The notes beneath the pieces were generated by a model. The model was not told the origin of the DNA. It saw only the letters and a list, made by a program, of their open reading frames with translations, and ran no database searches. The position numbers and the translations under genes were made by a program. This document shows positions 1 to 64,000 of a stretch of 64,000 nucleotides of DNA, one piece after another. Position 1 is the stretch's first letter. Each line of letters opens with the position of its first letter. Origin of the DNA: Candidatus Bathyarchaeota archaeon (lineage in GTDB: Archaea; Thermoproteota; Bathyarchaeia; Bathyarchaeales; Bathycorpusculaceae); contig CAVZIW010000003.1 in NCBI GenBank assembly GCA_963775465.1, forward strand, positions 320,001-384,000, written 5' to 3'.

Positions 1-249
1 GTAAAATCCAAATCAGGCAAAAGCCGTAAGGAACTCTACAGAACAGTAAGCGAGAAAGGCTTTATTGTTGAAGGCAAAACTATTGCCGCGCACAAGAAGC
101 TCTTGGAATGGCTTAAAAGCGACATCGGTCTAGGACATGTACACGCAAACTTTGTAATCGCCTATTTACGGTTACGAACCCGAGAGCCCAAAATTAGCGA
201 AAAAATGAAAACTTGGGCAAACAGCACAGGATACAAAGATGGTGAATAA
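1..249 (+). CDS. 5'-truncated DUF4287-like small protein
   Basis: Manual frame-1 translation VKSKSGKSRKELY...LLEWLKSDIGLGHVHANFVIAYL...GE*; the LK-x2-GLGH-x-HAN motif resembles DUF4287. Not in the ORF track. Confidence 0.6.
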   Translation, partial: VKSKSGKSRKELYRTVSEKGFIVEGKTIAAHKKLLEWLKSDIGLGHVHANFVIAYLRLRTREPKISEKMKTWANSTGYKDGE

Positions 250-251
250 AC

Positions 252-1451
252 ATGGAGTTAACTAAAAAAGAACAAGCGATGTTGGATGGCAAAGAAGGAT
301 ACGCTGTCCGTAAAAGCATGGAAATCCTATCAGCATTAGGCGAGATTTTTGGCGCCAAAAGCCTCATCGATGTTGGCAGCGTTCAAGTTGCAGGCGTTTC
401 ATACCATAACCTTGGTGATGCAGGCTTAGAATTCCTAAACGAGCTCGCAGTGGACGGCAGAGTCAAGGTTCTTACAACCCTCAACCCTGCAGGCATGGAC
501 TTAGAGAATTGGGAGCAGCTTGGTATCAGCCCAGAATTCGCTGAAAAACAAAACCTCGTTATCGATGCCTTCCAACGTATGGGCATTCTTGTCAGCTGCA
601 CATGCACTCCTTACTTAATCGGCAATTTGCCGCTCTACGGCGAACATGTAGCTTGGTCAGAAAGTTCAGCGGTTACATTTGCCAATTCAGTATTAGGCGC
701 AAGAACTAATCGAGAAGGCGGACCCTCCGCTTTGGCAGCAGCGTTTGTAGGCAAAACCCCCAACTACGGGTTACACCTTGACGAAAACCGTGTCCCAGAC
801 ATCCACGTTAAAGTCAACGCTGAATTCACAAAACTCTCTGACTGGGGCGCTTTAGGCTATGCGATAGGTAGAAAAGCAGAAAACAAGATACCCTACATAA
901 CAGGCATTAAAACGGCGCATCTTGATATGCTCAAATCTTTCTGTGCATCCGTCGTCACTTATGGTTCAAAGCCGCTTTTCTACATAAAAGGCATAACGCC
1001 AGGCGCTGAATTACAAACTCAACCTACAGACACTGTTTCAATCGATCAAGGTGATCTGAAGATAGCTTATGACAGCATCAACGATGACGTAAATGATATC
1101 GAGCTTGTCTGTGTCGGTTGCCCCCACTGCTCCATCAAAGAAATCTCTGAGATTGCAGATTTATTGGAGAACAAGAGAGTTGCAGAAGGAACAGAACTTT
1201 GGGTTGCCACATCCCGAACCACTAAACAACTTGCAGACAAACGAGGCTATACAACAACCATTGAAGCTGCAGGAGGCAAATTCGCATGCGACACCTGCAT
1301 GGCGGTGGCTCCGCTGAAAGGAAGGTTCAAATCGCTGGCAACAACATCAGCGAAAGGTTGCTTCTATTCGAGGCAAAACTTAATGAAAACCAAAATGGGC
1401 AGCGTTGAAGAATGCATAAACGCAGCGGTGACAGGAAAATGGAACAACTAA
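252..1451 (+). CDS. Aconitase X catalytic subunit (phosphomevalonate dehydratase large subunit)
   Basis: CTCTPY, WSESSAV, GCPH and CDTC motifs of AcnX (DUF521); adjacent to the swivel subunit, IPK and IDI-2. Confidence 0.9.
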   Translation: MELTKKEQAMLDGKEGYAVRKSMEILSALGEIFGAKSLIDVGSVQVAGVSYHNLGDAGLEFLNELAVDGRVKVLTTLNPAGMDLENWEQLGISPEFAEKQNLVIDAFQRMGILVSCTCTPYLIGNLPLYGEHVAWSESSAVTFANSVLGARTNREGGPSALAAAFVGKTPNYGLHLDENRVPDIHVKVNAEFTKLSDWGALGYAIGRKAENKIPYITGIKTAHLDMLKSFCASVVTYGSKPLFYIKGITPGAELQTQPTDTVSIDQGDLKIAYDSINDDVNDIELVCVGCPHCSIKEISEIADLLENKRVAEGTELWVATSRTTKQLADKRGYTTTIEAAGGKFACDTCMAVAPLKGRFKSLATTSAKGCFYSRQNLMKTKMGSVEECINAAVTGKWNN

Positions 1452-1825
1452 AAGGCAGAATCATCTACAAAGGCACAGCCGAGGGGGAAGCACTGGTTTC
1501 AGAAATGCCCATCTCGTTCTACGGCGGCGTTGACCCAAACACAGGCATCATCTTAGAAAAAGGACACCAGTTGAACGGTCAAAGCGTCAAAGGCAAAATT
1601 CTTGTTTTCCCACAAGGCAAAGGCAGCACAGTTGGCAGCTACACACTCTACCGAATGAAGAAAAACGGCACCGCCCCTGCAGGCATGATAAACCGCGAAT
1701 GCGAAACCATCGTTGCAGTCGGCGCCATCATAAGCGAAATTCCATGCATAGACAAAGTTGAGATTTCAAAGATCAAAACCGGCGACAGAGTAAGCATTCA
1801 AGCTGATACAGTCAAAATTCTCTGA
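1439..1825 (+). CDS. Aconitase X swivel subunit (phosphomevalonate dehydratase small subunit, DUF126)
   Basis: ISFYGGVDP and GKGSTVGSY motifs; likely start is ATG 1439, overlapping the large subunit. Confidence 0.9.
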   Translation: MEQLKGRIIYKGTAEGEALVSEMPISFYGGVDPNTGIILEKGHQLNGQSVKGKILVFPQGKGSTVGSYTLYRMKKNGTAPAGMINRECETIVAVGAIISEIPCIDKVEISKIKTGDRVSIQADTVKIL

Positions 1826-1964
1826 GCTTCAGTTGAGGCTTTTTGATTCTCAGTTCTTACCTGTTTTAGATTTGCGGTTTGTGCTTAGAAGCCGACCTTT
1901 TCTCAATGTTAAACTGTAATGTTAAATTAGCAGAACTCAAATAAACATAGGTAGGTTACGATTC

Positions 1965-2768
1965 ATGAACGATGCAAGACCAATCATACTCAAACTCGGC
2001 GGCTCAGCCATAACTGACAAGACTGCTGAAGCATCCCCTAAAACTCAAATCATAAACCGCTTGGCAGAAGAAATCAAGCGGGCAGACCTAGACAACCTCA
2101 TTGTAGTACATGGAGGTGGAAGTTTCGGTCACCCAACTGCTGCCAAATATGGCATAAAAGATGGTTATAAAGAAGACCCGACTCGAAAGTTCGGTTTTGC
2201 CGAAACTCATCATATGATGACCGTGCTCAACGGGTTGGTTATGGATGCGCTCATATGGCATGAGATTCCAGCCATCAGTGTTGCTCCTTCAAGTTGCGTA
2301 GTTACAGAAAATGGCAGAGTCAAATTCTTCGATGAGACAGTTTTCAAATCCATGGCAAAACTAATCTTCACACCTGTTATGTACGGTGATGCTGTTATGG
2401 ATGAAAAACTTGGTTTCACAGTTCTTTCAGGCGATCAACTTGTAGCGTATTTAGCAATCAGGTACAAAGCGACAAAAATCGTTGTAGGAACTGACACCGA
2501 TGGCTTATTTGACTCCGACCCCAAAACTAACCCTAACGCCAAACCATACAAAAACTTGACCCTAAAAGAACTTAAAGAAATTCAGCCTAAACTCGGCAAA
2601 GCTACAGGATCCGACATCACAGGTGGAATGGCCGGCAAAATTTCAGAGTTGATACCCGCAATCGAAGCAGGAGTACACGTTACAGTCACAGGCGCCACGA
2701 AAGGGTTATCTATTTACAGAGCCTTAACAGACCAAAGCGTGTTAGGCACTGAAATAGAGAAGGCGTAA
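1965..2768 (+). CDS. ipk: Isopentenyl phosphate kinase
   Basis: Amino-acid-kinase fold: KLGGSAITDK, HGGGSFGH, DITGGMAGK; directly upstream of fni. Confidence 0.92.
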   Translation: MNDARPIILKLGGSAITDKTAEASPKTQIINRLAEEIKRADLDNLIVVHGGGSFGHPTAAKYGIKDGYKEDPTRKFGFAETHHMMTVLNGLVMDALIWHEIPAISVAPSSCVVTENGRVKFFDETVFKSMAKLIFTPVMYGDAVMDEKLGFTVLSGDQLVAYLAIRYKATKIVVGTDTDGLFDSDPKTNPNAKPYKNLTLKELKEIQPKLGKATGSDITGGMAGKISELIPAIEAGVHVTVTGATKGLSIYRALTDQSVLGTEIEKA

Positions 2769-2769
2769 G

Positions 2770-3864
2770 ATGGCAGAAAAAACTGGCAAACGCAAAGTAG
2801 ATCATATTCGTATTTGTTTAGACCAGAAAGCACAAGCTAAAAACGTCACCGCAGGTTTTGAAGACATCCAACTTGTTCATCGTGCGCTGCCTGAAATCAA
2901 CAAAGCAAAAATCAGCCTTTCAACCACTTTTTTAGACAAGAAATTTAATGCACCTATAATTGTTGGGGCTATGACAGGCGGCGCCAAAGAAGCCATCCAA
3001 ATAAACGCATCCATCGCGGAAGCTGTGGAGCAACTGGGTTTGGGTATGGGTTTGGGCAGCCAAAGAGCTGCAATCGAAAATGAAAAACTTGAAAGAACCT
3101 ACAGTATAGCGCGCAAGAAAGCTCCTACTGCATTCTTAATTGCAAACGTAGGTGGAGTGCAACTTGTCCATGGATACGGCGTAAAAGAAGTTAAGAAAAT
3201 TGTAGAAATGATCGATGCTGACGCTGTCGCAATTCACCTTAACGCATTGCAGGAAGCGGTGCAGCCGGAAGGGCAAACCAATTTTAAAGGCGTGCTTGCG
3301 AGAATTACCGAAATTACGGGTGCGATAGATATTCCTGTTATAGTAAAGGAAACAGGGGCTGGAATCTCAGCTGAAGATGCTGAATCACTCGAGAAAGCAG
3401 GTGTAAAAGCAATCGACATCGGCGGGTTGGGCGGAACTAGTTTTGCAGCTGTCGAATACTACCGCTCAACTGCGCATAAGGACGTTTACTTAGGTGAAGC
3501 GTTCTGGGACTGGGGCATACCTACAGCAGTCAGTTTAGTAGAGAATGCTCAATCTGTCAAGTTGCCCTTAATTGCATCCGGCGGTGTGCGCAGTGGCACT
3601 GACATAGCCAAAGCCATAGGATTGGGCGCAAGTATAGCCAGCATCAGTCAACCTATTCTCGAAACTGCAGTTAAAGGAACAACGGAAACTCTAGAAAAAC
3701 TAAATTGCCTAATTGAAGAACTTCGAAATGTCATGTTCCTTGTCAGTGCAGAAAAAATAACCGATTTAGCAAAGACCCCTCTTGTGATTACGGGAAAAAC
3801 CGCTCAATGGTTGCAAGCCCGAGGGTTTAATATAAAAAAATATGCAAAAAGAGGCGCACAATAG
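2770..3864 (+). CDS. fni: Type 2 isopentenyl-diphosphate delta-isomerase
   Basis: RKVDHI, AMTGG, GSQRAA, HLNALQE, KETGAG, GGTSF and DWGIPT motifs. Confidence 0.95.
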   Translation: MAEKTGKRKVDHIRICLDQKAQAKNVTAGFEDIQLVHRALPEINKAKISLSTTFLDKKFNAPIIVGAMTGGAKEAIQINASIAEAVEQLGLGMGLGSQRAAIENEKLERTYSIARKKAPTAFLIANVGGVQLVHGYGVKEVKKIVEMIDADAVAIHLNALQEAVQPEGQTNFKGVLARITEITGAIDIPVIVKETGAGISAEDAESLEKAGVKAIDIGGLGGTSFAAVEYYRSTAHKDVYLGEAFWDWGIPTAVSLVENAQSVKLPLIASGGVRSGTDIAKAIGLGASIASISQPILETAVKGTTETLEKLNCLIEELRNVMFLVSAEKITDLAKTPLVITGKTAQWLQARGFNIKKYAKRGAQ

Positions 3865-3865
3865 T

Positions 3866-4936
3866 TTGGACATAGAAAAATTCCTTGAAGAAACCGCACC
3901 ATTGATCGACCGAGCTATAGAAAACTATATTCCACGTAAATTTAGCAAAGACTCAGTTCTTTTCAAAGTAAACCCTCCAATGTACAGCTACAACCTAGAA
4001 CCTCTAAACAAAGCAATAGCAGACCCTACTTGGGATATTCTCGATCGCGGAGGAAAACGATGGCGACCTGCCCTCTTTCTAATAATCTGCGAAGCTTTAG
4101 GAAAAAAAGCCGAATACTACCTTGACTTCGCAATAATTCCAGAGGTCATCCATAACGGCACACTCGTTATCGATGACATCGAGGACTCCTCTGAAATACG
4201 ACGAGGCAAACGCTGCTCATACAAAATCTTTGGCAACGACATCGCCATTAACGCCGGAAACGCAATGTACTACTTGCCGCTTTTACCCTTGATGACCCAC
4301 AGAACTAGACTCCCCACTGAAATGCAACGAGATGTCTATGAAATTTACGTGCAAGAAATGATCAACCTAAGTATGGGGCAAGCTATGGACATTACTTGGC
4401 ATCGTGGAATAGCAAACGCAGACGACCTAGACGAAAGCGACTATCTGCAAATGTGCGCCTACAAAACGGGTACACTTGCGCGTATGTCAGCAAAAATGGC
4501 AGCAGTTTTAGCAGGAGGAGAACCCAAGCTTGTGGAAAAACTGGGTCGTTTTGCCGAAAACATTGGTGTCGCTTTCCAAATGCAAGACGACATTTTAGAT
4601 TTAACAGGAAAAGAATTCGCCAAAAGCAAAGGATGTGTTGGGGGAGACATAACTGAGGGTAAACGTTCTCTAATTGCTATTTACACTCTCAGAGAAGCCA
4701 ACAACGTTGATCGAGCCCGCTTAATAGAAATCTTGAACATGCATACATGCGACCAGACACTCCGCAACGAAGCTATCGCTCTAATGCAGAAATATCGTGC
4801 TATAGAACAAGTCAAACAAACCGCCACTCGTATGGTAAAAGAAAGCTGGGAGGAAGTCGATAAGTTGTTGCCGACACCTCAGGCTAAGGAAAAATTAAAA
4901 GCGTTCGCCGAATTCTTGATAAAGCGCAACAAGTAA
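3866..4936 (+). CDS. idsA: Geranylgeranyl diphosphate synthase (polyprenyl synthetase)
   Basis: GGKRWRP, FARM DDIED..RRG, GQAMD, KT and SARM DDILD; probable TTG start at 3866 (the track ORF starts at 3842). Confidence 0.9.
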   Translation: MDIEKFLEETAPLIDRAIENYIPRKFSKDSVLFKVNPPMYSYNLEPLNKAIADPTWDILDRGGKRWRPALFLIICEALGKKAEYYLDFAIIPEVIHNGTLVIDDIEDSSEIRRGKRCSYKIFGNDIAINAGNAMYYLPLLPLMTHRTRLPTEMQRDVYEIYVQEMINLSMGQAMDITWHRGIANADDLDESDYLQMCAYKTGTLARMSAKMAAVLAGGEPKLVEKLGRFAENIGVAFQMQDDILDLTGKEFAKSKGCVGGDITEGKRSLIAIYTLREANNVDRARLIEILNMHTCDQTLRNEAIALMQKYRAIEQVKQTATRMVKESWEEVDKLLPTPQAKEKLKAFAEFLIKRNK

Positions 4937-4956
4937 CCTTTGCGAGCGTAAAAAAG

Positions 4957-6708
4957 TTGGGATTAGACCAGGATAATGAACTTCGCGAGTTTATTCGAAA
5001 AACCGCTTTGTTGAATGCGGTTGGGCATGAAGGAAAAGCACAAGCAGGCGCCCTAGTCGGCAAAATTCTTGGAGAAAAAGCAGCGCTCCGCAGCCAGGTC
5101 AAACAACTTTCCGCTGTAATTAATCAAGTTGTTAACGAAGTTAACAGTTTATCTTTATCAGAACAGAAGACGATTGTTGAGAAGAACTGGCCTGAAACGC
5201 AGAAAAAGAAAGAGGCTGAAGAAAAACGACTTCCACCGCTTCCTAACGCTGAAAAATACAAGCCGATCGTCACACGGTTTTCACCCAACCCTGATTGTGT
5301 CCTACATCTTGGTTCAGCAAGAGCTATTCTGCTAAGCCACGAATATGCCCGATTATACAATGGCAAATTTATACTGCGCTTCGAAGACACTGATCCTAAA
5401 GTTAAGAAGCCAGCCCTGAAATTCTACGAAAGCATCAGAGCTGATTTGAAATGGCTTGGCTGCAAAATCGATGAAGAATACATCCAAAGCGATCGATTAC
5501 CCATTTACTATGAATACACTGAGAAACTTATCCGCGACGCCAACGCCTACGTCTGCACGTGCATTCCGGATGAGTTTCGAGTTAAAGTTGTAGCCAAAGA
5601 GCCCTGTCCGTGCCGAAACCTTTCTTCATCCGAACACTTGGACCGTTGGCACCACATGTTAGATGGCTCCTACCAAGAAGGTCAAGCTGTCGTCCGCGTT
5701 AAAACTGATATCAAACATCCAAACCCTGCAATCCGAGACTGGCCAGCTCTACGAATCATAGACACAAAAAAGCACCCCCACCCCCGTGTAGGCAGCAAAT
5801 ACATTGTTTGGCCGTTATACAACCTCGCAGCAGGCTTAGACGACCACCTGATGGGTGTGACCCACATTATTCGCGGCAAAGAACACTACACTAACATGGT
5901 TCGTCAAAAATACATGTACCAATATCTCGGCTGGGAATACCCAGAAGCAATCCATTACGGCAGACTAAAAATCACAGGCGCAGCATTAAGCAAATCCAAA
6001 ATCGTTGCAGGCATAAAAGAAGGTGACTACGCAGATTTCGACGACCCACGATTAGGAACCTTCGCTGCACTGCAAAAAAGAGGAATTACCCCCGAAGCCA
6101 TCAAAAAAATGATAATCGAAGTCGGAATAAAACCAAACGACGTGACGTTGAGTTGGGAAAATCTTTATGCTTACAACCGTAAAATCCTCGATTCAACAAG
6201 TAGTCGTTATTTCTTTGTCGCACAACCCATTGAACTAAAAGTGATTGATGTTCAGAAGGATTTCCTAGCTAAGCTACCCCTACACCCCGAAAAACCTGAA
6301 AAAGGATTTAGAGAATATACCATAAAACCTGAAGGCGACGAAAAAACCGTGTTCCTGTGGATCTCTAGTAAAGACGCTCAAGCTATAGAAATCAACAAAG
6401 TAATCAGACTTATTGAACTATTCAACATAAGGATCCGGTCTAAAACCGACAAGTGCGTCACTGCCATATTCGAAAGCGCCTCCTATGAAGAAGTACGCAA
6501 AACCAAAGTCCAACTAATACAATGGGTCCTCAAAGGCAAAGAATACCCAACCCAAGTCATTAACCAAGACACCTCAACTACCGAAGGATTTGCCGAGGCA
6601 GACTGCAAAAAGTTAAAGCCAGACGAAATCATACAGTTTGAACGATTCGGATTTGTGCATATAACCGAAGTCGGACCAAAACTAGTGGTCTACTACTCTC
6701 AAAAATAA
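4957..6708 (+). CDS. gltX: Glutamate--tRNA ligase
   Basis: TRFSPNP, HLGS (HIGH-like), RFEDTDP, LSKS and C-terminal QFERFGF. Confidence 0.95.
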   Translation: MGLDQDNELREFIRKTALLNAVGHEGKAQAGALVGKILGEKAALRSQVKQLSAVINQVVNEVNSLSLSEQKTIVEKNWPETQKKKEAEEKRLPPLPNAEKYKPIVTRFSPNPDCVLHLGSARAILLSHEYARLYNGKFILRFEDTDPKVKKPALKFYESIRADLKWLGCKIDEEYIQSDRLPIYYEYTEKLIRDANAYVCTCIPDEFRVKVVAKEPCPCRNLSSSEHLDRWHHMLDGSYQEGQAVVRVKTDIKHPNPAIRDWPALRIIDTKKHPHPRVGSKYIVWPLYNLAAGLDDHLMGVTHIIRGKEHYTNMVRQKYMYQYLGWEYPEAIHYGRLKITGAALSKSKIVAGIKEGDYADFDDPRLGTFAALQKRGITPEAIKKMIIEVGIKPNDVTLSWENLYAYNRKILDSTSSRYFFVAQPIELKVIDVQKDFLAKLPLHPEKPEKGFREYTIKPEGDEKTVFLWISSKDAQAIEINKVIRLIELFNIRIRSKTDKCVTAIFESASYEEVRKTKVQLIQWVLKGKEYPTQVINQDTSTTEGFAEADCKKLKPDEIIQFERFGFVHITEVGPKLVVYYSQK

Positions 6709-6717
6709 GGTGAAAAA

Positions 6718-7032
6718 ATGCGAAAACTCGACAATCAAGCAATAATCTGGCCAGTATATTTCGATTGCAATAAATCACGAGCAAAAGGACGCCGAGTACC
6801 CAAAAACCAAGCTGTCATATCGCCAAAAATTGTTGAAATAAAAGAAGCCGCAGACAAATTGGGCTTACAGAACGAAGTTAACCTAGAAGCACATTTTCCA
6901 AAGAATCCTTGGGCAAAAACAGGTATGTTACTGGTTGAGAAGAAAAAAGTCAAAGAAGTTATAATCAAAGATTTAGCAAAACAACTACTGAAAATTAGAA
7001 GCCAACAAGCTCAAAAGCCAGCTAAACGCTAA
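6718..7032 (+). CDS. srp19: Signal recognition particle protein SRP19
   Basis: IIWPVYFD...SRAKGRRVPK motif. Confidence 0.92.
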   Translation: MRKLDNQAIIWPVYFDCNKSRAKGRRVPKNQAVISPKIVEIKEAADKLGLQNEVNLEAHFPKNPWAKTGMLLVEKKKVKEVIIKDLAKQLLKIRSQQAQKPAKR

Positions 7033-7059
7033 AAATACTTTTTTATTTTAAAAAAATAA

Positions 7060-7452
7060 TTAGGCTTTTTCTTTGCCAATCAAAACAGCATTAATCATAC
7101 CGTCATTGCCTGGTCGACTTGTGACTTTGGCTAAGCCCAGTTCGGTTTCGATTTCTGCGCCTTTGGTTATAACTCCTCGACGGTTGAAGTCGACATTAGC
7201 CCCGTTTCGAACTACACGAGTGATTTGGGCCTTTTGGGTTTTGCCGCTTTTAGGGTCAGTAACAGATGCAAACTTGTCGCTTAATACTTTGACCTTAAGG
7301 TTACCGCCTAAACCACGTGTGATTTTGCGCCTTGGTTCACCCAAGATTGTTTCCGCTGGGTATCCACCTGCTTCATACTTTTTCTTTGTGCGGTAAGCTC
7401 GTTTTTTGCCGCCTGTAAGTTTTCGTTTACGTAAACTGCTATGAGTAGACAT
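7060..7452 (-). CDS. rps8e: 30S ribosomal protein S8e
   Basis: RKLTGGK, VITKGAEIETELGLAKVTSRPGNDG motifs. Confidence 0.95.
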   Translation of the reverse strand: MSTHSSLRKRKLTGGKKRAYRTKKKYEAGGYPAETILGEPRRKITRGLGGNLKVKVLSDKFASVTDPKSGKTQKAQITRVVRNGANVDFNRRGVITKGAEIETELGLAKVTSRPGNDGMINAVLIGKEKA

Positions 7453-7591
7453 ATTCTACCATTTCCTTGAATGCGTAGCAACTAAAACTGAGGATTCCAA
7501 TATAAACATACTGTTTCAAGGCTACAGTTCTATGCTTTTTTACTGTTTTTACATTATTTATTTTTGCAGTTTTATACAAACTCTATTTGCG

Positions 7592-7613
7592 CAAAATCCA
7601 TCAATGGATTTTG
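7592..7613. repeat. Perfect 10-bp inverted repeat (terminator or operator)
   Basis: CAAAATCCAT-CA-ATGGATTTTG in the scpB-rps8e spacer, with a T-tract nearby. Confidence 0.4.
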
Positions 7614-7835
7614 GGAGGCTTTTTTTCGTTTTTATGCTTGATTTGAATTGCAGACTCGGTGAAAAGGCTTCCGAATAACCAATCTAAAAAGCGAAGCTAC
7701 GCTTTGTCTATTGTTTATGCCTCAGCTCTTTTAGGAAATCTCGAACTTCGGACCAAATTTTAGCTCGCTACATCTCGCTTTATACGAACGCCCTAACGCT
7801 TAGTACTGTCTAATTCTCGCAGACCTGTATTTTTG

Positions 7836-8492
7836 CTATTTTTCGGTAGCTTCTTGTTTTTCTCGCTTTTCTTCTTTTGCCGCTCTCTTTGATAGGTCTT
7901 CTTTTATAGCCTCACCAAAAATCTTCTTGAGGTCCTTCTTCATAATCGCAGTATCCGTTGTCAAGCCAAAATAGTCAGCAAAGTAATCAGTAGTCTTCAA
8001 TGCTAACGAACGTCCAGCCCGCTCCGACATTATTAATCCCATATCTTTGAGTGTTTTAACGTGCCCGTAGGCGTGTTGACCTCGAACTTCTACAACTCTT
8101 TTTTGTGAGATAGGCTGACGATATGCAATGTACGAGAGTGTCTTTAAAGGTCCCGAGGATAGCAATGGCCTATTCACGAGTTTTTTGATTAATGGTGTAA
8201 ATTCTGCTTTAACCTGCAAAACATAGCGATCATCTTTTAAAGCCAGAATTTCAATAGCGCTGTTGCGAACCTTGTAATCCTCTATAAGCGTCTTAACAAA
8301 TTGAGTAACGCGTTTTTTGCTTCGACTGCCTACAACTTGGCAAAGCTCGTTTAATTCAAGAGGGCGACCCGCAACGTAGAGAGCAGCTTCAAGCAGCATT
8401 AAAGCATGAGTTTTTCGATCGTTTTCCGGTGATGCCGCAGCACTCGGATTCGAAGTTGGGCTTGATTTAACGGATTGTTTCGATTTTTCCAA
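7836..8492 (-). CDS. scpB: SMC-Scp complex subunit ScpB
   Basis: LEAALYVAG, LKTLSYIAYRQPI, TTDYFADYFGL; in an operon with scpA and smc. Confidence 0.92.
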   Translation of the reverse strand: MEKSKQSVKSSPTSNPSAAASPENDRKTHALMLLEAALYVAGRPLELNELCQVVGSRSKKRVTQFVKTLIEDYKVRNSAIEILALKDDRYVLQVKAEFTPLIKKLVNRPLLSSGPLKTLSYIAYRQPISQKRVVEVRGQHAYGHVKTLKDMGLIMSERAGRSLALKTTDYFADYFGLTTDTAIMKKDLKKIFGEAIKEDLSKRAAKEEKREKQEATEK

Positions 8493-9186
8493 CGTTTAGT
8501 TTCCCCACACCTATGTAGAGCTCTTCGGTTTCTTCGTTCTGCCAAAGGCTAACTAAACCATCCTGCGCAAGGAACAGCAAATAGATAAACATTCTTAGCG
8601 CTTCGATGCGTGTCGCACCCTTGGAGAGAGTTGTGAAGTCAACAATTCCTTGTCCGTTGACTTTTTGGCACAGAAGGGCGTATAATTTTTCGACTTCAAA
8701 TTCAAGTTCAGCGATGAACTTGTCAAATTTGGGCAATAAATCAGTAACTGCAGGCAACACAGGGTGTTGCTCCACTACGTGGTTTAGGGCAAGAAGTTTT
8801 TCGCCTTTGAGTACGTCATCTAAGACTTCAAGCAAATGCTGAATGGTTGTTGAAGTTAATTCATGGCGTAACGGAAGAAATAGGGGCGGTGGAACAAAAT
8901 CTGTCGGAATCTTTGGGGGCGGTGAGGGTGGATCTTGCAATGTAAGCAAAAGCTTTGACTTCATCAAATAAATCAATGCTGAAGAATCCAAAGCAACACC
9001 AGATGCACGGAAATCCACTTTTTCTGGGGAAGACTTTTCCATCTCTAAAAGAAACGACCTAAGCAAGTAATCTATATTCACGTTCCAAGGAGTTAGTTTT
9101 TCTAGTTTGCTAAGTTCGAATAAGATATTCCAAGGTGGACGCAAATAGAAAGGTCGACGGGTAGGTACGGTTGACGCGGAAGCCAT
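8467..9186 (-). CDS. scpA: Kleisin ScpA
   Basis: PWNVNI, DFRASG..L.SSA..Y.MKS, C-terminal FIYLLFLAQDGLVSLWQ; lies between smc and scpB. Confidence 0.85.
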   Translation of the reverse strand: MASASTVPTRRPFYLRPPWNILFELSKLEKLTPWNVNIDYLLRSFLLEMEKSSPEKVDFRASGVALDSSALIYLMKSKLLLTLQDPPSPPPKIPTDFVPPPLFLPLRHELTSTTIQHLLEVLDDVLKGEKLLALNHVVEQHPVLPAVTDLLPKFDKFIAELEFEVEKLYALLCQKVNGQGIVDFTTLSKGATRIEALRMFIYLLFLAQDGLVSLWQNEETEELYIGVGKLNVGKIETIR

Positions 9187-12100
9187 TATCTCGATGCCTC
9201 CGATGGAAACTTTGCAGTCACCACATTTGATATACCGTTGCGTTCGTAGACGCCGTAAACTTTCTGTGCTTTATTAACCATTTCAGGTCTCAAGCTTATA
9301 ACAATAAACTGAGTTTTCTCTGCCTCTTCGAGAAGAGTTTCGGCAAGTTTGGTCGTATGGAAAGCATCCAAGTGAGCATCAACTTCATCAAGTATGTAGA
9401 ATGAAACTGGCGAGAACTCTTTAAGCGAAAAAATGAATGCTACCGCCGAAATGGAACGTTCACCACCACTAGCTCCGCTGACGATTATGCTAGGTTTGTT
9501 CGGGAACTGAACAAGCATATCAATGCCACCGGAGAAGGGGTCTTCAATGTTTTCGAGTTTAAGTGAAGCGCTTCCACCGCCGGTCATCTTTTCAAAGTAC
9601 ACTGTGAGGCTGGCGTTGATTTTATCAAACGCATTCATGAAAACCTTGCGTTTTTTTGCTTCAATTTCATCCATAAACGAAACGATAGCCTGCTTTTCGC
9701 GCTCCAACTCGTTGAGGCGCACCGATAATTCACGATAACGCGAAATCTGCTCGGCATAATGCTGGGCAGCGAGTTGGTTTATAGCGCCGATTCGTTCCAT
9801 TTCAAACTGCATCATACGAATAGTCGTTTCAGCGTCCTGAACCTGCCGTGGGGTGGTCTCCAAGGGCTGCTCATAACCAAATTGTTTAAGCTGTGCTTGG
9901 AGGTTCTGCAGACGAAGCTGAGTGGTTTGAATGCCCAAATTGAGTTGATTTAGTAATTTTTCAGTCTGCTCATACTCGAAGTCCAGAAGCCTAAGCGCTC
10001 CATCAATCATGTCAATTTGACTGGTGAATTTTTTAGATTCTTCACGTGCGGATAATACAGCGTTTGCAAGCGACACGCGACTTTTTTCCAGTTCTTCGGC
10101 TTCCTTTTTGATTTCGTCGCGTTCAAGCAATGCTTCGCTAACTTCTTTTTGGAGTTTCTCCTGTTGTTGATCCATTCTGGAAAGCTGAATCTTAGTGTTC
10201 TTGTAGCTGACTCGAAGAACCCTATCGAACTGGGATTGGTAGGTTAAAATTTCAGTCTGAACCGATCCTAACCGTTGACGCAATGTGTTGGCTTCTTCGC
10301 CAAGTTTTTCACGCTGAACCTCCATTTCTTGGATGTGAGTTACATCGGTTTTTAATCGAAGATTTGCGATTTCAACTTGGATTTTCTTAAGATTGTTTTT
10401 GATCGAGTTCCGTTCGTTCCGGAACATCGCCATTCGACCCTTGTATGAGGCTGCTTCACGTTCAAGCTTTCCGCCATACTTGTCGATATGACGGACGTTG
10501 AATTGGGTACGTTTTACACCGCGTTTAACTCGGATTATTTCCCTGTCAAGAGTAGTGATAGAATCCGCCAAACGTACTATTTCGATTTTGGCGTTTTCTA
10601 ATTCCTCTTCAATGCCTACTATGTCGGTACCTCTTTGTGCAAGGTGTGTTTGAAGTGCTCTAACGGCCTCATCAAGGCTTTTCAAGGCTCCTTCGCTTGG
10701 AATTATTGTGGAAAAATCGATTGGGGCTCTATAGTAACCGCTTTCAAAAGCACCCGGTTCATAGAGGTCACCGTTAACTGTAACAGCGCGATAGCCTTCG
10801 TTTGAAAGAGCAAAAGCGATTTTGTCGTTTGAGACAACTATGGTATCTCCGAATACATAATTGACAGCAAATTCAAAGATGTTATCGTACTTCATGAAGC
10901 TAGAAAGCGGTCCAATGATGCCTTCACGTTTTGGCGGTGCTTTGTTTTTGAGGTTGATTGCACCTTGAAGAGGTATGATTTTGATTCTGCCAAGCTTCAT
11001 ACGTCTTAGCGTTTCAGTGCAAGTAAAAGCAACGTCGATGTTTTCAACAACTAACGCGTCTAACCAGCCAGTTGCGGCGGCTTCAATTGCTTTCTTAAAG
11101 CTTTTGTCCATCTTAACCAACTCCCGAAGCCTGCCGTGAATTCCAGAAATAGCTCCAACAGTACCCATTTCTTCAATGCTGCGAAGCGCTTTCTCCTCAG
11201 CAGCGATGGTTGCGGCAAGGTCTCGCTGGGTAGCAAACTCTATTACAGCATCTTTAGCGGAACTGGCGATTTTTTCTGCTTCAGAGATTTCTTTGTGAAC
11301 TGTTTCTTTTTGGAGTTCTTTGCGTTCAATTATGTGTTCAAGGTTTTTCAGTTGAGCCTTCTGATCTTTTTGCACTTGTTCGAGATCAACTAGAGATTTT
11401 TCAATTTCCACTTGGCTTGCCAAGAATTTTTCTTTACGAACAGTTAGGTTTTTTATGCGCCCCATACAGAGTCGTAGGGCGGCTTTGTCCTGTTTGTATT
11501 CAGAACGCAAATAAGCCAAGCGTTTTAGATGTTCTTGGGTTTGGTTATCTAGTGCGCGGATTTGTTGGTTGTTGTCATCTAAGCCTTCCCAAAGCTGAGC
11601 TGTTTCCTTTGCCAGCGCCTCGTGGGAAGCTTGTTTTTCAGACAGTTGGGCGTTGAGCTTTTCAAGTTCATATCGGGCACTGCGGATTTTCAGCCGGTTT
11701 TCCCTGATTTCCTTTTGCAATGAGTCACGTTGGGTCTGGTTGTTTTCTTTAATACGTTTAAAACTTTCAAGACTGGCTTGCCCAGAACTGATTTTAGTGG
11801 CTAGCTCGGTTAATTTAGATTTTAACTCGCCAATTTTAATTTGGACTTTAAGAACTTCTGAACCGCCTTGCTCTACGCTTTCACCGCTGAGTTTTCGCCA
11901 TTCCCCCTCGATATCATGACGCTTATTTCTTCGAAGGTCCCGTTGCTCTTTTAATTTGACAACTTTTTCTTTGACTTTTTCGGTTTGAGTTGTGTTTTCA
12001 TTTATTTTGAAATTGAGTTGGGCAATTTCACTTGAGATTTTTATCGCCTGGAATTTTCGAGTTTCCATTTGGATAAAATTGTAGCGTAAGAGTTGGTTGC

Positions 12101-12737
12101 GTTCACGTTCTAGATCATCAAGGCGTTTTTGAACCTCGTCGATTCTGCCCATTGCGGTGCGGATGGATATGTCAGCGGCACGTAGTTTCTCTTCAGCCTC
12201 AGTTTTTTCTGAATCGTATTGTGCAATGCCAATCAGGTCTTCGATGATCTTGCGGCGTTCAACCGCGGTTAAATCAGTTAAGCGAGTAATCGTACCCTGC
12301 GGAATGATGTTGTTGCTTATACTGCTGATTGCAGCCATGGACAAAGTTTCGGTTATGTGAGTGCGGGACATTCTGCGACCATTTAGGCGGTAGACGCTCT
12401 GTCCGTTGCGAAAAACTTCCCTTGATATTGTAACAGTAGTAGTGTCCACAGGCATGGTTCCATCTGTGTTGTCAAATTGGACCACTACTTTTGCCATCTT
12501 TGCTTTATCCTGCCCTGCTTTCTCTGAACCGTGAAAAATCAGTTTAGCCGAGTTTTCGGCACGGAGTCTTTTTGTGCTAAGTTCCCCAAGTGAAAAGAGT
12601 AGGGCATCCATGATGTTAGTTTTGCCGCTTCCGTTTGGACCAGTTATGGCTGTGAATCCCTTGTCCAAATTAACCTTGACTGTTTGTGGTCCAAAAGACT
12701 TAAAGCCTTTTAACTCGATTTTTTTTATGTAGGGCAT
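9186..12737 (-). CDS. smc: Chromosome segregation protein SMC
   Basis: Walker A GPNGSGKT, coiled coils, hinge (GRIKIIPL), SGGE signature and Walker B LDEVD; 1183 aa. Confidence 0.96.
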   Translation of the reverse strand: MPYIKKIELKGFKSFGPQTVKVNLDKGFTAITGPNGSGKTNIMDALLFSLGELSTKRLRAENSAKLIFHGSEKAGQDKAKMAKVVVQFDNTDGTMPVDTTTVTISREVFRNGQSVYRLNGRRMSRTHITETLSMAAISSISNNIIPQGTITRLTDLTAVERRKIIEDLIGIAQYDSEKTEAEEKLRAADISIRTAMGRIDEVQKRLDDLERERNQLLRYNFIQMETRKFQAIKISSEIAQLNFKINENTTQTEKVKEKVVKLKEQRDLRRNKRHDIEGEWRKLSGESVEQGGSEVLKVQIKIGELKSKLTELATKISSGQASLESFKRIKENNQTQRDSLQKEIRENRLKIRSARYELEKLNAQLSEKQASHEALAKETAQLWEGLDDNNQQIRALDNQTQEHLKRLAYLRSEYKQDKAALRLCMGRIKNLTVRKEKFLASQVEIEKSLVDLEQVQKDQKAQLKNLEHIIERKELQKETVHKEISEAEKIASSAKDAVIEFATQRDLAATIAAEEKALRSIEEMGTVGAISGIHGRLRELVKMDKSFKKAIEAAATGWLDALVVENIDVAFTCTETLRRMKLGRIKIIPLQGAINLKNKAPPKREGIIGPLSSFMKYDNIFEFAVNYVFGDTIVVSNDKIAFALSNEGYRAVTVNGDLYEPGAFESGYYRAPIDFSTIIPSEGALKSLDEAVRALQTHLAQRGTDIVGIEEELENAKIEIVRLADSITTLDREIIRVKRGVKRTQFNVRHIDKYGGKLEREAASYKGRMAMFRNERNSIKNNLKKIQVEIANLRLKTDVTHIQEMEVQREKLGEEANTLRQRLGSVQTEILTYQSQFDRVLRVSYKNTKIQLSRMDQQQEKLQKEVSEALLERDEIKKEAEELEKSRVSLANAVLSAREESKKFTSQIDMIDGALRLLDFEYEQTEKLLNQLNLGIQTTQLRLQNLQAQLKQFGYEQPLETTPRQVQDAETTIRMMQFEMERIGAINQLAAQHYAEQISRYRELSVRLNELEREKQAIVSFMDEIEAKKRKVFMNAFDKINASLTVYFEKMTGGGSASLKLENIEDPFSGGIDMLVQFPNKPSIIVSGASGGERSISAVAFIFSLKEFSPVSFYILDEVDAHLDAFHTTKLAETLLEEAEKTQFIVISLRPEMVNKAQKVYGVYERNGISNVVTAKFPSEASR

Positions 12738-12950
12738 TTAGTCTTTATCCTCTCGGAAGCAAATATCTATCTTTTAACATCTCTCAGCAACATATGTATA
12801 AAAGCTTATAGCGGTTCTTCTGCGTTTATACACTATCACTTAGATTTCAGAAATCTTATAGGTTCGAGGACCTTTTAGGTTTTTTGTAGAAAAACATTTT
12901 GGCTCCGTTAAAACGGATGCCATCAGACAATCCGGCTACCGTTTAAGATA

Positions 12951-13193
12951 TTATCGAACAATAGGTAATTTTTGATTGAATTTAGAAAATTCATTTGGAT
13001 TAACTTTTTGTTTTTCCGTTTTTCTTACTTCAATTAACAGAGTTAATGCCTCATCATTAGTTATTCCAAAAGGAAGAAAATTGGCATGAAACCGTTCAAA
13101 ATGAAGCCTCACCGCAGCTATGGCCTCTTCTTCGCCATAAAAAGTGCCAAAAACATAACCACAAGGACATTTTCCGTATAGTTTCTTTTTCAA
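12951..13193 (-). CDS. Small hypothetical protein, possible zinc binder (CPCG...H..H)
   Basis: 80-aa ORF with CxC plus HxxxH and a plausible SD. Confidence 0.55.
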   Translation of the reverse strand: MKKKLYGKCPCGYVFGTFYGEEEAIAAVRLHFERFHANFLPFGITNDEALTLLIEVRKTEKQKVNPNEFSKFNQKLPIVR

Positions 13194-13590
13194 TTAATTC
13201 CACTCAATTAGGATTTACAAATCTTATAATGTTAAATTAGAACATAAACTGTAGTGACTGTAGCACCACAGTTACAACTTTACGCCTTAGGGTTAAATTA
13301 AAGTGATTCAAATGGTTTATTTATTTTCTTTTTCCCCTTAAAAAATTACGGAAGAATGATCCATATCGCGAAACTAAGGAAAGTATACTTTCTTCATAAT
13401 AATGGTTTGTAAACATACGTAACAGACTTAAAGGTCGAAACGGTATTTTCCCAAGAGGCCAAATAACACTTTACAGTCTCGATCAGAAAATCTCAATTTA
13501 CCACAAAACTTAGCGGGTTTGATCTTGAGAACTTTTCTTTTCGCATGAAATTGTGAGACCGGGCGTTTTTGGGTAAATAAACAATAGGAA

Positions 13591-14769
13591 ATGAGCGCAT
13601 TGACTGCTGAAAAATTAGTTTTGGAAAATGGTGCAAGACGCGTCGCTTATTTGAGCACTTACCCTCCAAGAGAATGCGGAATTGCAAACTTTACAAGAGA
13701 TTTAACTGACTCTATGTATGCATTAGGTGGGCGCACCCCTTACATAATTGCAATTAACGAAAAAGGTGCGATTTATCACTACGACAAACGAGTTAAATTT
13801 ACAGTTGACCGAGATGTTGCCGAAAACTACATCAAAGCAGCCAAATGCGTTAACTCATCAAATATTCAGCTACTAATTGTGCAACACGAATTCGGACTCT
13901 TCGGAGGTGACCAAGGAGAATATATTAAACTCTTTCTAGAAAACCTCAAAAAACCCGTCATCACCACACTTCACACAGTTCAACCTAATTTTGACAAAAA
14001 ATCCATTGAAATCCTGCGGTACCTGGTCGAAAGAAGTGAATCAATAGTGGTGATCGCCCACGCAGCAATTGACATGCTAAAAAATCAAGGGATACCTTCC
14101 AACAAATGCGTTGTTATTCCACACGGCTGCCCAAATATCGATTGCACAAACAGTGAATCAATCAAAGAATCATTAGGTCTTGAGGGGCGTCTGGTCGCTT
14201 CCACATTCGGGCTAATAAGTAGTGGAAAGGGCGTCGAATATGCTATTCAAGCTCTTCCAGAGATTATCAAGAAAGAACCTGGAATAATCTATCTCATAAT
14301 TGGTGAAACTCACCCAGAAGTCAGGAAACAAGAGGGTGAAAGGTATCGAAATGAACTGATGAGACTTGTTAGTGAACTTGGATTGGAAGAACACGTTAGA
14401 TTTACAAACCGATTTGTTACCAAACGGGAATTAACAAAGTTTCTTCAAGTAACCGATATTTACCTAACTCCTTATACTTCCCCCAACCAAATTAGTAGTG
14501 GTACCCTTATCTATGCTCTTGGCGCCGGAAAAGCGATCGTATCTACACCATATTACCACGCCCAAGAGGTTCTTGCTAATGATCGAGGAATACTATGTAA
14601 GTTCGAGGACTCTGCCTCAATAGCAGAAGCTGTAAAAAAACTCTTGGATGAACGCGTCCGTAGTGAGATTCAGAAAAAAGCTTACAAATACAGTAGACGA
14701 TTCCTCTGGAAAAACGTGGCGAGAAAATACATAAACCTAATTGAAGCAGTAACTGAGAATAGTGAGTGA
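13591..14769 (+). CDS. Glycosyltransferase family 4
   Basis: STYPPRECGIA, QHEFGLFGG, TTLHTV, FGLISSGKG, SGTL..A.GAGK motifs. Confidence 0.9.
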   Translation: MSALTAEKLVLENGARRVAYLSTYPPRECGIANFTRDLTDSMYALGGRTPYIIAINEKGAIYHYDKRVKFTVDRDVAENYIKAAKCVNSSNIQLLIVQHEFGLFGGDQGEYIKLFLENLKKPVITTLHTVQPNFDKKSIEILRYLVERSESIVVIAHAAIDMLKNQGIPSNKCVVIPHGCPNIDCTNSESIKESLGLEGRLVASTFGLISSGKGVEYAIQALPEIIKKEPGIIYLIIGETHPEVRKQEGERYRNELMRLVSELGLEEHVRFTNRFVTKRELTKFLQVTDIYLTPYTSPNQISSGTLIYALGAGKAIVSTPYYHAQEVLANDRGILCKFEDSASIAEAVKKLLDERVRSEIQKKAYKYSRRFLWKNVARKYINLIEAVTENSE

Positions 14770-14777
14770 ACTAAGCA

Positions 14778-15818
14778 TTGTCAACTTTCCCTTTAAAACT
14801 AGATTTTGTTAGAGCACTGACGGACGATTTAGGAATGCTTCAACATTCCAAATACGCTACACCTAATAGAAAAGAAGGCTACACAACCGATGATAACTCA
14901 CGAGCACTTATTGCTTGCACGGATTACCTTATGCGGTTTAATGATTTAAGTGTCAAGAGATTGATTGACACGTATCTGGGTCTTTTGTTCTATATGCAAA
15001 GATCTGATGGAAAAATGCACAATTACCTTAGCTACGATCGCAAACTTTTAGATGAAATAGGTTCTGAGGATTGCATGGGTCGAACACTTTGGGCATGTGG
15101 CTACTGCTTAAACTCAAAATTGCCCGAAGAGATGAAACTTCTTTCTAAGGATATTTTTGACAAAGTGTTCAAATGGAGTTCTAATTTTACATCACCAAGG
15201 GCAAAAGCATACTCAATTATGGGTCTATTCCATTATCAGAAAGCCTACTCGGAGGATCAAAATCTCAAACTGAACATTATAGCTCTCGCTAATCAATTAA
15301 CCAGACAATTTGAATTGGAAGCCTCAAATGGTTGGGATTGGTTTGAATCCTGTCTAACATACTCAAATGCACGATTATCTCATTCACTTTTTTTAGCTTA
15401 CGAAGCCACAAGAGATGATAAATATCTTCAGATAGCCTCAAAATCCATGAATTTCTTAATCAATACTCAAACAATAAACAAAACCTTTGTGCCTATCGGA
15501 AATCGGGGTTGGTTTAAAAAAGGATCTAAACGAGCAATATACGATCAACAACCCATAGAAGCATCCTGTACCACAGATGCGGCAATCGCTGCTTATCGAA
15601 ACACAAAAGACGAACGTTACCTCGAGGCAGCCTACTTAGCCTTTGACTGGTTCTTAGGAAGCAATCTAAAAGGTCTATCGCTGTACGATCCAGAAAACGG
15701 GAGTTGCTGCGACGGTATAACGCCCCACGGATTGAATCTGAACAAAGGTGCTGAGGCCACTTTAGCCTACCTTCAAGCTCGCCTAACACTCGAAGAACTA
15801 AAACACAATAGCAGTTAA
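14778..15818 (+). CDS. Six-hairpin glycosidase-like protein (domain often fused to GT4)
   Basis: GMLQHS, GYTTDDNSRA, DQQPIEA, WFLG.N and CCDG...NLNKGAE motifs. Confidence 0.75.
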   Translation: MSTFPLKLDFVRALTDDLGMLQHSKYATPNRKEGYTTDDNSRALIACTDYLMRFNDLSVKRLIDTYLGLLFYMQRSDGKMHNYLSYDRKLLDEIGSEDCMGRTLWACGYCLNSKLPEEMKLLSKDIFDKVFKWSSNFTSPRAKAYSIMGLFHYQKAYSEDQNLKLNIIALANQLTRQFELEASNGWDWFESCLTYSNARLSHSLFLAYEATRDDKYLQIASKSMNFLINTQTINKTFVPIGNRGWFKKGSKRAIYDQQPIEASCTTDAAIAAYRNTKDERYLEAAYLAFDWFLGSNLKGLSLYDPENGSCCDGITPHGLNLNKGAEATLAYLQARLTLEELKHNSS

Positions 15819-15931
15819 CTAAAGACACATACAGTACCAATTCAAACACTTATCTCAATTCTCCGAGCCGAAAATATTCTAATTGGGTTTATTAATTCGT
15901 AAACCTAAAATAAAGTTGGAGGCTCGCAGTT

Positions 15932-16306
15932 ATGATGACTCGCGATTTAATGTTAAAAGATGTGGTTACTGCATATGGAAACATCTCCGTAAGAGAGGCA
16001 ATTGAGCTCCTTTTCAAAAGACATATTGGCTCTATAGTCATTATCGACGATGCAGGAAATTGTATAGGCATATTTACCGAACGTGATGCTATAAGAGTAG
16101 TGGCGCAAAATGTATCATTAGACGCAGTATTAGAAAAAGCGATGACGAAAAACCCTTTTACTGTAAACGAAGATTCTACTTTTGAAGAAGCAAAAAGTAT
16201 TATCAAACTTCACAAGATTCGGCATCTTCCTGTGACGTCCAAGGAAGGAAAACTCGTTGGATTGATATCCGTCAGAAATATATTAGATGAGCTAAACGAA
16301 CTGTAG
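15932..16306 (+). CDS. CBS-pair domain protein
   Basis: Two CBS repeats (IGSIVI...GIFTERD; IRHLPV...GLIS). Confidence 0.88.
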   Translation: MMTRDLMLKDVVTAYGNISVREAIELLFKRHIGSIVIIDDAGNCIGIFTERDAIRVVAQNVSLDAVLEKAMTKNPFTVNEDSTFEEAKSIIKLHKIRHLPVTSKEGKLVGLISVRNILDELNEL

Positions 16307-16338
16307 CTAAAAAATATTGACTCTGGAGGGAAGGATAA

Positions 16339-17232
16339 GTGAAAAGGTACTCTCATAATCCAATACTTGAGCCTATAGGTGCCCATTCTTGGGAATCAAG
16401 CTTGGTTTTTAACGCAGCAGTTTTTGCCACCGACAACCGTGTTCACATTCTCTACAGAGCAATGGGAACCGACAACGTATCACGCATAGGTTTAGCATCC
16501 TCTTCTGATGGATATTCGATAGACGAGCGTTTACCCCTCCCTGTTTTTAGCCCATCGAATGACACAGAAAGCCAAGGTTGTGAAGATCCAAGACTAAGCC
16601 TATTTGGCGATACACTAATTATGGCATATACCGCATTTGGAAACCATTTCAATCATCAAGTTTACCAGATTGCCCTGACATCCATAAAAACAGACGATTT
16701 TTTGGCTAGAAGATGGCAATGGGGCGAAAGAATCTTGACTTTTCCAGGGATCCATAACAAAGATGCTGTTCTATTTCCACAGAAATTTAACGGTGACTAT
16801 GTAATGTTTCACAGATTCGAACCTGATCTTTGTATTGCACGTTCGAACGACCTGCGCCGTTGGTATGGTTTAAAATACGTCATAGGACCAAGGGAAAGAG
16901 GTTGGGATTCCTGGAAAGTAGGTGCTGCAGGACCCCCTATGTTGATAAATGAAGGCTGGCTTCTGATCTATCATGGCGTAAGCGTAGAAAGAGTCTACTC
17001 ATTAGGTGTTGCTCTACTGGATAAGAATGACCCTGAGCAAGTTCTTTATCGCTCCGAAGAACCAATTCTGACACCTACAGAAGATTATGAACGCTATGGC
17101 AAAGTCCCAAACGTAGTTTTCAGTTGCGGGCAAGTCATGATGGATAACCAACTTCTAATCTATTATGGTGCTGCGGATAGCTCTTTGTGCGTTGCCAATG
17201 TTGAGCTTGCTGAACTTTTACCCAAAAAATAG
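16339..17232 (+). CDS. GH130 family glycosidase/mannoside phosphorylase
   Basis: VFNAAV, GCEDPRL, NKDAVLFP, GWLLIYHGV, VPNVVFSCG and YYGAADS motifs. Confidence 0.88.
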   Translation: MKRYSHNPILEPIGAHSWESSLVFNAAVFATDNRVHILYRAMGTDNVSRIGLASSSDGYSIDERLPLPVFSPSNDTESQGCEDPRLSLFGDTLIMAYTAFGNHFNHQVYQIALTSIKTDDFLARRWQWGERILTFPGIHNKDAVLFPQKFNGDYVMFHRFEPDLCIARSNDLRRWYGLKYVIGPRERGWDSWKVGAAGPPMLINEGWLLIYHGVSVERVYSLGVALLDKNDPEQVLYRSEEPILTPTEDYERYGKVPNVVFSCGQVMMDNQLLIYYGAADSSLCVANVELAELLPKK

Positions 17233-17376
17233 GTAGGTTGTCACGATTATCAGTAAATTTGCTGATTCTTTTAATACTTCCATAATTTAGTCGAGTCACA
17301 TAAGAAATCGTGGAAAACGGAAAAGCATTTTTTTTTATCTTCCCTATCAAGGACTACAATATTAGACAAATGGCTC

Positions 17377-17607
17377 TCAATGGGTTGGCAGAGGATTATT
17401 CGAAATAATAAAATTTCCAATTTCCAGGCTCAAAATTAATTGGTTCTGCTCGACAAAATTAGCTAGCATCTTATAGGAGCCAGCATCAATCGAATTTTTT
17501 TCAATATATAATACAAGACCGTCATCGGCTGTATCTAGCATTTTGGTATCTATGCCACAGTTTGCTTGAATTTCTCTTTTGTATTTCATTGCCTCAGACA
17601 CATTCAA
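17377..17607 (-). CDS. Hypothetical protein
   Basis: 76-aa ORF with SD GAGGAG and protein-like composition. Confidence 0.55.
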   Translation of the reverse strand: MNVSEAMKYKREIQANCGIDTKMLDTADDGLVLYIEKNSIDAGSYKMLANFVEQNQLILSLEIGNFIISNNPLPTH

Positions 17608-17999
17608 TTTTAACTTCTCCTCGTTATGATTGGTTTCAAAAGGAAAGAAGACATGTTTAGCAAATAGAGAGGGCCTGATGTTTATGTATTACTACAGAAG
17701 CACGGTTCAAAATGCATGAAAAATCTGTATATGTCTAGAGCTGCCTTTTAAACGAAACTATATTCCAATAGATTAGAAAATATGGTCAAGGGGATTATGC
17801 CACTTTAACTTTATAGAAACCATAAAAGGTCAACTCAGAGTTAAAATTTCGAGTTCCTATCCTCGGGTGAAGGATTTCAAATACAAAACCTGATAAAATA
17901 GCATTAGCAGGAGGTAAAAATAGAGCTTGAGGATATTGGTTCACGTAAAGGTTAAATCATTCAGTCTGTGTAATATTGTGTTTTTCTGAGGGTAATTAC

Positions 18000-19229
18000 G
18001 TGACAAATAACAAACCTATTCCCTTATCTTCTGACGTCAACTGGGTGGGAGTCAACGACGCAGAAACTCCTCTTTTCGAAGAGCTATGGAGCATCCCTGA
18101 AGGTGTTTCTTTTAACTCTTACCTAATCAAGGGCTCAAAAAAAATTGCGTTAATTGATTCGGTCAATCAAAAATTCGCGCCTGAACATTTTGACAAAATT
18201 AGTAAACTGACTGACCTCGTAAACATAGACTATCTGGTCATTAACCACATGGAACCTGACCATACAGGGGCCGTACCTGAATTCCTTAAGAAAGCACCCA
18301 ACGCAAAAGTCGTCTTTACGCCCATCGCCCAAACCATCTTTAAAAAGTTCTACGGCTTTGACCCATCTGCGATCATAGTAAAGGGCGAAACAGACGAAAT
18401 TTCCTTAGGAAACAAAAATTTGAAGTTCATTCAAACACCCTGGCTTCATTGGCCAGAAACCATGAGTACCTACCTCGTGGAAAACCAGATTCTGTTCTGT
18501 TGCGACGCTTTTGGTGCCTTCAAAAAATTACCCAGTGATGCGATATTAGAATCCGATATAGATATGGTCAAGCAGAATCTTGACGCGAGCTCTCAAAAAT
18601 ACTTTGCCTCAGTCTTCAATGGGCAACGCGAATGGGTTCTAAAAGCCATTGAAAAATTTGACAAAATGAACCTTGAAATTAAAGTCTTAGCGCCAAGTCA
18701 TGGTCCAGTTTACACTGACAACGTCAAGAAAACCATAAGCAAATGGAGTTCTTGGAGCAAAGGTAATTACACGAAAACTGTTGTCGTGGTGTACGATACC
18801 ATGTATGGAATGACTGCAAAGTGCCTGGATGCAATTGGTAAGGGAGTTGGAGAAGTTGGAGGTAGAGTTCTAAGCTTTAATCTTTCTAAAGACACCGCTG
18901 TCGATGCATTAACTGCCTTGGTAGAGGCTCCAGCATTAATAATTGGTTCACCAACCTATGAACATGAGATATTTCCAAAGGTAGTTGATTTCTTGAATTT
19001 GCTTAAGACCAAAAAATTTTCAAACAGATGCGCTAGCAGATTCGGAAGCTTTGGATGGAGTGGAGAAGCGATGCGAAAACTCTCAGATGAGCTAACTACG
19101 TTGGGTTTCGAACTAGTAGGGGAACCGCTTTCATTTTTTGGTAGTCCTACAGAAGAAGACCTTGAAAAAGCAAGACAACTTGGCAAAGCTGTAGCGGAAA
19201 AGGCTTTTTCCAAATATAACATTATTTAA
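18000..19229 (+). CDS. fprA: Flavodiiron protein (FprA/NorV-type)
   Basis: Metallo-beta-lactamase HMEPDH, HWPE, DAFG and PSHG motifs plus flavodoxin TMYGMT and FGSFGWSG; probable GTG start at 18000. Confidence 0.92.
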   Translation: MTNNKPIPLSSDVNWVGVNDAETPLFEELWSIPEGVSFNSYLIKGSKKIALIDSVNQKFAPEHFDKISKLTDLVNIDYLVINHMEPDHTGAVPEFLKKAPNAKVVFTPIAQTIFKKFYGFDPSAIIVKGETDEISLGNKNLKFIQTPWLHWPETMSTYLVENQILFCCDAFGAFKKLPSDAILESDIDMVKQNLDASSQKYFASVFNGQREWVLKAIEKFDKMNLEIKVLAPSHGPVYTDNVKKTISKWSSWSKGNYTKTVVVVYDTMYGMTAKCLDAIGKGVGEVGGRVLSFNLSKDTAVDALTALVEAPALIIGSPTYEHEIFPKVVDFLNLLKTKKFSNRCASRFGSFGWSGEAMRKLSDELTTLGFELVGEPLSFFGSPTEEDLEKARQLGKAVAEKAFSKYNII

Positions 19230-19315
19230 CTTCAGCGTTTGAGATTGTGACAACTTATTTCCCAAACATTAAAATCATGAATAAAAAATGAGCGCCAAAT
19301 GGAACGTGCATAATT

Positions 19316-20335
19316 CTATTTTTTAATTCTCTTTTTCTTGCTTTTTTTGCACTTTAAAGGTTTGTCTTTCCTTTTTTTCCTTTTAGATTTTATGGTTGAG
19401 AGTGTTTCTGAAAGAAGCTTTAGTTGTTCAATGTTTAATTTTGCCTCGTAAGCACGCGGTCTTATTTTGATGTTTTTTAGTAGGTGATAAAATTGGTCTC
19501 TTTCCAAGACAAATTTCTTTAAAACTTGGCTTGCGAGGTGGAGGTCACCTTCATCAGTTTCTAACCGGATTTTATCAAAGACTCGGGCTAATTGAATTAG
19601 TATTTTGCCACGTTGCTTGTTCAAATCAGCTATGTAAATTAAGTCGCCGAGTTTAAGCTCTCTAAAAGCGTTATAGCCAACGTCTCCTACTATTAGAAGT
19701 TCTTTTCCCAAATTCGTTTCCTTTCTTATTTTCTGAACTGTCTTTTCTGGAAAACGATTGAGAACTCCGATGTACCATTTATTAGCACATTCATCTGACC
19801 AATCCAAAATATTGGTATGTTCCTTAATTTTTTTCAAGCGGCAAGTTGCCTTTTTTTTATTTAAGCTCCACAACTTCTTGTGATTCTTTAAATCGCCTAT
19901 TGATTTTGCGTATTGCCATAAATTTTCAGTGAAAAAATTTTTTATTTTATTTATTTCTGCATTTTCTATTAGTACCCCAACATTAATGCCGCTTGAGAAG
20001 TCAGTTTCTATTAGCTCTGCTGAAGTTACTATTGCAGCATTATCAAATATGAAAATATTTGACTCAACCCTGTCACATGCTTTGACACTATCTTTAAAGT
20101 GTTCTCGCAAATACTGAAATTCATATGGATTAATTTCGCTATGCTTTACTGTTGTATCGTTTAGGGGAAAGACAAACCGAATGTCTACTGGAGGACACTT
20201 TAAAATTTCTTGTGAAAGAATCTTGTGCGCATCTGTCCCAAGCTGCAAAGAACTTACCCATAGAGTTTCTTTGGACTGGGAAGATAGACGTTGAATTATT
20301 TCATACAGTTCAGAATAAGAGAGAAATTTAGCCAT
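19316..20335 (-). CDS. PLD-like domain protein with degenerate catalytic motif and basic tail
   Basis: ESNIFIFDNAAIVTSAEL aligns to the PLDc HxK-x4-D-x6-(G/T)SAN motif but lacks H and K. Confidence 0.6.
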   Translation of the reverse strand: MAKFLSYSELYEIIQRLSSQSKETLWVSSLQLGTDAHKILSQEILKCPPVDIRFVFPLNDTTVKHSEINPYEFQYLREHFKDSVKACDRVESNIFIFDNAAIVTSAELIETDFSSGINVGVLIENAEINKIKNFFTENLWQYAKSIGDLKNHKKLWSLNKKKATCRLKKIKEHTNILDWSDECANKWYIGVLNRFPEKTVQKIRKETNLGKELLIVGDVGYNAFRELKLGDLIYIADLNKQRGKILIQLARVFDKIRLETDEGDLHLASQVLKKFVLERDQFYHLLKNIKIRPRAYEAKLNIEQLKLLSETLSTIKSKRKKRKDKPLKCKKSKKKRIKK

Positions 20336-20621
20336 ACACTTACAAGTGCTTTTTCACATAAAAATTTTTCACATAAACAAGAAGGCTGAGAGTGTCTAAA
20401 CTGTGGTTTGTTCCATTAAGATCTATTTGCTTGCACTTGTTTCTGTGAATTAGCCTTTTGAGAATTCCTGCAAATTTAGTTAATCCCAGAGTTAAAAAGA
20501 AAACGCTGGCGAAATCTCTGCTGTAAGCCTATCTTTAGAATTTAATTATTTTTTAGGAACTTAAAGTAAGCTTGAATTGGTAGACTATCATTTCGTTTAG
20601 TACATATTTGCAGTTTTGTGT

Positions 20622-20909
20622 TTATGGGCAATTACGGTAATTTTTAATTGGCGACATCGGAATGGTGAAAGTCTCTAACACGCCCTCAACTAAGCGAATC
20701 TTGTCGCTAACAAAATGCAGCGCATTGGCGTTAGTGTCGGCTTGGAATAAAACGGCAAAATCCCATTCGCCAAGCATTTGATATGCTTCTTCTAGTTTTA
20801 CTCCATCGATGGGTTGTTGGCTGAATTCCATTAAGGGTTCATAAATCTTAGCAGCCATATTGGGGCTAATCTTAATTAACGTAAGGTATTTTTGACCAAA
20901 ATTGCTCAA
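20622..20909 (-). CDS. Lrp/AsnC ligand-binding (RAM)/GYD-like small protein
   Basis: EAYQMLGEWDFAV...IRLVEGVLETFT; probable TTG start at 20909. Confidence 0.65.
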   Translation of the reverse strand: MSNFGQKYLTLIKISPNMAAKIYEPLMEFSQQPIDGVKLEEAYQMLGEWDFAVLFQADTNANALHFVSDKIRLVEGVLETFTIPMSPIKNYRNCP

Positions 20910-20981
20910 GGATCGCACCTAAAAGCAAACTGTTAATGCACCCTAAAAAACATAATGCTCGAAAGCTAGAGCAGCGTTATT

Positions 20982-23012
20982 TTAAGCTTTTTTGGGTTTG
21001 AATATTCTTTTTCTATAAATAGTCAACAGAACCAAAATTGCAATTCCTGCGACTGCAATCAAATAGTAAATAGTATTCAAGCTGTTACTGTTGTTACTGC
21101 TGTTAACCACAACAAAAGGACGCATCATCTCATTGTCTTCATGGTCTAGTATGTGGCAATGCCAAACGTAACCTGGTCCACTTGTGGGGTCAAATTGGTA
21201 GTTTGAGCCATCTTCGGAAGCAAAACGGATTCTAATGGTTGTAACCGAACCTGCATCAGCTTGAATTGTATCCTTCCAACATTGCTCATTTAACTTAGGC
21301 TTAGTAGGGGAACCCAAAAGATAGGAATCTAACGAAGAAACATTTACAGTTGTGTGATTAAGTGGCGGTTCTCCATTAAGATTAATCCAACTTTCCAGGT
21401 AATTCGCAGAATTAAGAAGTTGACGTTGGACTAGTTGAAACTGAACAAGATGTAAATGAATCGGATGTGAACCCATTGTTGGATTAACAATAACCCATTC
21501 TTCTGTTGTGCCCAATTCAGGTTTTTCAGAGGTAGGAGCACCCCAAAGTTGTCCGTCGAGTAGCAATGCTACAGTTTTTGGAAAAACGCCTTGTTCAATC
21601 AGGGTGAAGGTTCTGGTTTTTGTTGGAGCGGGTAAGGATGGAAAATCACCGTTGAGTGTTGGGTTTAGGTTAGTGGGTAATGTTTTTGGTGTCTCACCCT
21701 TTTGTGAGGCGACGGTAAATTGGGCAATTTGGCCGACTGTTTTTTTCTCATCAGCGTTTAAAAATATACCCTGATTTTGAAGCGTTACTTTTTCTCCTGG
21801 TTGCAGCTTAGAAAAGTCAACTAGTAAATCTACTCTTTCTCCAGGTGCAATTGTTAGGGAAGTAAGTTGGGCAGGAGTCTTAAGGTAACCTCCATCGCTG
21901 CCTATTTGAGTGAAGGCCATGCTGTTGGAGAAATGTAATGTGTAGTAGCGGGAGTTTGAGCCATCCAAAATTCTGAGGCGATATTGACCTTGCTTCACAT
22001 CCATGTTTGGCCATACTTTGCCGTTAACCATAATGGTATTCCCCAGAAAAGTTGGGTTCCAATAGGGGTGAACACTGGGATCGGTGCCTTCAGAGGGAAA
22101 GTAAAGAGATCCATCGGTAAGAAAAGTTCTGTCTTGAATGACAAGCGGAATTTCATATTCGCCGCTAGGTAACAATGTTGCGATGGGATCCTCTATGCCG
22201 TTAAGGAGGTAAAAGCCTGCAAGACCTGACATGACAGTTAATCGAGTTATCCCCAATGAATGGTCATGGTACCAAAGTGTTGTGGGTGGTTGTTGATTCG
22301 GGTAAATCATAATCGCTGAATTCATATCTGTTGGTACCGCAGTGTTATAATCAGGACCATGTAACCCGTTTGCCGTCCACCATGCAAGAGGATTTCCATC
22401 TGACGCTGAAGGAGTTTCTCCTCCATGTAAGTGAATAGAGATCGGTACAGGGCTTTGAGCATCAGTATATCCAAACGGGAATTCTGAGGCAGTTGCTGGG
22501 TTTGGCATCTCCATGCTATTTGGGTTTGCCCAATGGATAGTTGGGTCAACTTTAAACAGGTTAACTAAAGGATTGCCAGATGTGTCAACTAAATCATTTG
22601 TCCATTTCACTTGAATAGGTATTCCTTGGTTTGCTTCGAAAGTTCCTCCTGGAGTGCTTTGAACTGAACCTAAGCTTATCCCCGAAATTGAATTGCTTGC
22701 TTCGCCTTCAAATCCCCAAACTGTAGTTAACTTAAAGTCTGTTGGTTTCCCATCGGAGTCTAGCGTAGGTAGTATTTGCTGTTTAAATTCAGTTACGTTA
22801 ATTGCGTATTCTTGGCGAATTAATGTTCCTGTAGTATCAGTGATGTTTATAGGCGTGTATACAGGAGGAATTTCCAACTTATTTGTCCACTGAGGAATCG
22901 ACATTGGATCTAAAATGTTGGGAGTTTGAGCATTGACGTTTTGAACAATAATGCTTGGAATAAACCCTAACAAGAAGGTCAATATCAATACCATTGAAGC
23001 TATCTTTTTCAT
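20982..23012 (-). CDS. Secreted, membrane-anchored multicopper oxidase (CotA/bilirubin oxidase-like)
   Basis: All four copper motifs (HLHG, WYHDH, HPIHLH, HCHILDHEDNEMM), an N-terminal signal peptide and a C-terminal TM helix with a basic tail. Confidence 0.92.
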   Translation of the reverse strand: MKKIASMVLILTFLLGFIPSIIVQNVNAQTPNILDPMSIPQWTNKLEIPPVYTPINITDTTGTLIRQEYAINVTEFKQQILPTLDSDGKPTDFKLTTVWGFEGEASNSISGISLGSVQSTPGGTFEANQGIPIQVKWTNDLVDTSGNPLVNLFKVDPTIHWANPNSMEMPNPATASEFPFGYTDAQSPVPISIHLHGGETPSASDGNPLAWWTANGLHGPDYNTAVPTDMNSAIMIYPNQQPPTTLWYHDHSLGITRLTVMSGLAGFYLLNGIEDPIATLLPSGEYEIPLVIQDRTFLTDGSLYFPSEGTDPSVHPYWNPTFLGNTIMVNGKVWPNMDVKQGQYRLRILDGSNSRYYTLHFSNSMAFTQIGSDGGYLKTPAQLTSLTIAPGERVDLLVDFSKLQPGEKVTLQNQGIFLNADEKKTVGQIAQFTVASQKGETPKTLPTNLNPTLNGDFPSLPAPTKTRTFTLIEQGVFPKTVALLLDGQLWGAPTSEKPELGTTEEWVIVNPTMGSHPIHLHLVQFQLVQRQLLNSANYLESWINLNGEPPLNHTTVNVSSLDSYLLGSPTKPKLNEQCWKDTIQADAGSVTTIRIRFASEDGSNYQFDPTSGPGYVWHCHILDHEDNEMMRPFVVVNSSNNSNSLNTIYYLIAVAGIAILVLLTIYRKRIFKPKKA

Positions 23013-23266
23013 TTTTAGTCTCTTAAAAACAGTATCTACTACTACCTTAGCTCCACGGAATATTTAAGAATAATGCGAAACCAATTATTTTTCGTTAGTG
23101 GCGGATATTTTTGAGAATTATTTAACAACTTTTATTTTTTCAATATTACTGTATTGCTTGTTAGAAATAGAAATTTCATGTTTTCTACGAAAAATAAAAC
23201 GAGTTGAAGGCAGAAAATTAATATTTCGCCCTTACTCAAAACATGCGAGTGTAAGGTGAAGTAGAG

Positions 23267-23479
23267 TTGAGTTTTGGAGGGCTGAAAGAATTAAGCGCGA
23301 TTCAGCAAGCATTAGTTTTTGGTTTGTTGCTGTTGTCGATTTTAACGATCTATTATGTTGACATTAGTTGGACCTTCAAGTTAGGAATAGGCGTTTTGAC
23401 GTTTGCACTTATTTTCTTAGTAATATCTGCAACTGCACTACTTAGGCAACAAAAAGAAATGAGAAAAGCCCAATCTTAA
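23267..23479 (+). CDS. Small two-TM membrane protein
   Basis: Two hydrophobic helices; SD GGTGA upstream of the TTG start. Confidence 0.65.
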   Translation: MSFGGLKELSAIQQALVFGLLLLSILTIYYVDISWTFKLGIGVLTFALIFLVISATALLRQQKEMRKAQS

Positions 23480-23798
23480 ACAATTCCTTTTGTCTGTCAC
23501 TTTCAATGTCCTCCCCATTATTGCTTAATGTTGTTATGATGCAGCTTAAATCAGCAAAAACGAGAGAAAACTCTTCGTGAAGAAAAGAGACAAAAGCAAT
23601 GCGGCAGAATCTTGTTAAACCATCCGTTGTTTAAACGACCAAAACTAAAAAGTGTTTTTCATTGAACATACCTGGTGTGATGAGCTTTTTTCAAGGTTTG
23701 CTCAATGCGGTTTTGTTGTCCTTTTTGTGTCACCCTCCGTGCTTTTTTCACAATGAAACAATCTGTCGACACAAGTTTGATGAATGCAAAAGAATTAT

Positions 23799-24050
23799 TC
23801 AAAATTCAGTTGAATCCTCTGGCTGTCTGATCCAGACTTTAACATTACTTTGGAGCCGGATTCTTCCTTCTGTCTGCATGAGCTTTATTTGCGTGTGAAC
23901 AAACCTATCATCTTCACAATTAAATTCTTTCTTTACAACATCTTCAAGCTTAGGTAGCGAGATGTGTTCGACCGCGCCAACAATATCCCAGAAATGAACC
24001 TGAATCTTTTGCCTCTTCTTCTGATATTCAATTTCAGAAGGTTTAACCAT
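23799..24050 (-). CDS. Hypothetical protein, possible winged-helix
   Basis: Probable start at MVKPSEIEY; the C-terminus (helix then beta-hairpin, EGRIRLQSNVKVWI) resembles a wHTH. Confidence 0.5.
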   Translation of the reverse strand: MVKPSEIEYQKKRQKIQVHFWDIVGAVEHISLPKLEDVVKKEFNCEDDRFVHTQIKLMQTEGRIRLQSNVKVWIRQPEDSTEF

Positions 24051-24437
24051 ATCTGTTCTATCTCGCGCAGTAAGGCCATTCATTCTTTTCCTTATGATGC
24101 CTAACACATTCTTCACAATTACCGTGTCGTGGGCAATCTCTATTGGGACAAGGACAATTAGGCGCTGTAACTGACATAACCAATAATTACTTGCGCTAAG
24201 AATATATTCATTAAGTATTTGTACGAAATTTACTTCCGTGTTCAATAACATTTTTTATTGAGGGGAAAACTACCGAAATTGGCTCGCTCATTTATGGCTG
24301 AGGATCACTGCTTTGGTGCGCATATTGTGTTGTCTAAAAAATTAGTCGTTTTTAAGTAAGATTCACTTCCCAATGTGGCGGTTTCTTTTCTATCAGGTGA
24401 ATTAGTTTATCTGCTAAATGTACGAGCTTTAGAAAGT

Positions 24438-26396
24438 CTAAAGAAAAAGTGCTAGCAGCCTAAACGCTAAGCCCCCGATTAGAAGGGCGGCGCCTATGTT
24501 GGCTGCTGTAATCACCGTTGTGGCTTTCCAACCGAATTCTTTTGCGAGAATAGCCATTGTCGACAAGCACGGTATATACAGCATCGCTACAAGCGCTATA
24601 ACAATCAGCTGGATCGGTGTAAAAAAGAGACCCAGATTGGTGGAGCCAAAAATTGCTACCGCACCCAAAATAATTAGTTCTTTTCGTACCACGCCAAGAA
24701 CTAGTAGAATTCCAGCAGCAGCTGGCAGTCCAAGCCACAAAACAGTCAAAGGTGACAGTGCATTGCTAATCGGCGTTATCACATTGTAGACATAGAGCGC
24801 TTGAACCAGAGCACTGCCAACGATGTATATGGGAAAGACAATGTAGATTATTGATTTGGTTCGTGTCCAAGTTTGCTTTGCTACAATCCTTATGGAAGGT
24901 CTTTTGAAAGAACTCATTTCCATGATTAAGCCTGTAGATTTACCGGGAACAACCTTCATGGCGACTCTGCCTAAAGCGAAGATAATGGCAATATCAACAA
25001 CGTAGAGAAGTAGTGCCCATTGTATGCCGACAAATAATCCAACCATGCCGAACAGCACAATTGTTCTTGCTGAGCAAGGCGCGAATGTTATGGCAAAAGC
25101 TGCTAAAAGTCGTTCTCGTCTGGTTTCCATAATTTTACATGCGTGAATTGCTGGTACACTGCACCCATAGCCAAGAATTATTGGAATTAGTGCTTTTCCG
25201 TGTAAACCCATTTTGTGCATTGCGCTATCCATCATAAACGCCACTCGTGTTAGAACACCCGAATCTTCAACTACCGCCAAAAGAAAATAAAACGGGATAA
25301 CGAATGGGATGATCAAGGTCAAACCTGCATTGAATCCGCCCCAAACCCCATTCAGAATTATCGACAAAATTGGTTGGGATGCCGACAAAGCAGGGTCAAC
25401 AGGTTTGATTACACTCAACGCCCCTGAAATTAAGTTTGATAAACCATTACCCACAAAAAACGTCCAAAGCAACAAACCAGCAATGACTCCAACTGCAGTG
25501 AAATATCCCAAAATATGATGAGTAGTTAACCACTCAAGCTTGTCGGAAAAAGTGCTTTTCACTTCGCTTTGTTGAAGAGCAGACGCTGCGATAGAATTCG
25601 CAATGGCATAACGTTCAGACGCAATGACTGAAAAGCATGCTTCTTGACAAAGAGTCGACATTTCCTTCGATATTCGTAATGCAGACTCTATAGTCACCTT
25701 CGATTGGGCGGAGACCATCTTAATAATTTCTGTATCGCCTTCCAGTAACTTTATAGCAAGCCACCGAGGCGGATAATTAAGTTGAATCCCTTCTCTTTCA
25801 ACAATATTTTCGAGCTTTTTAATGCTCTCTTCAACGTTTTTTCTGTAATTTAGAGGTTGCGTTTTGGGATGGGAAAGAGCAACATTCACCGCTTCGCCCA
25901 TGAGTTCATAGATTCCCTCACCACGGGTAGCAACAGTAAACACGACTGGAACGCCCAAAGCTTCCTGCAACTTTTCTTTGTCGATAATTATGCCTTTTTT
26001 CTTAGCTTCATCCACTTGGTTTAAGCAAACAACTAATGGGGCGCCCATTTCAATTAGTTGTATTGTAAAGAAAAGGTTACGTTCAAGAATCGAAGCATCA
26101 AGTACATTAATTACAACATCAGGCTTCTCAAGAGCTATATAATCGCGTGAAACAAGTTCTTCCATCGAAAAAGTTGAAAAAGAATAAATCCCAGGCAGAT
26201 CAATTACCCTAATATCATAACCTTCATAGTGCAAGGTACCTTCTGCGCGGTCAACAGTTTTTCCCGGCCAGTTTCCGATAATCTGATTTGAACCAGTTAA
26301 CTGATTGAAAAGCACGCTTTTTCCGACATTAGCGTTTCCAGCTAGTGCTGCAGTAAATAAATTTCTGTCTGTTTTGTTATTTTTCTTATCAGTCAG
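24438..26396 (-). CDS. feoB: Ferrous iron transporter FeoB
   Basis: G1 GNANVGKS (upstream of the track start), [20 protein letters not shown] and YIPC; the frame extends to CTG 26396 behind SD GGTGA. Confidence 0.92.
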
Positions 26397-26420
26397 AATA
26401 ATTAATCACCTAGACTTTTC

Positions 26421-27134
26421 TTAACCTTGAGGATCAACGAAAACTTTTGAGGCTATACCTCTGCCTAATGCCAATTTAGAGCCTCGAACTAAAACTTGAA
26501 TGGGGCCCTCGAAGGGTGCTGCTTTAATCAAGGTTATTTTTGTACTAGGGGTTAGCCCCATATCTAAGAGTCGTTGAAGAACATTATGACCGCCTCTAAT
26601 GAAGGAAATTCTGCCAGTTTGTCCTTCTTTGAGTTCGCTTAAAGCAATGAGGTTTTCTCTTCTCTTACCTACTTCTTCTAGACCTTGATTGTGGAGTTGG
26701 ATGCATTCTTCGCAGCTAGAAAAAGGTAAGTTGCATGCTGGAATTGTCTCGCCATCGTCAGAACATGTATCGGGATGTTTTAAGAAACGGCATAACGATT
26801 CTTCTGCCTCGTCGGAGAGGGTATGCTCCATTTGGCAGGCTTGGGTATGGACTTTATCTTTTCCTATGTGCAAGATGTCTGACAGGAAGGTTTCAAGTAA
26901 GCGGTGTTTTCGGGCTACTTTTTTTGCTTCTTCAAGACCTTTTTCGGTGAGGGTGCTGCCGTGGTAAGGTGAGTAGTCTATGTAACCTTCGTGAGCGAGT
27001 TTCTTGAGCATTTCAGTGACGCTAGCTGGAGCTACGCCTAGTTTTTCAGAGATTTCTGTTGTGTTAACGAGTTCTTCGTTTTTTGACAAACTGTAGACAG
27101 TTTTTAAGTAGTCTTGGGTTGATTTTTGTGCCAT
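26421..27134 (-). CDS. DtxR/MntR-family metalloregulator with C-terminal FeoA domain
   Basis: DYLKTVY, ASVTEMLKKL, RKHRLLETFL, MEHTLS; FeoA-like RLLDMGLTP...ALGRGIA. Confidence 0.9.
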   Translation of the reverse strand: MAQKSTQDYLKTVYSLSKNEELVNTTEISEKLGVAPASVTEMLKKLAHEGYIDYSPYHGSTLTEKGLEEAKKVARKHRLLETFLSDILHIGKDKVHTQACQMEHTLSDEAEESLCRFLKHPDTCSDDGETIPACNLPFSSCEECIQLHNQGLEEVGKRRENLIALSELKEGQTGRISFIRGGHNVLQRLLDMGLTPSTKITLIKAAPFEGPIQVLVRGSKLALGRGIASKVFVDPQG

Positions 27135-27148
27135 CTTTACTCACCTTT

Positions 27149-27204
27149 TTTAGGCATACCTAAATTTGTGGTTTAAACCTAATAAATGTTTAGGCAAGCC
27201 TAAA
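27149..27204. promoter_or_regulatory. Two DtxR-type operator palindromes
   Basis: TTTAGGCATACCTAAA (27149-27164) and TTTAGGCAAGCCTAAA (27189-27204) upstream of the dtxR-feoB operon; they match the TTAGG-N4-CCTAA DtxR/IdeR core. Confidence 0.8.
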
Positions 27205-27331
27205 AAATTCTGATCAAAAAAACTAAAAAAATCATAAATCACCCAAATCCTTCAACATCACCCATCCCAGTAATGGCTAAATACTGCAAAGCCTACTTCC
27301 GTTGATGATTCAGCATAGGTGAAACAGGAAA

Positions 27332-28669
27332 ATGGAAGACCTGCCCGAATTAGTTGCGGACTTAATTGAAGCAAGCCGCAAACACGAACAGTACCGAGAT
27401 AAACAATGCATAAACATGATAGCTAGCGAAGGACTCAAATCACCTGCAGTTAGTCAAATGCTAGATCTCTCACATGACCTCGCATCACGATATGCAGAAG
27501 GCGAAAACGACGCCCAGGGGCACGTAAAAAAACGTTACTATCAAGGGCAAAAATACATGTCCCAAATTGAAGACTGTGCAACGGACATTATGAAAAGCCT
27601 CTTCAAAGCAACTTGGGCAGATGTACGTTTAGTTTCAGGAACCCATGCAAACCTTGCAACCTTCAAAGGTTTATCGCTAGCTTCAAAAAACAATAAGATG
27701 GTGGTAACCCCGCTGAGTTGTGGTGCCCATATAAGCCACGACTACACAGGCTTAGCCGGTAACATTCTGGGTTTAGATAATATTAACCATGTTTACAATG
27801 TTGATGAATTCAATATCGATGCCGAAAAATCTGCGTATGTCATCCGTGCTGCAAAACCAGGCATAGTCACATTTGGCGGCAGCTTGTTTCTGTTCCCACA
27901 TCCAATCGAAGAATTAAAAGAAGTTTGCCATGAAGTTGGTGCCTACATAGCCTTTGATGCTTCACATGTCTTAGGCTTAATCGCAGGTGGACAATTCCAA
28001 GACCCTCTCCATGAAGGAGCTGATTTTATCACTTCTTCAACCCACAAAACTTTCCCTGGACCCCAAGGCGGAGTTATACTAGGCAGCCCAACTACCCCTG
28101 CACTGGAGAAAGCAGTAAAGAAAATTCAATTCGCAGTTTTTCCCCTTAGTGCTTCAAGCACTCATTTAGGTAGACTGCCTGCTTTGGGAATAGCAGCCTT
28201 AGAAATGAAGCTTTTTGGACAACAGCTTGCAAGTCAAATTGTGAAGAATGCTCAAACGGCGGCACAATATCTCTATGAAAACGGCGTCAAAGTTTTAGCT
28301 GAACAAAAAGGCTTTACTCGTAGTCACCAAATAGCCCTTGATGTCCGAAGTTTTGGCGGTGGCAACAAAATCGCCCAAGACCTCGAAGACGCAAACATAA
28401 TTCTCAATAAGAATCTCTTGCCTTACGATGACCAAAGCAGCAAAGAGAATCCCTCGGGTTTACGTGTTGGTTTTCAGGATATAACTCGTCGAGGTTTCTG
28501 TGAAGGCGACGTTAAACATCTCTGTGACCTTATGATTGATGTAATCAAAGGCAAACGCACACCTACTCAGGTCAAAATGGATGTATTAGGGCTAAAGAAA
28601 GAGTTTTGTGGCGTAAAATATGGGTTCCAAACTGTTGAAGAAGCTTTGCATTGCATAAAAAGGGCTTAA
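27332..28669 (+). CDS. glyA: Serine hydroxymethyltransferase
   Basis: INMIASE, RYAEG, GAHISH, DASH, STHKTFPGPQGG (PLP lysine) and PSGLRVG motifs. Confidence 0.95.
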   Translation: MEDLPELVADLIEASRKHEQYRDKQCINMIASEGLKSPAVSQMLDLSHDLASRYAEGENDAQGHVKKRYYQGQKYMSQIEDCATDIMKSLFKATWADVRLVSGTHANLATFKGLSLASKNNKMVVTPLSCGAHISHDYTGLAGNILGLDNINHVYNVDEFNIDAEKSAYVIRAAKPGIVTFGGSLFLFPHPIEELKEVCHEVGAYIAFDASHVLGLIAGGQFQDPLHEGADFITSSTHKTFPGPQGGVILGSPTTPALEKAVKKIQFAVFPLSASSTHLGRLPALGIAALEMKLFGQQLASQIVKNAQTAAQYLYENGVKVLAEQKGFTRSHQIALDVRSFGGGNKIAQDLEDANIILNKNLLPYDDQSSKENPSGLRVGFQDITRRGFCEGDVKHLCDLMIDVIKGKRTPTQVKMDVLGLKKEFCGVKYGFQTVEEALHCIKRA

Positions 28670-28736
28670 CGCATTTTTCTTCTTTTACCCCCTAAACATT
28701 AATTAAGATACCTTTTAATTTTAGCAATGAAAACTT

Positions 28737-29021
28737 ATGACCTTTGATCTCCTTTCAATGCTCTTCTTAATAACCGCCATAGGCATTGTGGTTTTGTTCA
28801 TCTTGCTTCCAAGGTACGGTCCACACTATATCTCAAAACTAACTTGCCCAAACTGCAGAAAAAGCTTCAATTTCCATTGGGTTCCAGGTGCTACCTTGAC
28901 TTCACTTATTAACCGAAGCACTAGGCAACTGAAATGTCCATACTGCCACATAAAATCCACATATGACATAGCATCAACGAGAGTTAGCAGACAAAAAGCC
29001 GAAACGAAAAAGAAAGCTTAA
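28737..29021 (+). CDS. Membrane-anchored zinc-ribbon protein
   Basis: N-terminal TM helix, then CPNC...CPYC. Confidence 0.65.
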   Translation: MTFDLLSMLFLITAIGIVVLFILLPRYGPHYISKLTCPNCRKSFNFHWVPGATLTSLINRSTRQLKCPYCHIKSTYDIASTRVSRQKAETKKKA

Positions 29022-29096
29022 CGCATAAGTCTACGGCTTTTTTCAGAGAGCTTTATTATTCAGTTGTACAATCAACTTTTCCGTGGAGAATCTCTG

Positions 29097-30281
29097 ATGA
29101 AAGTATTGTTAAACGATGGTTTAGAGAAAGACGGTTTAGCGCTCTTTAAAGAAGCTGGCATCGAAACAGACACAAGAAAACGCGATTCAGCCACTTTGAT
29201 CTCGGAGATCGGTAAATATGACGCCTTGATTGTAAGGAGCGCCACTAAAGTCACCCGTGAAGTGCTCGAAGCTGGTGCGAGAGGTAAACTCAAAATAGTT
29301 GGCAGAGCCGGCGTTGGGTTTGACAATATTGATATTGTTGCTGCCTCGGAATTTGGAGTAGTTGTAAAAATTGCGCCTTATGGAAGTACCAATGCCGTCG
29401 CAGAATTAACAATTGATTTAATGCTTAGCATCTCAAGAAAGACACCCCAGGCTCATAGTTCCCTAAAAAATGGAGTTTGGGAAAAAAACAGCCTCAAAGG
29501 AAACGAAATCGCATACAAGACTCTGGGGCTTTTAGGTTGCGGAAGAATTGGACAAAAAGTTGCTCAAATCGCAAAACGCGGCTTTGAAATGGAAGTCATC
29601 GGTTATGATATTAGACCGTGCTTTGAATCAGGCATCAAGTTTCTGACAAAGGACGAAGTTCTCAAAAAGGCTGATTACATAAGCATCCACACTGGAGGCA
29701 AGGAAGTAGTTGTGGGAGAAAGGGAATTTAACCTAATGAAACCGACCGCTTACATAATTAACACTTCAAGAGGGAGTAACATTGACCAACAAGCTCTATA
29801 CAGAGCGCTGAAAGAAGGTAAAATCGCAGGAGCTGCAACTGACGTTTACGCTGAAGAGCCCAAAGTCGAGGGTGCAGAATTCAAAGACAAATTGATTGAC
29901 TTAGATAATGTTGTGTTAAGCAGCCACCTTGGTGCATCCACAATTGAAGCTCAACGTGAAACATCAACCGAGATTGCCCGCGTAATTTCTGGTTACCTCT
30001 TAGGTGGCGACTTCACTAACGCCATAAATGCAGGGGAAAGTATTGAGGTTGAAGAAAAAACCGTTCACACTCTGTTTATCCACCATCGAGATGTGCCAGG
30101 CGTATTTGCAAACATCGACAAGGTTTTAGCGGATAATGACATTAATATCCGGGCAAACTATTCAAGACAAATTGGCAGAAGCGGCTATGCAATATCTGTT
30201 TATGTCCTTCACCAGAAGGTTGATGATAAGGTTCTGCAAGCTATCAAAAAAATAGATAACGTGTGTGCTGTGAAAATCTAA
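29097..30281 (+). CDS. serA: D-3-phosphoglycerate dehydrogenase with ACT domain
   Basis: VRSATKV, GRAGVGFDNID, GCGRIG, NTSRG and HLGAST motifs; ACT-type HRDVPG; ATG at 29097. Confidence 0.9.
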   Translation: MKVLLNDGLEKDGLALFKEAGIETDTRKRDSATLISEIGKYDALIVRSATKVTREVLEAGARGKLKIVGRAGVGFDNIDIVAASEFGVVVKIAPYGSTNAVAELTIDLMLSISRKTPQAHSSLKNGVWEKNSLKGNEIAYKTLGLLGCGRIGQKVAQIAKRGFEMEVIGYDIRPCFESGIKFLTKDEVLKKADYISIHTGGKEVVVGEREFNLMKPTAYIINTSRGSNIDQQALYRALKEGKIAGAATDVYAEEPKVEGAEFKDKLIDLDNVVLSSHLGASTIEAQRETSTEIARVISGYLLGGDFTNAINAGESIEVEEKTVHTLFIHHRDVPGVFANIDKVLADNDINIRANYSRQIGRSGYAISVYVLHQKVDDKVLQAIKKIDNVCAVKI

Positions 30282-30337
30282 GTCCAAAGTCTGATTCAAG
30301 CAGGAATATTAACCTCTCATTCTTCTTTTTAATTACC

Positions 30338-31018
30338 ATGCGATTAGGTGTTCTATTCTCAGGTGGTAAGGATTCTACACTTGCCCTTCACCTGGCAGAA
30401 GAAAAGGAGGAAGTAGTTTGTCTAATCACTCTTGTTTCAAAGAACCCGGAAAGCTACATGTTTCATACTCCAAACATTACCGTTACAGAGCTTCAAGCTA
30501 GAGCTCTGGGTTTGAGGTTAGTTACAGTTGGTACTGAAGGGAAAAAAGAAGAGGAACTTGCCGACTTGAAGCACGCTATTGTAGATGCAAAAACCAAATT
30601 CAAAATAGACGGCGTAGTTACAGGAGCAGTAGAATCCGTTTACCAAGCTTCCCGGGTTCAACGCATATGCAACAAGCTGGGTTTATGGTGTTTTAACCCC
30701 TTATGGAAGCTTGACCAAAAAATGCTTCTAGAAATGCTTATTGAAAAAAACTTCAATGCCATAATTTCTGGGGTTTTCGCTTATCCACTCGATGAGACAT
30801 GGCTTGGAAAACCAATAAATGAGCAATTCATAAAGAGGATAGTTATTCTTCAGGAACAGTATGGAATTAGTCCTTCGGGAGAAGGCGGAGAAATCGAGAC
30901 GACAGTTTTGGATGCGCCTCTTTTCACGCAGAAAATAGCTGTTACAGATTCGATGATTGATTGGCGGGGAAGCAGTGGCACCTTTCAGATTAAGCGCGCC
31001 AAGTTGGTGCCCAAATGA
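30338..31018 (+). CDS. Diphthine--ammonia ligase family PP-loop ATPase (Dph6/MJ0570-like)
   Basis: PP-loop SGGKDS, SYMFH, YQASRV, PLW and GEGGEIET motifs; ATG at 30338. Confidence 0.88.
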   Translation: MRLGVLFSGGKDSTLALHLAEEKEEVVCLITLVSKNPESYMFHTPNITVTELQARALGLRLVTVGTEGKKEEELADLKHAIVDAKTKFKIDGVVTGAVESVYQASRVQRICNKLGLWCFNPLWKLDQKMLLEMLIEKNFNAIISGVFAYPLDETWLGKPINEQFIKRIVILQEQYGISPSGEGGEIETTVLDAPLFTQKIAVTDSMIDWRGSSGTFQIKRAKLVPK

Positions 31019-31563
31019 TTTTGATTGTTGACCTGAATTGGAAACGAAATTCTTTGTCTTTTTCTGAATTTGTTTCGCCAATAATTTCTGCAGTTGAAGC
31101 CTTCGAGGATTGTGAGGTCAAACACTACTTAGATATCAAGCCTACACACCTAAGCAGTTATAGCAAGACTATTCTTTCTGGGACACCTCTAAAAGATAAT
31201 GCTACCTTAAAGAACGTAGAAAAATTCATCTGGCTGACAAAATTCCACAAGCCCATTTTGGGTATTTGCGCGGGAATGCAAACCATCAACCTTGCCTTCA
31301 ACGAACCGTTAAAACCTTGCTTGCAGGTGGGAATGGCAGAAATCAAAACACTTAGAGAAAACTCCCTATTTCACGGAAATTTTAACGCTTATACTCTTCA
31401 TAATTACTCAGTTGCGTCTTCGCAAACTTTCGAAACGCTTGCAATGTCAGCCAAATGTATCCAAGCAATAAAACACAAACAAAAAAGCATCTATGGCCTT
31501 CTTTTCCATCCTGAAGTTAGAAACCCCGAAATTTTAAAACGCTTTCTGCAAATGGAAAAATAA
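31015..31563 (+). CDS. Class I glutamine amidotransferase
   Basis: ILSG, PILGICAGMQ (nucleophile Cys) and FHPE (His-Glu); ATGA overlap with the upstream gene. Confidence 0.88.
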   Translation: MILIVDLNWKRNSLSFSEFVSPIISAVEAFEDCEVKHYLDIKPTHLSSYSKTILSGTPLKDNATLKNVEKFIWLTKFHKPILGICAGMQTINLAFNEPLKPCLQVGMAEIKTLRENSLFHGNFNAYTLHNYSVASSQTFETLAMSAKCIQAIKHKQKSIYGLLFHPEVRNPEILKRFLQMEK

Positions 31564-31699
31564 CGCTACTTCCATGCAAATAAAAATGCTAACAATGGCA
31601 GGTACTCAGGCTTGGATTTTACTGGATTTATCGATTTGTGGGTTTAGTTAAAAGTTAAATGTAAGTTTTTGTTGTAGTTTATTTAGCGGAGGATACATT

Positions 31700-34111
31700 T
31701 TGATTAATAGGTTACCAGTCGAGAAGTTGAGGAATGTCTGTGACCCCAGTTTTATGCATTGTGAATCAACAAAAGACCTGATTCCGATTAGCGAAATAAT
31801 CGGTCAAGAACGAGCAGTTCGGGCCCTGAAATTCGGACTCGGTATCAAGGACCACGGTTTTAACGTTTATGTTGCAGGTTACCCTGGAACAGGCAGAAAA
31901 ACCGCCGTGAAAAGCTTTGTGGAAGCTCAAGCTAATACACAACCAGTTCCGCCAGATTGGTGTTACGTTAACAATTTTAATAACCAGTATGAACCAAAAG
32001 CCCTCAAGTTGCCGCCGGGAAAGGGCAAAGTTTTCGAAGAGGATATGAAAAATTTTATAGAGAACGTGCGTAATGCGCTTCCGAAAGCTTTTGAGAGTGA
32101 TGATTATGCCGCAAAAAGAGAAGCAACAATTCGAGGATTAGAAAACCAACGTAAACAACTAATTGAAGAATTAAACACGAAAGCGCGAAGTGAAGGTTTT
32201 GTAATTCAAACAACACCCATAGGGTTGGTGCTTATTCCGATTTTAGACGGCAAACCCCTCAGTGAAGAAGAGATTTTGGCTTTGCCTCAGAATTCCAAGG
32301 ATAAATTAGTTGAGAAACGGGAAAAGTTGGAAGTGGAATTCAGAAGCGCAATGCGACAACTAATCGACATGGAACGAAAAATCCATGACTCGCTCAAACA
32401 ACTCAACAAAGAAGTCGCACTATATGTTATTGGGAGCCAAGTAGAGAGCTTAATCGAAAAGTACAGAGCAACCTCTGAAGTCACTAGTTACCTTGAAGAG
32501 GTTGAAAATGACATCTTGGATAACTTGCCACAGTTTGTCCAGCGAGGAGGATCAGAACAAAAACTATCTTTTTCAATGCCGTGGATGAGAGAAGATCCGT
32601 ACAAGAAATATCGAGTAAACGTAGTCATCGACAACTCTGCCACTAAAGGCGCACCAGTAGTCATGGAAACCAATCCCACTTACCATAACCTTTTAGGCAG
32701 AACAGAAAAAGAAGCCCAATTTGGGGCACTAACTACAGATTTTAGCATGATACGCCCAGGCGCAATCCACCGAGCCAATGGTGGATATCTAATAATACCC
32801 GTAGAAGAATTGCTGCGCAACATGTTATCATACGATGGTTTGAAACGAGATCTGAAAGACTCAAAGATACTAATTGAGGAACCAGAAGAACGCTATGGAT
32901 TTCTGAGTATTAAAACCCTCAAACCCCAACCTATCTCATTAACTACCAAAGTAATTCTCATCGGTTCCCCCGAATTGTACCAGCTGCTTTTCACAATGGA
33001 TGCGGATTTTCAAGTGCTCTTTAAAATAAAAGCAGAATTTGACTCAACTATGCCAAGAACAGAAGAAAAAGTACGACAATATGCCGCTTTTGTTTGTTCA
33101 CTATGTGAAAAAGAGAGTCTAAAACACCTTGATGGTACAGCACTGGCAAAAGTAGTTGAGTATAGTTCAAGAATAATCGAAGACCAATACAAACTGTCAA
33201 CACAATTCAATAACATAGCCGACATAATCAGAGAGTCCAATTACTACACCACGCAAGAGGAAGCCGAATTTATAACAGGAAACCATGTAAGAAAAGCTAT
33301 CGAAGAAAAATTGTACCGCTCCAGACTCGTACAAGAAAAAATCCAAGAAATGATAACCCGTGGATTATTCCTTATAGACACTGTCGAAGAAAAGGTTGGG
33401 CAAGTAAATGGCCTCTCTGTAATGGGGTTAGGTGATTTTGCTTTCGGAACCCCTTCACGTGTTACCGCGAGCATTGGCTTAGGCAGAGAAGGCGTAATTG
33501 ACATAGAACGGGAAGCAAAAATGGGAGGACCAATCCACACTAAAGGAGTACTAATCTTGAGCGGGTACCTCAACGATAAATATGCCCGTGATAACCCTTT
33601 GAGTCTGTCTGCTAGACTAGTTTTTGAGCAGAATTACGGAGGTGTAGAAGGCGATAGTGCATCCAGCACCGAACTCTATAGTATTCTTTCTTCACTTTCG
33701 GGATTACCGATTAAGCAGTACTTTGCAGTTACGGGTTCGGTGAATCAAAAAGGAGAAGTGCAAGCTATTGGTGGCGTTAACGAAAAAATCGAAGGTTTCT
33801 TTGAAGTATGCAAAGCCAGAGGTCTAACTGGGCAGCAAGCTGTTATGATTCCTGAAAGCAATGTCCAGAACTTGATGCTTAAAGAAGAAATTCTAGATGC
33901 AGTTAAAGCAGGCAAATTTAGTATTTACTCAGTTAAAACAATCGACGAAGGCATCGAAGTCCTTACAAATACCAAAGCTGGAACGCGCAAACCAGACGGA
34001 ACCTATGAAGAAGGGACAGTCAACTACCTAGTGGACAAGCAACTGCGCGGAATGGCAGAGAAACTAAAAGAGTACCCTGTTAATAGAACAGCAAGGAAAA
34101 AAACAGAATAA
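31700..34111 (+). CDS. Lon-like protease (LonC/AAA_32 type, soluble)
   Basis: IIGQERA, degenerate Walker A GYPGTGRKT, HRANGG, and Ser-Lys dyad VEGDSAS...GGVNEK. Confidence 0.88.
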   Translation: MINRLPVEKLRNVCDPSFMHCESTKDLIPISEIIGQERAVRALKFGLGIKDHGFNVYVAGYPGTGRKTAVKSFVEAQANTQPVPPDWCYVNNFNNQYEPKALKLPPGKGKVFEEDMKNFIENVRNALPKAFESDDYAAKREATIRGLENQRKQLIEELNTKARSEGFVIQTTPIGLVLIPILDGKPLSEEEILALPQNSKDKLVEKREKLEVEFRSAMRQLIDMERKIHDSLKQLNKEVALYVIGSQVESLIEKYRATSEVTSYLEEVENDILDNLPQFVQRGGSEQKLSFSMPWMREDPYKKYRVNVVIDNSATKGAPVVMETNPTYHNLLGRTEKEAQFGALTTDFSMIRPGAIHRANGGYLIIPVEELLRNMLSYDGLKRDLKDSKILIEEPEERYGFLSIKTLKPQPISLTTKVILIGSPELYQLLFTMDADFQVLFKIKAEFDSTMPRTEEKVRQYAAFVCSLCEKESLKHLDGTALAKVVEYSSRIIEDQYKLSTQFNNIADIIRESNYYTTQEEAEFITGNHVRKAIEEKLYRSRLVQEKIQEMITRGLFLIDTVEEKVGQVNGLSVMGLGDFAFGTPSRVTASIGLGREGVIDIEREAKMGGPIHTKGVLILSGYLNDKYARDNPLSLSARLVFEQNYGGVEGDSASSTELYSILSSLSGLPIKQYFAVTGSVNQKGEVQAIGGVNEKIEGFFEVCKARGLTGQQAVMIPESNVQNLMLKEEILDAVKAGKFSIYSVKTIDEGIEVLTNTKAGTRKPDGTYEEGTVNYLVDKQLRGMAEKLKEYPVNRTARKKTE

Positions 34112-34436
34112 TTACACCTTTTTTATTTTTATAAGAGCACAAATTCAGATTTGTTGTTGCCTCTATACAACCACAATTTCATTAATACTCGTTTGAGGCT
34201 TGTAGTTTGTGAGAAATATCATCTAAGAGAAACCCCCAAGCTTGGCGGGTCAAAGTTAAACAAGTCGCGGATCTGTAAAATCCCTGAGAAGAATTAGGGT
34301 GCTATTTTTGATTCGTGCTTTGATTTAACGAGTTGATCTGCCAAGCCTGCTTTTAGTTCAGTTTCGATTGTGTTTAGTTGGATTCTTATATAGAATTTAT
34401 TAAGGTTAACTGCAATGCTACCATTCGTGAGTCACC

Positions 34437-34796
34437 TTGAGCTATAAACAACATATGCACCCTAAAGTGAGTAAAGCAGAAATTGAAGTTTTCAAAGCGC
34501 TAAGCATGGCTGGACTAACCACTGGTATGATTACTCAAAAACCAATAATTTTAAAATCAACTATACCTGACTTCTGCTGGACAGAAAAACGTAAGATAAT
34601 CTACATAGACGGCATACCCGTCCACTCTAAAGATAAACAGTTGGAAAAAGATGAAGAAATCGACAACCTCTTGACGGCACAAGGTTGGGATGTGCTTAGA
34701 ATTCCGTATGATCCACCTTTAACTGAGAAAACTTTGCAGAAAATTATGTTAACGATAAAACGTTTTCTCAATGTAGATGAGGAAGACATAACCTGA
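34437..34796 (+). CDS. DUF559/Vsr-like endonuclease domain protein
   Basis: PDF...YIDG..H...D..ID..L...GWDVLRI pattern. Confidence 0.75.
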   Translation: MSYKQHMHPKVSKAEIEVFKALSMAGLTTGMITQKPIILKSTIPDFCWTEKRKIIYIDGIPVHSKDKQLEKDEEIDNLLTAQGWDVLRIPYDPPLTEKTLQKIMLTIKRFLNVDEEDIT

Positions 34797-35087
34797 CGTC
34801 TAACCATTTATTTTGCTCAGCAACTTTCATTATTCACCACTATATTGAATCAATGTGATTTTTGGCAGTAAAAAACGCAAGTTTCATTTAAACAAACTGA
34901 TTCTGTATGCAGATGGACTAAACCTCATTTGAAAAGTGGTTTACATAGTTTTTGAGTCATCGGTCTTGGCAAAGGCGGAGTTGAGCAACAGGTGTAATAT
35001 TCATAAAATATTAAAAAAAAATTAGAAAAGGAGTGGAGGATTTTTTCTTGCTTGATATTTCTTTTTAGCAGTGTTTTTATTTGTCGA

Positions 35088-36209
35088 TTAGGCTCTGGAG
35101 AATTTCACCCAAGAATCAATTTCTTCAACTGTTGGTCTATCGTCTATTGTGACTTTTTCTTTTGCAAGATTTACCTTAAAGACTGCATTTATTTTTTGGG
35201 CAAGATCTATCGAATCTTGTTGGGCGAGGCTTTTTCGATCTGTGATGTTGAGTTCTTCCAAAAGCAAAAGATCCTTCTCTTTCAGGCCTGGAATCATTGA
35301 GAGTTGTGCTCGTCCCTGCAACTTTTCAACAGTTTTATCAGAAGAACCCATTTTTTCCGCGATGACTTGGGGATCTGCCATGATTAGATCTCCCGCGCTT
35401 TCTATTCCAATCTCCCTGAGTTCAGTGGCTTTGTTGGGCCCTATCCCTTTTACATCTTCTACATTACTTTGGCTTGTGAGCATCGACTGAGGGCAAATCA
35501 ACGAACTTTCCAATTTTTCCAGTTTTAGCTTGATCTCTTCGATTTCTTTGTTTTGCTTAGTTATGGAATTTCCTGTTTTTTCTTCCCTTGACTCAAGTTT
35601 AGCTAAAGAATTCTTGAATTCAGTTAATTGCGGTCGTACATTGTCAGTCAAATTAGCACCTATGCTTTGAATTAATGTGGCTTGTTCACCAAGTGTCTTT
35701 TTTAAGGCGTCTACGTGTTTATCGACAAGCAATACTCGTCCTTGCACGCCGTCTAACATCTTCTGTTGGCTCTGGTCACTAGCTTCCACGCTCTGCTTAA
35801 TTGCATCTCCCTGGTTATTGAGTTCTTTTGAAAGTTTACTTGATGTGCGGTCAATGTTTTCATCAACCATTGAAACTTTGTTTTGAACGTCTTCTAACGT
35901 GTTTCGTTGGGTCTCTTGACTGTCCTGTAACTGATCTGTTTTTGCATTAAGTGCCAGAATTTCATCTGCAACAGATAAATCACTAACTAGTTTATGCGAA
36001 GTAGCTCCCAGAAAAGCCAGCGTTGCGATAATGGAAATTATCATGTAAACATAAATTGGAATTGCTCCAGTTAAGTCTCCAACTAAATAAGGCGTAAAAG
36101 TTGCTGTCGGTCCCGAATTGAACCACATTATTGTTGCATTAATTACGTTTGCTGCTGCTAAGAAAGAAAAAAAGCCCAGCACCCATATTGCTATACCTTT
36201 CAATGTCAT
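35088..36209 (-). CDS. Membrane protein with coiled coil and C-terminal HhH/DUF4332 domain
   Basis: Two N-terminal TM helices, a long coiled coil, then VKGIGP...LREIGI and PTVEEIDSWV. Confidence 0.75.
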   Translation of the reverse strand: MTLKGIAIWVLGFFSFLAAANVINATIMWFNSGPTATFTPYLVGDLTGAIPIYVYMIISIIATLAFLGATSHKLVSDLSVADEILALNAKTDQLQDSQETQRNTLEDVQNKVSMVDENIDRTSSKLSKELNNQGDAIKQSVEASDQSQQKMLDGVQGRVLLVDKHVDALKKTLGEQATLIQSIGANLTDNVRPQLTEFKNSLAKLESREEKTGNSITKQNKEIEEIKLKLEKLESSLICPQSMLTSQSNVEDVKGIGPNKATELREIGIESAGDLIMADPQVIAEKMGSSDKTVEKLQGRAQLSMIPGLKEKDLLLLEELNITDRKSLAQQDSIDLAQKINAVFKVNLAKEKVTIDDRPTVEEIDSWVKFSRA

Positions 36210-36375
36210 AATCACCTGAATGTTGCTTCTATCTCCTATAGGATGAGTTCGTATTATAAGATTTTCCCATTTTGTTCGTTAAAATTTTCGAGGCAGGCGT
36301 CTTTTTTTAGCACAAAAATTGCTAGACTCTATTATTTTTTATTTCTTCTGTAAGAGCGATGGTATTTGATGATCA

Positions 36376-36846
36376 TTATGGTGATTTCAATCCCATCTTT
36401 TCAGTTACTTCAAGTTTTATTATGAGAATTTCTTGTTTTTCTGAAAATTTTTCCCATTCTGATCCCTTTGAAAAGCCATGAGCAACAAGAAAGTTTGAGG
36501 AAAGTTTGCTTTTGCCTACCTCTGCCATTTTCTGTATAGCTGTTTTTCTTTCCTCCGGGTTTTTTACTGGTTTAAGCTTTCCAGTCAGGACCACAAAAGC
36601 GTATTCGCTAAGATCCTGGGTGTATCTTTCGATTTCCACTGAAACAGGAGTACCTTGCTCAAGAAAATTCATTTTCTTGCCGTATTGGGTGAAATGCAAG
36701 TAGATTGTCCCTTCAATAACTGCGTATTGGAAGGGTGCGATGTAGGGGTATTTATTTCCTTTAAAAGCTACTCTGCACAAAAATTGTTGACTTATTAGTT
36801 CTTCTATTTCTTGTTCTTGCATTTTGGGCATCTTGACTGTTTCCAT
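36376..36846 (-). CDS. Pyridoxamine 5'-phosphate oxidase-like flavin-binding protein
   Basis: CRVAF...PYIAP..Y...IYLH...GKK...VSVEI split-barrel pattern. Confidence 0.8.
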   Translation of the reverse strand: METVKMPKMQEQEIEELISQQFLCRVAFKGNKYPYIAPFQYAVIEGTIYLHFTQYGKKMNFLEQGTPVSVEIERYTQDLSEYAFVVLTGKLKPVKNPEERKTAIQKMAEVGKSKLSSNFLVAHGFSKGSEWEKFSEKQEILIIKLEVTEKMGLKSP

Positions 36847-36919
36847 AATGGATCCCTCAATCTGTTGATTGTACTTATTCTATCTGTTTTTATTTGTTTT
36901 TTGCCTATTTACGTTTCTG

Positions 36920-37903
36920 CTATTTCCAGTATTCTTTTGCCATAAATTCGGCACTAAAGCTGTCAAGATCGCCTAATTCTTCTGGGTATGGCTCGAGAAA
37001 TGTTTGGTTAGCAAGATAATCGTTTTTGAATCTTATTATCCACGACTTGAGGATATTTATGTTTGCACTTAGTGGTAGTCTTCCTTCTTTGTATTTTTCT
37101 AAAGATTTGATGAAGAAGGATTTTTCTTCTTTTGAGAGTTGATTTGAGAAATAGCCCATAATCTTTAACATGACGTTTATGTTTGATCCAGCGGTTGGAA
37201 TTCGTGCAAAAGCTCTGCAAAGGCTTCTTTCAAAGGAATTGAAGATCTCATTAGTTGGTTTTTGTTCTTGGTTAGCAGCTATTTTTCCCATTATCCTGAG
37301 TTCTATTTGACTATGAGCTGTAAACAAATACTTGTTTTGAGATTGAAATTGGACGAGTTCTCTTATTTTTCCTGATTTTTTTATTTCTCTAAAACTTGTA
37401 AAAGTGAATAGTTTTGTTAGGAAATGTTCCTTTATTCTTGGATTAAGAAGTCGACGTTCGTCTTCAATTGCTAAACAAGGAAACTTTTCAAGCACTGCTT
37501 TTCCAAAGAATCCGGGTCCTTTTCCTATTGAAGCTGAGTTCTCAAGTTTAGGATAAATCTTGACGTTTTTAAATCCACTACTGGGAGAACCGCTTTTTAG
37601 TATAAAGCCATCTACTTCTTTTAATGAGATTAAGAATGATTGTGCAAATCCATTCATTTTTTCAGTGAAGTCAAGACCTGTTGATGGTTGCATAAGCCTG
37701 TTTTCGCCATTTACTAGCACAATGCGTATTGGCTTGCGGGGTACGCTAAATCCTATTTCCACCTCAGGACATATTGGAATAAAATTTACGTGGGGTTTTA
37801 GTTTTTCTACAAAATCGCTTGAAATTATTGTGCCATCCCATCTAACTGGTGAAAAGGTAATGCATTTGGAGACTACTACTGTGGGTTTGGAAAATTTCCT
37901 CAA
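36920..37903 (-). CDS. DUF523 (TudS-like) plus DUF1722 (YbgA) protein
   Basis: SKC...VRWDG, CPEVEIG..VPR, GFILKSGSPS and C-terminal YLANQTFLEPYP. Confidence 0.85.
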   Translation of the reverse strand: MRKFSKPTVVVSKCITFSPVRWDGTIISSDFVEKLKPHVNFIPICPEVEIGFSVPRKPIRIVLVNGENRLMQPSTGLDFTEKMNGFAQSFLISLKEVDGFILKSGSPSSGFKNVKIYPKLENSASIGKGPGFFGKAVLEKFPCLAIEDERRLLNPRIKEHFLTKLFTFTSFREIKKSGKIRELVQFQSQNKYLFTAHSQIELRIMGKIAANQEQKPTNEIFNSFERSLCRAFARIPTAGSNINVMLKIMGYFSNQLSKEEKSFFIKSLEKYKEGRLPLSANINILKSWIIRFKNDYLANQTFLEPYPEELGDLDSFSAEFMAKEYWK

Positions 37904-38040
37904 TGAAGAACCTCCTTTTCTGTAGCCTTAATACTAGTTAATTAATACATTTCATAAGTTTTTGCATTACAGAAAGACTATCAAAATTGCCTAATAGCGG
38001 ATATTAATCGAAATAGTTTTACGAATAAATTTTAATAAAT

Positions 38041-38154
38041 TGGCGCCGGGAGGGGGATTTGAACCCCCGCGGCCCCGAGAGGCCACAAGCTAACAGGTAC
38101 ACCCTGAAGAGTGAATCTCCAGGCTTGCTCCCTGCCTGGCTAGGAGACCCCGGC
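38041..38154 (-). tRNA. tRNA-Ser(GGA) with 25-nt intron (38092-38116)
   Basis: GCCGGGG/TCCCGGC acceptor with encoded CCA, CAAGC/GCTTG anticodon stem, long variable arm and TTCAAAT T-loop; intron at 37/38 with a relaxed BHB. Confidence 0.92.
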
Positions 38155-38453
38155 AATTTAAAACCACCACTTAAAGGATGATTTGCACCTTTTCTCTGAG
38201 TTAGGCACAATTTAAAGCTTTATCGAAAAGCATGATTTTCGCGTTTGCTTTAGAGAATTTGGTTATTTTTGTTTGAATTGGTTAAGTTTCCATCAATCTT
38301 AACATTAAAGAAAACGCCAGAACGCCATAAATTGAAGGGGCTCCGACAAAAAGACAGAATGTAAAGGCTCTCCATGGTTTAAATCAAGGATTTAGGGTTC
38401 CGAAACCTAAAATAAGTGCGTGACAAAAGTATAGCCATTTGAGGTTTAACCTA

Positions 38454-39710
38454 TTGTCATCAATCATCGAGGACCTCATTGCCCGAAAGATTTTCAATAA
38501 CCGTGGAGAAGAAACAATAGAGGTCGACGTTATAACTACTGCTGGTTTTGGACGCTCGGGGGCACCAGCAGGCAAAAGTCGAGGAAAAGCTGAAGTGGTC
38601 TATTACCCTCAAGGCGGCGTAGATGCAGCCGTAAAGAAAATCGACGACTTAATTGCCCCCGAACTCGCTGGACTAAACGCTGATTTTCAGGAAGAAATCG
38701 ATAACACTCTTCACGAAATTGATGGTACAGCAAACTTCAAAAACATCGGTGGCAACACTGCATTTGCAATTAGTTTAGCTAACGCAGAGGCTGCAGCCAA
38801 TTCGCATGGCTTATTATTATTCCAATTTTTGGGTGGAAACGCCGCAAACACTCTGCCTTTTCCACTTGGCAACTGTATAAGTGGAGGCGCGCATGCACGA
38901 GGCGGCAAGACTCCAAGTATCCAAGAATATTTGGCGCTGCCTCATGGTGCTGAGAGTTTTTTGGAAGCCCAAACTGCTAACACTCAGATTCATAAAAGAA
39001 TTGAGTCAGCCCTGAAAAAGAAGAGTACTACTTTTACAGGCGGTAAAAGTGATGAGGGTGCATGGATTGCTAACATTGACACCGATGATGCTTTCGATGT
39101 TATTGCCAAAGCCTGTGAAGAAGTCGGTAATCAGATGGATTTTGAATGTGGGTTTGGCATTGATGTTGCGGCCTCATCGTTTTGGAAGCCTAAAGAAGAA
39201 AAATACGTCTATGAAATGGAAGGTAAAAAACGTGACACTGCCGAACAGCTCGAGTACATGTTGGAGCTTATCGAAAAGTATCATTTGACATATGTTGAGG
39301 ATCCGTTTGCGGAAGATGATTTTGAAAGTTTTGCTGAATTAACAAAGAAAGCAAGGAATTGCATGATTTGCGGAGACGATTTATTCACAACCAATACTGA
39401 AAGGTTAAATAATGGATTAAAGATTAACGCTGGAAACGCTATCATCATAAAAGTCAACCAGATAGGCACCTTAACTGATGCGGTTGAAACAATTGAGTTA
39501 GCGCAAAGACACGGTTACGATGCTGTAGTTTCCCACCGCTCAGGTGACACATGTGATTGGCACATTGCCCATTTGGCTGTAGCCTACAAATGCCCTGTGA
39601 TCAAAACTGGTGTAGTTGAAGGCGCACGTATAGCCAAACTAAACGAACTAATACGAATTGAGCATTTCCTCGGTAACCGCGCCAGAATGGCTGAATTAAA
39701 AATGCGATAA
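38454..39710 (+). CDS. eno: Enolase
   Basis: NRGEETIEVDV, DEG, DVAAS, EDPF.E.D, GDDL, IKVNQIG, SHRSGDT and KTG motifs; TTG at 38454. Confidence 0.93.
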   Translation: MSSIIEDLIARKIFNNRGEETIEVDVITTAGFGRSGAPAGKSRGKAEVVYYPQGGVDAAVKKIDDLIAPELAGLNADFQEEIDNTLHEIDGTANFKNIGGNTAFAISLANAEAAANSHGLLLFQFLGGNAANTLPFPLGNCISGGAHARGGKTPSIQEYLALPHGAESFLEAQTANTQIHKRIESALKKKSTTFTGGKSDEGAWIANIDTDDAFDVIAKACEEVGNQMDFECGFGIDVAASSFWKPKEEKYVYEMEGKKRDTAEQLEYMLELIEKYHLTYVEDPFAEDDFESFAELTKKARNCMICGDDLFTTNTERLNNGLKINAGNAIIIKVNQIGTLTDAVETIELAQRHGYDAVVSHRSGDTCDWHIAHLAVAYKCPVIKTGVVEGARIAKLNELIRIEHFLGNRARMAELKMR

Positions 39711-39725
39711 GTGAAGATGAACCGT

Positions 39726-40523
39726 ATGTCTGAAGATCAAATAAAAGAAAATCAACCAGTTGAAAACCAACCTGAAGAGCCTGAAGAAGTTATGGAAGAG
39801 GCTCCTCAGGAAGAAGTAGAATCAACTGAAAACGTCGCTACAGACGTTGAAGATGAAGTTGAAGAAATAGAAGAAGAAGTAGTGGAAGTTAGAGAAAGCC
39901 AGCCAGAAGAAACCCTTCTGTTGCCAAGAGACACTTTGTTGTCAGCTGGTATACACATCGGAACTAGGATGAAAACTCTGGACATGGAGCCATTTATCTA
40001 TCGTGTCCGACCTGACGGCTTGTTTGTTTTAGACGTTAAAAAAACAGATGAACGAATTCGAACAACAGCTAAATTCCTTTCACGTTATGAACCAGCCAAG
40101 GTAGCGGTTGCAGCTACGAGGCTTTACGCTCATGAACCTATCAGAATGTTCTGCAAATTAACTGGTGCAACGCCTCTGATTGGTAGATTCATTCCAGGAC
40201 AACTTAGTAACCCCCAATACAGTAGTCGTATTGATCCAGAAGTTATCGTTGTGACAGATCCTCGTGCAGACGCTCAGGCAGTTAAAGAAGCGAGCAAAGT
40301 CGGAATACCAATTGTTGCGTTATGCAGCACTGACAACGAATTTGTTGGAGTTGATTTAGTTATCCCGACAAACAATAAGGGTCGCAGAGCTCTCGCAGTT
40401 GTATTCTGGTTACTCGCACGTCAAATTCTTCGTGAAAGAGGCGAATTAGCGCCTGATCGTGATCCTCCGGCAACAATCGAAGACTTCGAAGCCAAAGTCA
40501 CACGTGAAGAGGACGAGGAATAG
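39726..40523 (+). CDS. rps2: 30S ribosomal protein S2 with acidic N-terminal extension
   Basis: AGIHIGT, GRFIPG, TDPRADAQA and IPTNNKGRRAL motifs; start is one of 39711, 39717 or 39726. Confidence 0.95.
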   Translation: MSEDQIKENQPVENQPEEPEEVMEEAPQEEVESTENVATDVEDEVEEIEEEVVEVRESQPEETLLLPRDTLLSAGIHIGTRMKTLDMEPFIYRVRPDGLFVLDVKKTDERIRTTAKFLSRYEPAKVAVAATRLYAHEPIRMFCKLTGATPLIGRFIPGQLSNPQYSSRIDPEVIVVTDPRADAQAVKEASKVGIPIVALCSTDNEFVGVDLVIPTNNKGRRALAVVFWLLARQILRERGELAPDRDPPATIEDFEAKVTREEDEE

Positions 40524-40530
40524 CTCGAAG

Positions 40531-41382
40531 TTGCCAACGATTCGGCGTCCAACAGTTGCTTCTCAATTTTATGAGAGCGACGCCGAAGCGCTTAAGGCAC
40601 AAATTAGTTCTTGTTTTTTAGACAAAATTGGTCCGCAGAAGCTCCCCAGAGTTAATTTTCATAATCACCCTCGAAATGTCGTGGGGCTGATTTGTCCGCA
40701 TGCAGGTTATCTTTATTCTGGTCCCGTGGCGGCGCATGGTTTTTACGAGTTAGCTTTGGATGGGAAGCCTGACTCGGTTGTCCTTTTGGGTCCTAACCAT
40801 ACTGGTTTAGGCAGCGCCCTGTCAGTTATGAGTGAGGGTATCTGGCGAACGCCTCTTGGTGATGTTGAAGTTGACTCTAAGTTGGCAGATAATATTTTGC
40901 ACGAAACTCAAATTGTTGATGTTGACGAAGCAGCTCATCGGTTTGAGCATTCTATCGAAGTTCAGCTGCCCTTTCTTCAGTTTTTGTATGGCAACGCGTT
41001 TAAGATTGTGCCCATCAGTTTTCTGATGCAAGATTATGAATCAGCAATTGAGGTTGGTAGGGCATTGGTGGAGGCTTTGGATGCAACAAATACAGTTGTT
41101 ATTGCTTCTTCTGATATGACTCACTATGAATCCGCTAAGTCAGCTGCGGCTAAGGACCAAGCTGCACTGAAAGCTGTGGTTGATTTGGATGAGAAGCGGT
41201 TCTATCAAACTATCGAGACCCAAAAAATTACTGCTTGTGGATATGGACCCATAGCCAGTTTGCTCACCTATGTTAAAGGAGTTAACGCCAAAGCTACTTT
41301 GCTTAGCTACCACAATAGCGGTGATGTGACTGGTGATTACTCAAGTGTTGTTGGGTATGCTTCAGTTTGCTTTAGAAAATAG
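40531..41382 (+). CDS. MEMO1/AmmeMemoRadiSam protein B
   Basis: PHAGYLYSG, GPNH, EHSIEVQLPFLQ, SSDMTHY, CGYGP and VVGY motifs; TTG at 40531. Confidence 0.92.
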   Translation: MPTIRRPTVASQFYESDAEALKAQISSCFLDKIGPQKLPRVNFHNHPRNVVGLICPHAGYLYSGPVAAHGFYELALDGKPDSVVLLGPNHTGLGSALSVMSEGIWRTPLGDVEVDSKLADNILHETQIVDVDEAAHRFEHSIEVQLPFLQFLYGNAFKIVPISFLMQDYESAIEVGRALVEALDATNTVVIASSDMTHYESAKSAAAKDQAALKAVVDLDEKRFYQTIETQKITACGYGPIASLLTYVKGVNAKATLLSYHNSGDVTGDYSSVVGYASVCFRK

Positions 41383-41384
41383 GT

Positions 41385-43715
41385 TTAGTCTGTTGGAAAT
41401 TGTACAGTAAATGTTGTGCCTTTGGATTCTTGGGTTTCGAAACTAATGCTGCCACCTATGGCTTCTGTCATTCTTTTAACTACAGCTAATCCAAAGCCTT
41501 GACCTTTGGATTTGGTTGTTATCAAGGGCGTAAACAGTTTGGCTTGGACTTGTTGAGGTATTCCTTCGCCAGTATCTTGGATGGTTATTTTGATTTGCTT
41601 TTTCTCACTTGTTGTCTTTATTGTAAGGTTGCCTCCGTTAGTCATTGCTTGAACTGCATTCTGGATTAGATTAACTAATATGCGTTTTAGCATAGTTGAA
41701 TCTGTATTTAGAAGAGGCAAATTATTTTGGGTTGCAACTTCAACAACAATGTTTGCGGGTACTTTCACTATGTTTAAAGAGTCTTTGATTGCTTGTTCGA
41801 CTTCCACATGTTCTTTCTTAGGATTTAGTGGTCTAGCGAAATCTTGTAGGTCGGCTACAATCTTGTTTATGTAAAACACGTTTTCTTCAATGCTGCTGAT
41901 GCTTTCTTGCAGGTTTTGTTTAGCCTTGCCGTCCGGTAAAGATTCGATATCTGATCTTTCCAAGTATAACTCGCTGATCATGGCTTGTAGTGGGTTACGA
42001 ATGTCATGACCTACCATACCTGCCGTTTGACCGATAGCGGCTAACCGTTCAGAGTCTCTGAGTTTTTGCGCTCTTTCTTCAGCTAGATCCTCCATTCTGG
42101 AAGCATATTCTTCGACTTCAGAGGCTTTAATTTCAAGTTTTGATTGGAGATCTTTTTGTTTTTGGAGGGATTTAGCCAATTTAAGGTTGGAATAGCTTAG
42201 TTTTGAGATCATATCGGATAGTTTAGAGTAGAAAGCCATCAGGTCTTGGACTCTTTTTTTGTCAAATCGTGGAATGCGGTCAAATGCTTCCAAGTATTCT
42301 TTTTTGTTAAAGTCGTATTTTTCTGCTTGCGAGGCGAACAAGTCTCTGTTGACTTTTTCGTCGTCGAAGAAAAATTGGCCGAAGAATACATTTCCAACGT
42401 GTTTATCACCCATAAACAGTGGTGTCACTGCGTCCCACAAGTTGTTTTTGCATTTGTAGAGCTGGATTTCGCCTTTTTTTAGCCCACTTGATAGCTCCAG
42501 ATCGCTCTCGATGCAGTTTTTGCATGTTAGGGGGTTGACTCGATGGAATTTGGTGCAGATGTCTTGCCAGCCTGTGCCTGCAAGCACATTCCCTTTGAGA
42601 TCTATGAGTGCAAATCCCATGTTTGTAACGTCGAAGAGCAGGTTCATCATTGCTTGTAACGGTGGCACGTCAATTATATTGGTCAGTTCTTCTTCGCCTA
42701 ATTCGACGTTGGGTGAAAGTACAGAGTTTAGCTTTAGTTGTAGTTGTTCTTGGCTTTCTTTTAGGGCTTCTTGGGTAGTTTGGCGCTCTTTTATTTCTGT
42801 TTCTAGATTTTTGTTAGCTTCAGTTAATTCTTCAGCTCGGATTTCTAAAGCTTGCTCGTTTTGTTTTAGGTTTCGAAATAGCAGTTCATAGGGTCTAGTG
42901 AGTCCTGTTTCGACAAGTGCTCTGTAGATGAAATAGAATGAAAGAACTTCAAGAAGATGTCCCGCTATGTTTGCGATCCCGTAAACATCAACGTAGAGTG
43001 TGAAGGCCATTTCAGTGGCGATTGCCAATGCTGTGCCTAAAAGGAGCAGTTTGAAAACGTGATCGCTGAACTCTTTTCGATTCTTTATCAATAAACCTAT
43101 GGAAATCAGAATCAGTATTGAGATTGCGTATTCACTTGCTATCTTAAAAGTTGTTAACCCAACGTCGTCAATGTATGCTAAGGGGAAGTTTTTCCAATAG
43201 AAAATAGAACCAACCAGTATAACCGAAACTGCGAAATAACCGATAGCGATGAAGGATGGTTTAATCTTTCGTTTTATAAGTAATAGAGAAATTATTAAAG
43301 TAAATGCAAGTATGTATCTTGTGACAATCCAAAGTTGAGTTGCTAAGTTAGAACCTGGGAACCCTGGAAACAGGTTCATTCCCTTGTAGGCTAATGTGTG
43401 GAGAAGGTCAAAACCTGCGACAAAAAGGAAGGCTATGCCTATGAATAGGAAGAAATTGCTGTCTACCATGCGTCTGCTGTTCCACGCAATGGTGAAGATG
43501 GAAAAGGCAATTACGATGGTGAAGATTTCTACAGCGTTATGGAACAGTAGATAACTGTAGTTGCTGAGAAGGTACAGACCTACGAGTATTAGCATAATAG
43601 CGATGACGGTTATTGAGTTTCTGAGATAGATTGCTTTTGTGGATTTCTGTGCGTTTCCATTTGGATTGTCGCTTTGCACTTGAGCTTCATCAAAACCCGC
43701 TTCTTGTGTTGTCAT
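41385..43715 (-). CDS. Sensor histidine kinase (MASE3 membrane domain, PocR domain, HisKA, HATPase)
   Basis: YLLFHNAVE...DLLHTLAYKGM (MASE3), GWQDICTKFHR (PocR), GHDIRNPL, NLIQNA and GQGFGL. Confidence 0.9.
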   Translation of the reverse strand: MTTQEAGFDEAQVQSDNPNGNAQKSTKAIYLRNSITVIAIMLILVGLYLLSNYSYLLFHNAVEIFTIVIAFSIFTIAWNSRRMVDSNFFLFIGIAFLFVAGFDLLHTLAYKGMNLFPGFPGSNLATQLWIVTRYILAFTLIISLLLIKRKIKPSFIAIGYFAVSVILVGSIFYWKNFPLAYIDDVGLTTFKIASEYAISILILISIGLLIKNRKEFSDHVFKLLLLGTALAIATEMAFTLYVDVYGIANIAGHLLEVLSFYFIYRALVETGLTRPYELLFRNLKQNEQALEIRAEELTEANKNLETEIKERQTTQEALKESQEQLQLKLNSVLSPNVELGEEELTNIIDVPPLQAMMNLLFDVTNMGFALIDLKGNVLAGTGWQDICTKFHRVNPLTCKNCIESDLELSSGLKKGEIQLYKCKNNLWDAVTPLFMGDKHVGNVFFGQFFFDDEKVNRDLFASQAEKYDFNKKEYLEAFDRIPRFDKKRVQDLMAFYSKLSDMISKLSYSNLKLAKSLQKQKDLQSKLEIKASEVEEYASRMEDLAEERAQKLRDSERLAAIGQTAGMVGHDIRNPLQAMISELYLERSDIESLPDGKAKQNLQESISSIEENVFYINKIVADLQDFARPLNPKKEHVEVEQAIKDSLNIVKVPANIVVEVATQNNLPLLNTDSTMLKRILVNLIQNAVQAMTNGGNLTIKTTSEKKQIKITIQDTGEGIPQQVQAKLFTPLITTKSKGQGFGLAVVKRMTEAIGGSISFETQESKGTTFTVQFPTD

Positions 43716-43848
43716 ATCTTTTAGGGTGCTCTCCGGTTGGCGAATGTTGACTCCACTAAACGTTTTGAGGTTTAAAAACATGTACAAATATTTTTGAATA
43801 GCCTTATTTCGTGGGTGTAGGTAGATTAAGGAACTTTAGGTTTTATGG

Positions 43849-44616
43849 CTAATATTTTTGGAGTAGGTCTTCGAAAAAGATTTTGGTTTTGGCGATTTCT
43901 TCTGTAGAAGTGTTGTGGTTAAGCTCTAATGTTATGGGACCATCATAACTGTAGCTGTGCAGGGCGTTTAGGAAATTTGTTAGTTCTGAGGTTGTTTTTA
44001 TAAAGGGTTTGTGGGATTTGTTTGCCATATGTACGTTGCAGACTCGTTTGCCATAAGCTTCTAATAAGCTGTCCATTACTTTTGTTTCTAATGCGTGGCA
44101 CAAATCAAAGGTTATGCCCATCTCACCTTTTGGGTCGATGACGCCCAGTACCTCATCTATTTGTTCAACGTTTTTTCCAAACCCCGTTGAGTTAAACGAC
44201 AAATTCTCCAATGACAACTTTACTCCCAATTTTTCAGCAAATGGTTTGATCTCCCCATAAATTTCCCTTAAACATCTCTCTCTAACTCGGGTTGTTAGCT
44301 TTTTCGAGATGTTTGAGTGAACAGTCATTAACGGCGCGTTGAGGGCTTTTGCGCATTCAAGTGAAATTTTGCCATAATAAACAGCTTGATGTACCTCTAT
44401 TGGGTCTTTCACATGTAGAACTGCTGCGTGATGGGTTATACAGTTCAAGCCTGAGGTGGATAGCGCTTTTTGTTCGCGGTAAACGTCTGTGTCGTGTTCT
44501 TTTTTTATTGATTTCATGTTAAACTCTATGTTTTTAAACCCGAGTTTTTTTGCGGCGTTGAAATTTTCATTTATCGGGAGTTTGCTGAAGATTCCGTTGG
44601 ATAAACTTAACTTCAA
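43849..44616 (-). CDS. Sugar phosphate isomerase/epimerase (AP endonuclease 2 TIM barrel)
   Basis: SLEN, TFDLCH, NVHM and TLE metal-site pattern. Confidence 0.8.
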   Translation of the reverse strand: MKLSLSNGIFSKLPINENFNAAKKLGFKNIEFNMKSIKKEHDTDVYREQKALSTSGLNCITHHAAVLHVKDPIEVHQAVYYGKISLECAKALNAPLMTVHSNISKKLTTRVRERCLREIYGEIKPFAEKLGVKLSLENLSFNSTGFGKNVEQIDEVLGVIDPKGEMGITFDLCHALETKVMDSLLEAYGKRVCNVHMANKSHKPFIKTTSELTNFLNALHSYSYDGPITLELNHNTSTEEIAKTKIFFEDLLQKY

Positions 44617-44718
44617 TGTGTAGCATCCACCGTTTATGTGTGGGAATTGTTGCTAAAATTGTTATTTGGTCTGCGGAAGGTTAATTTCTCTATTTTCTTA
44701 TAGTTGCATTGATGTCTA

Positions 44719-45009
44719 GTGGAAGTCAAAATTCGTTTTTTTACTAATCTTAGAGAAATTGTGGGTAATCGTGAAGAGACTCTAACGTTTGCTCAAGCTG
44801 AGCCTGTTACAGTTAATTTTGTTCTTCATGTTCTATCTGAAAAATATGGTTCCCGGTTCACTGATTACTTATACGCTAGTACGGGGCAACCGAAGAATTT
44901 TTTGCAGTTTCTTGTTAACGGAGTAAGCGTGTCTACTTTAGATGGCTTTGAAACTTCTCTTAAAGATGGCGATGTCTTGGCGATTTTGCCCCCTGTCGGT
45001 GGGGGCTGA
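44719..45009 (+). CDS. MoaD/ThiS/SAMP ubiquitin-like protein
   Basis: Beta-grasp pattern with C-terminal ILPPVGGG. Confidence 0.9.
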   Translation: MEVKIRFFTNLREIVGNREETLTFAQAEPVTVNFVLHVLSEKYGSRFTDYLYASTGQPKNFLQFLVNGVSVSTLDGFETSLKDGDVLAILPPVGGG

Positions 45010-45058
45010 AGCATAGCTTTTTGGAAGTGCTTTAATTCAACAACTGCATAGGCTTTAG

Positions 45059-45637
45059 GTGGCGAATGCTTTGCGAGAGTTCCTGTTGTTTTCACGTCTT
45101 GGCCAAACCAGTCCCAACTTTGACAGCTTGCATGATGCTGGAAGATTGGATATTGTGCATGAATGTATAGTTAGCAGCTTATTTTTTTCTCATGGTTTAC
45201 GCAGAAACGTAACTTTTCATGCTATTCTAAATGGCGCTCCAAACCCTCCTCTGCATATTGAAATCGATGGCAGAGCCCTCTATGACGTTAGAACTGATAT
45301 GGATACTTGGAAGCAAATCCTTAAAAAAACAATGGCGGGTAAGCCTCACCCAGGTCTTACGTCCAAAAGATCCGGTTTCGAGGTTTTATTGAAGGAGCGA
45401 GCTCAAACTCACGAGATCTACGTTTTGGAAGAGGATGGTAAAGACATTTCTTGTTTTGAATTTGGCGAAAACTGTCTGTTTATCCTCGGTGACCATGTAG
45501 GGCTGCCTAAAAAAGCTGAAACGTTCGCTTTGCGTTACGGCGAAAAAATAAGTCTGGGAAAACAACCATACCTTGCCGCGTCTTGTATCACGATTATTAA
45601 CTACGTTTTGGATCAGCAAGCTAAATCGGGCTCTTGA
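45059..45637 (+). CDS. trmY: tRNA (pseudouridine54-N1)-methyltransferase
   Basis: AGRLD...SLFFSHGLR, FILGDHVGL and ISLG...YLAASCI SPOUT motifs. Confidence 0.85.
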   Translation: MANALREFLLFSRLGQTSPNFDSLHDAGRLDIVHECIVSSLFFSHGLRRNVTFHAILNGAPNPPLHIEIDGRALYDVRTDMDTWKQILKKTMAGKPHPGLTSKRSGFEVLLKERAQTHEIYVLEEDGKDISCFEFGENCLFILGDHVGLPKKAETFALRYGEKISLGKQPYLAASCITIINYVLDQQAKSGS

Positions 45638-46625
45638 AATGCTCCCATCCGCGCGCCTCAACCGCCTGACGTTTGCCATCGGCGGTTAGGAATATGCCTT
45701 GTTTGCTGGTTGCTTTTCCAATTCTCAAGAGTTGCCCACCAACTGCTTCTACAGCTTCTTTTGCAACTTTCCACATCTCTGGTTTTACAGTAACTATTAT
45801 CTCGTATTCTTCTCCGCCGTAGAGAGCCAACTCTAAGGCTTCGATTCTATTTGTTAGTGCAAACTCGACGACTTCCTCTGCAATTGGAATATTGTCTATC
45901 TCAAAACCAATCTTGCTTAGTTGAGCGATTTCATGTAGGCTCCATGCTAACCCGTCACTCGAATCTATTGATGCAGTGACTGCGCCGCATTTAGAAAGTG
46001 CTAATCCTTCCTTCAACCTTGCCTGGGGCAAAAAGACGGATCTTAGCAGTGTCTCTCGCGATTTTTTATCAGCATTGCAGTTTTTGTCTTGAAGTAAACG
46101 TATTCCTGCTGAAGGTTTGCCAAAAAAACCTGTAGCTGCCAAAATATTGCCCTCTTTGCTGCCGTTTCGCAACATCAACTTGGATTTTTTTGCTATGCCG
46201 AAGAGTGAGATTGATACAATGAAGTCTGAAGCCTCGTTTGTATCTCCGCCAATTACGTAGGTGCCGTATTCTTGGGCGCCGGCATCTAAACCGCGGGCAA
46301 TTTCTTTTATGTCTTTTTGTGTAAATTTCCTGGGAAGTCCCAAAGCAACAAGAGCTGCAGACGGTTGCACGCCTTTGGAAGCAAAATCGCTTACGTTCAT
46401 GACGATTGCTTTTCTTGCGGCTTGGTAGAGGCTCATCTTTTTTGGTACATCAGTTTTGCTTACGAGCATGTCGGTTTTGAGGACCGCGACCGTTTCTTTA
46501 TCGATGTTTATTGCTGAAATGTCATCTCCAAAAGGCACAGGCATGTTTGGTAGAGTTAGGTTTTTTTGTATGATTTGGATGATTTTGTGTTCTCCTAACT
46601 TTGTGGTGTTTTTTTTGTGTTTCAT
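45621..46625 (-). CDS. thiL: Thiamine-monophosphate kinase
   Basis: GDD, KTDML, NVSDFASKG, GGDT, DSSDGL and GGEEYE motifs. Confidence 0.92.
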   Translation of the reverse strand: MKHKKNTTKLGEHKIIQIIQKNLTLPNMPVPFGDDISAINIDKETVAVLKTDMLVSKTDVPKKMSLYQAARKAIVMNVSDFASKGVQPSAALVALGLPRKFTQKDIKEIARGLDAGAQEYGTYVIGGDTNEASDFIVSISLFGIAKKSKLMLRNGSKEGNILAATGFFGKPSAGIRLLQDKNCNADKKSRETLLRSVFLPQARLKEGLALSKCGAVTASIDSSDGLAWSLHEIAQLSKIGFEIDNIPIAEEVVEFALTNRIEALELALYGGEEYEIIVTVKPEMWKVAKEAVEAVGGQLLRIGKATSKQGIFLTADGKRQAVEARGWEHFKSPI

Positions 46626-46716
46626 GTTCGCTGCGCCTTTGTTGTTCTGATTGTGTGATTTATGTTTGGGTTTGTGAAGATTTAAAAATTGGTGTTTCCT
46701 TGTTTAGCATCTTGGT

Positions 46717-46793
46717 GCCCCGATGGCTCAGCCTGGTAGAGCGGCTGCCTCGTAAGCAGCAGGCCGCGGGATCAAAGCCCGCTCGAGGCTCCA
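46717..46793 (+). tRNA. tRNA-Thr(CGT)
   Basis: Cloverleaf with GCTGC-CT-CGT-AA-GCAGC anticodon arm and encoded CCA; TATA-like TTTAAAA at 46681. Confidence 0.9.
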
Positions 46794-46900
46794 TAATTTT
46801 TACTATTGCGTATTTGTGTTGTGCAGTTGGGTTGTTTTTTTTGTGCTTGACAAAGTTTATTAAATGTTGCGATACAAGAGGATTGTGAAGGAAACGTCGG

Positions 46901-47236
46901 ATGCACCTTTTTTCCCACGGTTCGGAGGAAAAACTCCATTGCCCATACAAAGGCTGTGAAAAAAACTTTGAAAAGCCAACCGTGATTACGGATACGTCAA
47001 CTATTCCTCGACAGAATCATTACGCTTGTCCATTTTGTATGTCAAAACTGGAGATTATTACTGAGAAAGAGAAAATTGTTGGAGTTAAAGCAACTGAGTA
47101 TCCAACTGTTTTTGATTCTCCAGCTAAATGTGCGCATTTTAGTGGGCTTCTTAATGCGCCACCTGGATGTGGATTAACTTTGGATGAATGCTTGATTTGT
47201 CCCAAAGTGCTTCAATGTGACAAACGCAGAAAATAG
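46901..47236 (+). CDS. Cys-rich zinc-finger protein
   Basis: CPYKGC...CPFC...CAH...CLIC...C. Confidence 0.7.
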   Translation: MHLFSHGSEEKLHCPYKGCEKNFEKPTVITDTSTIPRQNHYACPFCMSKLEIITEKEKIVGVKATEYPTVFDSPAKCAHFSGLLNAPPGCGLTLDECLICPKVLQCDKRRK

Positions 47237-47456
47237 GGTTAGTTGCAATAAATGTTTTAATTAACATAGGTTTGTGCAAAGCTGATTGGAAAATTGTTTA
47301 TAGAGTGCTTTCTGTTAGAGATTGCAAATTATAATATGTTTAAAGATGTATCGCACCAAGGGAGCATATTTATAGCATATTTATTGAAAAATGGCTTCTA
47401 TTTCAGAACAACATTCATATCCTCTTCTAGTTTCTTAACCAAAACAGGTGAAACCA

Positions 47457-47582
47457 ATGGCTAAATGTACTAGTTGTGGAAATGAAGTTGAAAAACCTTC
47501 AAAAGAACTAGGTAATGATTCTTTTACTGTAGAAGAGTATTTTTGCTCTAACTGCCATAATTGGTTTAAGATTGTTAGATAA
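47457..47582 (+). CDS. 41-aa zinc-ribbon protein, Cren7-like
   Basis: MAKCTSCGNEVEKPSKELGNDSFTVEEYFCSNCHNWFKIVR with SD GGTGA; too short for the ORF track. Confidence 0.7.
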   Translation: MAKCTSCGNEVEKPSKELGNDSFTVEEYFCSNCHNWFKIVR

Positions 47583-47619
47583 CTACGAAACTAGCCTCAG
47601 GTTTCAGCTGGTTTGCTAC

Positions 47620-47952
47620 TTATCTTAGATATCTCTGCCATCTTCGAGCAGGAAGAAGGAATTGGTTTTCCTTGTTTAACGCTCTTATAATTGATTTAGC
47701 AAATTCAGAATTACCCTTTTTTGATGGAACAATCAACTGCAACTCTTCTTCAAACTGGATATAACCCATTAGATTTTCAACTTTAGTCACCAAAGCAAGC
47801 AAACTATCAACTTGAGATGTATCCATGCCAGCTTCAATGCATATGCAGATGAAAGGATACCTTTCACAATCAGCAATGGAAGCCAACAAAGACACTTGAC
47901 TTTCAAGTTTCTTAAGCCTAACATCAAAATCTATTGAATCCATAAAACCCAC
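47620..47952 (-). CDS. Hypothetical protein
   Basis: 110-aa ORF with an SD-like GGAGTG; no recognised motif. Confidence 0.5.
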   Translation of the reverse strand: MGFMDSIDFDVRLKKLESQVSLLASIADCERYPFICICIEAGMDTSQVDSLLALVTKVENLMGYIQFEEELQLIVPSKKGNSEFAKSIIRALNKENQFLLPARRWQRYLR

Positions 47953-48009
47953 TCCTATTCTAAGTCAAATTTCAAATCAATTTAATACTTTTGGGAATCA
48001 CACTCTAAA

Positions 48010-48113
48010 CTATTCATAGCCAAGGTTGGGGCATTTCTCAGCTTTAGAATCTATCTTAGCTTTACATTGTGGACAAAACTTTGTATTTCTTTTTTAACAA
48101 TTGGCTCCTTCAC
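48010..48113 (-). pseudogene. Zinc-ribbon remnant
   Basis: NTKFCPQCKAKIDSKAEKCPNLGYE*: the fourth Cys is lost and there is no in-frame start (frameshift in an A-run). Confidence 0.5.
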
Positions 48114-48226
48114 AATAAGACCCAAAATACTGTTCAACTTGTTTTAGTTAAAAGGTTTTAGTTAACGTATATGAGATAGTCTCCATTTGAAGCCTCTAAA
48201 ATCAGTCCCAAACTGAAGGATTACAG

Positions 48227-48659
48227 ATGAAGTATAAATGTGTTAAATCTGTGTGTGAGGTTTGTGGTAAAGTCTCTACTATTCAGTTATTTTTCAGAAG
48301 CATCGGAGAGTTAGCGTATGGCAGAGCTAGACACTATTTAGGTAAGAAGGAAGATAAACCTCAGTTTGAGATATCATCCTCAAAGCATAGAGACTCTGAA
48401 AACTTTATTAAAAACACAATCTATCTCTGTGACTACTGAAAAGGCTAATGATGGTCATATAGGTCACCTGCAGAATGATGACCAACTTGAGCATGAAAAT
48501 AGCCTTAAACAGCAAAATAGTTGGGGCCATCGGCTAGCTTGGTCTAGGCTTGTAGACTTGGGCTCTATAGACTCCGGTTCAAATCCGGGTGGCCCCACCA
48601 TATCATTTCTGGATTTAACCCTGAATCGTCTTCTTCAAATCAAATTGGATGATTCATAA
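48227..48659 (+). pseudogene. Frameshifted ORF reading through tRNA-Pro; possible integrase N-terminal fragment
   Basis: ORFs 48227-48439 and 48366-48659 join (..KPQFE/YHPQS..) if one base near 48371 is removed; the frame stays open across the tRNA. Confidence 0.5.
48523..48600 (+). tRNA. tRNA-Pro(TGG)
   Basis: GGGGCCA/TGGCCCC acceptor with ACCA end, GTAGA-CT-TGG-GC-TCTAT anticodon arm and TTCAAAT T-loop. Confidence 0.93.
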
Positions 48660-48862
48660 GTGTGGAAATTGCTAGAAGAAACATCGACTGTTCTTATCTA
48701 TAACTTTTAAGTGGTATGACGCTGTTTTGAAACAGTTTTTTTGCTTTTCTAATTTAACTATGGCCGATCTGGAATCTGCAAATTTGATATGCTAAATTTT
48801 GAAATGTGTTTTATAGCAAGTTTTATCTTGTTAGATTTTTATTTATTAAAAGGGGAACATTT

Positions 48863-49009
48863 GTGACTAAGGAGAAAGCGAAAATTAGGATTATTTTTTT
48901 ACCTTTTGCAATTGTTTTTTGGGGGTTGGGCTGGTTTTTGAGTTCTGTCGGTGAAAAAAAGTCAAAGAAAGCAAGTGTTAGCTTTTCTCATTTTTCGAGA
49001 AAGCATTAA
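48863..49009 (+). CDS. Small single-TM protein
   Basis: GTG start after GGGGA; hydrophobic IIFLPFAIVFWGLGWFL flanked by basic residues. Confidence 0.5.
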   Translation: MTKEKAKIRIIFLPFAIVFWGLGWFLSSVGEKKSKKASVSFSHFSRKH

Positions 49010-49102
49010 TCCAAAATCTGTTTACCAAATTTGTTGTGTCTTTTTGTAATCACACATATTCTTATTCGTTAATTTGTTAATAGTTAAGAGGAGAATGAAA
49101 TA

Positions 49103-49309
49103 ATGACTGTTGTGAAAATAGTTGAGTTAATTGGGACTTCACCAAATAATTGGGAGGAAGCTGTTAAGAATGCTTTGGCGCAGGCGGCAAAGACAATTAA
49201 AAATATCAAGTCTATTTATGTTAAAAGCTGCAAAGCAACGGTAGAGAACAACAAAATTGCAGAATACCGAGCTGTAGTCAAAATAGCTTTTGTCGTTGAA
49301 GGCAGTTAA
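49103..49309 (+). CDS. Dodecin family flavin-binding protein
   Basis: KIVELIGTSPNNWEEAVKNAL..A.KT...EYR...KIAF. Confidence 0.9.
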   Translation: MTVVKIVELIGTSPNNWEEAVKNALAQAAKTIKNIKSIYVKSCKATVENNKIAEYRAVVKIAFVVEGS

Positions 49310-49586
49310 GATACTGCTATACTGTTCCTTTTATGCTCCTCGAACTAACTGTTTCAGTTTTGTCTGTGGTACTTTTTGTTCATTAAGGTAGGTGACTATG
49401 AACTTTGGGTTACCCAAGGTTTAGCTGTAACTTTGTTTGAAAGAACGTAGTTTCTGATTAATTGTTAGAATTTTGTTCCTTAGTATCTGCTTATGGGACC
49501 ATTTATATTTAGAAAAAGCTTGTTTTGGTGCGATAATCTTCTAAATTATTATAGTTGAAGAACTATGCATCTTTAGGGACGATAAT

Positions 49587-49847
49587 TTGACGAGTGATTA
49601 TGAGCCTAAACGTTTTGCTGTTAATTTAGATAACTTGGATTTTGCTAAAATCAAGCGGGTGGGCGATAAAGTTATGCAAATGTTAAACAAAAAAGTGAGT
49701 AATCCGGTTGAGGCATACTTTCTTCTTAAATTGTTGTGTTTCTCCATTGAGGCTTCTGAAGGTTTTAAGTTGATGCCTGAAGACGAGGAAAGATTGCGGG
49801 AACTTTGTTTTAAGCCATCAGGGACTGATTTAAAAGATACTCCTTGA
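49587..49847 (+). CDS. Hypothetical protein
   Basis: 86-aa ORF with SD-like AGGGA and a TATA-like TTATTATA upstream. Confidence 0.5.
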   Translation: MTSDYEPKRFAVNLDNLDFAKIKRVGDKVMQMLNKKVSNPVEAYFLLKLLCFSIEASEGFKLMPEDEERLRELCFKPSGTDLKDTP

Positions 49848-50067
49848 TATGGTGTAAAAATGATAAACGGGTAAGAGTTGTGTGGATATGCAAGTGTGAT
49901 GGCGAGCCACCAATGCATTCCCTCTTAACCCAAACTGTGGTAAGGTAGTTTTTAGTCTAAAGCTTTGTGAAGCTTGAATTCATATTAGCAATCAGTTTGA
50001 CGAAAAATTAGATTTTTGCTGATAGATTAGCGTTTTGTTGTTTTGTGTTTTTGAAGATTAGGAGGTT

Positions 50068-50131
50068 GGGTCAGCGACGATTGACGATTTCTCACAGCCT
50101 AGGGCTCGAAGCCGTCGCCTCACATCATCCC
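50068..50131 (-). ncRNA. Probable C/D-box guide sRNA
   Basis: Minus strand reads GGG-ATGATGT(C)-guide-TCGA(D')-GCCCTAGGC-TGTGAGA(C')-guide-CTGA(D)-CCC; a GC-rich island in an AT-rich spacer. Confidence 0.65.
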
Positions 50132-50605
50132 GCGCTTAATTTGATGTAGGGGCGGATTTATCTATTTTGGGTTCGGGATAAAATATTGCAAAGATTAAAG
50201 AATAAATGTCAATTACGAAACAACTTGGTTTATGAATCTTGAGCTCGGGTGTTGCGGTTTTGGCGGCTTCTGATTTTAATATTACGGCTTTATTTGAATA
50301 TGCTGGTATAGATTGTTGGATTTGTGCTGTCTTGTCTGGTTTGGTTGCATTGCAGTTGCACTTTGTCCCAATAGTTATTCTTGAGGTGCAGGGTACAGAG
50401 CTGCGAATATTGATAGAACTATATCAAGTGTGTTTTCTTTTTTGTTAAATTATGTTTCTCAAAAAGAGTACAAAAAATAGTGCACAAAACATGTTTTTCT
50501 TGGGAGCTTGTTGAGCGATTAACGTCAGTTGACGAATCTAAATGTTTAAACTTACGTAAGAGCAGGGTATCCTAAATGCTGTTTCGTTGGAGGTGAAAAG
50601 GTTAC

Positions 50606-50674
50606 ATGATATTCGAAGAAGATGAGGAATGGGAAGAGGGCGAAGATGAGGAATGGGAAGAAGAAGAATGGTAA
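50606..50674 (+). CDS. 22-aa acidic Trp-repeat micropeptide
   Basis: MIFEEDEEWEEGEDEEWEEEEW*, with SD GGAGGTGA, TATA-like TTTAAA near 50545 and downstream T-tracts. Confidence 0.65.
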   Translation: MIFEEDEEWEEGEDEEWEEEEW

Positions 50675-50832
50675 GCTAGCTCTTAGTGCGAAAATTTTGT
50701 AATCTTTCTTTAATTTTAATTTCTTCTTGTTTATTTTTGATTTATTTTTTTGTTGCCGATTGGATTAGTCTTGAGTTTTTTTTGGGTTTATATTTATAAC
50801 TGACTTGTGGGATTCATTAATCGAAGTTTATC

Positions 50833-52686
50833 ATGACGCGGATCGCTGTCTTAAACGCCGACAAGTGCAAGGTCAAAAAATGCAATCAACTTTGCGTAAG
50901 CTATTGCCCCATGGTGCGGAGTCGAGTGGAAGCTATACGCGTGGAGGGTAACAAAGCTCTTATCTCTGAAGTGCTTTGCAGCGGGTGTGGTATCTGCGTC
51001 AAAAAATGTCCTTTTAAGGCCATTAGTATTGTGAATTTGCCTGATGAGCTTGAAAAGGATTGTAGTCATCGATTTAGCGCTAACAGTTTCAAGCTTTTCC
51101 GTTTGCCTATGCCTTCGCCGGGTACTGTTTTGGGGTTGCTTGGGCAAAATGGAATTGGAAAAAGTACCACATTGAAGGTTTTCTCAGGGGAAATTAAGCC
51201 TAACTTGGGTAAATTCGATTCTGCACCTGACTGGCCGGAAATCATTCAGTACTATCGCGGTTCTAGCTTGCAAGATTATTTTCAGAAGTTAAGCAAGAAT
51301 CAACTTAAAGTTAGCAGTAAACCTCAGTATGTTGATAAGATTCCTAAAGCTGTTGAAGGTAAAGCTGGAGATTTACTGGAAAAAGTTGATGAGCGTAAAC
51401 AGCTTGATGCGATTGCTGAAGAGTTAGAGCTTAAGAAAATTTGGGATCGTGCTCTTGATGTGCTTAGTGGTGGGGAGCTTCAGCGTGTTGCGGTTGCGGC
51501 GGCTCTTAGTCGTGATGCGGATGTTTATCTTTTTGATGAGCCTTCGAGTTATTTGGATGTGAAGCAGCGTCTTGTGGTTGCTAGGGCGATTCGTAGCCTT
51601 AAGGAGCAGCAAAAAACTATAGTTGTTGCTGAACATGATTTGGCTATTATCGATTACTTGTCTGACCAAATCTGTGTTTTCTATGGTGAGCCGGGAGTGT
51701 ATGGTGTTGTTTCTCATGTGCATGGTGTGCGTACTGGCATTAACATATACCTTCAGGGTTACATAGCTGATGAGAACATTTTGTTTAGAAAAGAATCTAT
51801 TGTTTTTCATGAGAAACCTCCAGCAACTGCAGGTACCCTGATTGGTGAGCCTTTGCTCAAGTGGGATAATATGGAGAAGACCTTCCAAGGCTTCAAACTT
51901 GCCATCGAACCAGGAGAAATCAGGGCTAGCGAAATCATCGGAATTCTTGGACCCAACGGGATAGGTAAAACAACTTTTGTTAAGATTCTTGCGGGTCTTG
52001 AAGAAACTGACGATAAACGTCAGCTTAGTAAGTTAACGGTTAGCTATAAGCCTCAGTATATAGCTCCAGATTATGAAGGTACCGTGCAGGAGTTGTTGAT
52101 GAATGTGGCAAAAGATAACTTTACTTCTAGTTGGTATAAAACCGAAATTGCTCAGCCCCTTCGGCTTCAAGTTTTGTTGGATCGTAACGTAATGGAGCTT
52201 AGCGGTGGGGAACTTCAAAAAGTTGCCATAGCTGCTTGTCTTAGCCGTAAAACCGATCTGTTCCTGCTCGATGAACCTAGTGCCTATTTGGATGTTGAGG
52301 AGCGTTTAAACGTTGCAAAGACGTTGCGGCGTGTGGTCGAGGCTCATGGAATTCCTGCATTTGTTGTTGAACATGATGTTGTGACGCAAGACTTTATCGC
52401 TGATCGTCTCATGGTTTTTAATGGGCAACCGGGTGAGAGTGGAAAAGCTCATCCTCCGACAACGTTGCGTGCCGGGATGAATACATTCCTTAAAGAAATG
52501 GACATTACTTTCCGACGAGACTCAACTACCTTCCGGCCTCGTGTTAACAAGGAAGATTCACAGATGGATAAGTTCCAAAAAGACATCGGTGAATATTATT
52601 ATACAAAAGTAACCAGAGACAAAGACGAAAAAGAGGATAAGGCTGCAAAAGAGGCTTCAAAGAAGATGGAATCAGCTAAGAAATAG
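50833..52686 (+). CDS. rli: Ribosome recycling ABC ATPase ABCE1/Rli1
   Basis: N-terminal Fe-S domain (CSGCGICVKKCPF) and two ABC domains (GQNGIGKS, GPNGIGKT, LSGGELQ twice). Confidence 0.96.
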   Translation: MTRIAVLNADKCKVKKCNQLCVSYCPMVRSRVEAIRVEGNKALISEVLCSGCGICVKKCPFKAISIVNLPDELEKDCSHRFSANSFKLFRLPMPSPGTVLGLLGQNGIGKSTTLKVFSGEIKPNLGKFDSAPDWPEIIQYYRGSSLQDYFQKLSKNQLKVSSKPQYVDKIPKAVEGKAGDLLEKVDERKQLDAIAEELELKKIWDRALDVLSGGELQRVAVAAALSRDADVYLFDEPSSYLDVKQRLVVARAIRSLKEQQKTIVVAEHDLAIIDYLSDQICVFYGEPGVYGVVSHVHGVRTGINIYLQGYIADENILFRKESIVFHEKPPATAGTLIGEPLLKWDNMEKTFQGFKLAIEPGEIRASEIIGILGPNGIGKTTFVKILAGLEETDDKRQLSKLTVSYKPQYIAPDYEGTVQELLMNVAKDNFTSSWYKTEIAQPLRLQVLLDRNVMELSGGELQKVAIAACLSRKTDLFLLDEPSAYLDVEERLNVAKTLRRVVEAHGIPAFVVEHDVVTQDFIADRLMVFNGQPGESGKAHPPTTLRAGMNTFLKEMDITFRRDSTTFRPRVNKEDSQMDKFQKDIGEYYYTKVTRDKDEKEDKAAKEASKKMESAKK

Positions 52687-52874
52687 ATAACGCATAGGTT
52701 TAGCTGTCAAACCATTAATTTTACATTTTTAGCGCAAAAATATTCATGTAAGTCTGTCTCCGTGTGCTTCTAAAACGTGGCTTTTATACTTAGAGTGCAG
52801 TTAACTTAAAGAACCACCAACAAATATACTTAGCATTCGCAAAAACAAAACGGGGAAAGTGGTGTAAGCAGCAA

Positions 52875-54401
52875 GTGGCTCAAGCAACATTCGAAGAAAT
52901 TTCGGCATCTGACTTTTTTTACCGTAACCGTGACATCGCAGGCTTAACAAACCCCTCGCGTAGCATCTTTGTTGCCATTCGTGAAGTTGTTGAAAATAGT
53001 CTTGACGCTGCTGAGAGCCAAAAGATTCCTCCGAATATTTATGTGCGTTTGTCTTTTGAGTCAGAAGCAACTAAGGCTACTCAAATCTATAAGCTTCATG
53101 TTGCAGACAACGGCAGTGGGATTCCTCCAAAGTTTATCCCTTCCGCGTTTGGACAGGTTCTCTATGGCAGTAAGTATAAGCTCAAACAGGCCCGAGGTAC
53201 TTTTGGGCTTGGTGGCAAGATGGCGGTGTTGTATGGGCAAATCACTACGCACCAGCCTGTTTTTGTAACTTCGAGCACTGGGCAGGAAAAAATCTACAGT
53301 TTTAAACTGATGATTGATATCCAGCGGAATAGGCCTATAATTTTGGATCGTAAAGTTCTGATAAATAAGGATCGTTGGCAGGGAACAATAATTGAGTTCA
53401 CGTTGGAAGGTGACTATTTGCGTGCTATGCCTAAAATTATTGATTACTTTAAGCAGACAGCCATGGTTAACCCGTATGCAAATATCACTTTTGTGGATCC
53501 TAAGGGTAGGCTCTACAAGTTTGTAAGGGCAACAACAGTTATGCCTGATCCGCCCAAAGAGACTATGCCTCACCCTTACGGTGTTGATGTTGAGTTGTTG
53601 CAGCGGCTTATCCAAATTACTGAATTTAATAACATGAGTAGTTTTCTGAGAGGGCATTTTCATAGAGTCGGGGAAATTACGGCGCAAAAGTTTTTGGATT
53701 TTGCTGGTATCTCTCCGAAGAAGAATCCGAAAAAACTTGCTCATGAAGAAATAGTGCGGTTGATGCAGAACCTTAAAAGGTTTAAAGACTTCCTTCCGCC
53801 CGATGCTAACTGTCTTTCACCTTTGGGTGAAGAGTTGCTTAAGGCTGGTGTTGTGAAAGAGTTAAACCCTGAGTATTTGGTTGTGCATCAGCGTAAGCCT
53901 TCAACTTATGCAGGTCATCCGTTCATTGTGGAGATGGCTATGGCTTACGGTGGGAACGTGCCTAAGAGCGGTACTTTTGTTATCTATCGTTTTGCTAACA
54001 AAATTCCGCTTCTTTATGATGAAGCCAGTGATGTTTCTTATCGTGTGATTTCGGCTATGAATTGGCGTCGTTATAAGGTGCATCCTGAGATGCCGATCGC
54101 TATTGTGGTGCACATTTGCAGTACCAAAGTGCCCTACAAGACTGTGGGCAAGGAATTCATAAGTGATCGTCCCGAAATAAGGCGGGAGGTTGCGAATGCG
54201 CTTAGGGAGGTTGCACGGCAGATTCAGCATTTTCTTGCTAGGCAAGAGCATGTTCATATGGAGAAGAAGCGGTTGGGGATTTTTAGCAAGTTTCTGCCTA
54301 AGATCGCGGAGTTTTCAACTATTCTTGCGAGGCAGGAGAAGAAGCCTGATATCGAAAAATTACTAAAGAGTGTGCAGAAGTATGGATCAGAAGAAAGCTA
54401 A
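52875..54401 (+). CDS. top6B: DNA topoisomerase VI subunit B
   Basis: EVVENSLDA, DNGSGIP, RGTFGLG and RFANKIPLLY motifs. Confidence 0.96.
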   Translation: MAQATFEEISASDFFYRNRDIAGLTNPSRSIFVAIREVVENSLDAAESQKIPPNIYVRLSFESEATKATQIYKLHVADNGSGIPPKFIPSAFGQVLYGSKYKLKQARGTFGLGGKMAVLYGQITTHQPVFVTSSTGQEKIYSFKLMIDIQRNRPIILDRKVLINKDRWQGTIIEFTLEGDYLRAMPKIIDYFKQTAMVNPYANITFVDPKGRLYKFVRATTVMPDPPKETMPHPYGVDVELLQRLIQITEFNNMSSFLRGHFHRVGEITAQKFLDFAGISPKKNPKKLAHEEIVRLMQNLKRFKDFLPPDANCLSPLGEELLKAGVVKELNPEYLVVHQRKPSTYAGHPFIVEMAMAYGGNVPKSGTFVIYRFANKIPLLYDEASDVSYRVISAMNWRRYKVHPEMPIAIVVHICSTKVPYKTVGKEFISDRPEIRREVANALREVARQIQHFLARQEHVHMEKKRLGIFSKFLPKIAEFSTILARQEKKPDIEKLLKSVQKYGSEES

Positions 54402-55479
54402 GGTTGCAGAAAGAAAAGAAGAAGTTGTTTCTTGTCTGAAGAGGTTTGGTACTGAGATCTACAATCAGTTAGATCAGGGTGTTTTCCCCACGATTAACAT
54501 GCCGAGTCGTTCTACTGAGAACATTACTTATGATTCTGCGCTTCGTCAGTACATTTTAGGTGAAAGGGTTGTTACTCGTAGTGCTCGTAACATTCGTCAT
54601 ATAAGGCCTTTTACTCAGCTTGCTTGGGCGGCGATGTTTGGTAATGAGTTGACTACTCAGCGCAAGACCTCAACGTTGAGAGATGTGTATTATTCGGCTC
54701 AGGCTTATGAGATGACTTTTAATGATCAGCAGGAATCGAACAATATAATTACTGATCTTGAGACTTTGACTGGGTTTGCTCGAGAGGATTTTCATATTTT
54801 TCCTGAAGAGCGTAGTGCTATTTTTGGTGACTTAGATATCGGTTATACTGTTCCAGGTTACGAGGGTAAATCGCTTAACTTGACTAGCCATCCTGATGGA
54901 GTTTTGATCGGGCCAGCGTTGACTACTTCTGAGTTTTTAGGAACTAAGGCTGATAAGGTCATTGCGATTGAGAAGGGTGCTTTGTTTACGAGGTTTATTG
55001 AAGAAAATGTTCACAATAAGCATAAGTCTCTGCTTATTTCGTGTGGTGGTCAAGCTCCTAGGCAGACTCGTAGTTTTATTAGGCGTTTGCATGATGAGTT
55101 GAATTTGCCGGTTTATATTTTAACTGACGGTGACCCGTGGGGGATGCATATTGCTCAAGTTATCATTTCAGGTTCAGCTAATGCTGCGCATCTTCGTGAA
55201 CTTAATACGCCTGATGCGGTTTGGAGTGGAGTTTGGGCAAGTGATATAGTTGAGTATAAGCTGCCAACTGATCCGCTCGATGAGGTTGATATTAAGCGTC
55301 TGTATGAGTTGCAGAGGGATCCGCGTTATCAGAATGATCCTTTGTGGCAGCGAGAAATTAAGTTGTTTCTTAAGATTAAGCGCAAGGCGGAACAGGAAGC
55401 TTTCAGCAGGTACGGATTAACCTACATTGTGGATGAATATTTGCCTACTAAGCTTGAAGGTGCAAAGGGCAAAAAGTAG
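54382..55479 (+). CDS. top6A: DNA topoisomerase VI subunit A
   Basis: STLRDVYY (catalytic Tyr), IEK, TDGDPWG and KAEQEA motifs. Confidence 0.96.
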   Translation: MDQKKAKVAERKEEVVSCLKRFGTEIYNQLDQGVFPTINMPSRSTENITYDSALRQYILGERVVTRSARNIRHIRPFTQLAWAAMFGNELTTQRKTSTLRDVYYSAQAYEMTFNDQQESNNIITDLETLTGFAREDFHIFPEERSAIFGDLDIGYTVPGYEGKSLNLTSHPDGVLIGPALTTSEFLGTKADKVIAIEKGALFTRFIEENVHNKHKSLLISCGGQAPRQTRSFIRRLHDELNLPVYILTDGDPWGMHIAQVIISGSANAAHLRELNTPDAVWSGVWASDIVEYKLPTDPLDEVDIKRLYELQRDPRYQNDPLWQREIKLFLKIKRKAEQEAFSRYGLTYIVDEYLPTKLEGAKGKK

Positions 55480-55780
55480 TGTGGTTGGTTGTTTACTTTT
55501 CTTTTTGACAGAAATTTCTGAATTGGCTAAGAATGGTTAATGTATTTTTTTAGCAAAGAATGCTTTGTAGGCTAGCTTAGAAAAAGGGGGATCGCGGGAA
55601 ATACCCTTGACCTGATTTTGATGTTGTTTCTTAGCTGTTGTGAAGGATGGTTGCTTATTGCATGATATGCGAGGTCGAATCGGTTGAGGTTCATTACTTT
55701 GTTTCATGTTGCTACGAAGTAGTGCAGCAACTTCTTCTATGGGTCCTCTCGCGTCCCTGTCGAACTTGTCTGTGATCTGA

Positions 55781-57241
55781 TTATTCGTTTTTTACGCCTT
55801 TGGCGATGCGGTCGCCGACTTCTTTATCGATGTTGCGCCAGTATTCGAATGCTCGTTGTAGCACGGGTTCGGATACGCCGTTTTTCAGATGTCCTACCAC
55901 ATTGGACACCAACCGGTCTCGTTGCGCATTGTCCATTACTTTGCGTACCAGGGTGCCGGGCTGGCCGAAGTCGTCGTCGTCTTTGCGTTTGTTGTAGGCT
56001 GCGCGTGTGAACTCGCCGTTGGCGCTCCAGATGGTGACCTCGGGGTACTGCTCTGGGTCTGCTTTTGGGCCGCCTTTTGAGTTGGGTGCATAGACGGGGT
56101 CGGTGACGTTGTTTATTCGCATTGCTCCGCCTTTGCTGTAGCTGTGGATTGGTACTTTGGGTCGGTTGACTGGAATCTGTTTGTAGTTGACTCCTAGGCG
56201 AGCTCGGTGGGCGTCGGAGTAGGAAACCAGGCGGGCGAGTAGCATTTTGTCTGGGCTTGGTCCGATTCCGGGGACGAGGTTGTTTGGTTCGAATGCTGCT
56301 TGCTCGATCTCAGCTTGAAAATCGTTGGGGTTGTGGTTTAGCGTCAGTTTGCCCACTTCGTGTACTGGGTAGTCTTCGTGGGGCCAGACTTTGGTCAGGT
56401 CGAAGGGGTTGAATCGGTAGGTTTCGGCCTCTTTGAAGGGCATGATTTGGACTTGTAGAGTCCAACTGGGGTAGTCTCCTTTTTTGATTGCTTCGAACAG
56501 GTCGCGGCGGTGGTAGTCGGCGTCAACACCGGCAATTCGGTCGGCCTCTTCTTGGGTTAGGAAGTCGATGCCTTGGTTTGTCTTGAAGTGATATTTCACC
56601 CAGTAGCGCTCGTTTTTGGCATTGACCCACATGTATGTGTGGCTTGAGTAGCCGTTCATGTTTCGATAGCTTTTTGGGACTCCACGATCGCTCATCAAGA
56701 TGGTGACTTGATGGGCTGACTCGGGTGAAAGGGTCCAGAAGTCCCACTGCATGTCGTTATCGCGCAGGCCGTTTTCTGCACGGCGTTTTTGGGAGTGGAT
56801 GAAGTGTTGGAATTTCATAGGGTCGCGCACGAAAAAGACAGGGGTGTTGTTTCCCACCATGTCATAATTGCCTTCTGTGGTGTAGAACTTTAGTGCAAAG
56901 CCGCGTACATCTCGCCAGGTGTCGGGGCTGCCGCTTTCGCCGGCTACGGTGGAGAAGCGGGCTAGCACCTCGGTTTTGGTGCCTGGATGGAACATGGCTG
57001 CCTTTGTATAAGCGCTGACGTCTTTGGTTACCTCGAAGTATCCGAAGGCTCCGGAACCTTTTGCGTGGGGTTGGCGGTCTGGGATCATCTCTCGGTTAAA
57101 GTTTGCCATCTGTTCCATCAGGTAGTGGTCCTGTAGCAGGATTGGGCCATCAGGTCCAACTGTAAGAGAAAACTCTTGGCTGGCTACTGGGATTCCGGCA
57201 TCGGTTGTTGTGGGTTTTTGTTCGTCTTTTTTTGTGGTTAT
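55781..57241 (-). CDS. katA: Monofunctional small-subunit heme catalase
   Basis: [21 protein letters not shown] and [12 protein letters not shown] motifs. The conserved N-terminus (TTDAGIPV...[10 protein letters not shown]) lies upstream of the track start, and the frame extends to ATA 57241. Confidence 0.92.
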
Positions 57242-57329
57242 GATAAAACAACTCCTCGATTTGTGTAAAGATGTTTTATTTTCATCTGTAAAAAACTCCT
57301 TTTTGTCTGTTATAGGATAGTGGAAAAGG

Positions 57330-57360
57330 TTTATTTAAGAATTATTATTATCTAATAATC
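57330..57360. promoter_or_regulatory. TATA box plus AT-rich Fur/PerR-like operator
   Basis: TTTATTTAAGAATTATTATTATCTAATAAT, containing the inverted repeat ATTATTA-N5-TAATAAT, between the divergent catalase and Fur-family genes. Confidence 0.5.
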
Positions 57361-57363
57361 GAC

Positions 57364-57804
57364 ATGACAACTGATCATTTTAAATCAGATTCCTCCGCAA
57401 TTGAAGCTCTGCGAAGTAAAGGCTACAAGGCAACTCCGCAGAGAATAGCCATCTGCCGAATTGCCCTCAACAGTCGAGATCACCCGTCAGCCCAAGCAAT
57501 CTACAAGAAAGTTAAGAAGATCCATCCGACAGTCAGTCTAGCAACTGTCTACAAGACACTAGAAGTGCTTAAAGATTTAGATTTAGTGCAGGAGCTTAAT
57601 TTTCCTAAGGGGCAGGCAAAGTTTGACTCTTACATGGCGCCTCACATTAACCTAATCTGCCTAAAATGTGGAGAAATCGTTGACTTAGATGATGCGGTTG
57701 CAGGGGAGATCTCAAAGATGGTGAGTGCAGTATCAAATTTCAAGCCAAACGGGCAACGGCTTGATGTATACGGTGTTTGCCAAAAATGCAGTGCCCCAAA
57801 ATAA
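57364..57804 (+). CDS. Fur-family regulator, PerR-like
   Basis: TPQRIAI, HPSA, SLATVYKTL, HINLIC..CG and C..C motifs; divergent from catalase. Confidence 0.9.
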   Translation: MTTDHFKSDSSAIEALRSKGYKATPQRIAICRIALNSRDHPSAQAIYKKVKKIHPTVSLATVYKTLEVLKDLDLVQELNFPKGQAKFDSYMAPHINLICLKCGEIVDLDDAVAGEISKMVSAVSNFKPNGQRLDVYGVCQKCSAPK

Positions 57805-58059
57805 ATGTATTTTAGTTTGCAGCAGCCAGCTTGTTTCAAAGGTTGTTTTTGGAAATATGGGGGGTTTATTTTGGTTTGTTTTTTGATTTAGGGTTTGTGG
57901 CTTTTGTAGGTTGCGCTCATGAAGGTCAGGTGTTTTCTAGTTGTCAGTGCTTGGCGGGATGGTTTTAAGTTGCTATTGGAATGCAAAAAAGGGGTTTTTG
58001 TTGCTAAACGCTTTTATCGTACAACTTTGACTAAAAAGATATTAAAAGAAGGTTTGACT

Positions 58060-58239
58060 ATGGTTGAAATTAAAGTAAGCGATAAATGTACTGGATGCGA
58101 AACATGCGTGAACACTTGCCCTGTATGCGTCTACGAAATGAAAGACGGCAAATCTGTACCAGTGCGAGTCGACGAATGCATTGTATGCCGAACATGTGAA
58201 TCTTCCTGCCCAGAAGGCGCAATTCAAGTCATAGAATAA
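58060..58239 (+). CDS. 2[4Fe-4S] ferredoxin
   Basis: CTGCETCVNTCP and CIVCRTCESSCP; ATG at 58060. Confidence 0.92.
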   Translation: MVEIKVSDKCTGCETCVNTCPVCVYEMKDGKSVPVRVDECIVCRTCESSCPEGAIQVIE

Positions 58240-58378
58240 GCATAGAGCGGCGTAAAATCCGATTTCTCCTTCGCAGAAGCGAGTAAATCTTGAACGTTAG
58301 TTAAACCGAAAGGTTTAGCTTCGTCACTTTTTCCCTTGATTTGTTTGATTTAGAATTACAATTCTTGAAGTGATAAAA

Positions 58379-60319
58379 ATGCCTCGTGAAATAGTGCTTG
58401 GAAACGGTTGCCTGACAGTTGCCATTGACAGCAAAATGAGCATTAGAGATTTTTCATACCCCCAAGAAGGTTTAGAAAATCACGCCAAGGGGCATCCATT
58501 TCGTTTAGGAGTGTGGGTTGACGGGGTTTTTTCGTGGGTAGGTGATGAGTGGAAGGTTTCTTTGAAGTATTTTCCAGATACTCTAGTGAGCAAATGTACA
58601 GCTTTTAACCCGAAGCTAAAACTTGAATTGAAGATAAACCACACAGTGGATAGTTTTCTTAACATATTTATAGAAAAAGTTCTTGTCAATAATTTGTCTG
58701 AAAAAGAACGAGATATTAGAGTGTTTTTTTCTCATGACTTTCATATCTACGGCGAAGAATCGGGAGATACTGCTTTTTATGAACCCGTCCACGAGTCAAT
58801 TGTGCATTATAAGCGTTGCAGATATTTCCTCATTAATGGTGTAACTCGATCTAATGATGGGATATATGAGTTTTCAACAGGTCAAAAAGAAGCGTTCGGA
58901 AGAGAAGGCACTTGGAAGGATGCAGAAGATGGAAAATTAGAAAAGAACCCCATCGCACAGGGATCTGTTGATTCCACAGTTTCTTTCAAGCTTGAACTAA
59001 AACCAAACGCATCAGACATTATTTATTATTGGATTGCATGTGGACAAAACATCAAAGAAGTTAAAGACCTGAATGTTTTGGTTAAGAAAGAAAAAGTAGA
59101 GCATTTACTTTTGAAAACAGAAAACTATTGGAGTGCATGGACTAACAGGCGAAGCATCGATCTTTCGGTTTTGCCTCGAGAAATATCGAGTATAGTGAAG
59201 AGATCGCTTCTAACTATGAGAAATCATGTTGGCGACAACGGTGCAATAATCTCCTCATGCGACTCCGATGTTCTATTTTACAATAAGGATACATACGCCT
59301 ATGTTTGGCCAAGAGACGCTGCAATATGTGCTATGGCGTTTGATGCTGCAGGTTTTCAGGAAATTTCTCGATTATTTTTCAATTTTTGCGAAAGAATAAT
59401 CTCTGATGAGGGGTATTTTGCTCATAAATATTGGTCTGATGGCTCTCCGGGAAGCAGTTGGCATGCATTAATTGATGAGACTGGTCGTCATCAGCTTCCA
59501 ATTCAAGTGGATGAGACGTCTCTTGTTTTGATTGCCCTTTGGAAACACTTTGAAAAATATCAAGATGTGGAATTTATTAGCAAAGTTTACCCTAGATTAA
59601 TTGTTAATACGGCGGATTTCTTAAGAAGCTACGTTAATCCGGAAACGGGGTTGCCAAAACATTCATTTGATATGTGGGAAGAGCGGGCTGGGACTTTCAC
59701 GGCTAGTGCTTCTTGTGTCTGTGCTGCTTTGTCTGCTGCGGCTAGGTTTGCTGAGGTTTTTTATGATAGAAAGCGCCAAACGGAGCTCAACAATGTTGCT
59801 GATCAAATGAAGTCTGCAATTGTGAAATATTTATATGATGATCATCTTAAGCGGTTCATTAGAGGTTTCTACCCGAACGGTCAACTCGACACAACTTTGG
59901 ATAGTAGTTTAAGTTTTGTTTTCTTGTCTGAGACTTTTGGGGTTCAAGATAAAGGTGTCGTGGAGACAATGAATTCTTTGGAAGAGACCCTTTGGAATTC
60001 CGGTTCTTTTGGAGGGATGGCTAGATATGAAAACGACGAGTATTATCGTGTTTCAAGAAATGTTGTAGGTAATCCTTGGGTAATTTGTACTCTTTGGCTC
60101 GCTCGATGGTACATTGCAAAGGCAACTTCAAAGAATGATTTAAAGAAACCTTTGGAGTTGCTTGGTTGGGTAGAGAAAACTGCTTCTCCGACAGGCCTTT
60201 TAGCAGAACAACTTGATCCTTTTAAAGGAAATTTAATTTCAGTATCTCCCTTGACTTGGAGCCACGCGGAATTTGTCTTGGCTGCAAGTGAATTTGTGGA
60301 AAAATTTAAGAAAATGTGA
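58379..60319 (+). CDS. GH15 glucoamylase-family glycoside hydrolase
   Basis: YVWPRD, Q.DET, DMWEE, LLAEQ and PLTWSHAEF motifs. Confidence 0.9.
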   Translation: MPREIVLGNGCLTVAIDSKMSIRDFSYPQEGLENHAKGHPFRLGVWVDGVFSWVGDEWKVSLKYFPDTLVSKCTAFNPKLKLELKINHTVDSFLNIFIEKVLVNNLSEKERDIRVFFSHDFHIYGEESGDTAFYEPVHESIVHYKRCRYFLINGVTRSNDGIYEFSTGQKEAFGREGTWKDAEDGKLEKNPIAQGSVDSTVSFKLELKPNASDIIYYWIACGQNIKEVKDLNVLVKKEKVEHLLLKTENYWSAWTNRRSIDLSVLPREISSIVKRSLLTMRNHVGDNGAIISSCDSDVLFYNKDTYAYVWPRDAAICAMAFDAAGFQEISRLFFNFCERIISDEGYFAHKYWSDGSPGSSWHALIDETGRHQLPIQVDETSLVLIALWKHFEKYQDVEFISKVYPRLIVNTADFLRSYVNPETGLPKHSFDMWEERAGTFTASASCVCAALSAAARFAEVFYDRKRQTELNNVADQMKSAIVKYLYDDHLKRFIRGFYPNGQLDTTLDSSLSFVFLSETFGVQDKGVVETMNSLEETLWNSGSFGGMARYENDEYYRVSRNVVGNPWVICTLWLARWYIAKATSKNDLKKPLELLGWVEKTASPTGLLAEQLDPFKGNLISVSPLTWSHAEFVLAASEFVEKFKKM

Positions 60320-60347
60320 TTAGAACAGATAGCTGAGGAGAAAATTT

Positions 60348-60659
60348 TTGGTGTTGCTCAAAGTTTGTGACTTAGATATTGCACCTTCGCCGGGGAGCCT
60401 CAAGGCGTTCAACGTTGGGTCTTTAGAGATCTTGATGTCTAACGTTAATGGACAGTTTTACTGTACGAGTGCTAGGTGTCCTCATTCTGGAGGTGCACCA
60501 CTGTCTGAGGGAACTCTGGATGGAATATTGTTAACTTGTCCTTGGCATGAAGCTCAATTTCGAGTGACTGATGGACAACTAATTAGGGGACCTGCCAAAG
60601 AGAATTTGCGCGTTTACAGAAATGTTGTTAAGGAGAATCAAATTTTTGTTGAAGTATGA
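60348..60659 (+). CDS. Rieske [2Fe-2S] ferredoxin
   Basis: CPH...CPWH motifs. Confidence 0.9.
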   Translation: MVLLKVCDLDIAPSPGSLKAFNVGSLEILMSNVNGQFYCTSARCPHSGGAPLSEGTLDGILLTCPWHEAQFRVTDGQLIRGPAKENLRVYRNVVKENQIFVEV

Positions 60660-60718
60660 ATCTTCCTGATGTAGCTTCATTGTTTGTTTGCAGACAGAGT
60701 TTGGGTCTGCTGTCTTGG

Positions 60719-60955
60719 TTACTTTGTTTTCTTTATGATTATGTGTATTGTCTTGTCTTCTTTGTTGCTTTTGATTATTTCGTAGTCTAAATGCTTGACG
60801 AGGCTTTGTATGTCTGATTCGGCGGCGGGGTCGTCGGCGATAACTTCTAGTGTTTCTCCGATGTTTAGTTTATCTAATTCTGGTCTTGTTCTGAATACTG
60901 GTTCGGGGCAGGTTAAACCTGTGAGGTCGAGTTTCTTGTTTGCGTTGGGGTTCAT
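60719..60955 (-). CDS. TusA/SirA-family sulfurtransferase
   Basis: LDLTGLTCPEP...LEVIADDP. Confidence 0.9.
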   Translation of the reverse strand: MNPNANKKLDLTGLTCPEPVFRTRPELDKLNIGETLEVIADDPAAESDIQSLVKHLDYEIIKSNKEDKTIHIIIKKTK

Positions 60956-61000
60956 GTGATCTTTTTCCTGTTTAAGTATTTGTTTATGAAAAGTTGTGGT

Positions 61001-61372
61001 TTAGAACCACATGGTGGCGTTGGCGTTTAGCGCTAAGTCGTTTAGGGTTGCGGCTCCTACAATTTTGACTCCTGGAATTAGGGTTACGTTGTCCCATCCG
61101 AGCATTTGTTTGGATGCTTCACATACGTCGATTTCAATTCCCATCTGGAGGGTCTTTTGTAGCATTTCTGCAACGCTTGGGAATGATCCGAGTTTTATTT
61201 TTTCAGCTGCACCGGGGTGGAGTATTCTTAGGGCTTGTCCTAAATAGTAGACTTTGGGGTTTAAACCCATGGCTTTAGCTGTTTGTGCTAAGACTAAGGG
61301 CGAATATTGCCTTTCGGGGTTGTCGCTGGTTTGTACATATAGAATAAATTTTTCATCTTTCAAAAAATTCAC
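61001..61372 (-). CDS. DsrE-family protein
   Basis: ERQYSPL.LA..A, VCEAS and VGAATL motifs; the start may be TTG 61363. Confidence 0.85.
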   Translation of the reverse strand: MNFLKDEKFILYVQTSDNPERQYSPLVLAQTAKAMGLNPKVYYLGQALRILHPGAAEKIKLGSFPSVAEMLQKTLQMGIEIDVCEASKQMLGWDNVTLIPGVKIVGAATLNDLALNANATMWF

Positions 61373-61583
61373 CTGTTTTTTCCTGTGCGTATTTAATTCG
61401 GGTGCCCATAATTAAATATAACGGTGTTATATTTGTTTTTTTATTATCAAATTGTCGACAAAGAGGTTGCTCATTAGGATGGTCCGGGGTGCGTTGCTGT
61501 AAAGATGCACTGCAACAGCCTAAGCTTCGTTTTAGCCATAATTCATAAAGTTGGAAGCCTTGCCGCGCTTTAAAAATTAAGGT

Positions 61584-62042
61584 TTATGGGAAGCCTGATA
61601 TCAGATCATACAGGTAGTTATCCCATTCTTTTGATTCTTTGTCTAAAATTTCAAGTACTTCTTTTAGAATTCTGTGATGTTTCTTCTCATCTTCTAAAAT
61701 ATTCAATATGAGTTGTTTAATTTTCTTGTCTGCTACAATTTCGCTGATGTCTTTTGCTTGTTTTAGCATTTGGGCTTCTTCTTCGATGTGGCTTGCAAGT
61801 TCTTTTTGTCCTATGGCTTTGCTTTCATCGCCTATTAATGCGTTTGAGTTAAGGTCTATGAGCATTTGATAAGTGTCTGAGTGTCTCATCGTGTCTAAAA
61901 TTATGCTGTGTATAAACAGTTTAATGACTGGGTTTTTTGCTGATTCATACATAGGAGTTAGCTTCTTAGCTGTTTGGTCTTCAAACTCTTTTTGTTTCTT
62001 AATTTTGCTAAGTGCATCTTCGTCTAATATTTTCCATGACAA
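61584..62042 (-). CDS. Ferritin-like four-helix-bundle protein A
   Basis: E...DTMRH / E...DEKKH diiron-type motifs; TTG 62042 after SD GAGGA. Confidence 0.8.
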   Translation of the reverse strand: MSWKILDEDALSKIKKQKEFEDQTAKKLTPMYESAKNPVIKLFIHSIILDTMRHSDTYQMLIDLNSNALIGDESKAIGQKELASHIEEEAQMLKQAKDISEIVADKKIKQLILNILEDEKKHHRILKEVLEILDKESKEWDNYLYDLISGFP

Positions 62043-62274
62043 CTGGGGTTCCTCATGTATTTTCAGGAACATTTCCTATTTAACTTTTTTAAAAATCATG
62101 AAATTAAATCCTTCGGTATTATTTTTGATGAAATTTGGAAGGTGCTCTTGTTCTGGTATTTTACTTTGTTATTGTTGTAAAATTCGAATTAGTTTGAATC
62201 AAAATATGGGAATTGGATAGCTATTTCCGAAACCTTGATGAACTAGGCTTAATATTGTCCAATTGGTTTTGAGA

Positions 62275-62754
62275 ATGGAGTCTAATAATAAACTTCTTGC
62301 CTTTTTGAGAAATCAGGTTGTTGTTGAGAATGAGATTGTTGCTTCTCTTGAAAAAACGCTAGTTGATATAAAGAATCCGGTGGTTAAGAGTGTGCTTAAA
62401 GGTGTTTCTTTGGATTCTGTGAAGCATGCTGACCTTTATTCGGCTGCTATAACTTTGTTGACGCAGTCTTCTACAGCTTTAAATCAAGACAATCTAGATA
62501 CTCAGCGCGCTTTGGTGCAGAAACACATCAACGTTGAGGCGGAGCTGATAAAGACTCTTCAAACAATGATACCTACTATTGAAAACGAGAAAGTCACGTT
62601 TCTGTTGAAATCCATTTTGAACGATGAAACTAAGCATCATGCTATGCTAAAGATGGTTTTGGAGATAATTGTTCATAGAGAAACTATTACCGAAGCTGAT
62701 TGGTGGGAAATGCTTTGGGAAGGCTCGCCTTTCCATGGTGGACCCGGCGGCTAA
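62275..62754 (+). CDS. Ferritin-like four-helix-bundle protein B
   Basis: E...DSVKH / E...DETKH motifs and C-terminal WWEMLWEGSPFHGGPGG. Confidence 0.8.
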   Translation: MESNNKLLAFLRNQVVVENEIVASLEKTLVDIKNPVVKSVLKGVSLDSVKHADLYSAAITLLTQSSTALNQDNLDTQRALVQKHINVEAELIKTLQTMIPTIENEKVTFLLKSILNDETKHHAMLKMVLEIIVHRETITEADWWEMLWEGSPFHGGPGG

Positions 62755-62853
62755 GAAAATTAGTGAAATAGCACCAATATGGTGAGCTAAGTAACTTGAG
62801 AAAAAAAGTTCACTTGTTAGCAGCATCTTAAGGTGGAGCTTTTCGAGGCTTTT

Positions 62854-63132
62854 TTAGTTCTTGCCAGTCTCAACTTTGGTTACTTCAATTATCGATTCAG
62901 CAGGGAAGTCGATCTTTTCGAGTGCTGCTTCAAGAGCCTTTTTGGAGGGGGCTTCAAATTCGATGAGGGCTTTTTCCACTTCTGCGTTCGACTCAGGAGC
63001 ACAGCAGTAGCAAGTTTTTAAAATGACATCTTTAATTCCGTTTTTCTCAAATATGTTGGTGGTGCCTATAACGCAGGTGAGGCGGTTAAGTTGGATTTGT
63101 GGTACCTTCGAGTTAACTATGAAACGTTTCAT
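62854..63132 (-). CDS. Hypothetical protein, DUF4242/SCO4226-like
   Basis: CYCC and FEAPSKKAL...FPAESIIEV pattern. Confidence 0.5.
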   Translation of the reverse strand: MKRFIVNSKVPQIQLNRLTCVIGTTNIFEKNGIKDVILKTCYCCAPESNAEVEKALIEFEAPSKKALEAALEKIDFPAESIIEVTKVETGKN

Positions 63133-63422
63133 GGTTTGTGTCTCTCGAATTTAAAATAAAACTAAGTGTCTAATAAGTTAAGCGTTAATATGACAAAGGT
63201 GGCGGTGCCGAACTAAAGAGCTGGGTTATTGCTCATTCTGGTAGTAAAATAAGTAACTATTTTTTCTCTGTATAGCATTGAATAACTTGGTGCGACTGTT
63301 GCTCTTTTTTCTTGTGCAATGCTCGAAAAATTAATAATTTTGAAACGATTGATTTAGACGTATTTGGGATATGCTTGAAGTTTGTCTGTTATGAGAAGCT
63401 CTTTACTCTTGACAACTTGAGG

Positions 63423-63770
63423 ATGAAGAGCGATGATTGGTTCATAGATAAAACGGTGTTTGGTTCAGAGATTAAGACGGTTGAAGTTCGTATCGGCAAA
63501 ACTTTGAGTTGGGAGAGGTTGGCGCAGTTGTTTCCTGAGGCGATATTTACAGAGCCATTAACATCTCAGTTTGTTATGAAATTTGACGGATTGACTTTTG
63601 TGAGGTTGAAGGATACTGATAGATTGGGTGAAACTGAGTTTGTTATCGAAGCTTGTGATGAGTTTGGCTACTGGCTTTTAGATGTTAAGACAGGAAAGCG
63701 TCTGTGTGATTCCCTTTTGGGGGCAGATGATAGGGGTGGAGCTAATAATTGTCTTCCGCAATGTCGATAG
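63423..63770 (+). CDS. Hypothetical protein
   Basis: Probable ATG start at 63423; protein-like composition, no recognised motif. Confidence 0.5.
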   Translation: MKSDDWFIDKTVFGSEIKTVEVRIGKTLSWERLAQLFPEAIFTEPLTSQFVMKFDGLTFVRLKDTDRLGETEFVIEACDEFGYWLLDVKTGKRLCDSLLGADDRGGANNCLPQCR

Positions 63771-63857
63771 TATGGTGTTGGTGGTTTAGGCGTGGTTGAT
63801 TGGTGTTCCACAAAGCATATATGGTGTAGTAATATATGGTGTATTCGGAGTTGTACT

Positions 63858-64000
63858 TTGACTTCGAACCAACAACCAGAAGCTAAAAAACCTTTTTTTG
63901 ATAATAAACGACTCGCTTTTACCGCAACAATACTCATAGTCGTTGCTTTAGCAGTGGCAGTATTAAGCTACGGTTCTCTTACAAACAACACAACAAACGA
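63858..64000 (+). CDS. 3'-truncated exported or membrane protein
   Basis: TTG start after GGAG: MTSNQQPEAKKPFFDNKRLAFTATILIVVALAVAVLSYG...; the frame runs off the window. Confidence 0.55.
   Translation, partial: MTSNQQPEAKKPFFDNKRLAFTATILIVVALAVAVLSYGSLTNNTTN

Follow-up and report, generated by a model that had tools for sequence, protein, structure and literature searches.

ABCE1, the twin ATPase of ribosome recycling, is essential in archaea and eukaryotes, and we know of no dedicated archaeal ABCE1 accessory protein. The 64,000-nt stretch of Bathyarchaeota DNA analyzed here (the window) raises the question of whether a very short, extremely acidic reading frame lying just before its ABCE1 gene is a gene in its own right, and what its product might do in such company. 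The ABCE1 gene occupies 50833..52686 of the forward strand and encodes a protein of 617 aa with the Pfam domains Fer4_RLI, Fer4 and two copies of ABC_tran; residues 1-590 align with solved ABCE1 chains in the PDB (phmmer, E down to 9e-202) and a Lys-rich tail, residues 591-617, extends past the solved structures. The small frame at 50606..50674 on the same strand, 22 codons from an ATG plus a TAA stop, encodes MIFEEDEEWEEGEDEEWEEEEW and is separated from ABCE1 by 158 nt, in agreement with an earlier reading of the sequence (the original prediction), which had given this translation and a distance of about 160 bp.

The peptide has 17 acidic residues out of 22 and no Cys, Lys or Arg, so that it escapes proteomics based on trypsin. 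It begins with a short hydrophobic N-terminus (Ile-Phe), has EEDEE at residues 4-8, carries a Trp every 5-8 positions and ends in Trp. The EDEEWEE repeat first noticed in its translation corresponds to an internal 24-nt direct repeat (50618..50665, forward strand), the two copies of which, 50618-50641 and 50642-50665, are 88% identical and code for EDEEWEE(G/E). Judging from an alignment of the family peptides, this repeat reflects the unit of an acidic run plus a Trp that builds the whole family, which among 104 distinct peptides is composed of 63% Glu, 16% Trp and 6% Asp.

Signals of the kind expected for separate expression surround the frame, and the strong Shine-Dalgarno sequence, TATA-like box and T-tracts that had been claimed for it are all present. 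The Shine-Dalgarno sequence GGAGGTGA lies at 50589..50596 (forward strand), 9 nt before the ATG; the start context GAGGTGAAAA is invariant in 12 of 12 aligned loci of the genus, and GGAGGTGA or GGTG stands 5' of the start codon in most of 93 distinct family members. The block CG.CA.TTGACGAATCTAAAT..TTTAAAC (50523..50551, forward strand) is near-invariant across the same 12-locus alignment, and the DNA further 5' is not conserved. Its part TTGACGAATCTAAAT..TTTAAAC falls at about 50529-50551, with the TATA-like TTTAAA about 59 nt 5' of the ATG, and from this position and sequence we infer a promoter role for the block. Downstream of the stop lie T5 (50734-50738), T7 (50745-50751) and T8 (50776-50783), within 50734..50783 of the forward strand; oligo-T tracts terminate archaeal transcription, and these are likely to be termination signals. 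The genus alignment shows a conserved T-rich stretch immediately behind the stop. ABCE1 follows with a TATA-like box of its own, TTTATATTTATAA at 50787..50799 (forward strand), about 40 nt before its ATG, which is kept as GGTTTA.ATTTATAACT in 12 of 12 aligned genus loci; A/T boxes of a similar kind precede ABCE1 in the Acidianus and Aramenus loci. An Rfam search of 48000-54000 returned tRNA-Pro only, and the four upstream regions of relatives searched in the same database gave no match.

The pattern of substitution is that of a coding sequence. In 19 loci of the genus, located via ABCE1, the last 19 codons contain 12 variable sites, none of them at the first or second codon position and all at the third, and the last 14 residues of the peptide are identical in all 19. 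Identity of the ORF among genus members is 92% as against 38% for the flanks, a weaker figure because those loci were pre-selected by a peptide regex. A stop follows the final Trp in 64/64 order-level matches and in 41/42 phylum-level matches (the single exception, with TGG, is an internal repeat within the same ORF), and the stop codon interchanges between TAA, TAG and TGA from lineage to lineage. The motif GANGANTGGGANGANGANGANTGGTRR has one match in the window as compared with none in 100 shuffles, and a single match across the whole 2.4-Mb genome, where the micro-gene is single-copy. One might suppose that the frame arose by chance in a purine-rich element of DNA or RNA, for example a GAA-rich repeat with a regulatory role in the promoter region of ABCE1, since purine-rich tracts carry few stop codons, so that open frames arise easily, and since the 24-nt tandem repeat might serve as a binding site. 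However, variation is restricted to third codon positions, the Shine-Dalgarno sequence keeps a fixed distance from the start, the final Trp is followed by one or another stop codon in every lineage, and the amino acid pattern is retained though the DNA differs between classes; the reversed-motif control matched none of the 201 genomes of the order and none of the 301 genomes of the phylum. A chance frame is thus highly improbable and already close to refuted. The frame at 50606..50674 is a real, conserved coding gene that possesses expression signals of its own and shows linkage to ABCE1.

This micro-gene is so far unannotated, as had been supposed at the outset. No Pfam or NCBIfam model matches the micro-peptide. 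With only about 22 codons it is missed by automatic annotation. A protein database search with a 50-residue in-frame stretch from a related locus (L072) yielded 1600 word candidates, none with E up to 0.01, the search being blind to this Glu/Trp family because of composition correction; a PDB profile search with the peptide family, probably blinded in the same way, gave 0 matches at E up to 10. The ESM Atlas contains the L072 peptide letter for letter, with neighbours there that score under 0.8 and are uninformative. Among the papers searched on ABCE1 and on archaeal and Sulfolobus small proteins, none describes such a peptide, and the strings WEEEEW, EEEWEEEW and EWEEEEW occur in none of the paper texts searched.

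The original prediction had proposed looking for the frame and its Shine-Dalgarno sequence in relatives; both are conserved, and the linkage to ABCE1 extends across Bathyarchaeia and several families of Thermoprotei. Genomes with the strict search motif, [DE][DE]W[DE]4W-stop, which by construction fixes the E-E-W-type ending, number 63 of 201 in the order and 41 of 301 in the phylum. Each has a single match apart from G167 (two places) and G418, in which a further copy inside the ORF has TGG in place of the stop. Among the carriers are Bathyarchaeia, Acidianus copahuensis, Aramenus, Ignisphaera, Hyperthermus, Pyrodictium delaneyi and Thermogladius, and outside Bathyarchaeia the family is present in Sulfolobales-, Pyrodictiaceae- and Ignisphaera-type Thermoprotei. 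Carriage of the strict motif is sparse in some ABCE1-bearing families of the same order (1/47 genomes in family f11 and 8/54 in f7), and because many such families have ABCE1 without a strict-motif peptide, ABCE1 does not need the peptide. At four loci nothing within 1500 nt of ABCE1 matches it, and a profile search of five genomes lacking the strict motif, run without a positive control and exposed to the same composition correction, gave 0 matches, which carry no information.

In 53 of the 63 short-ORF loci that could be assessed, the micro-gene is followed by ABCE1 on its own strand, at a median gap of 162 nt and, in 40 of these loci, within 300 nt. The same arrangement holds in 11 of 11 further genomes from three non-Bathyarchaeial families (gap 45-377 nt), in all three of the Thermoprotei records and, in the phylum sample, in 12 of the 25 carriers outside the class. 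Gene order in related genomes does not count as independent evidence. On the other flank the neighbours are variable (asparaginase, FBPase, RpiA, THUMP, CGI-121-like, DUF2204), and ABCE1 is the sole neighbour conserved between Bathyarchaeia and the Sulfolobales-, Pyrodictiaceae- and Ignisphaera-type genomes, whose ABCE1 proteins are 41-54% identical to that of the window. The linkage is broken in 8 of the 63 loci of the collection scan, which have no ABCE1 within 2 kb, and in 11 of the 25 carrier genomes outside Bathyarchaeia, which have none within 1.5 kb.

The position just 5' of ABCE1 on the same strand would suit a leader or upstream ORF acting in cis, in which the behaviour of ribosomes on a hard-to-translate acidic ORF, or at its stop, sets read-through or re-initiation into ABCE1 and so provides feedback on the splitting factor. 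The micro-ORFs of the family span 20-37 codons, which is a typical size for regulatory peptides, and the leader peptides of translation-ABC ATPase genes are likewise encoded by short ORFs located immediately 5' of genes for twin-ATPase translation factors. The window peptide, with an acidic run that follows closely on its start, also resembles acidic N-terminal sequences that are hard to translate; several papers describe an intrinsic destabilization of ribosomes by consecutive acidic residues near the N-terminus, and the action of bacterial twin-ATPase ABC-F factors on such sequences (PMC9718836, PMC12673854, PMC11162784, PMC11282234). Consecutive Asp/Glu near the N-terminus, as in IRD-type sequences, are indeed found in the window peptide, by composition only. 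Unlike leader peptides, however, the micro-gene has its own putative promoter and T-tracts, both conserved, next to an ABCE1 gene with its own conserved TATA-like box, and it outlasts inversion, separation and unlinking. The peptide shows no change at loci in which PIN-domain or TFS-like genes intervene before ABCE1, is kept in divergent orientation to ABCE1 at L097, L132, L191 and L193, occurs as a second, unlinked copy in some Bathyarchaeia (L121, L141, L094), and is kept when it is unlinked from ABCE1 and convergent with another gene. Moreover, a sensor based on composition only would need neither invariant Trp positions nor a C-terminal Trp, and the RNA from the Shine-Dalgarno sequence to ABCE1 (50572-50840) is less stable than its shuffles (z = +2.21), so that there is no attenuator-like structure. 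An obligate 5'-leader position, on the same transcript and the same strand as ABCE1, is not what the sequence signals and gene arrangements indicate, and we consider a cis-acting leader unlikely.

The convergent arrangement is seen in eight Desulfurococcaceae-type loci (L097, L136, L190, L191, L192, L194, L196 and L197), where a conserved family of genes of about 165 aa converges on the 3' end of the micro-gene, so that its nearest downstream gene is not co-directional. No BLASTP match with E up to 0.01 was obtained between this neighbour and the upstream neighbour of other Desulfurococcales, and therefore no in-place inversion can be claimed. At L136 there is an additional 80-aa ORF on the same strand about 330 nt further on.

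Survival of the peptide through insertions, divergent orientation and unlinking favours a product that acts in trans over a leader ORF. Many archaea keep the peptide gene beside ABCE1, and the putative product is for this reason probably a helper of protein synthesis. Its composition is so extreme that any electrostatic partner is plausible, and it may be a general polyanion with a partner other than ABCE1, for example a chaperone or nucleic-acid mimic that serves strongly basic proteins (ribosomal, RNA- or DNA-binding), or a buffer for polyamines or cations, with the ABCE1 neighbourhood reflecting an inherited gene order that is at most loosely linked to translation. In agreement with this, the peptide is kept in second copies and in a number of Thermoprotei families although the linkage has been lost, two genomes (L188 and L189) have an AdoMet decarboxylase gene downstream of the peptide gene, and the abundance of Glu, Trp and Asp recalls DSS1/Sem1, a small acidic disordered adaptor. 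On the other hand, ABCE1 is the one neighbour held in common from Bathyarchaeia to the Sulfolobales-, Pyrodictiaceae- and Ignisphaera-type genomes, at a distance where ABCE1 itself has diverged to about half identity or less and the other flank has changed, and the retention of a pair of genes with separate promoters is unusual unless they are functionally tied. A general polyanion is on this evidence possible, though rather doubtful.

The reading we tentatively prefer, while holding it short of probable, is that of an independent micro-gene whose peptide targets the translation apparatus in trans, the likeliest partner being ABCE1 or the small subunit to which ABCE1 is bound; here the trans action, the choice of partner and the mode of docking are all inferred. 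According to this model, 50606..50674 would be transcribed and translated independently of ABCE1, yielding a free peptide of 22 residues, almost purely Glu/Asp. A basic surface would receive its acidic runs, and hydrophobic pockets its Trp side chains. The peptide would thereby serve as a free copy of the type of acidic/hydrophobic tail, such as the aP1 C-terminus or the eIF3j N-terminus, that reaches the NBD1 of ABCE1, and while ribosomes are being recycled it would modulate the recruitment of factors and the activation of the ATPase, or compete with them. A more specific version, in which the peptide is a free-standing new translation factor of Thermoproteota that binds NBD1 of ABCE1 (or the ABCE1-30S post-splitting complex), gates the hand-over from recycling to initiation and is, in function, a forerunner or an analogue of eIF3j's acidic Trp motif, is speculative and seems to us improbable. 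Co-folding of the 36-aa L072 peptide with its own neighbouring ABCE1 (both as alignments), run without controls, gave scores of 0.00 and 0.00, which speak neither for nor against binding. The presence of the peptide was also compared with the Lys-rich ABCE1 tail, and no clear relation was found, as ABCE1 tails vary widely and those of some carriers end in Glu runs.

The micro-gene has been retained next to ABCE1 in a large part of Thermoproteota, and some of these lineages have members in culture (Acidianus, Pyrodictium, Thermogladius). The question is thereby open to direct test, as assays for ABCE1 ATPase activity and splitting exist and the Trp residues would give a synthetic peptide its own fluorescent probes. 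If the peptide binds ABCE1, it would be a new player in ribosome recycling and a possible root of the acidic-Trp motifs in eukaryotic initiation factors; if it does not, it would still be a clean case of a deeply conserved micro-protein overlooked by gene callers.

Among known systems, the closest in kind is the tail of the ribosomal stalk protein aP1 (and of eukaryotic P1/P2), an acidic unstructured stretch with a hydrophobic or aromatic end, comparable with the micro-peptide, which is acidic too, carries Trp and hydrophobic anchors and has its gene next to ABCE1. According to one study, the aP1 tail becomes helical upon binding to NBD1 of ABCE1 and activates the ATPase, the C-terminal 18-mer lying as a helix in a cavity of NBD1 via L103, L106 and F107 and being required for activation (PMC6125642). 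In contrast to the window peptide, which is free-standing, far more acidic and uses Trp, the aP1 tail belongs to a ribosomal protein of about 100 aa and uses Leu/Phe, and no aP1-type sequence match of the micro-peptide was found in Pfam. The Trp of eIF3j (Hcr1) is reported to bind the eIF3b RRM, which is not known from archaea. A conserved Trp has been described in the N-terminal acidic motif of eIF3j (PMC2824034), and on 43S complexes the eIF3j N-terminus touches ABCE1 on its NBD1 side, reaching the NBD1 site at a place similar to that of the aP1 tail (PMC7780240). What the window peptide shares with it is acidic-Trp composition and an association with ABCE1, here a genomic one. The analogy to eIF3j drawn in the original prediction is accordingly the best functional lead by composition and gene neighbourhood, whereas homology finds no Pfam match: eIF3j is a much larger dimeric helical-bundle protein, 22 residues are too few for a bundle, and without a helical-bundle part or a matching Pfam model the peptide is an eIF3j analogue at most.

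Other acidic peptides with Trp are less apt comparisons. DSS1/Sem1 (PF05160) is a eukaryotic, free-standing, very small and highly acidic disordered adaptor with conserved Trp residues that clamps basic surfaces. It is like the window peptide in being a tiny free-standing acidic protein with conserved Trp residues, but is about three times longer and has no known link to ABCE1; membership of the peptide in this family was rejected, as no Pfam family was matched by the window peptide (E up to 0.01) or by four longer members (E up to 1). A recruitment signal for the CIA targeting complex, of the kind used by Lto1, had also been suggested and fits poorly. The eukaryotic signal is given as [LIM]-[DES]-[WF]-COO- (PMC10245660), of which the E-E-W end of the peptide fits the last two positions and fails at the third from the end (2/3), and the sole DUF59/Cia2-type gene of the genome lies on another contig. 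A further analogy, to acidic motifs of the WASP family, found no support. The LysW/ArgW carriers resemble the peptide in having an acidic C-terminal tail that contains Trp, the end of LysW being EDWGE. Membership was likewise rejected: unlike these carriers, the window peptide lacks Cys and a zinc ribbon and ends in Trp rather than in a substrate-carrying Glu, it matches none of the NCBIfam LysW models, and there are no lysine or arginine biosynthesis genes nearby. A LysW-like ribbon together with an acidic Trp tail does occur in an unrelated 73-aa protein of a Nitrososphaerota MAG (L165), which scores 25.9 bits against Zn_ribbon_LysW, just below the cut-off of 27.

Opening with ATG and closing with TAA, the micro-gene lies on the + strand of the window at 50606..50674 and encodes the product MIFEEDEEWEEGEDEEWEEEEW. 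An SD sequence (GGAGGTGA, 50589-50596, +) stands 9 nt 5' of the ATG, and the EDEEWEE repeat of the peptide is encoded by two direct copies of a 24-nt unit (50618-50641, 50642-50665; 88% identical). Three T-tracts follow the stop codon (T5 at 50734-50738, T7 at 50745-50751 and T8 at 50776-50783), with the A/T box TTTATATTTATAA (50787-50799) between these and ABCE1; the gap from stop codon to the ABCE1 start at 50833 is 158 nt. The ORF, SD, peptide repeat, T-tracts and gap of about 160 bp named in the original prediction are all present. Upstream lie a dodecin gene and tRNA-Pro, the latter being the sole Rfam match over 48000-54000, and topoisomerase VI B and A follow ABCE1. Two ORFs of 86 aa (49587-49847, +) and 69 aa (50239-50448, +), both without a Pfam match, lie in the stretch that separates the micro-gene from the dodecin gene.

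Judged from its sequence, the gene downstream is certainly ABCE1; its Pfam matches are Fer4_RLI, Fer4 and two stretches of ABC_tran, solved ABCE1 chains can be aligned over residues 1-590 (E as low as 9e-202), and the part that extends past the solved structures is a Lys-rich tail (residues 591-617; DNA 52606-52683). Such C-terminal tails of 10-30 residues occur in ABCE1 of the genus and are absent from solved structures and from relatives without the micro-gene, a relation too loose to use. One same-genus genome (G008, locus L020) has a tandem ABCE1 pair (G008:C8:22721-24547 and 24672-26483; 84% and 69% protein identity to the window's ABCE1), and the micro-gene precedes the first of the two.

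All 41 genomes, the window's own and those of 40 relatives, yielded ABCE1, and the 1500 nt upstream were read in 30 of the 40 relatives. Among 21 same-genus loci the micro-gene frame is found in 19; L015 has just 139 nt of upstream DNA on record, and in L009 (genome G013) the frame sits 2.2 kb upstream instead. Across the 19 loci the last 14 peptide residues are identical and the last 19 codons vary at 12 sites, exclusively third codon positions. This count is independent of the peptide because the loci were found through ABCE1, its sole peptide dependence being that the frame was picked by a Trp..Trp-stop anchor. An alignment of 12 closely spaced same-genus loci reveals four conserved features amid poorly conserved surroundings: the ORF, its SD (GAGGTGAAAA), a block TTGACGAATCTAAAT..TTTAAAC 5' of these, of which the TATA-like box noted earlier forms part, and a T-rich stretch 3' of the stop codon. 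A further conserved box, GGTTTA.ATTTATAACT, lies about 35-40 nt 5' of the ABCE1 start. The predicted frame and SD are both conserved in relatives, and the micro-gene is very probably a real gene.

The strict motif, [DE][DE]W[DE]4W then TRR, was searched at the DNA level. The window has one match (none in 100 shuffles), which is also the single copy in its genome. Within the order the motif occurs in 63 of 201 genomes (64 matches, all terminating in TAA, TAG or TGA and never TGG) and the reversed control in none of the 201; carriers make up 44/53 genomes of the window's family, 8/54 of family f7 and 1/47 of f11. At phylum level 41 of 301 genomes carry the motif, with the reversed control again in none (0/301). 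Families of other classes include carriers in f20 (8/14), f32 (4/5), f33 (5/10), f34 (2/3) and f27 (2/20), as well as f50 and f54, and f19 has none in 44 genomes of the phylum sample. An all-prokaryote scan with one genome per species gave at least 118 loci. Among the matches listed, 93 are short frames (at most 75 in-frame codons), almost all in Bathyarchaeia/Bathyarchaeota (including Bathycorpusculum) or Thermoprotei records, the latter from Acidianus copahuensis, Aramenus, Ignisphaera, Hyperthermus, Pyrodictium delaneyi, Thermogladius and Desulfurococcaceae MAGs. A few of the short frames listed are in bins named Nanoarchaeia, Krumholzibacteriaceae or Nitrososphaerota, where we suspect mis-binning or naming, as the ABCE1 of the Nanoarchaeia bin is 81% identical to the window's. 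Another 26 of the matches listed are not short frames, six having TGG in place of a stop and the others being ends of longer frames; most are in bacterial records, and the bacterial ones were judged unrelated. Three are archaeal: L144, an internal repeat of an Ignisphaera frame also counted as short, L120, from a Bathyarchaeia record, and L165. The 104 distinct peptides have 15-37 residues, most commonly 22, are composed of 63% Glu, 16% Trp and 6% Asp, and usually carry one to three hydrophobic residues after Met. Since members off the strict motif exist (e.g. L022, L023, L024 and L030), the motif-based numbers are lower bounds.

Linkage was assessed in the 63 short-frame loci with at least 2.5 kb of sequence among the all-prokaryote matches listed, 30 further loci being left out because their flanks were too short. 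The micro-ORF upstream of ABCE1 for which the original prediction proposed a search in relatives is present there: ABCE1 lies downstream on the same strand in 53 of these 63 loci (median gap 162 nt; 40 of the 53 within 300 nt), is divergent in two and is absent within 2 kb in eight, counts that include related, non-independent genomes and carry no phylogeny correction. Outside Bathyarchaeia, in 12 of the 25 carrier genomes of the phylum sample ABCE1 follows immediately, 45-377 nt downstream (4/4 of f32, 5/5 of f33 and 3/3 of f50), two have it divergent and 600-800 nt off, and 11 do not have it within 1.5 kb (six of f20, two each of f27 and f34, one of f54). Adjacency of the pair extends to three other named Thermoprotei records (Pyrodictiaceae, a Sulfolobales MAG and Ignisphaera). 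ABCE1 of Thermoprotei genomes with the adjacent pair has just 41-54% identity to the window's, a sequence divergence which indicates that the pairing is old. The other-side neighbour varies by lineage (asparaginase, M20 peptidase, FBPase, RpiA, THUMP, CGI-121-like, DUF2204).

Pfam and NCBIfam searches found no model matching the peptide or four longer relatives, which by these tests rules out membership in DSS1/Sem1, LysW or eIF3j; LysW, moreover, has a zinc ribbon and a terminal Glu, both of which the peptide lacks. The Glu/Trp composition of the family defeats profile and word searches. In a Nitrososphaerota MAG, a protein of 73 aa (L165:106-324) encoded 75 kb from ABCE1 combines a LysW-like zinc ribbon (25.9 bits against a cut-off of 27) with an acidic Trp tail ending EEEEW. 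The suggested analogy to Lto1-type CIA targeting fared poorly: the peptide has just two of the three positions of the eukaryotic motif [LIM]-[DES]-[WF], as reported in PMC10245660, and the sole DUF59-type gene of the window's genome is unlinked to the micro-gene. One 36-aa member is present in the ESM Atlas as an unnamed hypothetical protein, and a literature search including sequence strings, covering main texts, found no description of such a peptide. Related known kinds are adaptor peptides that are small, acidic and disordered, and factor-docking tails of acidic/aromatic character; the gene family itself is, as far as this search reached, undescribed.

The usual layout, same-strand and close to ABCE1, would suit a cis-acting leader ORF of that gene, as would the acidic run straight after the start codon; sequences of this type reportedly destabilise ribosomes during translation, and bacterial twin-ATPase ABC-F factors act on them (PMC9718836, PMC12673854, PMC11162784, PMC11282234). 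Such a leader is nevertheless improbable, and an obligate one is disfavoured by several observations. A promoter-like block and T-tracts, both conserved, belong to the micro-gene itself, and ABCE1 is preceded by a conserved TATA-like box of its own; the Acidianus and Aramenus loci show a similar layout of signals. Seven same-genus loci keep the same peptide at gaps of 350-920 nt (845-918 nt in L007, L008, L012, L013, L016 and L017), and in several species of the genus a co-directional PIN-domain (VapC-like) gene stands between micro-gene and ABCE1, as in the sampled long-gap loci L099 (2379-2801) and L103 (1159-1581). In some Thermoprotei, a TFS/RPB9-like zinc-ribbon gene intervenes in L064 and is divergent from the micro-gene in L097 and L191. 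At eight Desulfurococcaceae-type loci a conserved gene of about 165 aa is convergent just past the micro-gene 3' end (L190:983-1492, L192:920-1432, L194:980-1495, L196:995-1495, L197:1534-2019, L136:903-1388, L097:1513-1995, L191:1536-2063), so that the nearest downstream gene is not co-directional; in L136 a same-strand 80-aa ORF without family follows after roughly another 330 nt. This convergent family shares the motif SRF[RK]NKGLLL and is without Pfam match. Finally, some Bathyarchaeia have second, unlinked micro-gene copies (L094, L121, L141), and RNA structure from SD to ABCE1 start is nothing unusual (z = +2.21).

We tentatively propose that the peptide may be a trans-acting partner of ABCE1 or of its ribosomal complex, docking on the translation machinery, where ABCE1 is the first candidate; a general polyanion role with a partner other than ABCE1 seems somewhat less likely. 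Docking can be made concrete because the C-terminal tail of the stalk protein aP1 is reported to dock as a helix into a cavity on the NBD1 surface of archaeal ABCE1 and to be required for ATPase activation (PMC6125642), and in the yeast 43S complex the eIF3j N-terminus reaches the same side of ABCE1, a similar position on which the authors remark (PMC7780240). The N-terminal acidic domain of eIF3j is described as containing a conserved Trp (PMC2824034). By analogy, the acidic runs, helical-type Trp spacing and hydrophobic ends of the peptide could fill an NBD1-type site, where it would compete with, or stand in for, the aP1 or eIF3j tails.

A conserved element of about 70 nt ending in ...CGCCGTCGCCACACATCATCCC, without Rfam family match, precedes ABCE1 in L026, L027, L029, L206 and L209, either in Bathyarchaeial families that lack the micro-gene or, in genome G033, 5' of it. 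Its opposite strand resembles a C/D-box small RNA, with ATGATG close to the 5' end and CTGA close to the 3' end. Two genomes of family f27 have a gene for S-adenosylmethionine decarboxylase (polyamine synthesis) directly 3' of the micro-gene (L188:1593-2000, L189:1650-2045), which may be chance. The second acidic Trp micro-gene that some Bathyarchaeia (L094, L121, L141, L158 and L178) carry at a distance from ABCE1 is more diverged, for example MFEEEEEGEEESTEEDWEEEDW, and its nearest downstream neighbour in L121, about 820 nt off, is a gene for a TPR protein.
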